Made by a program: the position numbers and the translations under genes. The notes under the pieces were generated by a model. That model did no database searches. It was not told where the DNA came from and saw only the letters and a list, made by a program, of their open reading frames with translations. A DNA stretch of 64,000 nt, taken from the NCBI GenBank assembly GCA_964016885.1, contig OZ024743.1, forward strand, positions 301,568,001 through 301,632,000, read 5' to 3'. This DNA is from Eledone cirrhosa. Lineage: Eukaryota. Positions 1 through 64,000 of this stretch are shown piece after piece. Each line of letters opens with the position of its first letter. Position 1 is the stretch's first letter.

Positions 1-655
1 TGACTCTCCACACAGAGCAGTAAACCTGTTTCTCACTTCCACTGTGAACCTCTCCTGTAGCATATCATCTTCCTTGAAAGCTCCCCAGTCATAGATTGTT
101 CTCCGGGGCTGAGCCTTGCTCTTTCTTAAGCTCACGCGGACCTCACTCATAACAAGCCGGTGGTCACTACCCAGTGTACTGAAATAGCTGTATGGTTCCG
201 TGTTCAGAACACTATTCCGCCACTTTTTCCTCACCAGAATGAAATCAATCTGGGACATGGACAGGTGCATATCTGAGATGTAGGTCCACATCTTCCCCAG
301 ATTATTCCTAAACCTTAGGTTGGTCGCCATCAAGTTCGCCTCCAGCAGGGTGTCTCTCAGTAGTCTTCCATTTCGGTTGGTGTTGTTATGGAAGTACCAG
401 CAAGGATCTTCACTGCCCTCCTTACTCAGATGTGCATTGAAGTCCCCCAAAACAAGCAGGATATTGTGTGCCTGAGTGGTGTTGACAGCTCTACAGACCT
501 CCTCATGGAACTCCTCGGCATTCACATCACTGTCCCCCTCGGTTGGACTATAGTCTGAGATGACTGTCAGTCTTGGGTTTCCATTGAAGGTCACCCTCAA
601 CACTCGCGGGGAGATAGGCATTATTTCCCTCACCTATCTGTATACCACTCTCCTC
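1..655 (-). mobile_element. RTE-type LINE, inverted 5' segment encoding AP-endonuclease domain (runs off window start)
   Basis: Minus-strand translation gives the APE motifs LGDFNAH (~430-450), QIDFILV (~233-253) and GSDHRLV (~152-172). One in-frame stop near 634. Confidence 0.85.
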
Positions 656-656
656 A

Positions 657-2380
657 AACAGCTGGATAATCATCAACGAGATCACAGGGCGGAAGAAAAG
701 GTGTTCGAGTCAGATCCAGGGTACGGGGCCCGAGGATAGGAAGAGGAAATGGCTAGATCATTTTAGGACCCTACTAGGAGAGCCACCCTCCACAGCCCAG
801 AGCACTGGGGAGATCAGGCGGCTGTTTGAGGAACTGGATGTTGAGACAGAGCCCTTCACCAGAGAGGAGCTTCAGAGAGCCAAGAAGAAGATCAAGGAGG
901 GCAAGGCTCATGGAGAAGATGGAGTGGCATCAGAGGTGATGAAGAGGTGTGATTTTGATGATATCATCCTGGGGTTCTGTAACGGGTCACTGGAGAAAGG
1001 AGTTGCCCCGAATCAGTGGAGGATCAGTAACATCGTCCCAGTGCCAAAGAAGGGAGATCTCTCTAACACCAACAACTACCGGGGGATCTCACTGACGTCA
1101 CTTGTGGCAAAGACCCTCAACAGGATGATTCTTAACAGGATCCAGTCTGAGATGGAGAAGAAGCTCAGGGACAACCAGAACGGCTTCAGAGAGGGTAGAT
1201 CAACCACCAGTCACATCCTGATGCTGAGGAGGATATTAGAGGGAGCTAGAGCAAAGTGCCTTCCTGCGGTCATGGTTTTCATTGACTTTAGGAAGGCCTT
1301 TGATTCTGTGGACCGTTACTGCCTGATGAACATCTTACAGGCTTATGGAATCCCCAAGAGGATAGTGGACCTGATATCACTGCTCTACACCAACACCAAA
1401 GCCCAAGTCATTACACCTGATGGGATGACAGAGTTATTTGAGATACTGGCTGGAGTGCTCCAGGGAGATACATTGGCTCCCTACCTTTTTATCATCGTAG
1501 TGGACTATTGTATGCGCCTTGCACTGGAGAAACACCAGGACTCTGGCTTTACTGTAGCACCGGCTCAGAGCAGGAGAGTTGGGGCGAAAAAGGTATCGGA
1601 TGCTGAATTTGCCGACGACATAGTTTTGGTGACAAATACAGTGAAGGAGGCAGAGGATTTGATGCGGGAGGTTGAGACTGTGTCGATGAGTGTGGGGCTG
1701 AGAATGAATGAGACTAAAACAAAATATCTGGTAGAGAATGTTGAGAAGCCAGAGGGGTTCACTAATGTAGGCGGGAAGCCGCTGGAATTGGTTGAGGACT
1801 TCCTGTATTTGGGAGCAAAGATTGGGAATACGGAAGATGATGTGGTTGAGAGGAAGAGCAAGGCCTGGGTGGCGTGTCACAGCTTGAGATCGGTGTGGAA
1901 GTCGGACCTTCGTAGAGACCTGAAAATCCGCATATTCATTGCTGTAGTGGAGTCTGTGCTATTGTATGGGTCTGAGACTTGGACACTGACCAATAGACTC
2001 ACTCAGATGGTGGATGGGTGCTACACGAGAATGCTGAGGATAGCTCTGAACATTAATCAGTATACACTGAGGATTAAAAACACAGAGCTGTATGGGAGCA
2101 TCCCAAAAGTCAGCTCAAAAGTGACACAGAGGAGACTGAGGTTGGCTGGACATGCTCACCGACATCCAGAGTTGACATTGCACTCAGTGCTCCTTTAGGA
2201 GCCCCTACATGGACACACTAGAAGAGGAAGACCAAGGTTAACATATGTTGATGCCCTAAGGACAGACACTGGTCTGTTGGAGATGCAGGATATGGCAGCG
2301 ATAATGAGGGACAGTGACCGCTGGAGAGAACTCGTCCATGGATCTCGGGAATATTACCCGCCTTAGATAGATAGATAGAT
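657..2380 (+). mobile_element. RTE-type LINE, RT domain and 3' end with (TAGA)n tail
   Basis: ORF 924-2198 has NYRGISL, FIDFRKAFDSV, GVLQGDTLAPYLF, FADD, F.YLG and RLRLAGH. Premature TAG at 2196 (W in the copy at 36.7 kb). Natural stop at ~2364 is followed by TAGATAGATAGAT. Confidence 0.92.
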
Positions 2381-2920
2381 ATTTTGATCTATATTTGACC
2401 AATTGATCAATGGACAGACGCTGGTCGTTCGGTGTAGTAGTATTAATACAGATATATAAAGTGTCAAGTAAGGAAGAGAGAGATTTTCACTGCTACTGTA
2501 TAACAACAATGCTGGTAGCCTGCTGGTATATGCATTAGGGAATTGAATTAAGAAATCTCATTTTATCTCTAGCAGTTTATATTAAATGGTAAAGAATAGA
2601 AGAGTTAATAGAATTAAGATTAATAGATAATGTTAATATTATTTTGACAATCAAACGGAGATGGAGAAAGGCGTTCAATCCTGGTAGCGTTTGTAATATG
2701 AAAATGTAGATTTCAAGCGATGGTTACAGTATAACGATCGCTCAATTCAGTTCCATTCAATACCCTAATTCATATACCAGCAGGTTATCAGCATTGTGGT
2801 TATACAATAGCAGTGAAAATCTCGCTCTTACTTACTTGACACTTTATATCTGTATTAATACTACTACACCAAACGACCAGCCCTGTCCATTGTTCAATTG
2901 GTCAAATATAGATTAAAATA
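2381..2920. repeat. Foldback inverted repeat (~165 bp diverged arms)
   Basis: 2381-2547 is the reverse complement of ~2756-2920, e.g. ATATTTGACCAATTG...GTAGTAGTATTAATACAGATA versus TATCTGTATTAATACTACTAC...CAATTGGTCAAATAT. Confidence 0.85.
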
Positions 2921-3500
2921 GGCACTCCCAAAAATTCTTATTTAGATAAAATATGCCATATACTCATTGTATTCTCATTAAAAACCTTCTATATACTTGT
3001 TTACCAGCAAATTGAATTGCCATCTGTCATATACTATCCCTTCTCTTCTTCTTTTCTTACAACTAATATAAATACTTTAATTTTTCTGATTTCTTCCAAT
3101 TTATCCAATATCTCTGAAGAAGTGACAACTGATTATACATTTGCTATCGAATAGTTGCTAACATTATATGATTACGCAATCAGCGATACATATGTATTCC
3201 CTCTGTTACAGAAACATATGTCAATACCTAATAAATTCCTTTATAAAAGCGCTTTCATTATATATTCATCTTTTCTACATTTTCTCCGTAATATAATTTA
3301 TACTCGTTGAGCAAACCTACACGTACGTTGTTCATCTCTAACGTGACGATATATTATCACTACATTATTGATAACTTGATATTCTATATATATATATATA
3401 TATATTAAAATAACAGATTAAAGTTTAAGCAAATAATCGCTGCTTTCACCCTTAAAGGGATCTGTCCTCTTTGGATTTTAGTCTTCAAATTTATTATTTT

Positions 3501-3539
<39 letters not shown>

Positions 3540-3540
<1 letters not shown>

Positions 3541-5123
3541 CATCCAGGAGATAGCTAATTCCATACACCAGAGTGAAACTGTAACTATCGACTACCCTTC
3601 GAAACAACCTAACAGTAGAATACTTGTATTAGACACGGGACTCTGGATTAACACTACAGACGAGAGGGCCCAAATTCTCCACTCATACTACGCTAAACAC
3701 ATGGCATCCAAATACCTGATACTAAACACTCAGCAGTGTACAGTAGTGCTAAGTTTAATATTCTTAACTCAGACTTGGTACGAGTGTTGAAGAACGTGTC
3801 CCGCATGTGCGACCCAACAGAAATGGAAAGACCTCCAACACTTCATCAACCGCATGAAGTTCTATCGCTACCACCAAAGAGACCGTATCAGAGTATACGC
3901 AGGAGCCACGGAGATGTATAAGACCCACATAGAACTGGATATGAAAGGAATTTGCCCATTATACAGGAGCAAAGCATGGAATAGATTAGATAGGACTTAC
4001 ATAAGCTATGGAAAGCCACCGCATGGTACGACAACCAGAGATACCAGAGTGTCATGTTCGTGGACGCTACCCCTGGAGGGAAATTAGCTAACAAGTGTAG
4101 AAAGGCCCTGAGAAATACCCACTTAAAGATTCAAGTGGTAGAAAAGCCAGGAACTACGATAAAATCCCTGATCAGCAAAACATACCCTTTTAATAAAACC
4201 CACTGTAATAATAGGAATTGTATTATATGTAAAGTAAACCCCCGGATAAAATGTAAAACTAGAAAGGTAGTCTATTGCACGAGATGTGCAGAGGCTACTT
4301 GCAGAAAGATGGCAACAACATACATAGGCGAGACAGTTCGTAGCATAGGTGAAAGGATAGACCAAAACTGGGGGGAACTAAAAGGACGAAAAAACGGTTC
4401 AGTAATATACAACATGGCGGTAACATAGACACCATAGAAATCAAAATAATATCTAAACATAAACATGACCCAGCAGATAGGCAAATCAGAGAGGCAAGTG
4501 AAATAGAACTTAGAAGGATAAAGATAGACAGAAAAAAAATAAATGGAATAACACCAACACCCAAACAAACAATACTGACCTAAGAGAAATATAAATAAGT
4601 AAATAAATATATATACAAGCACAATAACAACAAACACATAAAAACACACACTAGTAAACTAAGATAGAATACAATAACCAAAACACATACACCCTAACGC
4701 GAACACACACGAAACGCTATACATACATGCAAACGCATGCGCAAAGAAGACAAAAATAAATAAATAAATAAATAAATAAATAAAGAGATTAAATAAAGAT
4801 GGCGTAGATATACAATACAACAGCAGGAATATAATAGCACCACTAACGATGTTGCAGCGTGCAAGGAGAGACTTTGTTAGACTATATATACGTGTATGTG
4901 TCGATATTATAAGTGTTTTTTTTTTACCGTCGGTCAGTCAATGGTAAACATTGAGGAACGAATACATTAACTAATATAAAAGATACAGAAGCGAAAACCA
5001 ACGAAACAGTCAGTCTGTTCTGTTATTAATGCTGGCAATATTATTACAACAATATGACCCTCCTCAAGTATAACAATATATATATTTCGTTTCTGAATTG
5101 GCAACATGACCCTCCCAAAGCAT

Positions 5124-5130
<7 letters not shown>
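3540..5130 (+). mobile_element. Degenerate Penelope-like element (RT C-terminus, Cys-rich linker, GIY-YIG endonuclease, 3' non-coding end)
   Basis: ORF 4054-4428 has HCNNRNCIIC and VVYCTRC...YIGETVRSIGERI; multiple frameshifts. The 3' non-coding part is shared with 21300-22045, 47040-47335 and 52600-53340. Bounded by (TA)n. Confidence 0.82.
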
Positions 5131-5220
<90 letters not shown>

Positions 5221-5629
5221 CATATACATATACATATAGAGAGAGAATTAGTATATCTACCAACATATGTATGCATATGTATACCCATGCTAGCAAATAT
5301 ATATGTTATGTCCTAGTACCTTTGTGGTTCTATGCAGGGGGATGCAGAACAATTATATGAAAGACGTAACATTTTCTTATTTTATGTATTTCATATATAT
5401 ATATATATATAATATTTTGCCTTCAAAGTTACATATATAATCACTTAAGCAGGTTCAAGTATCTCGGGCCAGTGTCCACGTCTGATGGAAGGCATAAGAC
5501 TCAATTGAGTGCAAAAATTACAGGAGATTGGGTAGTTGTCAGCCAGCTTTAGTATTTGGTAATGAGACGAAAGGAGGTAAATGGAAAATCTGAATTACCT
5601 ATCTTCAATTAGGTGTTCGTGCCAAACCT

Positions 5630-5660
<31 letters not shown>

Positions 5661-5710
5661 AAGAAGAAGAAGAAGAAGAAGAAGAATTATTATTATTATT
5701 ATTATTATTG
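5630..5710. repeat. Compound (GAA)n(TTA)n microsatellite
   Basis: Directly visible. Confidence 0.95.
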
Positions 5711-8700
5711 CAGTTGCATTTATCTTGCTTTATGTTCATAGGAGTTATCACCAAGTCACAACCAGTGACCTCAAGAGACAACAAGGTCCGCCATGTTCAA
5801 GAAAGAACATACATACTCACACATGCATCATTATTGTTTAGACTTGTGATGTACTTATATTGACAGAATCTTCCTTAGTATATGGGCAGTTCCCATTAGT
5901 ACTATATTTTGTATTTCTCCTATACGCGGGTTTCCTGGGATTTGCGATAAGTAATCATTAGACCCCTTAGGTATCATTCCCAGAGCGCCTACAACCACTG
6001 GTATTGTTTTAGTTCTCAATTTCCACATTTTTCCAATTTCTATCTCCAGGTCCTTATACTTGCTCAATTTTTCAAATGTTTTTATAGATACATTCTTGTC
6101 TATTGGAACAGACATATCAATTAGCAGGCATACCTCTTTTTAAAGTCCTTCAATATTATATCAGGTCTATTTGCATCTATTTTTCGGTGTTTGGATGCTA
6201 AAGTTCCACAAGATTGAGATGTGATCTTTTTCAAGTATGGGAGGTGGTTGATCCTCCCACCAATTCTTATGATGGGGCAGGTCAAAATGCTTACACATTA
6301 TCCAATGTATGTATTGTGCAGCTCTGTCATGCCTGTTAAGGTATTCGGTTGGAGCTATAGGACTGCACATTGAAATTATATGGTCAATGGTCTCTGGTTG
6401 TTTTTTGCATACACGGCATAATGGGCTGCATCCATTTTTTATTGTGTTGGCTTGGTAATTTTTTTGTTGGCAGACACTGATCTTGTGCTGATATAATCAG
6501 TCCTTCAGTCTCCTATTTCAGTCCAGAGGATGCCAACCACTGATGGGTTAAAGTTTTGTCAACATCAGGATTCTTACCTCGCTCTGGGTATTTTCCATAC
6601 AGAGGCTTTTCTTGATGACATTGTAACTGTAGGTTACTACTGGTATGGCAAGCGTGTTTATGGCATCGATCCTATTCCTTGCATTAAATTCCGTTCTTAA
6701 GATTGCTCTTACTCTGCGGTAACATTCCTTCCTTATCCTTTCCCTCATTGTCGAGTGCTTGATTCCGTCTCCTTCACAAACACCTAGATATTTTTAAGTT
6801 TTTTCTTGATCAAATTCTCTTATCACGTTCCCCCGATCAAGATTAATGTCTGAACTCTTCAGCAGCTTTCCTCTGGTGAACGTTGCTTTGGCGCATTTAT
6901 CTAGTCCAAACTCCATTTTAATGTCATCACTGAACTGCTCCACAGTGGATAATAGCCCTTGCAATTGTTCATCATTTTTTGCAAATAGTTTCAGGTCATC
7001 CATGTAGAACAAGTGATTAATGGTTTTGTCATAGACTTTATATCCATGTTTTGTTTCATTGAGCATTTTACTTAATGGTATAAGTGCGATGCAGAATAAA
7101 AGCGGTGATAAAGAGTCACCCTGAAAAATTCCACAATTAATATTAACTTCTCCAGCTTCCAGTGATTTTGTTTCACTATTCAAAAGGAGTGTCGTTTTCC
7201 ATGTCTTCATACTAAATGACAAAAACCTCCTGATAACGGGGGATATTTTGAAAATCTCTAAACATTTTTCAATCCAACTGTGTGGCAAACTATCGAATGC
7301 TTTTTTATAATCTATCCAAGCAATCGATAGATTTTTGTGTCTATTATGACAATCTTCCATTATCATTTTGTTAATCAGAAGCTGATCCTTACAGCCACAT
7401 GAGCCTCGTTTACACCCTTTCTGCCCAATGGGAAATAGGTCATTTGTTATCAGGTGGTCATATGTGTATTTAGTTAGGACTGATGTTAACATTTTATACA
7501 TTGTGGTCAAGCAAGTTATCGGTCTGTAATTTTTGGGATTGTTCGTCTCATCATTCTTCGGAAGCAGGAATGTAATGCCGTTAACTAGCCATGATGGTAT
7601 CTTTTCTGGCTCCTTAACTATTTCATTGTAAAGTTGGGCTAACAACTAATGAGACTCTGTGAAGGCATTTATCCAAAAGTTTTGTATTTTGTCTTTTCCT
7701 GGGGATTTCCATTTGCTGGTTTTTCTTAGAGCCAAGCGCAACTGTTCAACTGTTATATTTTCCCATATTTGTTCCTCAAGGTGAGATGTATCTTTCATTT
7801 GTCTGTCTGTCCATGGGGCATGTATGTTATGAACTTTTTCTTCGGCCCAGATCTTTTCCCAGAATTCTTGCACTTCCTCCGTGGGTGGTATTGATTTAGC
7901 AGTTATTGTTGACTTACCAATTTTTCTGTAGAAGTTTCTTTGGTTGTTTTTGAACATATTATTGTCCTTATAGAATCTAGATCGTTTTTCAAAGCGCCTT
8001 ATACGAGCAGCTTTGGCCGACACTTTTTGCTTGATTTTTTCTATCAGCATGTCTGTGTCACATGTTGATTTTATACTGTACTCTTTTTCAATTTTCTACC
8101 TTTAGTTTGTTTAACATGTTCACCTACTTTATAGTTTGTTAAAATTTCTATGTCAGATCGGAGAAGGTTTATCTGGCGATTGATGTTCTCTTGCCAAGTC
8201 GATTTCTTGTGGGAATTCCTTTGGTTTTTCATCTTCACTCCACATAAGTGAGTGGTGACGTAAGCCGATGCATAATAGAGATGATTTAAATCAGTAATGT
8301 TTAGTTTGTTTGTGATGATAATTTTTTTGAGAATTAGTCTTGTGTATTATCGTTTGCTTCTGTTTGGAGTTCTCGATCTTAGGGAGGGTGTCTCGTTGCC
8401 CCATGTCAGATTCTTTCATTTTCATCCATTCGATCATAATTTCATCCTTCAAGTTGGCAAGTTCATTCTCATTCATTTCTTTATCATTTACGATCTCTTT
8501 ATTTTCATTTGGAGTTTCATCTTGAGCATGCACTCCCTCCACATTTTCGATCCTTTCTTTAATTTGTTCTGTTGCCAGTTATTCCGCCCAACCCTGGGAT
8601 TCGAAGTGTTACAATTTACCTCGATTTCACTGACACATGTTTTATTTTCCCTTCGCTGACTTTGTGCTAATAGCTTGATCTGATCAATTTCTATATCAGT

Positions 8701-8797
8701 TAGTAACTTTTTTCGTACAATATTTCTTCGTATATTGGATAGTTTGTTACTGTCAATATAGCCTCTGTTTTCGGGATGTTTCTTTTTCCAGTTGATA
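5710..8797 (-). mobile_element. R4/Dong-type RLE LINE copy 1 (5'-truncated, internally deleted pseudogene)
   Basis: ORF pieces with NYRPITCL, IDYKKAFDS, GIFQGDSLSPLLF, YMDDLKL, RHD and RLE C-terminus (K..KY.DL, IPVVVGALG). Flanked by (TAA)n on both sides. Confidence 0.9.
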
Positions 8798-8827
<30 letters not shown>

Positions 8828-8830
<3 letters not shown>

Positions 8831-11800
8831 AGTTGCATTTATCTTGCTTTATGTTCATACGAGTTATCACAAAGTCACATCCAGTGACCTCAAGAGACAA
8901 CAAGGTCCGCCATGTTCAAGAAAGAACATACATATTCACACATGCATCTTTAGTGTTTAGACTTGTGATGTAATTATATTGACAGAATCTTCCTTAGTAT
9001 ATGGGCAGTTCCCATTAGTACTATCTTTTGTATTTCTCCTATACGCGGGTCTCCTGGGATTTTCGATATGTAATCATTAGACCCCTTAGGTATCATTCCC
9101 AGAGCGCCTACAACCACTGGTATTGTTTTAGTTCTCAATTTCCACATTTTTCCAATTTCTATCTCCAGGTCCTTATACTTGCTCAATTTTTCAAATGTTT
9201 TTATAGATACATTCTTGTCTATTGGAACAGACATATCAATTAGCAGGCATACCCTCTTTTGAAAGTGCTTCAATAATATATCAGGTCTATTTGCATCTAT
9301 TTTTCGGTCTGTTTTGATGCTAAAGTTCCACAAAATTGAGAGGTGATTTTTTTCAAGTATGGGGGGTGGTTGATGCTCCCACCAATTCTTTTGATGGGGC
9401 AGGTCAAAATGCTTACACATTATCCAATGTATGTATTGTGCAGCTCTGTCATGCCTGTTTAGGTATTCGGTTGGAGCTATATGAGTGCACATTGAAATTA
9501 TATGGTCAATGGTCTCTGGTTGTTTTTTCCATACACGGCATAATGGGATGCACCCATTTTTTATTATGTTGGCTTGGTAATTTTTTGTTGGCAGACACTG
9601 ATCTTGTGCTGATATAATCAGTCCTTCAGTCTCCGATTTCAGTATTTCAGTCCAGAGGATGCCAACCACTGATGGGTTAAAGTTTTTTCAACATCAGGAT
9701 AGTTAGCTCGCTCTGGGTATTTTCCATACAGAGGCTTTTCTTGCCATTTCTTAGCCAGTTCCTGTAGCAGTTCTTTCTTTGCTGTTACTTTTACCTGCTT
9801 TGCTTTTTCTGTATTTTCCATTTCAGCAGTAAATGGGACTTCTGAAATTTGTAGTCCATTACTGTATCTTTGTGCATCTTTTGTAATGAAATATGATCTG
9901 TTGATGCTTTCGTGTTTCAAAACGAGTTTGATCATCCAATCATATGATTCCCTTAGATATGTAGATAATCCAATTGTTGCAGTTTTCAACGCAATGTCTA
10001 ACTGGATTAACCCACGTCCTCCTTCTTTCCTAGGGAGATATATTCTATCTATATCTGCCTTAGGGTGATGCATTCTGTGCATGGTTAAGAATTTTCGAAT
10101 TTATGTATCGAGCCTACGGATCTCTGTGCTTGACCAGTTGATGACATTGTAACTGTAGGTTACTACTGGTATGGCAAGCGTGTTTATGGCATCGATCCTA
10201 TTCCTTGCATTCAATTCCGTTCTTAAGATTGCTCTTACTCTGCGGTAACATTCCTTCCTTATCCTTTCCCTCATTGTCGAGTGCTTGATTCCGTCTCCTT
10301 CACAAACACCTAGATATTTGTAAGTTTTTTCTTGATCAAATTCTCTTATCACGTTCCCCCGATCAAGATTAATGTCTGAACTCTTCAGCAGCTTTACTCT
10401 GGTGAACGTTGCTTTGGCGCATATATCTAGTCCAAACTCCATTTTAATGTCATCACTGAACTGCTCCACAGTGGATATAGCCCTTGCAATTGTTCATCAT
10501 TTTTTGCAAATAGTTTCAGGTCATCCATGTAGAACAGGTGATTAATGGTTTTGTCATAGACTCTATATCCATGTTTTGTTTCATTGTGTATTTTACTTAA
10601 TGGTATAAGTGCGATGCAGAATAAAAGCGGTGATAAAGAGTCACCCTGAAAAATTCCACAACTAATATTTACTTCTCCATCTTCCAGTGATTTTGTTTCA
10701 CTATTCAAAAGGAATGTCGTTTTCCATGTCTTCATACTGAATGACAAAAACCTCCTGACAACGAGGGATATTTTGAAAATCTCTAAACATTTTTCAATCC
10801 AACTGTGTGGCAAACTATCAAATGCTTTTTTATAATCTATCCAAGCAATCGATAGATTTTTGTGTCTATTATGACAATCTTCCAGTACCATTTTGTTAAC
10901 CAGAAGCTGATCCTTACAGCCAAATGAGCCTCGTTTACACCCTTTCTGCTCAATGGGAAATAGGTCATTTGTTATCAGGTGGTCATATGTGTATTCAGTT
11001 AGGACTGATGTTAAAATTTTATACATTGTGGTCAAGCAGGTTATCGGTCTGTAATTTTGGGGATTGTTTGTCTCATCATTCTTCGGTAGCAGGAATGTAA
11101 TGCCGTTAACTAGCCATGATGGTATCTTTTCTGGCTCCTTAACTATTTGATTGTAAAGTTGGGCTAACAGCTCATGAGACTCTGTGAAGGCATTTATCCA
11201 AAAGTTTTGTATTTTGTCTTTTCCTGGGGATTTCCATTTGCTGGTTTTTCTTAGAGCCAAGCGCAGCTGTTCAACTGTTATATTTTCCCATGTTTGTTCT
11301 TCAAGGTGAGCTGTTTCCTTCATTTGTCTGTCTATCCATGGGACATGTATGTTATGAACTTTTTCTTCGGCCCAGATCTTTTCCCAGAATTCTTGCACTT
11401 CCTCCTTGGGTGGTATTGATCTAGCAGTTATTGTTGACTTACCAATTTTTCTGTAGAAGTTTCTTTGGTTGTTTTTGAACATATTATTGTCCGTATAGAA
11501 TCTAGATCGTTTTTCAAAGCGCCTTATACGAGCAGCTTTGGCCGACACTTTTTGCTTGATAGTTTCTATCAGCATGTCTATGTCACATGTTGATCTTATA
11601 CTGTACTTTTGTTTCAATTTTCTAAGTTTAGTTTGTTTAACATGTTCACCTACTTTATAGTTTGTTAAAATTTCTATGTCAGATCGGAGAAGGTTTATTT
11701 GGCGATTGATGTTATCTTGCCAAGTAGATTTCTTGTGGGAATTCCTTTGTTTTTTCATCTTCACTCCACATAAGTGAGTGGTGACTTTAGCCGATGCATA

Positions 11801-12345
11801 ATAGAGATGATTTAACTCAGTAATGTTTAGTTTGTTTGTGATGATAATGTTTTTGAGAATTATGTTAGTCTTGTGTATTATCTTTTGGTTCTGTTTGGAG
11901 TTCTGGATCTTAGGGAGGGTGTCTCGTTCCCCCATGTCAGATTCTTTCATTTTCATCCATTCGATCATAATTTCATCCTTCAAGTTGGCAAGTTCATTCT
12001 CATTCATTTCTTTATCATTTACGATCTCATTATTTTCATTTGGAGTTTCATCCTGAGCATGCACTCCCTCCACTTTTTCGCTCCTTTCTTTAATGTGTTC
12101 TGTTGCCAGTGATTCCGCCCCAACCCTGGGATTCGAAGTGTTACAGTTTACCTCGTTTTCACTGACACATGCTTCATTTTCCCTTCGCTGACTTTGTGCT
12201 ACTAGCTTGATCTGATCAATTTCTATATCAGTTAATAACTTTTTTCTTACAATATTTCTTCGTATATTGGCTAGTTTGTTACTATCAATATAGCCTCTGT
12301 TTTCGGGATGTTTCTTTTTCCAGTTGATATATGTTTGTTCTGTAT
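8828..12345 (-). mobile_element. R4/Dong-type RLE LINE copy 2 (same family as copy 1)
   Basis: ORFs 10427-12397, 10101-10469, 9639-10082 and 8974-9669 give RT, a degenerate zinc knuckle (CRVW...ETIDHIISMC), RHD and RPD...LIDMS. 3'UTR nearly identical to copy 1. Flanked by (TAA)n. Confidence 0.92.
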
Positions 12346-12379
12346 TTATTATTATTATTATTATTATTGTTATTGTTAT

Positions 12380-15300
12380 TCCTTGAATCTCAGTCATTGA
12401 TGTTGGTTAACTGGAAAGTCCGTTGGATTGAATATCAAGCCACTACCTGCAGCCTCAGATATTCAGGACGTATCGGAGGGTTCTTGCCGTTCCAAGCAAG
12501 CATGCCTTTTGAAGCGTTCCAAAAAGCGTGAAGGGGCCGATTTTCTTTAACCATCCCTGGAAACCTTTGGAGATAGTCCCCAGTGCGCCTATGACAATCG
12601 GGATCACTTTGACTTCATGGCAGTTCCAAATCCTTTTCACCTCCCACTTTAGGTCCTGGTATCGGTTAATTTTCTCCCTCTCCTTCTCTTGCACTCTCGT
12701 GTCGAACGGGCAGGCCACATCCACAATCAGGCACGATCTTTTTTCTTTGTCCACAACCACCAGGTCAGGTCTATTGTGTTCCAGTTTTTTGTCCGTCTGT
12801 ATCCTAAAATCCCACAGCACCTTCACCTGACTGTTCTCCATCACCGCCTCTGGCCTATGCTCATACCATTTCTCAGAATGTGGTAGATTGTTTACTTTGC
12901 ACAGGTGCCAGTGGATCACCCTGCCCATCACATCGTGTCTCCAGCCCTTATAGTGGGTCTGGGCTAGGTGTTTAACTCGGACACAATGTGAGCCACAGTC
13001 TCCTCTCTCTCTCCACAGATCCTGCACAGTGGGCTAGCCTCCTCCTTGTAGATATGGTGCTTCAACCACTTCGTTTTGAGGGCCTGCTCCTGCGCAGCCA
13101 TTAGCATTCCTTCTGTAGCCTTTTTGAGGTCTCCTCTTCTCAACCAGTTCCATGTCTGTGGATCTCTAAATTCAGTTTTCTCAAAGAAGGTACTATGAAG
13201 GGATTCTCCCTTAAGGCTGCTCTTCCTCCTTGATGTTATTTCCTCCTTGGGTATCCCCTGGCCTACTGTCCCCTCCTTCAGTACAGCTCTGAGCATTGGC
13301 TCCTTACTATAGGTCACGTATTTGTATAGGTTGTTTTTCTCCACCTGAACACAGTCCTCTATGCTGATAATACCTCTTCCACCCTCAGATCTCCTTAGGT
13401 AGAGTCTATCGACATCACTCCTCTTGTGGAACATGTTGTAGATAGTCAATAGCTTCCTAGTCTTCCTATCCATTTCTTTTTGTTCAGCAACATTCCATCT
13501 CAGAATTCCCGCACTGTACCTAATAATAGACACAGCTCGGGAATTTACTGCGCTTATGGCATTTCTGCTGTTCAGATGTGACTTCAATACGATCCTTACT
13601 CTCCGAATGTATTCAGTTCTTAACAATTCCTTCATTTTTTTGTTCTTTATGCCATCAGCCTCCAGAACGCCCAAATACTTGTATCCTTCCTCAGAGTCAA
13701 TTTCCTTTATCATCTCACCTGTTGGTATCTGGATCCCGTTACTTCTGCTCAACCTACCCCTCCTCATCACAATGACTCCACATTTACCAATACCAAACTG
13801 CATACATATATCACTGCTGAAAATACGGACAGTGTCAACAAGCACATCCAACTCCTTCTCACTTTTCCCGAAGAGCTTAAGATCGTCCATGAAGAGGAGG
13901 TGATTGATGGTAAGCTCTCCCCTTCCCAACTTGTATCCTGCTCTCACTTTTCGCAGCATAATGGTCAAGGGCATCAGGGCAAGGACAAACAACAGAGGGG
14001 ACAGGCTATCTCCCTGGAAGATACCTCTCTTGATCTTCACGCTTCCCAAGGATACTCCAGTTGATGTCAACTCTGTCTCCCAGGACCCCATACTCCTGCC
14101 CAGCAACTGTCTGATGTTATCTGCCACCCTGACGATCTCCAGGCTTTTTGTGATCCAGGAATGAGGCACCATGTCAAATGCCTTTCTGTAGTCTATCCAT
14201 CCCATGGCAAGATCAGTGTGTCTCCTCCTGCAATTCCCCATTACCATCTTATCAATAAGCAACTGGTCCTTTGTACCACGTGACTTCTTTCGGCATCCTT
14301 TCTGTTCGTCCGGCAACAAGTTGTTTGTGTGGAGGTGATCGTAGATTTCCTCAGACACAATGCTCGTCAACAGTTCCCACATTACGGGCAGACATGTGAT
14401 AGGTCTATAGTTGGTAACATCATTACCCTTGATTCGGTCTTTCATTATCAGAACTGTGGTACCTTTTGTCAACCACTCTGGCACCTCACCCGACACCAAG
14501 CAGTCATTGAACATGGCCGTCAGCTTCGGGTGGAGGGATGTTAAATGTTTAATCCAATACCCCTGCACACCATCTGGGCCTGGTGATTTCCAGTTGGTTA
14601 GTTTTTTGGCTTGCCCCTTAAGAGTTTCAACTGTGATACTCAAATCAGTCTGTTGCTGTGCCTGCTCACCGATCTCCCTCTGTACTGTCTCAATCCACCC
14701 TGCCTGGGCATTGTGTCTAACATCCTGCTCCCATATTCCTCTCCAGAATGTTTTAGCTTGTTCCGCCCCAGGGATCAAGTCGTTGCCTCTTTCTTTCCCC
14801 TCAAGCTGTCCAAACAGCATCTTCTGGTTGTTGTCGAACATGCGGTTCTGTTTATACTGACTGACTCTGTTCTCGTATCGCCTGATTTTGGCACTCTTTG
14901 CTACAATGCGTTGCTTCAATTCCTCTATGATAATATTTAGCTTTTTACTCCTAGTTTGGTATTTTATTTCCAGTCTATTTTTAGTGCCTATGTTTTTTAG
15001 TGTCCCATTCAGTAGTGACTCAAGCTTTTCTATGTCATTTCTCATTTCCCCGATTTGCCCACTCAGTCGCTTCTTCCACCACGGCTCTGCTCTTTCTTGT
15101 CTGTTGTTTCCTCTCGCTTTTATACCAAGTAGTTTCCTCACCGTATTTGCTGTTGCTTTGAGGATATTGTTGCACTGGTGAAGACTCCTCGCCTCAAGGT
15201 ATGGGATGACTTTGTTTACCTTAGCTGTTGTTTCTTTTAACTTTTTCCTGTCTACAAATCTTAGGTTCATAGGTCTCCCACTATCATTGTTCAACTCATC

Positions 15301-15667
15301 TACCACTAAATTTAGGATGTCAACCGAATTTTGTCCTAGCCCGTCAGCATTCATCTCCTCAGTGGCCGTATCTCTGTTCCAGGTATTATTTATCTCAGTA
15401 TTCAGATCATTGTCTGCTTCGGGTGGTTCCTCCGTTCTCAGGACCTCCTCACCTTCATTTCCCGCCGGCTCGCTTGTCTGGCATACTACACCCGCCATCT
15501 CCAAGCCATTCTCTCTGCTCAGTTCCTCCAGTTCCAGCTCGCTTATCCACCCATTAGTTCTTATTACCCGAGCCTGCCCGGCCAATATTTGTTCATCTAA
15601 TTTAAATAAACCAATCTCGTTCCAGATGTTATGCATCCGTCTCCTGTAGCCCCTCTCCTTGGGGTTA
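12380..15667 (-). mobile_element. R4/Dong-type RLE LINE copy 3 (different family, nearly intact ORF)
   Basis: 890-aa ORF 12964-15636 with RT (FMDDLKL) and CRIC...ETVAHIVS. One frameshift near 12970 into 12455-13027 (RHD, RPDLVV, DVACP). Flanked by (TAA)n. Confidence 0.93.
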
Positions 15668-15668
15668 A

Positions 15669-15719
<51 letters not shown>

Positions 15720-15929
15720 CTATTAATTATTTTTCCATTTCCTATAATCATATTCGACTTTGCTATACTAGAAGAGTACAACAGAAATGAAGGAAAGCTT
15801 AAACATATCCTCAATCTTATTCTGTCAGACAAAATGTACAAAAAACGTGGAAGATTCTGAAGAATTATATCAAGACGATAATCTATTGAAAATTGCACAC
15901 CAGAGGAAGATTAGTACATTGATGATGAG

Positions 15930-15976
15930 TTCGAAGACAATGATGTTGATGGTGATGATGATGATGATGACGCTGC

Positions 15977-16020
<44 letters not shown>

Positions 16021-16195
16021 GTGACGGTGGTTGTGGTGATGCTGATCATGATCAGGATCATGATGAGCATGGTGTTTGTGGTGAGGGTGGTGTTGATGCT
16101 AATTATTTTGCTGATGATGATGGTAATGATGACGATGGCGGCGACGATGATAATTATGGTGGTCGTGGTGGCTTTGATGACAAATATCATGATGT
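15930..16195. repeat. (GAT)n / degenerate (GAT/GGT)n trinucleotide tract
   Basis: Directly visible; explains the poly-M and poly-I ORFs. Confidence 0.9.
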
Positions 16196-16847
16196 GTAAG
16201 TGTTGCTGCGGATTGCCATTGCCAAGCGAAAACAGGAGAATTGAATAAGGTGATGAGGATTGAATAATTCACCAGGGTAGATAGATGTGCAATCAACACA
16301 TGAAGACTGGGGAATACGTGGTAAAATAAGTTAACATATAATTCCTTAGCAAAATGAATCATAAATACAGACCATTGGATATAGGGTGAAAGATAAATGC
16401 AAACATAGAGCATAATGCCATCATCAACCTCTTCAAGAACAATAACAAACGTAATAGTAAAAATCGTCAGATCTATGAATAATCTCAGTGAGAATGTTGA
16501 TAAATATCAGAATTGAAAAGGAATGGAAGTTGTCCTCGTTTTCTAATGTATATATTTAAAGCATATATTTTATATATGTATGTTCGATATCGATAGGTAT
16601 ATACCATTATGTATGAGCATAAGTAAGTGTTGCGGAAGGTGTGCTATATATCTCAACTACTAATAGTGTAATCAGAAAACTAAATAATGATGGGTGGAAT
16701 TCACTGCTTCGAAACAAATAAATATCCTCTGCTAAATGCACGGTATTCGTTATAGTTCTGTTTTGCATTTGCTTCCTTTTAATAATATACAAGTGAGTAA
16801 ATGTATATATTCACACTCACACACAGAAATGCACATGTATATGTAAA

Positions 16848-16942
16848 TTTTAAGCAAAGAATCGCTGTTTTCACCCTTAACGGGATCTTCTGAAACTCAG
16901 AAGATCCCGTTAAGGGTGAAAGCAGCGATTCTTTTCTTAAAC
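16848..16942. repeat. Near-perfect hairpin of a hammerhead-like element terminus
   Basis: ~45 bp arms around a 3-nt loop (TGA-AAC-TCA at 16891-16899). Same sequence as 59240-59302 and 3405-3452. Confidence 0.88.
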
Positions 16943-16954
16943 TTCAATCTCTTA

Positions 16955-16990
<36 letters not shown>

Positions 16991-19900
16991 TATATATATA
17001 TGTATATTTATATATATTTACATTCGTGTATGTGTGAGTGTACCTGTGTGTGTGCATGTGTGTGTGTGTGTGCATGTGTGTATGTATGTGCATGTGTGCG
17101 TGTGTGTGTGTACATAGAAACATATAAATATATATATATATATATTTACATAGGGAAATATTAAAATCTTAAGGAAAAATGGTTTTGTTATGGAAATAAA
17201 CACGGCAGTTTAATTGTATAGCCCTTTTGTAATAGATATAACTTTAGTTTGAAACATACATTCAACGGAATTACAATACAATTGTATAATAAAATTAATC
17301 TTAAAGAACATTTCTAAAACTGCCAATGCAACATTGGTGTAATTAATGTATGGATAGAATGTTAAATAGGTATTTGTGTGTGTATTTTAAATGTTTTTAT
17401 AATGCTATGTAAATTGACAGAATGAATCTCTTGGCTTTTTATTTCTATAAAGGATTATTATATGTTTTACATGTTAGTTTATCTTTTCTACGATGGATAG
17501 AAGAATTCATAGATATGTTCATAATATCGATTTTATTCAAACAAGTCTCCTTGACTGTATTAATTCTATGCAATATCCATCAGAATGAATAGTTCCGTAA
17601 AGATTTATACGAACATAATTCCTTCAAAATCTATTAACTCTAAGCTTAATGCCTAGAATTATTTCATATGCATAATTCATCCTATTATTTTGTGCAAAGT
17701 TGTAAATAACTAGTATAATTGGACTCTGGCGAGAGGTTCTCTAGCGCTTTCGTGGTTGAGCATTCACTTGTTCGAAGAATTCAACAACCAAAATCTGAAT
17801 TAAAAAATATGACTGTCCTTGATTATCTGAAGTTTACATTTACCATCATTTCCTAGTTATATAATGGCTGGACATTGAATTGCTTTTACAATCTATATCA
17901 CAATGTCTCATACAAATTCCGTTCCAAATTCTACTCTCAAAATTTCGATATGGGACACACTCTAATTTGTGATAGTACCCCTAAGTACTCAGCCATGATC
18001 ATATCTACAGGTTTATGTTTTTATTTCTTAACTTATTAATATCACACAAGGAAACATCTTATGCATCTTATATTTTCTTTCTTTAAAATATGTTTAATTC
18101 AAAAAGGTAACTTAATTGTCACTCTTCACATCTTTCATTGATTCAGATGTAATGAATATCTTCTAAGTTTAGAATTAAAACCATTAATGTTATCAACAGC
18201 TAGATAATAATTTAATCATTTATATAATATGATAGAACTTTATGTACCGTGAAAAGTTTTCCTATTTGTATATTTGCCATTGTATATTTCGTTCTGTTGA
18301 TTTCGTCAAGTGTAAGCATGTTTTCATAATAATGTAAATAGTATTACAACATGAGCACATTGCATTCTTCTATTACAACATGCACTTATTTGCATTATTG
18401 TAGTATCAATAACTTAAATGAATGTATTTGTAATTCACACACACAATTCATATAGAATATAGTGATGCATACTGATATTAATTTAGCCTCGCAAATTGTC
18501 AAACAGAAATGAACTCTAAATCAAACAACCCTATTAGTTTGGAGGGGATCCATGATCTAACATTTCTGTGAGTGTAACTATATTAGATATTTGCTATTTA
18601 ATATAAAAACTAATATTCCATTGTAAATAGGGCGCTAGTAGCAGCGTGTATAGTCAATTATACATTAACGAAACTAGATAAGTATAGCTATTTGCAAAGT
18701 TATTCGTAAATCAACTCAACACCTTTCTCTATATAAACAACAAATTATCATCGCTATGAGCGCGTATTCACGAAGCCTTATATACATGTTAGATTCGTTA
18801 AAGGAACAGCGCATTATTAGATGGTGCTCTCCGAAATAGATAGGTACATAGGTATTCAATATTAACATTAAAAACAGCATTCTCAATAACACACGCAGAG
18901 CCCAAGCAAATATGTCAACATATACACTCCCTCCACCAACAACAATAACATTTCAATGTTTCCAATTGTCATTCAGCAGAAGCATCGAGGTGTCTTGAGA
19001 TAATTTCATGTTCATCTCTCTATATTGCACTAAAAATAATCTCCTGTGAAAGAAAGAAATTACTAATACAGCGTACGTCTATTTACAAACAGGAGAGAAA
19101 CAAAAAGAAATGGCACTAAAATAAAACGGTTTTCAGCATCTCACCTTCACAGCACCAAGGGGAGAATACCTGATCACTCAATGTAGCTCTCACTCACAGA
19201 AGAGCTGATGTCACATCATCCACATTCAAAATCACCATACTTTTTAACATATATTCACATATATTATTGTGATACAAATCAAAAACAAAAAAAAATCAAA
19301 GAAACAGCGAAACATCAACAACAGCAAATATTATATCAAAACCTAAAACTGACAAACGAAAGGTAACACAAGCAATGCACACACACGGTCTCTGATAAAC
19401 ACACATACGTGGTTAGTATATTGTTTGCGTTTATTCCACTTTTTATTAATCAGTTTTGAGTATTATTCTAGACTTCGTATAACATGTCCTGTTACGCATT
19501 TATCCCAAACAATTTTCAAAGTGTGAGTATAAATAAAAATTATATACGTTAAATATTTTATATAAAGTTGAGTGAAAAAAAGTCGATACGATAACAAAAT
19601 GACAATTATATATAAAAGATATGTAGAATTCATTTTTTCTTTCATATATTATTTATAGAGATTAGTACATATGACAAAACAAATAGAACCATTATTCCGA
19701 AAGCTCATTATTATATAACATTTGAACATTTTAAAATGCATTTGTTATTTCTGATCACAAAATGGCGTCCTGTCTATCAGGTTGATGCACAATGTTATTC
19801 AAGGATTATGTATTTAATTTCGATTTTTTTTCTATTTTTGTTTCATATATTTTTCTCTTATTTCCTAACAGACACACAACTGGGTTGATAGCGTTCATAG

Positions 19901-20647
19901 AAAAAGAAAAGTCATAAACATGCTAATAAAAGTGAAACGCTTGAAGACTTTATCCCCCAAAACAACAGAAAATATAAACATTTCTTAAAATCTAATCAGA
20001 TGGCTAGATGACTCTAGGAATGTATTTCTCACATAACATTATTCTTATAGTGTAATTCAAGAAAGCACCTCAGGATTTGACATGAATATAAGATTATGTG
20101 ATTTAATGTAAGGTTTGAAAACTTTCCATTTTTTCCTAGCCTAATACGGCATACTACGCCGTGGTTCGAACAGTACAAATTAATTGGATAATTTAATAAA
20201 GAAAGTGAATTATTTAGCATCTCAGATCTTTGGAAATTACATGATAGCAATTAGAAAACCGGTACTTTTTACGCGCACAAGCATTCAAACTTCTGAAAGA
20301 TGATATTGTGCGTTTAGTTTTCAGTTAGCTCCAACAAATGGAGACTGAGTTACATGGAACATGTTTGAAACCCAGGTTCAGCGATAGGTTTTCACCTGGA
20401 TATGAAAGAGGTTATTGTTAACATATAAAAGGGGGAGCAAAAAAAGAAATTTCAAAAGTTATGCAAAATGTATATTGTTATAGCTGAATTCAGATACTAA
20501 GAGGCACGAAGGAAGCAAAACTATACCGTATTAACCCACAAATATAAATCAATTTCAGAAACGAACCAATAATGGATTCAATAGAGTAGGAATGACCTTG
20601 ATAATGATTACATGAATCGGGGGCGAATATAATAGAGATATTATATA

Positions 20648-20699
<52 letters not shown>

Positions 20700-20913
20700 T
20701 CTGTTATTTTAATAAATATTTACTCTACGGTTCTTATATATTTGATATATATTTATACTTATCGAGCCCTCTTTGGATTTTAGTCTTAACTTTATTATTA
20801 TTATTATTATTATATATATATATACCTATGTATATATATATATATATATGATATGTTGATTTAAAACTGCACTATCAACAAGTGTTTTTTAGCCTTCATA
20901 TCATGTTCTCCTG

Positions 20914-20979
20914 TTTTATCTGATGAAAACACAAATATTATTGCTTGATGATGTTTGTTTTTGAAATGCGCATAATAAA
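20914..20979 (+). ncRNA. Type I hammerhead ribozyme motif
   Basis: TTTTAT-CTGATGA-stem II-GAAA-TGCGCA-TA-ATAAAA. Homologous to the 40.7-41.0 kb foldback. Confidence 0.7.
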
Positions 20980-21108
20980 ATATATGGAACTCCTTTAACC
21001 ATCTTTTGATCTTATATTATCCATACTCCAGTCCCACAAACAGTAGAGTGCTTCTTATCCGATATCTGCATTGCTTTACTGTACTACAATAAAACTCACC
21101 TCCTACAT

Positions 21109-21165
<57 letters not shown>

Positions 21166-21166
21166 A

Positions 21167-21209
<43 letters not shown>

Positions 21210-21219
21210 ATATATATAT

Positions 21220-21297
<78 letters not shown>

Positions 21298-21299
21298 TA

Positions 21300-22045
21300 T
21301 ATATAAGAAATGCATAATCTGTAAACTAAGACCCATATTAACTGTAACACTAGAAATGTAGTATATAGCATAACATGTACTGAATAACAATGTAAAGATA
21401 AGAATATAGTGCACATAGGTGAGGCAGCTCTTAGCATAGGAGAACGGTTAAATGAACACTGGCGAGAATTCCAAGATAAAAAAGAATTATCAATACTCCA
21501 CCAACATGCTAAAATAGAACATAAGGGCAAATTAGAGAACATAGAAATATAAATTGAATCTACACACAGAACAGGCGCAATGTTTAGACAAATCACAGAG
21601 GCAATAAACATAAATGAACTCGAACCAAAATCAAACATGAATGGAATAGCAACATCACAACTTACAATTAAGGACAAAATGAAAACACACACACACATGG
21701 AACAAACAACCAACCAGTAACATGTAAATAAACAAATAAAGAAACAAATAAAAACACCCACAGACACCCGGATGTAAAACACACAAAAACAAGATGGCGT
21801 AGGACAGAACAAACAAGAGGCACAACACAAAAAAAATAAACCCCAGTCACTGAAGAGGTCACATAATGTGAGACGAACGAACTTTGACAATATATGAACA
21901 ACCGTCCGGTTATGGAACCAACCAACAAACCGGAAATTTATAAATTCTTAAATTTATGAATTAAATTTATGATAAATTGGAGTGAAAACATATGGTGCGT
22001 GTGTTTCTTATTAGCAACATGACCCTCGCAAAGCATAACAATATA
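21300..22045 (+). mobile_element. Penelope-like GIY-YIG 3' fragment with degenerate hammerhead (CTGAAGA at ~21850)
   Basis: Translation [20 protein letters not shown]...SILHQHA. 3' end GCAACATGACCCTCGCAAAGCATAACAAT matches 5100-5130. Confidence 0.72.
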
Positions 22046-22403
22046 GGTTTCAATACACGTTTTCAGATAAAGTTTCTTGCTAAACAAATTCAGAAACGAA
22101 ATATATTAATATCGTTATAGGTAATACAGTGAGAGGTTGTGAGTACTCTGTATGGTGGATAGTTTTAACGTACGGCTTTGTTTGACTCAACAAGATGTTT
22201 CCATAATTAGGTAGCGAGTTCGCGAGAATTCCCATGCAGGTTATACATGGAGTAATTATATAAATAGGCGTAGAGGTAATTTCAAGATAATTTCGTCTGT
22301 AGGCAGTATGTCGATGCTGTTGCAGACAATGGATATGTATATATATATATATATTATAAAATAACAGGAGGCTGGATTGGTGTCATTCCTTGAAAGATTT
22401 ATT

Positions 22404-22461
22404 ATACTATGATCATTTCAATGACCGGGTTCAGTATGAATCCGGTGACATCATCAGGTAT
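22404..22461 (-). ncRNA. Type I hammerhead ribozyme motif at the end of an unclassified minus-strand repeat (~22350-23690)
   Basis: Reverse complement: ATAC-CTGATGA-TGTCACCGG...CCGGTCATT-GAAA-TGATCA-TA-GTAT. Confidence 0.7.
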
Positions 22462-23714
22462 TCAAAATAAAACAAAGGAATGTTACAGATAAAATCCATG
22501 CGGGTGAAAATCAGAGACAAGAGGACGACCGATCATTTAGCAGCTTCTACCTCAGTCGGCCGCCCTCAAGTGTTGATTATTAAGTCTACTTATGACCATC
22601 TGGTGAGAGGCGCAAGCTTATAATGCGCTACTACCTCGCCGTCAAAGACAAATGTCAGCGTTGAGGTCATGCCTCAATCAAGCTGCTCATGCGCGAATAA
22701 TGTTTATTCAAAGAACATATATCTTCAACAAAGACATATAGTGGGCGACTGTATGGTATAACGTGTGGACAGAAAATTCGGTTAACAATTAGAAACGTAA
22801 AATTTATGTTTAGAGTTAGAGGATGAAATTAGTAAAATAATGTTTATGTTCGGGTTGTGAGATTTAGTTAAAGAATTTACAGAAAGAGGCTTTTATGAAA
22901 AAGTTTAAGTGTATTATAGACAGTCACAATAAATTTTCAGGGTAGGATATAGAGTAAAGATTAAGCCCTTGCTTAGCGGTCAATAACCAACGGCGACTGC
23001 ATACACCAGGAGAGCCTCTACTCACCCCCCCCCTTAAATACGTGCCAGCCGTTCCGAGCAATATCATCTAGCGGTAGAAATGGAAATTAATTTTTCTGAG
23101 CACTCCAGGAATGTAACAGTCTTAGGTGTCGGGTGTGTTATCGGGAAGTCCGCCACCGCCGGCTGGCCATCGTATATACCAAACGATTACTAGTAATTCA
23201 AACAGGAGGGGTATTTAGTGAACTGCTAGCAGAAGGAGGCATGATAGAGCTAATAGTTGTGATTAAGCCTGGAATTTAAAGGTACTATTTGGCGGTCAAA
23301 GCCGGCGGCGTGGCTGGTTCCAAGTCTGACTGGGCCCCATCGCAAAGCGGCCATTCCCAGTAATTTCGTTTACCGAAAGAAGGGGAAATTTATCTTTCGA
23401 AGCACTCAAGGAAGGCTGATCTACCCGAGCGCTCGGCGTGCAGTCGGGAAAGCCGCCAACTCCGGATCATCGCGTGTTCCCAAAATATTATTATTTATTC
23501 ACACCCGTGGTGTGAGGTTGAAAGCGGTAAAATCCGATGAAATCCGATGAAATGCGTAAATAGACTATATTTAGTCCTCAGTTAGTCCGGGTTATAAGTA
23601 GTGTGGTTCCTGGGTGGGTAGGCGGAGTGAATAAAAATAAACAGATATAATGGTACATAGGGTAATATTCTAGGGTCGTGTGCTAATGAGCACAATGATA
23701 AGTAAATAATTGTT

Positions 23715-23880
23715 TCTACATTTGTAACAAGGCCAGCAATTAACCACTGGTACTTTATTTTATCGACCCCATAAGGATGAAAGGCAAAGTTACCCTCGTC
23801 GGGATTTCAACTCAGAATGGCAAAGGCCGTAACTCGTCAAAGCATGTCGTCCGACCCTCTACCGATACTGCCAATCCACC
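23715..23880 (-). mobile_element. tRNA-headed SINE
   Basis: Reverse complement has GGTGGATTGGCAGTATCGGTAGAG (A box), GAGTTGAAATCC (B box) and central GCCTTTCATCCT...GGGGTCGATAAA...GTACCAG. Same family as 55390-55580. Confidence 0.75.
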
Positions 23881-24172
23881 GAATGAGAGTAAAGCGAAAA
23901 AGGAATAATAAGCAAAATACATAAATAAAGAGCAACATATATAAATAAAAATACATAATAAAATGCAGTCATAACTAGTGTGCTGATGCATGGAGTAACA
24001 CGGAAGTATATAAGAACATATCCTGTTATTTAAAAATAATTAACTCCGTAATCGCACCACCAACTACACAAACGAAGACGGGTGAGTTGCATTACGTTGA
24101 GGGCTCTCCATAATATTAGATCGAGGTTGACCTTACGAAATGACCTGTTCCATCCAGTGGTGAACCACCAAA

Positions 24173-25935
<1,763 letters not shown>

Positions 25936-26396
25936 ATATACTAATAATAATAAAAGTGATGTTGATGGTGATGATTACTAGAAAATGCTATTTTCATCAT
26001 TTCTAAAAATAGCAAAACAATTGATGCTTTGGATAGGATCAATTAGTAGTCGTTTGACATGCTCAACCAACCGTGACGCCTTAACTTATCAGCTTTAGTA
26101 ATTCAGTGAAACTACACACTGTTTGGTCGAAATACAGTTTGCATGATTTAGCATTCTGGAGACACTTTTCACTGTATATAAGGCACGGAATTTACCCATC
26201 TAATTACAGTTGAACATTGCAAACTTGACTATCACCACACATTATGAACCTGAAGATTGCGAAAGCATAAAAGCAAATGTTCAATTAACACCTAACATTT
26301 AATATTCCACCATACTATTTCATTCTAATACCATTATAAATGTTAAGCGATCGTAAATAAAACGAGTAAATCAGACAAAGTTGGAATTCCTTTTAT

Positions 26397-26509
<113 letters not shown>

Positions 26510-27193
26510 TATATATACATATATATATATATATACACCCACATGTCTAAATTGTGTATAACCATTTATAAATCCCATGAACATTGAGTACCTGTATCCG
26601 TTGCAAAATTTGCAATATTATCACCTGCCCGTCTTAATAACATTCGCACACTACTGTTACCGTGAGATATCACCTATCTTGTAACTGCACTACTGTCTCT
26701 GTCTTCCATCCTTGTTCCGCAACTTTCTTCAGTATTGCATATCCCTACTAAACCACTATGTCCTCTCTGTGCGCCATATATGCTGTATTAGTTTAGGTTT
26801 GCTTTTTTTAATGGATGATCTACATCACATATTTAATTAGATACCTATTCTGCAAACACTCTGTGGTGGTTCATTTTCATCTTGCAAAATACTACAGAAT
26901 AGCGCTTACAGATCGTGTTCGATAATATAACACAAACTGTTCACCAGTATATTCGGTAGCGTTCATAACAATGTATATCAATATCTACAGCCTCACAATG
27001 GTGATAGTGATGGCATTTATTGTAGAATCTTTAGATAACTGATTTTGAATACCTGTTAGATGAATTAAAGCCATGACGATCTCAAATGACCCGGTGCTAT
27101 GCTCTGTATTGAGATCTGATAACTAAAATAAATAGTGCTGCAAGGAAACACATATATCCATGCATACATACACATGCACACGCGCACATACAC

Positions 27194-27226
<33 letters not shown>

Positions 27227-28751
27227 TGTTGGGTTATATTGGCGTTATAGAAGGTCAATGCTAATTAGTATCCCTGGTCCAGCAGTAAACGAAAAGGACT
27301 GAGGGAGATGTTAGCCTCTGTAGATTCTGCTACAGAATGTTACGGTACAAACTGCAGAGGTCGTATATATATTTAAACTCTATGTGTGTATAAACGTATT
27401 GTTTATCAATATCGAGTGTCACATTAGAGATTCAATTGCCAATAAATTTTGACAAAGCGGTTATCGATATGACTTATTTAATTAAGTTATATTTATTTTC
27501 CTTCAACTAACCATATCCAGCATATCTTCTATGTAAATATGTAACATATGTTTATTCATTTAACAAAATAAAATTTTGAAATTTTGAGATAAGTAACATC
27601 TTTAACATTTTGAGATATATCTTTAAACCGACATCTTAATTGAAATGCTAAATTATTATATATTAAAGTATTAAATGATTTCATGATTAATATCATTTTA
27701 GCTGAATTAAATAATATTGCATTCCATCTCCCAATACCTTTCCGACGAAATTCGGAAATGTAATTAATTTAACTAAATATATAAGTTACTGAGAACATAT
27801 GTACATTCTCTGAAAATCAGAATTATATTTCCAAATAGCAGAGCTACATACTGTTGTTCAAGTGTAGTACATACGAGTGGGTTACGAATTGTTTCAGGTG
27901 TATACTGTGCTTGGGAAATTGGTATGCTAATTATCGTTTTACAGCTTGAACGATGTTCATAACCATCTGGGAGGCCGACATCGGTTAATGATTTTTAAGT
28001 GTGTGTGAACCATACATGTTACTGATGAATTGGGATAAAATAAAATGTGCTCAAATAAATTATTTGGTATATATTCTTAGTGGAAGATGCCTCTGTTGTA
28101 TTGAGATATTTTATTTTGATCAACCTGCCACATATGTTCCTCAACTTTGGATTTAGATTTATAAAGATATATTTACCAGGATCTTCAATTGCTTGAGGAA
28201 ATCAATGTTTTTAAATGATTCTATAAGAGGAATATAAAATATGCTTTTCTTGAGTTTAGTTTGTTGAATATATAATTATTTTAAAAAGATAAACAATGGT
28301 AGAGAATCAATCCAAATTTGATTTTCATATGTGTTATATTTGATTTTCATATGTGATATATCGGATATTTCTCCATATTACATGATATAATTTGTCATAA
28401 TATTTGAATAGGTAATCAAATGAATTTTCCCAAGTGTGCGTAGAAAAATAAATGGCCATAAATGTGTTGGTTTTCAGACATACCAAAAATAGGATGTACG
28501 CAAAGCGTGTTTAAATGAAATATATTTAAATAAGCTTTTATTTCAGATTTTATAATTCAATAATTATATCAGTTGTGAGTCAATGGTCAATTGTTAAGAT
28601 TATAAGATTAGAAACTCTACTCGATCTGGTATAAAGTCACAAGCTTATAAATTGCCCAAAATATATATTCTTAGATAAACGTATTTGATGAAAACTAAGA
28701 TGTATCACAATATATATGAGAAGTTTTAAAATCTAACAATTTGCTAACAGG

Positions 28752-28793
<42 letters not shown>

Positions 28794-28870
28794 CGAAGGA
28801 AATGGGGTAAGGAACCCGATGGACTATAACGCACCAGAGTACTCAATACTTAGAGTAGTAGAATGGGTAA

Positions 28871-28991
28871 TAGGAAAAAGTATGAACCCGAAGGCAGAGC
28901 TCAAGCAGTTTCGACGGCTATTTCTAGACTTAAATAGTTCAGAAATAGTCGTCGAAACGGCTTGAGCTCTGCCGTCGGAATCATAATTTTT

Positions 28992-28995
<4 letters not shown>
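28871..28995. repeat. Short foldback hairpin between (TA)n tracts
   Basis: GGCAGAGCTCAAGCAGTTTCGACGGCTATTTCT / AGAAATAGTCGTCGAAACGGCTTGAGCTCTGCC. Confidence 0.85.
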
Positions 28996-29052
<57 letters not shown>

Positions 29053-29651
29053 CATCTCTTAACACATGGATATATATATCCATCGGACGATTATAAATAT
29101 TATGACATACGTTAATATACAACCATGTGTTTGCATTACATATATAAAATGGGGTGAGTAGCAGTATAGTGCCATACCAATATTCCATAATAACAGCGTA
29201 TTTGATTGTGTGTCCAATGGAGTTAAGGGGTTAGAAGTCCCGTATTTTCCAACTTTGTAACTTACATTAAAATGTATTGTACTCTTTAGCTTACGTGATA
29301 TATTTTTTACCAACAAAATCTTTCTTTGAGAAAAGTCCATTTTCGCAATTACAGGAAACAATGAAAATGGCTTGAGAATAAATGTAACTAAAATAAAATT
29401 AAGTGTAATATTAGCTAAATGGATCGGAATAATGGAAATCTACTTAGAAGTTATCTAAATGGATTTGAATATTGTATCTACAACCTAAATTTCATTCTCG
29501 AATCATTTCTTTTATATGTCCCAAAATGCCTATGGCTGATTTCGGAACATTACTTGTTAAAATGTTTTGCAGACTAATTTCTGTTTCGTAGATATTATAC
29601 GAATATAAATACACGCAAATGCGCTAGTGTACGTGAAAATTTGCACATATG

Positions 29652-29682
<31 letters not shown>

Positions 29683-29769
29683 GCAGAGGTTATATTTAAT
29701 TTGTTGGGATTAAATAAGCTTAAAAAAATGTTATAACTGATATAAAGCACTCAACAAATTAGTGGAGTA

Positions 29770-30000
29770 AATATACAATATATTTATAAATGGAAACTAT
29801 ATTTATAAAATCATAATTGTTTTATTGTATATATTTCAAGGGCGCCCAAGGTAAATTATGGTGCGCTTTCATCAGATATTTTATCTGTATTTTATCTGAC
29901 GAAAGCGCACCATAATTTACCTTGGTCGCCCTCGAAATATATATAATAAAATAATTATGGTTTTATAAATATAGTTTTCATTTATTAATATATTGTATAT
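29770..30000. repeat. Foldback element with a hammerhead motif in each arm
   Basis: Arms are reverse complements. Plus arm: TTTTAT-CTGACGA(29896)...GAAA-TATATA-TA-ATAAAA. Minus arm has CTGATGA. Confidence 0.82.
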
Positions 30001-30112
30001 AAATATATATATATATAAATTTAGTATATGTTGGTTGTTTACCGAAACCTGAGTATGCATATTGAAGCACTCGACGAGGTGCATAGGTTGGTTTGGTTAC
30101 TCCGGAGTAATG

Positions 30113-30424
30113 TAAAATAAAATAATTAAGTCAAATATTTAAAATTTGACTTTGTTTATTAAAGGTGTACTGCTATATATATTTTGGTGACAGCCATCTT
30201 TGGCTGTGACCTCTTCAGGCAGTCCGAATTAGTGTGGTAGGGACGGGTACATTTCGGAGTATTGACGGAGTTAAACACTTCAACAACTTGTGTACCCGTT
30301 ACTACCGCACCAATTCGGACTGCTTGAAGAGGTAACAGCCATGGATGTCACCGAAATATATATAGCAGTACACCTTTAATAAACGAAGTCACATTTTAAA
30401 TATTTGTCTTAATTATTTTATTCT
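30113..30424. repeat. Foldback element with a hammerhead motif in each arm
   Basis: Arms ~30113-30252 and ~30290-30424: ACTGC-(C/T)TGAAGA-GGT.ACAGCC...GTCACC-GAAA-TATATA-TA-GCAGT. Other copies at 32675-32735 and 53420-53540. Confidence 0.85.
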
Positions 30425-31129
30425 ATATATATATATTTAAAAGAATAGAGGTGTAACACACGAGTTATGATATATTGGTAAAAGGAAAAGTAAATGCTGA
30501 CAAATTGTTCCCAGTGCAAAATAGTTTAATTAGGAATAAGAAAAAAATAGTAATAGTATTGGTTAGTATTCAGTTTTTGTTTTAAGTTTTAACGGTTGCG
30601 CAATTCTAATGCTTTTCAAAAATAATGTTGAGATAGAGCGCCCGTGATGTTTGCTCTAATCTGATTAGTTTTGGAAATTCTACCTCTTTTATCTAAAAAA
30701 AAGTGGCTCCATATGTATGAAAACATTCTTATGGTCAAAACAAATTTGATTGGTCGGTAGAGGTCATGTGAATGCTAAAAATTGATTTTGCGCCAAATGT
30801 AGGTTTGACTCGGCTGATTGAGAAGTCACTGAAAAATAAGTATTTCACGACAAATATATGTGTGTGTGTGTGTGTGTAGTCGTAGTAGTAGTAGTACATA
30901 CGTAAATACACATGTTCTATGGTGCAACACAGATATACACAAATGTGCATACCTTTTGATGTCTATAGATATAAACGTGCCGACACACACACATATATAT
31001 ACGCACACATGTATTGCACACTGATGGGAACATACATATTTGTACACAAGTATTCCAATACGGCAAGGCCTAATCGATTCCCCCTAGTTTTTTTAATTTA
31101 GTTAACCTATAATTATTACTTTACTACAC

Positions 31130-31720
31130 AGGACTTCATAATTTTATTTCCCTATTACAGCTCGCTTTTCCTAAAATTAATACCTAAAAGTATACATTAA
31201 TTTAATTTCCTTTTATGAATCTAGATTCGTTGTAGTTTATATAAGATTGGTATTTCTCACTACTACCCTTATCCCAAAATTTACTTTCCTTCGTTTTTAA
31301 TAGCACTCTTTAATAACATGTAATTCTTATTTATCACATTCATATGGATTAATATAAATTTATCCCTATAAGTATACCTATCAATTAAATTAATTTCTTG
31401 TTATAGATATAGATTCCTTGTGGTTTAAATAAGATTGGTATTTCTCACTAATATCCTTACCCTAAACTTTTCCTTCGTTTTTAACATTATTCTTTAATAA
31501 CATCAAATCGACTATACTTCACTGGCTTGACCTAAAATATTATTTTCATTGAAAGTATTATTTTCATTCAAAACATAAGTCTACACTCCTCTACCCCTAA
31601 ATTAAATTTCTACTACCACTATTCTATAAACTTGACCTCTAACTACTTTTCTATTGGTCAATTCAAAAGCTGTTCCCAAACAGACCTTTTATATTAAATC
31701 TTTGTTGGTTTTTTTCACTA
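31130..31720. repeat. Unclassified AT-rich repeat with ~190 bp internal tandem duplication
   Basis: AGATTC.TTGT.GTTTA.ATAAGATTGGTATTTCTCACTA occurs at ~31223 and ~31411. 31640-31720 is the reverse complement of ~56950-57020 and 57180-57255. Confidence 0.6.
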
Positions 31721-32357
31721 AACATATCTCCACATTTCTGAAGACAGCATGTATATGTGAAGTGTGAAGGTATGTATATTTCCTCTGAAAATGTGTAATA
31801 TTTTTACATAGATCTATATGACATACATAGCAACACACATAGACACGATCGTAAAATAATGATTTTTTTAAATATAATGAACTTGTACTTTGTTTGTATT
31901 TCATTATTTCTATTAATTTATATATATATATATATATAACAATATGTAGTAAGAAACACAGTAAACCGTGTGTCTAAAATTACAAGGGTTGAAAAACCAC
32001 ATATGCTTGAAATATTTAACCAAGTAACAGACAGGATGACAAAATGAAAATAAAAATATATTATCATAATACAAACCGCCTCAATAACCATTATATATCT
32101 CGGACAGATTATCCCTAATCTGTTTCGCCCGGCTCAGTATTTATTTGTACTTTATACTTAGAGCTTAATGGTTACAGGGTTCTAATTCATATATATATTT
32201 CGGCTCTCTTACAGGATGAGCTATTAAGTTGTGCGTGTTGGACTGTTATTTCTGTTCAATACGCGCTTACCACGTTTGACTGGCGGCGCACGAGGTGATA
32301 AATTCATCTTTCTGTGTGAACGTTGGCAAATAGTGTTTGTGACATTTAATTGCAATT

Positions 32358-32433
32358 TCTCGCTGATGAAGCCCAGGATTATCTGTTACAAACACACTCA
32401 GGGCGAAACAGATTAGGGATAATCTGTCCGAGA
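32358..32433 (+). ncRNA. Complete type I hammerhead ribozyme (GUC site)
   Basis: TCTCG-CTGATGA-A-GCCC...GGGC-GAA-ACAGATTA-GGGA-TAATCTGT-C-CGAGA: 5 bp stem I, 4 bp stem II, 8 bp stem III. Confidence 0.88.
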
Positions 32434-32732
32434 GATATAATGCTTATTGAGGCGGTTTGTATTATGATAATATATTTTTATTTTCATTTTGTCATCCTGT
32501 CTGTTTCTTGGTTAAATATTTCAAGCATATGTGGTTTTTCAACCCTTGTAATTTTAGACACACAGTTTACTGTGTTTCTTACTATATATTGTTAATCGGC
32601 TCAGTATTTATTTGTACTTTATACTTAGAGCTTAATGGTTACAGGGTCCAAATTCATATATATATATATATATAGAATAAAATAATTAAGTCAAATATTT
32701 ACAATTTGGCTTCGTTCATTAAAGGTGTACTG

Positions 32733-32779
<47 letters not shown>

Positions 32780-32807
32780 TTTATATATATATATATAATT
32801 ATATTTA

Positions 32808-32856
32808 AGGGCGGTGCCCCAGCATGGCCTCGGCCGGATGGCTGAAACAGCTAAAG
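32808..32856 (+). mobile_element. SINE 3' tail fragment
   Basis: AGGGCGGTGCCCCAGCATGGCC...CTGAAACA resembles a SINE tail I recall from octopus sequence; inserted in (TA)n. Confidence 0.5.
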
Positions 32857-32879
32857 GTGTATATATATATATGTGTGTA

Positions 32880-32966
<87 letters not shown>

Positions 32967-33060
32967 CGGCTCTCTTACAGGATGAGCTACTAATTTTCAT
33001 AGAAAAAGCATATAACGATATGTGCTTTTACAATTCTCCAGAAAGGCCGGTAGATAGGTA

Positions 33061-33105
33061 AATATTGCTGATGAGTTGTAACAACAACGAAACTAGTTCA
33101 ATATT
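33061..33105 (+). ncRNA. Type I hammerhead ribozyme (tandem copy 1)
   Basis: AATATTG-CTGATGA-GTTGT-AACA-ACAAC-GAAA-CTAG-TT-CAATATT. Confidence 0.88.
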
Positions 33106-33529
33106 CCTTGTCTGGCTTTCTGTAGAATAGGGGGAAGGTGTTCCCCCGAAAAACCAGTATGACTCTAAAAACCGGTTTGTCTGTGTGTTTACATACAGAA
33201 TAGCTGGGCCGCTCACTGTAAAGCGACCAGTGAAAGACTTGGTACACCTACATATGTATACGTGTGTGTATTCATATACACACTAGTATTTCAGTATGCA
33301 TATGTAGATGTACATTTTTTAACTTAATTGTTTAAGCGTCAGTCATACAAAAGTGAGTTACAAACGAAGCGAAATTTAATTTCGTTTCGTTATTTGTTTT
33401 TATCGTCTCCGCTGAACCGGTGCGTACTCACACTCTATGCAAATTAGTCTGCCCACTACTAATTTTCATAGAAAAAGCATATAACGATATGTGCTTTTAC
33501 AATTCTCCAGAAAGGCCGGTAGATAGGTA

Positions 33530-33574
33530 AATATTGCTGATGAGTTGTAACAACAACGAAACTAGTTCAATATT
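33530..33574 (+). ncRNA. Type I hammerhead ribozyme (tandem copy 2)
   Basis: Identical to 33061-33105. Confidence 0.88.
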
Positions 33575-33911
33575 CCTTGTCTGGCTTTATGGAGAATAGG
33601 GGGAAGGTGTTCCCCCGAAAAACCAGTATGACTCTAAAAACCGGTTTGTCTGTGTGTTTACATACAGAATAGCTGGGCCGCTCACTGTAAAGCGACCAGT
33701 GAAAGACTTGGTACACCTACATATGTATACGTGTGTGTATTCATATACACACTAGTATTTCAGTATGCATATGTAGATGTACATTTTTTAACTTAATTGT
33801 TTAAGCGTCAGTCATACAAAGGTGAGTTACAAACGAAACGAAATTTAATTTCGTTTCGTTATTTGTTTTTATATATATATAAATATTTATATATATATAT
33901 ATGTTTGTATC

Positions 33912-34064
<153 letters not shown>

Positions 34065-34111
34065 GTATGTATATATATATATATATGTCTATATATATAT
34101 ATACAGAGAGA

Positions 34112-35125
34112 TAGCTAACTCCTGAAGAATCCGAAGCTCTAGATATCCCATATTATGGGATGTCTTAAAATGCGCACGAAATCATGGTAGAGTTAATTAA
34201 ATATGTCCACATTTCTTCTAGTTTATTTTACACCTAATTATGTTTAGTTGACTGTACATATGGTCGATTTATACATGGTGTCGAAATATTCGATAAATAC
34301 TCAGTCGGAACCGCCCCGAAGGGGCTGCTTTCGGTTATTTGTCGGATATTTCCTCATAGGAGCCTTTATTATTATAGCTTGGTCTAATTTATTCTTTATA
34401 TTGTTAATTATGCTAATTGGGAGAGGAAACGGTATATATTTTATCTGGTGATTCTATATACATATTTTATGATATATAGCTCTGATTATTTAATTTATTA
34501 ATTCTTCATTGAGCCACAACGTGGCCCGTTGCAAAACATATATATCTATGACTTTATGTATATATATATATATGTAAACCTTTATATGTAATAATATGCC
34601 GTTAGGTTGAGATACAATTTGGCTGCATTAGGCTGCGCTTTCCAGTAAAAAGCCTACCAGCCGTAAGCAACTAATCACATCCTTTCTAACTTGACCGCTG
34701 CCACGTCACGATTCTTAGCCATTTTTGAATGTATCCTTGGCGCGATCACTTTGCAAAATTAATTGTCTAATTTGTAGCTACCTCCTGAAGAATCCAAAGC
34801 TCTAGATATCCCATGTAATCGGATGTCTTGAAATGCGGACAAAACCATGGTAGAGGTAATTAAATATGTACACATTTCTTCTAGTTTATTTTACACCTAT
34901 TTCTGTTTAGTTGACTGTATATCTGGTCGATTTATACATGGTGCCGAAATATTCGATAAATAGTCCGTCGTAGGGCTGCTTTCGGTTATTTGTCGGAGAT
35001 TTCTTCATAGGAGCCTTTATTCTTATAGCTTGGTCTAATTGATTTTTTATATGGTTAATTATACTAATTGGGAGTGCAAACGGTATATATTTTATCTGGT
35101 GATTCTATAGACATATTTTATGATA
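34112..35125 (+). mobile_element. Tandem ~663 nt repeat with two hammerhead motifs
   Basis: 34112-34475 is repeated at 34775-35125. CTGAAGA at 34122 and 34785, with a (T/C)CATGG stem III and GUA site. Confidence 0.8.
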
Positions 35126-35143
35126 TATATATATATATATATA

Positions 35144-35620
35144 TGTTAAAATTGAGATCTGACCAATATAACATTTGTTGTTTTGTAACCTAACTTTCGG
35201 GGCATGGTATGTTGGTATATATATTTCATCTCTGACCTCGCGTCGGTGTTTGTGAGCCTGTGTGTTCTCACTCACACTAATTGTGACCGACCGAAATTCT
35301 ACAGATTTGATGTTGAGTTGAGACCTGTCCAGCGTCTTTTACAGCTATAGAGAGATAGACTTGATAGATTTATAACCCTGATGAAGACGATAGCAGTTGG
35401 CGTGTTTTGGCTGCTGATTCTTCATATGGGGAACATAACTCTAGTGAGTGAACATCGTTAGTTTTTCCTCCTTCATATCAACATTTGAAGACAATCCATT
35501 GTTCGCCTGATGAGATCAGTGATAATCGAACATGACCACATGATCGAGCTACCATTTAATTAAACATGTGTCGTGATTCAAATCACTGGAAATTTATAAC
35601 ATCCCTTCGGATCTTTATTT

Positions 35621-35625
<5 letters not shown>
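35144..35625 (+). repeat. Left arm of a long-range inverted repeat (partner 38190-38655), degenerate hammerhead-like CTGATGA at ~35508
   Basis: Reverse-complement match over ~480 bp. Confidence 0.85.
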
Positions 35626-35652
<27 letters not shown>

Positions 35653-35657
<5 letters not shown>

Positions 35658-36312
35658 AGATTTGAATGGATACAGTTTAGTTGAAAGGAATTTATTGACA
35701 CGTGTTTCTATAACAGTTACATAACCTAAAACAGCTATCTACAAACTTTTAGTTATGCAGACATTCAATATTTCAATGTTATTATTTACTGTCATTTCAT
35801 CAGAATAATATTACTGAGGACCTGTTTAGTTTTTATAGAGAATATTAGGAGGGAGGGGTGAAGTTGTTAGAAGAATAGTTGAAGGAGTGGTTTTTCGATA
35901 GCAGTGAGAATTCTTGGTGGCAGTGAGTAATTAGATTCCCATCTGTTGTTTTGACATTTTTTATAGAATATATTATTGGTTATTTTTCTAAATCTATAGA
36001 AGGATAAGAGATAGTAAAGATATGCGGAATCTAATTACTCACTGCCACCAAGAATTCTCACTGCTATCGAAAAACCACTCCTTCAACTATTCTTCTAACA
36101 ACTTCACCCCTCCCTCCTAATATTCTCTATAAAAACTAAACAGGTCCTCAGTAATATTATTCTGATGAAATGACAGTAAATAATAACATTGAAATATTGA
36201 ATGTCTGCATAACTAAAAGTTTGTAGATAGCTGTTTTAGGTTATGTAACTGTTATAGAAACACGTGTCAATAAATTCCTTTCAACTAAACTGTATCCATT
36301 CAAATCTTTCTA
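35653..36312. repeat. Near-perfect foldback (~285 bp arms) with an extended-stem-II hammerhead
   Basis: 35653-35939 is the reverse complement of 36026-36312. TTATT-CTGATGA(36162)-~88 nt stem II-GAAA-CACGTG-TC-AATAA. Confidence 0.9.
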
Positions 36313-36420
36313 TTTTTCTCCGGATTACTTTTGGAACTACAACTGGAACCGTCGAGCAAACTCTACGTGAGCTGATAATCTACTGTGTGTAATATTTATA
36401 TTACAACACAACGGAAAATA

Positions 36421-36492
<72 letters not shown>

Positions 36493-36517
36493 ATATATAT
36501 ATATATATATATATATA

Positions 36518-37260
36518 GGGCGGGCAAAATTCCGGAGATCCATGGACGAGTTCTCTTGAGCGGTCTCTGTCCCTCATTATCGCTGCCATGTCCTGCGTCT
36601 CCAACAGACCAGTGTATGTCCTTAGGGCATCAACATACGTTAACCTTGGGCTTCCTTCTCCAGTGTGTCCATGTAGGGGCTCCCACATGAGCACTGTGTG
36701 CAATGTCACCTCTGGATGTCGGTGAGCATGTCCAGCTAACCTCAGTTTCCTCTGTGTCACTTTTGAGCTGACTTTTGGGAGGCTCCCATACAGCTCTGAG
36801 TCTTTCATCCTCAGTGTATACTGATTAATGTTCAGAGCCATCCTTATCATTATCGTGTAGCACCCATCCACCAGCCTGAGATGGAGAAGAAGCTCATGGA
36901 CAACCAGAACGGCTTAAAAGAGGGAATATCAACCACAGTCACATCCTGATACTGAGGAGGATATTAGAGGGAGCTAGAGAAATGTGCCTTCCTGCGGTCA
37001 TGGTTTTCATTGACTTTAGGAAGTTCTTACAGGCTTAGTGAATCCTCAAGAAGATAGTGGACCTGATATCACTGCTCTACATCAACACCAAAGCCCAAGA
37101 CATTACACTTGAAGGGATGACAGAGTTCTTTGAGATACTGGCTGGAGTGCTCCCTAACCTTTTATCATCGTAGTGGACTACTGTATGCGCTTGCACTGGA
37201 GAAACACTAGGACTCTGGCTTTACAGTGGCACCGGCTCAGAGCAGGAGAGTTAAGGCGAA
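36518..37260 (-). mobile_element. Short 5'-inverted copy of the RTE LINE at 1-2380
   Basis: 36518-36872 is the reverse complement of ~2008-2362. 36875-37258 is a same-strand, internally deleted match to ~1148-1587. Confidence 0.9.
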
Positions 37261-38655
<1,395 letters not shown>

Positions 38656-39297
38656 GATGTAAATTAGAAACATTGGGTCAACCACAACCCTATACACACG
38701 CTGGTAAATTCCGTTCAATGTTTTGCTATACGTGTATCAATTGAATTGTAACATCCGTATCGTCTAAATAGTGTATGTTTTGGTATATACACATCCATGT
38801 GCAGAGCAAATTGTTTGCTCGTATCGAACTGCGTATATGCCATTGTCCCGTTGAGAATCTGAGTCCCCGAGTCTGTGCGTGCAAGCACCCGCCATGTACA
38901 ATTAAATGGTTAATAGATTGAGATTAAAGGATAATAAAATAAAATAAAATAAAATAAAAAAATAAAATAAATAGTAACAAATAATAAAAAAAAATCTCTA
39001 GAGTTTAAAGCAGCTGCTATGTTTTTAGCTGGTATTGCGGGACCGGCAATGTCTCTTTATAATCAGTTCCTGATTATTACTGGAATTCTATAAGAATCCA
39101 AGATTTATAATTTTCAACAGACAAAGCGAGTGCTAAGCTCTGATGATTACCAACAGTATGAAACATATCTGTCAGCTTATCTTGTTTGTTGAAAAAAGAA
39201 TTAAGTGACATAGTCACTACTTTAAATTAATAGCGCAATGTCTTCAAAATGCTTTTAATTAGGCATACAGTATATTGTGAAATATACTGTACATACA

Positions 39298-39355
<58 letters not shown>

Positions 39356-39367
<12 letters not shown>

Positions 39368-40172
39368 AAGAATCAAAGAACTGTTCAAAACATTATTGTG
39401 CTTACAGCTGTTTCCTCCAAACCGAGGTTTGGATTCTTCGGAGCAATTTATTAATGCATGGACAGTTATATGACCTCCTTTTCAGCCGAGTGACATACCA
39501 ATACATATTCAAACATTGATACATATTCAAACATTGTGGGTCAACATTCATTACAAAATTTAGAGTGGCAGTACACACTTCGAGATTACATTTATATTAA
39601 TAGGTACAATCAAAAATCAAAGATATAGGTTAAAGTACAACATGAAGATAAGTGGTTATATAGTGCAAATGTTATATGTGTGGCACGCATGTGCGTCTTG
39701 TTTATATAGTGTGGCAGAGAGATATGTGTGGTAGAGGCACTTAGGTAGGTAAATAAGAGTGTTAGGTTGGTTCTTATTTACCTACCTAAGTGCCTCTACC
39801 ACACATATCTCTCCGCCACACTATATAAACAAGACGCACATGCGTGCCACACATATAACATTTGCACTATATAACCACTTATCTTCATGTTGTACTTTAA
39901 CCTATATCTTTGATTTTTGATTGTACCTATTAATATAAATGTAATCTCGAAGTGTGTACTGCCACTCTAAATTTTGTAATGAATGTTGACCCACAATGTT
40001 CGAATATGTATCAATGTTTGAATATGTATTGGTATGTCTCTCGGCTGAAAAGGAGGTCATATAACTGTCCATGCATTAATAAATTGCTCCGAAGAATCCA
40101 AACCTCGGTTTGGAGGAAACAGCTGTAAGCACAATAATGTTTTGAACAGTTCTTTGATTCTTATATTTCATA
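39356..40172. repeat. Near-perfect foldback (~400 bp arms, ~13 nt loop) with U4C hammerheads
   Basis: Arms meet at AGGTAAATAAGA-gtgttaggttggt-TCTTATTTACCT. TGCT-CCGAAGA-ATCCAAACC-TC-GGTTTGGAG-GAAA-CAGCTG-TA-AGCA at 40085-40131, mirrored at 39399-39445. Diverged third copy at 40447-40495. Confidence 0.92.
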
Positions 40173-40332
40173 TAACTGCTCTGTAAATCATCTGATGTTT
40201 TTACATTGAGCTACTTAACTTACTGGTAATAAGGTAGTAATACATTACTGCCTACCACTATTTAGGGTGTGTGTAAAATACTTACAACTGCTTAAGGTTT
40301 TGTGTCTACATAACCATAAATAGTATAACTAA

Positions 40333-40410
<78 letters not shown>

Positions 40411-40528
40411 TTAAGGAGGTCAAGTATGTAAAAAATCACTAAATAATTGCTCCGAAGAAACCAAACCTCGGTTTGGAGGAAACAATCGTAAGCAAATAAA
40501 TGATTTAAATTGAAGTTTGATTCATGTA

Positions 40529-40664
<136 letters not shown>

Positions 40665-40689
40665 ATATATATATATATATACGTATATG

Positions 40690-41114
40690 TATATAATAAA
40701 GAAGAAATTAAAAGATAGTTAAAAGAGTACCATATATTTTATTATGCATATTTCGAATACAATATCATCCTGGGACAAACATTGTGTTCTCCTCAGATAA
40801 AATAAGGTAACATGATAAGAGGCATAATAGCACGTGTTTACAGTAAAGTGGTAATTCTACATATCAGTAGACTTAGCACTTTCCTGTAAACAAGTGCTAT
40901 TAAGCCGCTTACCAGGTTACATTATTTTATTTGATGAGAACACAATTTCTGTCCCAGGATGATTTTGTATTCGAAATGCGCATAATAAAATATATGGAAC
41001 TCTTTTAGCCATCATTTATTTTATTCTTCATTATATATACTCCACTTCTACCAACTGTTGAGTGCTACTTATCTGACATATGCATAGTTCTATTGTTCTA
41101 CAATATTACTCACC

Positions 41115-41120
<6 letters not shown>
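40690..41120. repeat. Diverged foldback with hammerhead motifs at 40737-40802 (-) and 40925-40990 (+)
   Basis: Reverse complement TTTTAT-CTGAGGA-GAACACAAT...ATTGTATTC-GAAA-TATGCA-TA-ATAAAA. The plus arm has TTGATGA. Homologous to 20880-21105. Confidence 0.8.
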
Positions 41121-41207
<87 letters not shown>

Positions 41208-41211
<4 letters not shown>

Positions 41212-42725
41212 AATCTTAGACGGGAACAAAAACAGAGAGGCAGTACAAATAAGAGATTATTAGTTTCACGCTTTTGAGAGTGTGTGGGGGGAGGTTTCAA
41301 GCATAAGCCGTTCATCAGCAGAAAAGTGGGTAGGAAGAGAATTCCGAGGCTCTGTGGCGGAGTGGTGGAAAGACATTTACAAAGGGGGGGGGGGCGTGTA
41401 TGGAGGAAAAACGATTTAAGAAGTACACATAAAAATTAAAATAAACATAAAAATCAACAAGTGGTGGAAGGGTGTGAGGCGTGTCGGGTGGTGATGGGTG
41501 GAGTTGGGATAGGGAGGCGGGGGGTCAGAGCGGGGAAGGCTGAAGGTGGTGTTTGTGTATGTGTGTATGAGTACGTGTGTGTGTGTGTGTGTGTGTGCGT
41601 GTGTATGTGAAAGTGAGAGTTGGGGGAAGAACGGGTTCCATGTTCAGGAAAAGGTTTGTGCATGGGCGGGGTGTAAGTCGGTGTGTGCGTGCGTGTGGAT
41701 GGAGAGCGGTCATAAGGATGGGCAGGGGGATGATGGGGCGTGTGGATTCCGGACGCTGAGTGTGTATATGCGGGGATACGCATGTGTGTGTTTTTGTTTA
41801 TACGTGGTGTGGATGTAGGTGGCGTGGTTCGAAAAAAAATGTCAGTGTTTGTTCGTTGATAAGTTACTTAGGTAGTTCCGTGGAGTGTGCGATAGGTGGT
41901 TGGATATTTCTTATGTTATAGAGTGGATAGCTGGAACGATTACCGGTGGTGTGTAATCGATTAGTGGTGGTGGTCGGAAGAGGAGATATGTGGGGTGCGC
42001 GCGCAACAGGAGGTGGTCAGAAGGTCAAGGAAGAGTGAAGAGATAGCAGTAGAGGAGGATGACAGGTGAATAAATGGTCTGTATGTGGTGAGGACTGTGT
42101 GTCTGTGCGCGGACGTGCGATGGAGAGGTGTTAGAACGGGTAGGTATGAAAGTTGGTGGGCGAAGGTGGTGATGTAGGGTGATGTGGTGTATATTAGTGG
42201 AGGTGTTAGAGGGGTGTGTGTGTGAAGGGGTGTAGGTGGAGCGGGGAGATGGAGAGGGAGAGAAAAGGCGTTGGGGACGAAGGAGGGGGTGTAGTGTGCT
42301 GGTGTGTGTGTGCGCGTTTGGATGAATATGTGTGTGGTAGAGGGGGTGTTAGTGGGTGTTAGTATTACTGGTGGTGGAGAAAGGATTGAATGCAGGTGTG
42401 TAAGTGGGGGTTAGTGGTGGTTTGGTGTGTATAGTGGGTGATGTACGTAGGTGTGGGTGTGTGGGTGGGTAATTGTGTGGGGTCGGGGGGATGTTAGTGA
42501 TATTAGCTTTGGGGTGGTCGGAGTGGATGTGTGGGTGAGGGTCAGTGATGGTATGGGGGTGCGAGGATAGTGTGAGTACGTGTAACAGAGAGAGACAGAG
42601 AGAGAAAGAGAGGAAGAGAGTAAGTGAGAGAGAAACATAGATGTACAATTAGAATGATATAATACATAGAGAAAAAGGGTGAAAGCGAGTGAGAGAGAGT
42701 GAGGTGGAGATAGTGAACCAACCAT
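41208..42725 (-). repeat. Strongly G/T-skewed low-complexity repeat, possibly a Penelope-like 3' region with a degenerate hammerhead core at ~41263-41318
   Basis: Reverse complement CTGATGA-ACGGCTT...AAGCGT-GAAAC near the (TA)n-abutting end; stem I not recoverable. Confidence 0.4.
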
Positions 42726-45269
42726 TTATTTAATTAGTGCATTATCAAGCGAAATGTCGCAGACATATTCGGCTCTCGCCAGATTTCCTTTCAGAGACTT
42801 GAGAGTCAGAGTGAACACCACAATGTCGTTCTATATCACACTGTAATAGTTATTAGAAGCCTTCAGTGATATATAAATTATATAGATAACCTGTCTGATC
42901 CTACGAATCTTATATAACATTGAAATTACAGATATTTACGTTTCACAATATATTTGAATGAATAATATTGATTTGTCCTTGTTTCGCCACAAGCTAGATC
43001 TGATCAAGTAAATTATTATTGAAATATTTCCAGCCGTCACCATCTAAATCTATATTTTGGAATGTTTCTTCTTGTTTCACAGGAAATTGAAAGATCACAA
43101 TGATACGTCTAACATGTCTAGCAACTTCATATGCATGTTTTCCTTAACCCACGAAAAGTAAAATAATAAATGTAGGCAGCAATGTGAGGATACTTACCGG
43201 TTTAATAATGCAAAGCAGCTGAATATATCATAGCGGATTGGCACGTGGAAGCGCCCCGTAACATGAGGGAAACATGAATTTTGGATTTGCTAAATACACC
43301 TTTATAATGTCTATTGACGCCTGTTACATCTGGTGCTCGAAGGTGTTAGTGCTCATATAATCACTATGAACAATGATAGCATTCGGCTTACTTGCATTTA
43401 CACAATAAAGAAATCATTTCAATATAGTAACTATGAAACTATGTATCAGTAATATGTGTATAAATGTAACTATAAACTAGTGTATATATTATTTTATTAG
43501 CGGAATAAATCAAGCAACGCATTGTTTTGCAGTATCTTACACTGGATAATGTATCAGATGGAGATGGATATCTATATGGTATACCATTTCCTCTTTTTGC
43601 TACCATAGACTGACCTTCTAATCAAAACATCAATAGAATATATCTGCTAAGCTATTATTCGCTGGTTCAATATACTGTGAGTATAAGTTTTAGACCCAAC
43701 AGTGAAATCACTGTGTAAGAAAGTATAGCTAGATTATACAACATATTTTATTTCCTATACCATGTGAGATATAAGGGAAGCCAGTGTCACATTCTTCTAT
43801 AACTCATTTGTGCCCCGGTGATAATCGAAAGTTACAATCAACTCTAAATTATATGTAAAAATGTATATGTAGAAAACCTTAGAAATATATACGTATAGAG
43901 AAGAATCGTGTGTGCGTAGGTGAAGGGGAAGACGAGAGTTACGATTAGAATTATAATCAGATTACGAAGTAGAATTAGTACAATTAAGGTGAACGGTCAC
44001 ATGACTTCAGAGTATGAAGCTTGTTGCTGGCTTAGTATGGGGTAATTGTCAATGAGAACGTTCGGATCTGGAATTCTTTAGACTTCGTTGTACTTGGTTT
44101 GGCAAACATGTTACCAGTCGGAGTACGAGTCTACCTACTTCGATGAGCCACAGTGTAGATTATATTTCCAATTCCTATGTACCAACGAAAGATGGAATTT
44201 TATCTTGTCTTCGTGTTCCGCAATTATTTGCCGGTTATAGTTGTGCACTGTTTTCCCCTGTGCTGGATCCATGCGTTCAGTGCGGCCAGTTTGTAAAGTG
44301 TTTGTTCACTCTGTTGAGTAGTTGGCGCTTCATGTTGTCACTTACCGTTTCAGCTATGCTGTTGTTTCCCACATTGGAAATATTGTCTTTGAGGATATAT
44401 CACCAAAGACAGTAAGTCTTTTCATTTTTCCGTGAGAGGCCATGTTCTTTATATACGTTATTAGAAGTGCTAGGTCTCATGAATTTTCTTAGTGTTCTGC
44501 TCGATATGCTAGATCATTGTGACACATTTAATTTCTTTGTTATCTGGTCTCGTTCTCTCTCACCTTCGCGTTGTATTCATCTGGTTACTAAAACCAAAAG
44601 CACACATAACATCACACTTTTGAAACAGCCGGCAGCTTATAGATTTCCTCTGCAAAATAAGCAAAATGACACTGAAGAAAAAGAGACATGCTTCCATTAT
44701 AAATGTATACTCAGTGTACGCGAGCGACCATAAGCATACGCGATACACTTAGTCCTCACATGTTTGCATAATAATAGACTCTGTCACGCTGTAGACTTCC
44801 TGCTAGCAAGTTCAACTCTCTATGGGAATTTGGTCCTGTCATCATGTTTTTATCTTTCATTTATAGAAATACTATGTACCAGCAATGCACTGCCATCCGA
44901 TGGTATCCTATATTTGAGGACAAACCTAAGCATGAATACCCTAGAACAACGAGCACTAGATTCCGGTTAATATATCAAATATAGCGGGGATATGAAGACG
45001 ATTGATTACAGATTACACGTTAATGATGCATTCAGTTCATGAGAACAGTTTTACGACATTGAACATCCATCAGGTGATCGCTCCCTGATTCTGTTTGATT
45101 TAACACTATTTTTCAGTTAAGATAAAACAGAAGAGGTTATTTGCGAAGTAGAGGAATTCTATTTCTATGTCCGATGTCCATGCCGATTTCAATTCTCATT
45201 ATCCATGTCCACTACTCATCCATACACAACTCTCATCTCCTAAGCAAATAATAAAACACAACGTGCGCC

Positions 45270-45680
45270 ATTTTAAACAATTATATTTATGACAATCATT
45301 TTCTCATAATGACTTTCACCTCTGGATTAGAAAGCTAGAGAATAACTCCCCTCCTATTGACATGGAAATCCCCCTTTCTGAAGCCCTCCCTCCTGGCTCA
45401 GAAGCACCATGGGTCCATTGGAAGACACTCAACTGCATGAGAACAGGAATGGGGTGATCAACAGATTCTATGGCCCGATGTGCCTACAAGACCGGCCCAA
45501 CCATCTGGAATGCAGAGACGAGAACCATACAATGCAACCCTGCTTTATTTGCTCTCTACTACCCAAGCATTGCAGCTTAACAGATCTCGCAGAATTTAAT
45601 AATAATGCAAAGGATTGTGTAAATAAATGGGAAACTGTCATATAACCACATGCTTCGAAGATACGAAAAGAAGAAGAAGC
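45270..45680 (+). mobile_element. Vingi/Ingi-like LINE 3' fragment
   Basis: EALPPGSEAPWVHWKTLNCMRTGMG, then EC..ENHTMQ...C.LLPKHCSLTDLAEFN..AK.CV.KW, ending in GATACGAAAAGAAGAAGAAG. Clade assigned from recalled motifs. Confidence 0.6.
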
Positions 45681-46155
45681 TCTACATATGCCACACTCAT
45701 TAGGTGACGTCTATCCATCTCATCATATTACTTTCCCCAAATGTCTGGATTACTTATGCATCTAATACATAACCAAATATATAGCATATATATATTTGAG
45801 ACAATATATTTTATATCCTGCCTAAACCTCAGACATAAGCATAAGACAGGTATATGCCTAAGGCACTTTCATTAGAATAGTGAATTCCAATTATAAGAAC
45901 ATTAACAGATCTCCTTTGCTGCGGGAGAAACCCAGACAATTGGCATGCTCAGACACAGGAGCTCTTCACAAAATATTTTACGAAAGATATATGATATTAA
46001 CCATCCACCGGGAAGGAAAGGTCGATAGAATTTTCTCCACGTGCGCTCAATATATAAGGATCAGAGAAAACAACCAAGCAGTTGCAGAGAAAATTTAAGC
46101 TCCTCATTAAACACATGAAGGAGCTCTGGCATGTATGCATTACACATTAGGACTA

Positions 46156-46960
<805 letters not shown>

Positions 46961-47397
46961 TTATCTGTTTATGTATTTATTTTTTTTTGTTTATCTTCTT
47001 CTCTGCGCATGCGTTTGCGTGTGTGTATAGTGTTTGGGTGATTAAATAAAGATGGCGTAGATATACAATACAAGAGGAGGACATAATAATAGCACCACTG
47101 ACGATGTTGCAGATGTGCAACGAAAGAACTTTGTTAGACTATATATATGTTTTTGTGTATATATTATATCTGTATTTTTTTACATTTGGTCAGTCAATGG
47201 TAAACATTGAGAACTGAATAAATTAACTGATATAAAATATAGAGAAGCGAAAACCAACGAAACAGTAAGTGTGTTCTGTTATTAATTCTGGCAATATTAT
47301 TAGAGCAATATGAACCTCCCCAAGTATAACAATATTGTTTCGACACCGATTTCATATCTAATAACCTGCGCAAACAATATATATATATATATATATA

Positions 47398-47745
47398 TTA
47401 GAAAGTGAGGTTTTTTTACAAAATGAAAAATAACCGAGGTGTCCTACACGAGTGAAAGTATAAAGAAAAATAGATGAAATCGAAAATGTAACTGGAGTCT
47501 TATTTTTAAAAAATATATATATATTTATTTGGTTCCTTTACCGGTTTCGCAGTTCTTTTGCTTTTCAAAAGGTGAGTTGAGATGGAGGGTCTGTGGTGTT
47601 TCTCACATCTGATGTGAGAAAAACCACAGACCCTCCATCTCAACTCACCTTTTGAAAAGCAGAAGAACTGCGAAATAGGTAAAGGAACCAAATAAATATA
47701 TATATTTATTTTTTTAAATAAGACTCCAGTTACATTTTCGATTCC
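47398..47745. repeat. Foldback made from the terminus of the Penelope-like element at 24340-24560
   Basis: 47398-47610 matches 24340-24550. Hairpin centred at ~47610. TTGAAAA hammerheads at 47535-47572 (-) and 47648-47685 (+). Confidence 0.88.
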
Positions 47746-47799
<54 letters not shown>

Positions 47800-47925
47800 T
47801 ATATATAGAGAGAGAGAGAGAGTGTGAGAGAGAGAGAGAACTAACTGTTGTGTAACGTCGTCTACCTAACTCGTCCCATGGACTGAGTGCTCTACCACTA
47901 CGGTTACTACCTTCCAGTGTTCCAC

Positions 47926-47999
<74 letters not shown>

Positions 48000-48989
48000 A
48001 TGTGAGTGAATCAGTGAGTGTATGTGGGTGTGTGAGTGTAGGGGGCGGGTTATTCGGTTGTGTGCGTCTTGGTCGGCGTATATGTCATTTTACAAGTGGT
48101 GTTATCCCCATGAAAGAAATAAATTACTTACTCGAATTAATCTTAACTATAATAAAGGAAGGTCTACGGGATTGTATCCAGAATATATTTATTTACCCTT
48201 TTGTAAAATAAGTTGGATTACTTTGAATAAATAATGAATAAATATTACATAATTCATGTGCTAAATTTCGTGGCTGTTGATTAAATATATTTCATAGCTT
48301 TATCTTTAAAATTCACTTCTTTAAAATTATCAAATGTCAACACTTCCTGTTAGCGGCCGTTATATTATAACACATATAATCGCATATATTTCCGTCGCTA
48401 ATTTTCTCCTAATGCATTTTATATATAAGGTCGTATTTTTTTTTATATTTCATGGATTACTGATTACAAAAACAGTGCAACATAGGCTTTGTTCAATTTC
48501 TGTGTATATTGTCAATTACAATTTCATTTGAGGTATCATATTTACATGCATATATATTTGTGTATAATATCAATATACACACAACACATGCTGGCAGAAA
48601 ACTACACGTGGAAACGAATTATTTGATATTCTACTTCCAAATATACCACACACTAAAAGTATTGCAATGTAGGATGCCATTTCAAATGTTTGTTTGTTAA
48701 AAACAGAGACGTTATTATTGAAACTTTTTATGTTATAATTGTAGATGGAGAGGGACACGTGGTATTCCACGTAAGTAAAACCTGTATAATATTTGTATAA
48801 TCATGCATATTCCATTCAATGATTCTCTCTCCTTCACTGCCATCTCTCACACTCACACACGCAAAGAAACGTTCAATCGTAAATATATATATATATGTAT
48901 ATATCTTCGTATATACAATATGTTGTACCAATATAAGAAACGCCTACGAATGAAATACTTTGTGCTTGTTGTTGTTGTTGGTGGTGGTG

Positions 48990-49680
48990 GTATTCTTCTT
49001 CTTCTTCTTCTTCTTCTTCTTCTTCTACTACTACACGCACGTATTCCTAGGAGTGTCGTTGGAGCAGATTCCTCAAACACTTCTTCCAGATGGTCCTGTC
49101 ATAAGCACCCGTCTCTAACTGATGCATCTGGATCCCCAAGCACGACCAGCCAATCTCATGGATGTTATCCAATCATCTTGCACCTGGTATACACCTGGAT
49201 CACCTACCTGGTGGTTTCGACCGTAAAATCTGTCCAGCGTTATATTCCCTAGACAATCTAATCACTTGCCCATAGTATCCGAGCTGTAATATATCAATTT
49301 GAAGAAGTAGACACTCTGGTTTCGAAGTTACGCACTTTATCGAGTAACGTTACTCCAAAGACCTTTCGGTGGGATCCCATTTCGGCCGCTTGTTTTCGCG
49401 ATCGTATTCTTTCGGTCATTACCCAAGTTATATGACCATATTTAAGGGTTGGCACGAAAACCGTATTGAAGACAGCGAGTTTGGCTTTTACAACTACTCC
49501 CAGCTTTTGCAGTGTTTGCACTTAATTCAGCCTCCAGTCTTCCATCACTCTTGAACACGTCCCTGAGGTACCTGAATTCTCTACCTGCTTCAGGAGAACT
49601 CATCTTTAGCGTGATTTAGGCATGCGTCTTTGAGCGGAAGTGTGCCTCAGTTTTCGCAGCACTGTTTTCATGGCAGTCAT
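48990..49680 (-). mobile_element. RTE-clade LINE 3' fragment with (GAA)n tail
   Basis: KAKLAVFNTVFVPTLKYGH.TW...RKQAAEM...RKVFGVTLLDKVRN; upstream ENFRYLG-like motif. Confidence 0.75.
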
Positions 49681-49684
49681 GTGA

Positions 49685-49830
49685 AGGCGCGTGGCTTAGT
49701 GGTTTGAGCATTGGGCTTGCAATCGAAAGGTGGTGAGCTCAATTCTCGGACTGGATGAGGTGTTGTTTCCTTGAGTAAGACACTTTAATACGGGTTGCTC
49801 CAGTTTACTCAGCTGTAGAAATGAGATGAT
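49685..49830 (+). mobile_element. tRNA-derived SINE
   Basis: A box TGGCTTAGTGG, B-box-like GAGCTCAATTC, central GTGTTGTTTCCTTGAGTAAGACACTTTA...TTGCTCCAG. Confidence 0.7.
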
Positions 49831-50490
49831 AGGACTGTGGTCCCTATCATTAAATTACGCAATACACCACCAACGAGACATACCCTGGGGCAGGCTAGCT
49901 AAAGCTGCATATGTTTGAGCTGTCACACACACGTACATATATGTATTGTATTTTCTGTAAATATGAATGTGTGTCCAAATGTATGTAAGCTTGCGCATAT
50001 AAATATGACTATTTCAGTGAAACATTAGCCACATATTTACATCAATGCATATATATATCAAAATATATACATATTTATTTCGATAGATTTCAGGTTATAT
50101 GAAAATATCTCCTAATGAAAGACACTGTGTAATTGTCTGTCTGAGCGTACATATATTGATGTTTGTGTGATGTACATCTATGGATATATCAGAGAGATAT
50201 GTACATGATAGCCGCAATAGTAATAAAAATAATGGCAACATAAATACGTGCATTGAGAGTAATATTTACTTATTTAAAGAGAAGAAGAAGAAGAAGAAGA
50301 AGAAGAAGAAGAAGAAGAAGAAGAAGAAGAAGAAGAAGAAGAAGAAGAAGAAGAAGAAGAATATATATATATATGTATAAATGTGTGTGGACTACATGTG
50401 TGTAGACGTATGTGTGGGCGTGTTGGTGGGTGTATATATATGTATTTGTATGTGTATCTGTGTATGTATACATATATGTGTAGATGTGCA

Positions 50491-50550
<60 letters not shown>

Positions 50551-51163
50551 CATGTATATATACGGGTGCGTTTATATGTGTGCGTCTGTGTATATGCGTG
50601 CGTAAATACACGCGCGTGTGTGCGTGTGTTACTATCTGTGTGCATGTATTCGTATATTTATTTGACTCTATCTGTGTGTGAACGTAAGCACACAAGCTAC
50701 TGTTTATGTATCTGTCAGTATATGTGTGTTTGTGCGCTGTTGTGACCTGACAAACAGCAGTAATGTTGCCGACGGCGCAGTGAGTGAGTGACAGATCACG
50801 CCTTCACGGTCAGCGGGCTGTTACAAGTGGTCAGAATAATGATGACATCAATAACCAGGGACCAACACAAGGACGCGGAAAGCGGATGTAGGTGGACGAT
50901 ATAGGCTTGTGGGGCCAGAAAACCCCAGAAAGAGGATATGATCCGAAATCAATAGACGTGTCCGAGGAACCTGCGAGTCTAGCTTCAGGTAGATCCACAC
51001 ACAGATCGCACCTCGAGCTGATCGCCAGGGAAACAATTGTAACATAAAATAAACTGAGTTTCGATGCATCACTGAAATTTCGTTTTCCATTCTATAATAC
51101 TCTGCTCCGTATGAGCATAGCCTGATCAACCGGCATACCGCCTATGGAGGCAGCTTAGCTACC

Positions 51164-51194
<31 letters not shown>

Positions 51195-51202
<8 letters not shown>

Positions 51203-52007
51203 AGAATTAATATCTAGTAACATATATATACATACAGATGCATATCAATGCTAGCAAATATATAGGTTTTGTCTTAGTAACTTTGTGGTTCAATGCATGG
51301 GGTTGCAGAACAATAATATGAGAGATGTAAAATAAGAAAATTATAAAATTTAACTTACTTACTGAAATATCACTTCCAACTAATTAGTTTCTGAAATGGA
51401 ATAAATATATTTTCCGAAGAAAACATAGAGAATCATTTCGTCGTCAGTAAGTTAATTTTATAATTTTCTTATTTTACATCTCTCATATTATTGTTGTTCT
51501 GCAACCCCATGCATTGAACCGCAACGTTACTAAGACAAAACCTATATATTTGCTAGCATTGATATGCATCTGTATGTATATATATGTTTCTGGATATTAA
51601 TTCTTTATAATTATCTCCAAATTATTTGTCCAGCAATATTGGCCATGACTGCTGCTATGGTAGCAGGCGGGCCGCTGTCTTATTAGCGATCCACTTTCCA
51701 CTGATTGACCTCGATGTCACGTGATTGATTCTTTTTGAATTTGCCACCGACGCAGAGGCAGTGCATTTCTCAATGGCTAGGAATTCAGTCCACGCTTTGC
51801 TATTTTCTATCCACTGAATTATTTTTGAATAAGTTTCCAGAGTCCACGCTTTGCCTGGATACTTAGATGAGAATAGTCTTCCCTGACGACGAAATGATTA
51901 TATATGTTTTCTTCGGAAAATATATTTATTGCATTTCAGAAACTAATTAGTTGGAAGTGATATTTTAGTAAGTAAGTTAATTTTATAATTTTCTTATTTT
52001 ACATCCG

Positions 52008-52010
<3 letters not shown>
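51195..52010. mobile_element. Foldback plus ~525 nt permuted unit with a hammerhead at 51878-51957
   Basis: 51195-51358 is the reverse complement of 51448-51612; 51360-51447 is the reverse complement of 51883-51970. CTTCC-CTGACGA-CGAAATG...CATTTCA-GAAA-CTAATTAG-TT-GGAAG. Relative at 5245-5395. Confidence 0.83.
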
Positions 52011-52059
<49 letters not shown>

Positions 52060-52069
52060 TGGCTGCCAA

Positions 52070-52535
52070 CTCGTTTTCGAGTACGGCCACTACATTATAT
52101 CCATGTAGGAGAATCGAGAGAGATCTCCAGATATAAAGCAATGCCTGTGCCGTGAAGCTTTTATAGTGAGCAAAGGCTCTGCACAAAGCCAGTCCCACTC
52201 TCTTAACCAAGATGATATTTACCAAAAAGAAGAACAAGTGAACATCATTGGATACCATCAGGGTTGCAGGTGTTGTATCAGAGTTTTCATTCTCCTAGAA
52301 TTGTATCTTGACAAAGGCTAAGGGGTCATCTCTCCCGGTGATTTCGGATGGCCATTGACTCTTAAGAGCTCCTTTGCCATTTGACAGGTTTTGTTTTTAG
52401 TCCTGCAGGATGTCCAAAGTCACCCTCCTCACCAAGAAATATTGGTGGAGTTGCCAGTTTAGTCGCCAACGACCCGACCATGAGACAGATTGTACTGGGA
52501 TACATGTTACCAGTAGCACCAACTGGTGACATGAC

Positions 52536-52537
<2 letters not shown>
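52070..52537 (-). mobile_element. RTE-like 5'UTR-derived repeat with partial HDV-like ribozyme fold
   Basis: Reverse complement TAGCCTTTGTCAAGATACAATTCTAGGAGAATGAAAACTCTGA resembles RTE 5'UTRs. The 5' end has CCAGT...ATC-TGTCTCAT-GGT...GG-CGA-CTAA-ACTGG. Confidence 0.45.
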
Positions 52538-52599
<62 letters not shown>

Positions 52600-52602
<3 letters not shown>

Positions 52603-53340
52603 TTGGGGAGGGTCATATTTGTGTAATATTGCCAGAATTAATAACAGAACAGACTCACTGTTTGGTTGGTTTTCACTTCTAGCTTCTGTGTCTTTTATAT
52701 CGGTAATCTAACTTACTCGGTCCTCACTGTTGCCATTGACTGACCGACGATCAAAAATAATACAGATACAATATAGACACAAACACATATATATAGTTTA
52801 TCATAAATCTTTCGTTGCACATCTGCAACATCGTCAGTGGTGTTATCGTTTCCTCCTGTTGTATTATATGTCTACGCCATTTTTATTCAGTCTGTCTATA
52901 TATTTATTTATTTATTTGCTTGTTTGTTTATTTTATTTTGTCTTCTTTGCGCATGCGTTTGCGTGTGCGTATAGTGTTTTGTTTGCTGGGTGATGGGTGA
53001 CTAGTGTGTGTTTATGTGCTTGTTGTTATTGTGTTTGTGTATGTATTTATTTATTTATTTATTTATTTATTTATTTTATTTTATTTTATTTACTTATTTA
53101 TACTTCTGTTAGGTCAGTGTTGTTTTTGTGGGTGTTGTTGTTATTCCATTCATTCTTTCTGTTTAGTCTTGGCCTTCTAATTTCTATTTCACTGGCCTCT
53201 CTGATTTGCCTATCTGCTGTGTCATTTCTATGTTTAGATATTATTCTAATTTCTATGTTGTCTATGTTACCGTCATGTTGTTGTCTAGCATGTTCGTATA
53301 GTACTGACCCGTTTTTTCGTCCTTTTAGTTCCCCCAGTAG
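52600..53340 (-). mobile_element. Penelope-like 3' fragment (same family as 3540-5130)
   Basis: GELKGRKNGSVLYEHARQQH...DRQIREASEIEIRRPRLNRKNEW; non-coding end matches 4560-5120. Confidence 0.85.
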
Positions 53341-53536
53341 ACCTATAAGAGGTACACCTGGCATATCAGAGTATTGACAAAATTATACACCTGAACAACA
53401 TATGTACTTGTCTATACCACAATAATTCGGACTGCCTGAAGAGGTCACATCCAAAGATGGCTGTCATCGAAATATATATAGCCGTAATAAACGAAGCTAA
53501 ATTTTAAACATTTGACTTGTTTATTCTATTTTATTT

Positions 53537-53604
<68 letters not shown>

Positions 53605-53639
53605 GTATATATAATAGATATATATATTAATATCCAGAG

Positions 53640-53683
<44 letters not shown>

Positions 53684-54026
53684 CTGTGTTGTGGTGGGGG
53701 ACGTGACAGATGAGTGCGTAACATGTCTGAGCTCAGGATATATCAAATTGCAATATATCTGTTCCTATTTAAAATAACACAATGCCTGTCTTTGAAATTT
53801 AGAAGTATTGCATGTTATTTACTTTTAACAACTAGCATGATAAATGTATGACTATCATACAATTCCATTATTTATTGCGTCAGAATATGTAGTGGTGTTT
53901 AATGGTGTTTAATTTCTTTGTCATATTTTGTTACGAGAAGGAAATAAATTAGTACATTCCTATTAATCATATTTGCCTTCTTTCATTACCCAGTCGATGA
54001 TTTGAATGGACATGAACGACACAAAC

Positions 54027-54027
<1 letters not shown>

Positions 54028-54058
<31 letters not shown>

Positions 54059-54265
54059 ATGTTTGGCACGATCACCGAATTGAAGATACAGAATTCGGAT
54101 ACAACACTTACCTCCTTTCGTCTGATTACCGGATACTAAAGCTGGCTGAGTACTACCCAAGCTCCTGCTATTTTTTGCACGTAATTGAGTCTTCTGCCTT
54201 CCATCAGTCATGAACAACACCCCGAGATACTTGAACCTGCTTCTGTGGAACTTCATTCCCATGTA
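54028..54265 (-). mobile_element. Deleted RTE LINE remnant with (GAA)n tail
   Basis: RFKYLGVLFMTDGR motif; (CTT)n at 54028-54056. Confidence 0.5.
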
Positions 54266-55389
54266 GAGTGCACTGAGCAGGCTTCATTAGAGGATGAATG
54301 TCTCGGTTTTCACAGCACTCATTTTCTTTCCAGCTAGGCAGCAGTCGGCATCTATATTTCGAAAATAAGGTATTGTGATCCCACCAGTAGTCGTTCATCA
54401 CTTAGATAAACGTAATATATGACTGCATCATTTTATGGGTATTTATCAATCTCGTGTAACATGTTCATAAATCCCAAGCAGGTTGAATTTGTTTCCATTG
54501 TGAGAAATCTCGACAATGTTAGACGAAAGGTGTTCGGCGACCAAAAGCAGTAGGAATGAGTTTTTTGTAAAATATCAATCAGTTTATGTATTAGAGAATC
54601 CGAAGATGCATTGATATAACAGTAATTATTCCTGATCACCAGCTCTCAATTTACGAATATAGAAATGAGTTTGTACTAAATTGCATATTTGTTTACATTA
54701 TAAGTAACGTTCATCAATACTCTGAAAAGAAAAGTTGAGCGAAGCCCGATGAATTCATGCAAAATAACGAAAACCTTCAGATACAATCTAGGATATTAAA
54801 AACGACATTATAATCCTAATTCTACAAGGAAAAGCAATGTGTGCTAATATGCGTATTTCTTTCACACATACACAACTTACTTAGCCATTCGTAACCCAAG
54901 CTCTATCGGAGCGCAATTAAATTAATATTAGAAATATACGAGATCCTGTGTAATTTTCAGTAATAATTTCCACTTGCTTAGCACTAGTCTTCGAAGTATA
55001 TTTCTCCCACATGTGATTATTTCTTCATTTAATTGTACCTTTGGAATAATACCGTCGTTTGTTACAGATTTCCACCAAGACTCAATATTTCACTGCATTT
55101 ATGCTCGTGAGAGTAGCTGGAATTGCCTCTGAAAATGGAGAAGAATAAACCTCCCAAATGAAATCGGCAGAAAACAAAATGTAGTGTTTTTTTGTTGTGA
55201 TTTTTCCATGTTTCTCAGAGAGACATAAATAATTATACACGAACCCACATAACCACGCGTGCGTACACATACTCATGCACACCCATATTTAAAAGAGGGG
55301 ATTGACCTTGAAATATCGTGCTAAAATAAACTGGGTAAGACATTACTTTCATTTGTTTTATTTCGTTTTTCATTATTTCTACTGTGTAA

Positions 55390-55580
55390 GGTGGTGGATT
55401 GGCAGTATCGGTAGAGTGTCAGCCGCCATTCTTTGCAACAAATCCCGCCGAGGTTAACTTTGCCTTTCATCCTTACGACGTCGAGGAAATAAAGTACCAT
55501 TAATGCACTGGTTTCAATTAATCGACTCCCCCCACCCCTCCCAACTTTCTGGCCTTATGTCTAAAGTAGAAACAATTATA
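55390..55580 (+). mobile_element. tRNA-headed SINE (same family as 23715-23880)
   Basis: GGTGGATTGGCAGTATCGGTAGAG...AATCCCGCCGAGGTTAACTTTGCCTTTCATCCT...AAAGTACC. Confidence 0.75.
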
Positions 55581-55652
55581 CGAACTGTCTACTTCTCTGC
55601 CGCAGTTTACAGGCTTTTAAAAATGACAGGTCTTTTGGTTTCTCTCTTACAC

Positions 55653-55763
<111 letters not shown>

Positions 55764-55765
55764 TA

Positions 55766-55820
<55 letters not shown>

Positions 55821-56583
55821 ATCTGTGTCTGTGTGTGTGTGTAATTGAGAAGTTTTCACTTCAACCAATAGGCCGTGCTTTTACAATTCTTCTGTAGTAG
55901 TTGTTTTGTCGTAGTTTAGATTAAGTAGAGAATAATCTAGGAACATAATATCCATAATCTACCAATTAAAAGCATATCTATTTGTATATTTAACAATACA
56001 TTGTTGAATCTCTACTTCTATGTGAGAGTCATTTTCTTATAATTTGGGTAATATGCCTGTTTCATTTAGCAAGAATAATATCGAAGAAATGAGTAGTCAT
56101 CGATACAGAAGATAACAAATCTCACCAAAATATGGAAATTAATGATGTGCATGATATCATGTCAGTTATGACTTAAAGAAAACATCATTTAATATTAGAT
56201 TTCATGTATAGAGACATCTACCCGTCCGTGCACAGAAGCATTTATATATGAAATGGAATATTTCGAGGTTTTGTACGACATCCCATACAAACGTGTTAGA
56301 GTATGTATGAAATCATTTCCCCCATCGATTTGCTTACAATTTCTGCATTCATTTTCTGTACGTTCATATGGAAAAGTACGTTTGTCTCTAACAGGAAACT
56401 ACAATGTTGAAAATGCGTTTCGTTACAACCTCAATAAACTAAACATTAAGAAATTGCATAATCTACGCGGATAAAATGTACAATGCGCAAGGAAGTATTA
56501 AATATAATAAAATACCACTATCATAACTATATACATATATACATACTTATTCCCACAGAAACAATAATTCATGCATTATCTAT

Positions 56584-56619
<36 letters not shown>

Positions 56620-57339
56620 GATAAATCTACCAAAAGTTTAGGGTAGTGTCCAATCCGTATGAAGAACTCAATGTAATCCGGATATCATGAAAAGAGAAGA
56701 TGCTTTCAAAAACTACTTTCGGTGAAAAATAAACGGAAAACAGAGTCAAGATAAATTAATAAAATAATGAATAAAAAAGAAACAGTTCCTTATATTAAAA
56801 CAAATTCATCATTTTACGATCGTTTCTAGGATATATATGTGTTAGAGTTCGTATGCATATTCTATAGATCTATGTACAATATTTATACAAACTATCAGAG
56901 GGAATATACATACCTACACATATATATGCTGTCTTCAGAAATAATGATATTTGTTTATTGAAAAAAACAAAGATTCAATACAATAGGTCTGTTTGGGAAC
57001 AGGTTTTGAATTGACCAATAGAGAGATAGTGAGGGTCAGGATAGTAATATAGTAGTAGAAGAACCTTAAATTATGGGTAGAGGAAGGTAGATTTCAGTTT
57101 TGGATGGAAAAGAATATTATGAATGAAGGATTATTTTAGGGAAGAAATAGGTCTTATGCTGACCTCAGAAATAATTTTGTTTGTTCATTGAATAAAACCA
57201 ACAAAGATCTAATATATTCTGTCTGTTTGGTAAGAGGTTTAGAATTAACCAATAGAAAGTTAATAATTGGACAAATGGTAAAATAGTAGTAATTTAAGCT
57301 TATTTTAGGGGTGAAAACCTGGCCTATTTTCACCTATTT

Positions 57340-57730
57340 TCGTGCGGCCTCCAAATCCCACAGTGGTGCCTGTCTCCATGCCTCGTCCTCTCTGTCCACT
57401 GGCACGCAGCTAGACAACCATAGGCTGCGCATCGGCGTTTCACTGAGTCTCGGCCTCCAGATTAGCCAGCCACGCCAATGTCGCTGCGGTTCCACCGTGG
57501 ACTCTTTCAGCCACCACCCGCTTTCCTGTCGCCACAGTGCCGGTGGCATTCCACGTCATGCTGCCCTTAACGAGGTCATTAAGCATGGCTTGGACGCTGC
57601 AGGCTTCTCTTCCCAGCTCGAGCCGGTGGGGCTGGATCGAGGGGCCGGTAAAAGTCCAGATGGCATGACAATCTTCCCGTTCCGCGGTGGCAAACCCCTC
57701 GTCTGGGATGCCAGTTGCACTGACAATTTG
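57340..57730 (+). mobile_element. CRE-like RLE non-LTR retrotransposon C-terminal fragment
   Basis: GC-rich island encoding CRCG...D..SHHPLSC (CCHC knuckle), RHAALNE, EP.GL, PDG...LVWDASC (PD..D nuclease). Confidence 0.78.
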
Positions 57731-57965
57731 AAATGGTATGTATGATATATTTTCAGCTCTTCGCCATATTTCTTAGAATATTTCACATCCCAATGGAATA
57801 ACTTTAAATCTTTCAATATTGATTATTCCAATGTTTTCACATTCCTGGTGTTATGTCTTGAGGGTCAGAAACCATGGTCATGTTATATGTTAAAGCCAAC
57901 TTGTGTTACCCGATCTGTCTTATATTCCAAATAAAATGAGATTTTGCCTAATTTTAATATATATT

Positions 57966-58172
<207 letters not shown>

Positions 58173-58177
58173 TTGTC

Positions 58178-58220
<43 letters not shown>

Positions 58221-59180
58221 ATTTGGTGGAGTGGAATGGCTTGTATGTATGTGTATCTATGTATGTGCATCTATATAGATAGGTATATTCTTCTATATAA
58301 ATGTATGTTGTCGGATACATGTGTATGTCAGTGACCTTCTTAGGATTTATGTTCATAAGCGCGTGAAAATACACTCAGACATGGAACATTTCAGATGGTA
58401 TACAGCTAACTTGGTAGGACTTTCAACTTTCATATATCCGTGTCGATGATAAGGAATATTTCACTTAAATACTCTTATGCAAATATATAAATTCATATGA
58501 ACTTACGTACATAATAATTTGTCTGCAAGCATGCGTGTTTTCCATGTACGGTACAAACAATTACGTGTGTGCACGCACATATAATGTGCATGTGTGTATG
58601 CTTGTAACTCAGTATATATGCAAATATATGTAACTATGCATACGCACGCACACATATATACAAACACTCAGATATACAGTACGTTTGTATGAATGCATAT
58701 GTGTATGATTTTTCTGGTTTAGTTTTCAATCTATATGGAGTGAGCTGGCTTATAACATATATATAATACTCATCCACCTGCATTTAGATATCAAATAGGT
58801 AAATATATATGTATGACTGAGCGTGCTTGGTTGTGTGCGTGATTTTGTATGTTTGTGTATGTTGGTTTGGTGTGTGTAGGTATGTATGTAATTTTATATG
58901 TAGATCTGTTCGTTTCAAATATGTGGACATATTCATGTTTATCTGTCCATACTCTGTATATATAATGATTACTTGCAGTTTTTTCTTTACATATATCTTT
59001 TTTTCCATTAATGGACTGCACTTGCAACTTCCTAAATATATTTTTTAAAAATAAAACCACCGAGTAAACATGTAGTAACTCTACTTTCTGTGAATTCCAG
59101 CTTTTCATGACACACACACACACGCACACACATACATACATACATACATACATACATACATACATACATACATACATACA

Positions 59181-59238
<58 letters not shown>

Positions 59239-59251
59239 TATAACAGATTAA

Positions 59252-59302
59252 AGTTTAAGCAAGGAATCGCTGCTTTCACCCTTAACGGGATCTTCTGAAA
59301 CT
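59252..59302 (-). ncRNA. Hammerhead-like motif with U4A core (CAGAAGA)
   Basis: Reverse complement AGTTT-CAGAAGA-TCCC-GTTAA-GGGT-GAA-AGCA-loop-TGCT-T-AAACT. Confidence 0.6.
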
Positions 59303-59382
59303 AAGAAAATCAATCTGTAAACGCAAAAATAAATATTTCGAAAAAACGTTGCAACTGAAGGAAGACATGAAGAGGATACTTT

Positions 59383-59660
59383 GGTTCGTGGAAACGCTCC
59401 CTGGCAAAGAACGGGGAAAAAACGAAGATAATACGTCATTATTAGGAGCAGAGAAAACAATTACCCGCAAAGACAAAACCACGTTTATGGTATAACTGAA
59501 GTCGTAGACTAATATTCTATTAGGTGGTTCGTGGAGACGTTACCTGGCAATGAGCGAAAAAAACGAAGATAATACCTTATTATGTGGAGCGGGAAAATAT
59601 TTACACGCAAAGTCAAAACCACGTTCATGGTATAACTGAAGTCGTAGACTAAAATTCTAT
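59383..59660. repeat. Two diverged tandem units of ~143 bp
   Basis: GGTTCGTGGA...AAAACGAAGATAATAC...CAAAACCACGTT.ATGGTATAACTGAAGTCGTAGACTAA occurs twice. Confidence 0.8.
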
Positions 59661-60512
59661 ATGCAAATGCATATGTGAAATGTATGAGTTTTTTGGATTT
59701 ATTTATTTTTTTGGTGTACTTTATATTTGTGTTCTTTTACTTTTGTTCCATGCGATGGAAATTCTAATTATGTATCCGACTAACTACTATCTTTCATACT
59801 GTAATTTACCCTCTGTTCTACTGTACGGTACTATCGTTCAGTATGTAGATAGTGTAACTGTAACTTAATACCCCTTTCAAAACTTCTTACTTAAACATCT
59901 CTCTACGTAGTAGATAGTATAGGTGAATATATTATTTACTCACTCAAATCTCTATTTTTCTTACTCACCTCAATCTAAATTCTCACTTGAACATTTTTTT
60001 AAATTTTAAATTATTAATTGGTTATTCTTAATTTCTAATTTTTAATATTTGATTTTCAAATTTTAATTTTTAGTTCTAATTTCCAATTCTCATTCATAAC
60101 TTCTACTGTGAAACCATGATACCTAGAATTAAGTATATTTTCTCTTAGAGGTTAATGGTCGATTATACTGTCCATGCTTAATGAGGGGTAGTAATGAGAC
60201 ATATTGATACTTACACGCTCCCATCCCCACTGGCTTTCGGCTGACTGCGACAGGTGGCGTAGGTAGCAGTAAGCTATGAATAAAAAGCCTGAATGGGTCA
60301 TTGTTTGGGTGAGGGGGGAACTGACCAAGCTAATTTCGTTGAAATCTGCGGTAGCTAATGGCCACCTCCATCGGACCTGCGCCTGCGCGGACCGGTGAGG
60401 GTGAATTGGTACTCACAAGGGAACGGATGAAGAACCTGAGAGCACACACTTTATCCGTTCCCATGTCGATTCAATTTGGATTGCCTCGGAAACATAACTT
60501 ATTATGTAACAA

Positions 60513-60586
60513 GCTGTCTGACGATATCGCGGCACTGGCGCACGGAACAGTGTGACCACTGTCGCCATTGAAATAAATATCACAGC
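60513..60586 (+). ncRNA. Type I hammerhead ribozyme motif (AUC site) near the end of a GC-richer repeat (~60180-60638)
   Basis: GCTGT-CTGACGA-long stem II-GAAA-TAAATA-TC-ACAGC. Confidence 0.75.
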
Positions 60587-60633
60587 ATTATTATTTAAAG
60601 ACTTTAACATCTGAAACTGCTTCTCTTTACCTT

Positions 60634-60682
<49 letters not shown>

Positions 60683-60822
60683 GAAAAGTGTAATTTTCTA
60701 CACAAAACGAAGGTTATAGAGAAAATTGAGGTTGGTAATGGCACATGGAATATATAAGAGACAGAATACTTTTTTGTGAAAAAACATAATTTTATAAGGT
60801 AAGGAAATAATAAAGGGTATAA

Positions 60823-60870
60823 AAAATGACCGGTTTCGATGGGTCTGCAAAAGCCATCTTTTCAAATGTT
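60823..60870 (-). ncRNA. Hammerhead motif with U3-A8 core (second, unrelated family)
   Basis: Reverse complement AACAT-TTGAAAA-GATGG...CCATC-GAAA-CCGG-TC-ATTTT; stem I partly degenerate. Confidence 0.6.
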
Positions 60871-60889
60871 GATTAATACGAGTGTCGAC

Positions 60890-61045
60890 AAATGCCCAAA
60901 ACTCCGAGTTGGTACCATCAATGTAGGCTCAATGAAAGGAAGAGCAGGAGAAATCGTAGAAATGCTAGAGCGAAAGGAAGTTGATGTATGCTGTGTGCAA
61001 GAGACTAGATGGAGAGGAGGGTCTGCTAGAGTCCTTGTAGGAAAA
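60890..61045 (+). mobile_element. RTE-type LINE N-terminal AP-endonuclease fragment
   Basis: LRVGTINVGSMKGRAGEIVEMLERKEVDVCCVQETRWRG; truncated by the next element. Confidence 0.8.
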
Positions 61046-61046
61046 G

Positions 61047-61883
61047 ATGGCGGAGAACCTGAAGAGCCATGGGTTTCTGAGGACCCTGGTACAGATAGAG
61101 AGAAAGAGAAAAGAAATTGAGAAGGCGTATGTCCTCATGGCTATGCTAAGCCGTGTCCTCAGGGAGGAGAAAACCGAAGGGAGGGATGAGGAGAGGGAGA
61201 GGGAGAGGGAAGAGGAGAAAGAAAGGGAAAAAGAAAGGGAAAAAGAAAGGGAGGAGAACACAAGCACGGACCTGAAAGAAAATGATATACCCTCCGCTAC
61301 AGGCAAGGAGGGCAGGCCGGGCAACCAACAAGCTAAGGGCAAAGGTGAAAAGCGAAATCACCTTCCGAAGGAGAACCAAGCGCAGAGGGACCAGTGGACA
61401 ACTGTTCAAAGAAAGAACAGAAAGCACCGAGACACTGGGAGCAAAAAACCCCAAGTAATGTGCAAGTTTTTCAAGAACGGGACATGCTGGCATGGAGAGA
61501 CAGGGATGGGATGCAGATTCGCCCACCCTAGGTCTCAAACGAACTATGCCCATCATACTCGTGCAACATGCCCCAGCCTAAGCCGAAATAAGCCGCTCCA
61601 GAAGTATGCTGATGTCGCGCGTGCTGCACCAACAAGGAGAAGGCACGCACATGCCGACGAGATACAGATGGCAGCAGCAGATCAGAAAAAATTTTTAGTG
61701 ATGGCAGAGAAGATTGTGGGACAGCTGACCTGGCTGCATCGTCTCCAGAGCCAGGGTCATCCACACCAGCACTCGAGACCACCGCAGTTAAGGGACCCAG
61801 AGTGGCCGCCGCTGACACCAGACCAGGTGTCATACCGACAGCCATTACTGGCACCCCAAAAGTCACACCAGTGCTGCTGCTGA
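61047..61883 (+). CDS. LINE ORF1 (probably 5'-truncated) with CCCH zinc finger
   Basis: CKFFKNGTCWHG....GCRFAHP after a charged low-complexity region; directly upstream of and overlapping ORF2. Confidence 0.7.
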   Translation: MAENLKSHGFLRTLVQIERKRKEIEKAYVLMAMLSRVLREEKTEGRDEEREREREEEKEREKEREKEREENTSTDLKENDIPSATGKEGRPGNQQAKGKGEKRNHLPKENQAQRDQWTTVQRKNRKHRDTGSKKPQVMCKFFKNGTCWHGETGMGCRFAHPRSQTNYAHHTRATCPSLSRNKPLQKYADVARAAPTRRRHAHADEIQMAAADQKKFLVMAEKIVGQLTWLHRLQSQGHPHQHSRPPQLRDPEWPPLTPDQVSYRQPLLAPQKSHQCCC

Positions 61884-64000
61884 ATGTCAGGGGCCTGGTG
61901 AAACTCAGCAACATGAGTAAAATTTCCTACCTGGGAGACTTAGCCATAAGCAATCAAGCACTATGCATGGAACTAACCGAAACGCACCTGACAAGCAGTA
62001 TAGCAGATGCAGAAATACATATACCGAAATATACTGTATTTCGTTCGGACAGGAAGGAGAGAACTCATGGTGGGGTTGCTCTGTATATCCGTGAAGATGT
62101 CACACCAATTGTACTGTTGACACATTCAAACTCAGTCTGTGACACACTGATAATACATATGAAGCAACTACAGACGGTAATATGTGTCACATATCGGCCG
62201 CCCGATGCCCCCAGTCATGAGGGTAAATTTGAGGATAGCCTAAGTAGGATAGAAGAGGTCCTTGACAAACTGGACCAGGGTCTCAACATCCTACTGCTGG
62301 GAGACTTCAACCTACCAAAGGTCAAATGGCCTGAGGGCCACCTCCTCCCTGGAATGACGTCAATAGAACAGAGACAGACGGAATCCCTGCTGGCCCTCAC
62401 ACACAGGCTGTTCATGGAGCAAGCAATACTCCTCCCAACAAGAGGCGAAAATGTCCTGGACCTCTGTTTTACAAACAACGAAGTGCTCATCCACAATGTA
62501 ATGGTGACACCAACAATTCTCTCGGATCATAACTTGGTAGAGCTAATGATATGTGGTCCAAGAGAACCAACAGAGACAAAACCACCAAGAAGCTCCGGGA
62601 CGCTATCCAGCCTTAACTTCTACGGGGCTGACTGGAAGAAGATTAAGAGTGAAATCCGGAAGCAAACATGGAGTGCAAACATCGCCACACAAGACACTAA
62701 CACACAATTTCAACACTTCATGACAACGATACACACCATATGCAAAAAGTGTGTCCCGGAGAAAGAGGCAAACAGACACAAAAATCTTATTCCCAGAGAT
62801 AGGAAAATCCTTATGAGACGTAGAACTAAACTCTCAAACCAGTTGAATAGTCAACAAAACCAAAACAAGAAGGAATCCTATTTGAAACGTGCACTACTTG
62901 ACACCGAGATTGCACTCAAGCTTTCACATGAGAATGAGAGGGCAAGGAAAGAGAACAGGGCCATAGAAAACATTAAAACAAACCCTAAGGCCTTCTTTAA
63001 ATTTGCAAAAGAAACTGCCTCAGTACACTGCAAGATTGGACCACTCTTCCACACGGACGGTTCATTAACTGAAAATCCCCAAGAGATATGTGAAATACTG
63101 AACGAACAGTACAATAGTGTCTTCACATGTCCACTGAGGCACATGCAAATAACGAAGCCAGAGGAGTTCTTTGATGCCACAACACTACATCAAGACATCA
63201 AGAAATGGCAACCATCAACCACATAGACATAACCTAGGAGGATGTGGTGTACGCCATTGATGAAATTAGAACAGACTCGGCTGCTGGACCTGATGGATTC
63301 CCAGCAGTTCTCCTAAAAATATGTAAGCGGGCCTTAGCAACTCCACTGAAGATGCTCTTCAGAAGCTCCTTGGCTAGCGGTGTACTACCCAGGGAGCTGA
63401 AAGAAGGCACAATATGCCCTATCCATAAAGGAGGTAGTAGAGCGGAGGCCAAGAACTATAGGCCAGTCTCCCTGACGTCGCATATCAGTAAGGTCATGGA
63501 GCGAGTCGTCAGAAAGAAACTAATCACTTTCCTCGAAGAAAATGACCGCCTGACTAGCACGCAACATGGCTTCCGCCCAGGAAGAAGCTGCCTTACACAG
63601 CTGCTACATCACTACGACTGGGTACTGAGACAACTACTAGACAGCTCACATGTAGACGTGATATATCTTGACTTTGCGAAGGCCTTTGACAAGGTCGACC
63701 ACGGAATGATATGTCACAAACTACACGGACTCGGCATAACTGGAAAAGTAGGTGAGTGGCTGCATGGCTTCTTAATGGACAGAATCCAGGCAGTCGCAGC
63801 AAATGGGGCCCTCTCGAGGGAAACACCGATAACAAGTGGGGTGCCTCAGGGGACAGTCCTGGGACCACTACTGTTTTTGGTGGCTCTCTCGGACATGCCC
63901 TCTGTGGTGCATGCAACAACATCCCTCACTAGCTATGCTGATGACACTAAGGTAGCACAGGCAATAAAAAACCCGGCTGACGCTGCCCTCTTACAGCAGG
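61802..64000 (+). pseudogene. CR1/Jockey-group LINE ORF2 (APE + RT), disrupted, runs off window end
   Basis: LLNVRGL, LTETHL, YRPP, GDFNLP, LDL, SDH. After a frameshift (~63195) and TAG (63235): AGPDG, NYRPVSL, QHGFRPGRSC, LDFAKAFDKVDH, GVPQGTVLGPLLF, YADD (63934). Confidence 0.92.

Follow-up and report, generated by a model that had tools for sequence, protein, structure and literature searches.

The tandem repeat E1, which lies near the middle of the window (the whole 64-kb stretch of DNA analysed here), is, judging from its sequence, a recent insertion of a non-coding repeat with two predicted self-cutting hammerheads, and it very probably belongs to the metazoan non-LTR retrozymes, a class already described. 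In particular, the reading favoured here, at somewhat better than even confidence, is that of a young retrozyme insertion produced via a hammerhead-released circle and a Penelope-like RT; the repeat itself, its relatives and its junctions with the flanking DNA provide the evidence considered below.

The tandem array and its hammerheads

The features of the array are the following.

32987..33872, plus strand: E1, a 1.89-mer of a 469-nt non-coding unit (TRF: period 469, 1.9 copies, 99%)
33050..33121, plus strand: type I hammerhead 1, core 33068-33098, GUU site, predicted cut after 33098 (Rfam HH9, 38.6 bits, E 3.4e-7)
33519..33590, plus strand: type I hammerhead 2, core 33537-33567, predicted cut after 33567 (Rfam HH9, 38.9 bits, E 2.7e-7)
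33099..33567, plus strand: predicted monomer or circle, folding into multiple hairpins that the long helix I closes (-160.2 kcal/mol linear, -155.9 circular)

The initial annotation had described near-identical, ORF-less 469-nt direct repeats containing two identical intact hammerheads, and this description stands: the units differ by four substitutions in 417 shared nt, none of which falls within either hammerhead core, the cores are identical with starts at 33068 and 33537, that is 469 nt apart, and the circularised monomer (GC 37.7%) has no ORF of at least 35 aa beginning with ATG, its longest stop-free stretches being 57 codons on the plus strand and 84 on the minus strand. The array begins 112 nt ahead of the first predicted cut and ends 305 nt beyond the second. 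Seven letters are common to both units and unlike the majority of the contigs from sequencing run X1, while each unit has two private changes; therefore, both units descend from a single template, copied twice and then aged.

Both Rfam matches fall under the HH9 gathering score of 52, no Rfam match in the whole 64-kb window attains the gathering score of its own model, and a strict type I scan returned just these two sites per 64 kb and none in 200 block-wise dinucleotide shuffles; neither Rfam nor the scans detected a minus-strand ribozyme in the unit. Rfam miRNA matches in the window were discarded as artefacts of (TA)n and hairpins. The stem lengths proposed initially, 7 bp for stem I and 5 bp for stem II, are refined by the HH9 model to a helix I of 6 bp followed by a bulge and a long distal arm and a helix II of 4 bp with a 6-nt loop. 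Helix III is reduced to one pair capped by a palindromic tetraloop (ACUAGU) and, because of this single pair and its palindrome, cleavage of E1 would probably need a dimer. The further proposal that the two palindromes dimerise in cis describes a topologically possible, nested arrangement, but one that is not favoured, the dimer pairs of helix III having a probability <0.01. In fact, nearest-neighbour folding, in a model that leaves out tertiary contacts, favours two separate, mis-paired hammerheads: for 33030-33640 the cis dimer and two open monomers differ by 0.6 kcal/mol or less, and for the full array by 3.7 kcal/mol or less. Both structures are some 5 kcal/mol or more less stable than the ensemble with mis-paired cores, the gap for the active dimer being about 5 kcal/mol, or 8.5 kcal/mol for the full array.

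As regards the cleavage site, GUU fits the NUH rule yet is outside the best triplets according to the available text of PMC9217987, is entered merely as cleavable in PMC3138052, and GUU data are absent from PMC1636495. In Xenopus, one of nine predicted dimers was cleaved in vitro, as given in the accessible part of bioRxiv 10.64898/2026.07.22.740005. Self-cleavage activity of the E1 hammerheads is thus no more than plausible. The predicted monomer is strongly folded (z -9.7, for a 1-nt-shifted monomer, a value reached by none of 100 shuffles); the minus strand likewise folds well (z -8.3), for which reason the fold was rejected as evidence on the strand. The E1 family would be a fair candidate as a source of circular RNA, and a circular intermediate appears on balance probable.

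Relatives, family variation and conserved blocks

Self-comparison of the window revealed two relatives of E1.

37259..38085, plus strand: E2, two hammerheads 504 nt apart, GUA site, U-U at the base of helix II (71% identity to E1)
46198..46964, minus strand: E3, about 1.3 units carrying a single degenerate hammerhead (GGAA) (69% identity to E1, 88% to E2)

The three arrays in 64 kb have each a different combination of start and end, so that E1, as had been suggested, is a young, dispersed and permuted hammerhead repeat that goes beyond a simple local duplication. Across the four hammerheads of E1, E2 (E2a and E2b) and E3, both partners have changed in 6 of the 15 pairs, and pairing is kept in 93% of cells, a result matched by 2 of 500 shuffles and compared with at most 53% in slid controls; E2 and E3 being close kin, this covariation is essentially one contrast between about two independent lineages. 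Conservation extends to the ACUAGU palindrome and to the bases of loop and bulge, and the compensatory changes indicate that the hammerhead fold is maintained by selection in E1-E3. With a covariance model built on the four hammerheads no additional close relatives came to light, and there was one weak separate match, at 39116; the latter is a lone canonical-looking type I hammerhead (39116-39192) of another family, which scores 20 bits with model R1.

The family also occurs in six public sequencing runs from three studies and three organisms, none of which is listed as RNA, so that they bear in no way on expression; contigs were compared from four of them (X1, X3, X5 and X6) and are uninformative on RNA ends, strand or level. 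The contigs aligned to E1 number 938 in X1 (403 at 99% identity or more, 309 at 95-99%, 178 at 90-95% and 48 under 90%), 15 in X3, 10 in X5 and one in X6, the last covering 15 of 30 bins; summed depth, which rises to 6.8e5 in X1, does not correspond to copy number, and X1 or X3 may stem from the same source as the window. The head-to-tail joint is found in three of the four runs (X1, X3 and X6), and pieces of the unit occur in two further organisms, with low depth and possible contamination in X5 and X6. Since the aligned contigs contain no variant rows within 33521-33588, the hammerhead core with its GUU site appears to be the family norm, as far as covered. Seventeen variants were examined (18 rows minus one that separates the two window units) and 14 are at paired positions, where 12 preserve pairing, four of these forming two compensatory pairs, and 2 break a pair; single-sided variants preserve pairing in 8 of 10 cases (P 0.055). 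A 25-base family pattern had no matches in viral contigs or in metagenome contigs, and two loci retrieved with a looser pattern were dropped as having no sequence similarity to the window. A locus of the collection (L002, 2751-2789) contains a type I hammerhead that is unrelated to those of E1 yet has their ACTAGT palindrome, with motifs resembling CCAAT and TATA ahead of it.

Outside the ribozyme, two blocks are conserved.

33400..33406, plus strand: TTATCGT block, a 7-nt run invariant in E1, E2 and E3; its equivalent at 33872 is the E1 3' end and the homologous point is the E3 3' end
33434..33484, plus strand: candidate internal promoter or RT-recognition hairpin, with the octamer ATGCAAAT at 33437-33444, an inverted octamer-like copy at 33462-33469 and ATATA at 33479-33483

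The octamer ATGCAAAT is contained in the longest run invariant over E1, E2 and E3, which at 12 nt exceeds every block of the core (permutation P 0.007, post hoc and alignment-dependent); the inverted octamer-like copy and ATATA come after it, about 25-30 nt ahead of the start of helix I. The octamer hairpin shows no covariation and, for this reason, a DNA site and an RNA signal are indistinguishable here; the block may be an internal promoter. In the first unit of E1 the block is truncated and ATGCAAAT is absent: if the block were a promoter, the intact copy would transcribe only hammerhead 2, and circles would need read-through. Because its first unit is without the conserved octamer, the E1 locus may be a dead-end copy, and it is doubtful that the locus itself yields a circle. 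The literature search found no paper on octamers in hammerhead repeats and nothing relevant on octopus hammerheads.

Junctions and surrounding DNA

The DNA adjoining E1 comprises three features.

32734..32964, no strand: left interrupted (TA)n copy with an extra 62-nt piece, a probable target-site duplication, its two interruption motifs being confined to both flanks
32965..32989, plus strand: P1 piece of 25 nt, joined to E1 via a 3-nt CTA microhomology and matching 32199-32230 of the upstream hammerhead repeat P1
33873..34105, no strand: right interrupted (TA)n copy, into which the E1 3' end runs

The 3' ends of E1, E2 and E3 all enter (TA)n, sharing a few bases with it; those of E1 and E3 are the identical point inside the 7-nt invariant block, and E2 ends about 75 nt earlier. 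The conserved TTAT/CG site is therefore the shared 3' end of E1 and E3, and the ends are non-random. A distance of 5 nt separates the 5' end of E1 from that of E2, E3 starts about 265 nt earlier, and all three adjoin pieces of other retroelements, which in the case of E2 is an RTE-like LINE piece. Since none of the three copies ends at the predicted cut and each spans it, the template would have been a circle or an uncleaved multimer. The permuted array had been considered to be what reverse transcription around a circle would give; E1 does begin and end mid-unit and the three copies do differ in their combinations of start and end, but a linear multimer left uncleaved would yield such a pattern as well, the 3' ends recur at one conserved site and the 5' ends of E1 and E2 nearly coincide. 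Among the 26 contig pieces listed, beyond which there are 957 more, at least three end at 33403 and at least two at 33329, and one loose contig end near there continues as (TA)n; the depth of X3 falls by 28% at 33403 (from 233.5 to 167.7), a hint only, as a variant would do likewise. Single contigs have further junctions at 33228, 33433 and 33504.

Two interruptions of the (TA)n are found on either side of E1 and nowhere else, with their order preserved, and no other pair with a common distinctive interruption was found among 51 interrupted tracts; this arrangement suggests a long target-site duplication around E1. The duplication is imperfect and its limits are not sharp, the class being defined by target duplications of >4 bp when these are present, and the right flank is without the 25-nt P1 piece expected of a clean target duplication; its absence there calls for a later deletion or a template switch. 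A 62-nt GC-rich piece at 32800-32859, present only in the left copy, may resemble the 3' part of a cephalopod SINE; the literature gave nothing relevant on this motif.

The window is animal-like DNA rich in LINE relics and (TA)n tracts. P1 (31937-32990), which directly adjoins E1, is an unrelated hammerhead repeat with a canonical GUC type I hammerhead at 32363 provided with a long helix III, a 467-nt period, a 192-nt inverted 5' copy (97%), a fold z of -4.8 and an anatomy in the style of Penelope-like elements (PLEs). Just past the right (TA)n, 34112-35122 contains a pair of copies (89%) spaced by about 663 nt; their CTGAAGA motif resembles a hammerhead core but failed the hammerhead scans. 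Long inverted repeats (83-98%) are located beside (TA)n at 30116-30422, 35655-36310, 39361-40169, 40690-41037, 47474-47747 and 51197-51610; several have hammerhead-like cores, and they probably represent inverted 5' ends of PLEs. Relics of broken Penelope-like ORFs, which show Cys-linker/GIY-YIG-type motifs, are found at 3560-4430, 21300-21700, 25383-25760 and 52990-53400, of which Pfam supports only 25383-25760 (GIY-YIG, E 1.6e-6). An open frame of 920 codons that includes an RT domain (E 3e-21) extends over 12964-15726, next to a pair of LINE copies (5686-12406) that are 96% identical.

Class, mechanism and rival explanations

Metazoan non-LTR retrozymes are known from many animals according to the available text of PMC7229834 (Cervera and de la Pena 2020) and bioRxiv 10.64898/2026.07.22.740005. 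As described in the former, each of their tandem units lacks an ORF and carries a type I hammerhead, GC is <50%, the monomer is highly self-paired, target duplications are long and PLEs coexist with them. E1 is like them in these respects, its own target duplication being a probable one; its 469-nt unit is just over the 150-450 bp given there and within the 51-972 bp given in the latter. Every testable class-defining feature that was examined is present, apart from the target duplication, which is equivocal: a type I hammerhead per tandem unit, a short head-to-tail ORF-less unit of low GC, a highly self-paired monomer, dispersion in multiple copies (the three arrays in the window and the 938 X1 contigs) and coexistence with PLEs (the GIY-YIG relic, and the Cys-linker relics by translation). 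A plant LTR retrozyme is excluded by the type I topology and the head-to-tail units, the plant elements having type III hammerheads in LTRs that flank a unique centre, and viroid-like symmetric rolling circle replication is excluded as no minus-strand ribozyme was detected in the unit and the element is genomic.

The closest likenesses in form are the axolotl HHR_Amex1 and newt satellite 2, which share the one-pair helix III with its palindromic tetraloop and are active mainly as dimers, whereas the E1 unit is longer and has a GUU site, and its host is, by its repeat content, probably an invertebrate; the U-U at the helix II base of E2 recalls HHR_Amex2. The Schistosoma Sm-alpha hammerhead SINE-like repeats (PMC6765202, as far as its available text goes) resemble E1 in that a promoter, in E1 a candidate one, is followed by a hammerhead; in such an arrangement each unit drives transcription of the one downstream, and a solitary copy is dead. 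Those repeats are transcribed by Pol III. The E1 unit has T5 and T6 runs, which would stop Pol III, and no tRNA genes were found in the window. An internal Pol II promoter of the snRNA type is present in newt satellite 2 (PMC2220036, available text). Metazoan retrozymes are apparently without promoters or conserved motifs in the accessible part of a 2020 review from the group behind PMC7229834 (PMC7761336), an account from which the E1 clan differs in its two conserved non-ribozyme blocks.

In the favoured mechanism, some copy of the family would give a multi-unit transcript, from which paired hammerheads, dimerised through ACUAGU, would free the 469-nt monomer to be closed by a host ligase, as expected from the class. 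The endonuclease/RT of a Penelope-like GIY-YIG element would then nick (TA)n, at the junctions that are observed, and would prime at a U/A-rich RNA linker, preferentially TTAT/CG, with a few bases pairing. The RT would proceed 1.89 times round one template, the single template being observed and the circle presumed; a 3-nt microhomology would join the target and a long target duplication would be left, in keeping with the duplicated flank. The helper is probably a Penelope-like element, because relics of these occur in the window and a (TA)n bias with tandem and inverted insertions is described for PLEs (PMC8557442, available text).

The same PLE-mobilised non-autonomous repeat could instead have been copied from uncleaved linear multimers that start at a defined place near 33456-33505 and prefer certain 3' ends, in which case circles would be rare or irrelevant. 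This explanation, which is judged unlikely, accounts for the 5' ends of E1 and E2, for the identical 3' ends of E1 and E3 and for the conserved promoter-like block, and the weak helix III with its unfavoured dimer makes slow cleavage plausible; on the other hand, the 5' end of E3, the 3' end of E2 and the contig junctions at 33228, 33433 and 33504 lie elsewhere, E1 reaches 5' of the start that it supposes, and characterised members of the class accumulate as circles. It is improbable that the unit is a pseudo-LTR (pLTR) or 3' end of an autonomous Penelope-like element, with E1 as a pair of heavily 5'-truncated copies. PLEs and their pLTRs do form partial tandems at (TA)n targets, carry hammerheads and occasionally have an inverted 5' piece (available text of PMC8557442 and bioRxiv 10.64898/2026.07.22.740005), retrozymes are related to pLTRs according to the latter source, and one X3 contig has an inverted piece of the unit before 33433. 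An inverted 5'-truncated copy is absent at E1-E3, though, and unlike PLEs E1 has no RT or GIY-YIG ORF: no ORF lies in or beside any of the three copies, these have no similarity to the PLE relics of the window, in which no parent element was found, nor was an RT plus GIY-YIG ORF between pLTRs, that is, an autonomous element. Moreover, the best-supported 14 of 55 loose ends have no common continuation into an element body, and the geometry is that of full helices I and II rather than the minimal PLE form.

Two other readings are very improbable. That one old insertion was duplicated in tandem on the spot, or that the array is a passive satellite, would fit two near-identical adjacent copies between slippage-prone (TA)n, but this is largely refuted by the two other arrays with different permutations, by the presence of the joint in three of four runs and by the duplicated flank, which encloses the entire array. 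A non-autonomous DNA rolling-circle (Helitron-like) element carrying a hammerhead by chance would fit the hairpin-rich, tandem structure, the AT-rich targets and the good folding of both strands; Helitrons generally have fixed ends and are not known to duplicate their target, whereas E1 and its relatives have variable ends with microhomology, a duplicated flank and a covarying hammerhead.

As a retrozyme insertion, E1 extends a described phenomenon to one further animal lineage and represents a clean test case, being young and having junctions that can be read, the signature of a single template and a duplicated flank, while its two diverged relatives expose conserved blocks outside the ribozyme. 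Should these blocks serve as promoter and as entry site of the RT, they would bear on how non-LTR retrozymes are transcribed and mobilised. It is tentatively proposed that the clan is a self-promoted animal retrozyme, in which a Pol II promoter made of the octamer pair and the TATA-like element would start at the foot of helix I and the TTAT/CG site would be the priming site where a (TA)n-targeting Penelope-like RT enters the circular template; if true, this would provide sequence handles on how animal retrozymes are transcribed and on which RT copies them.
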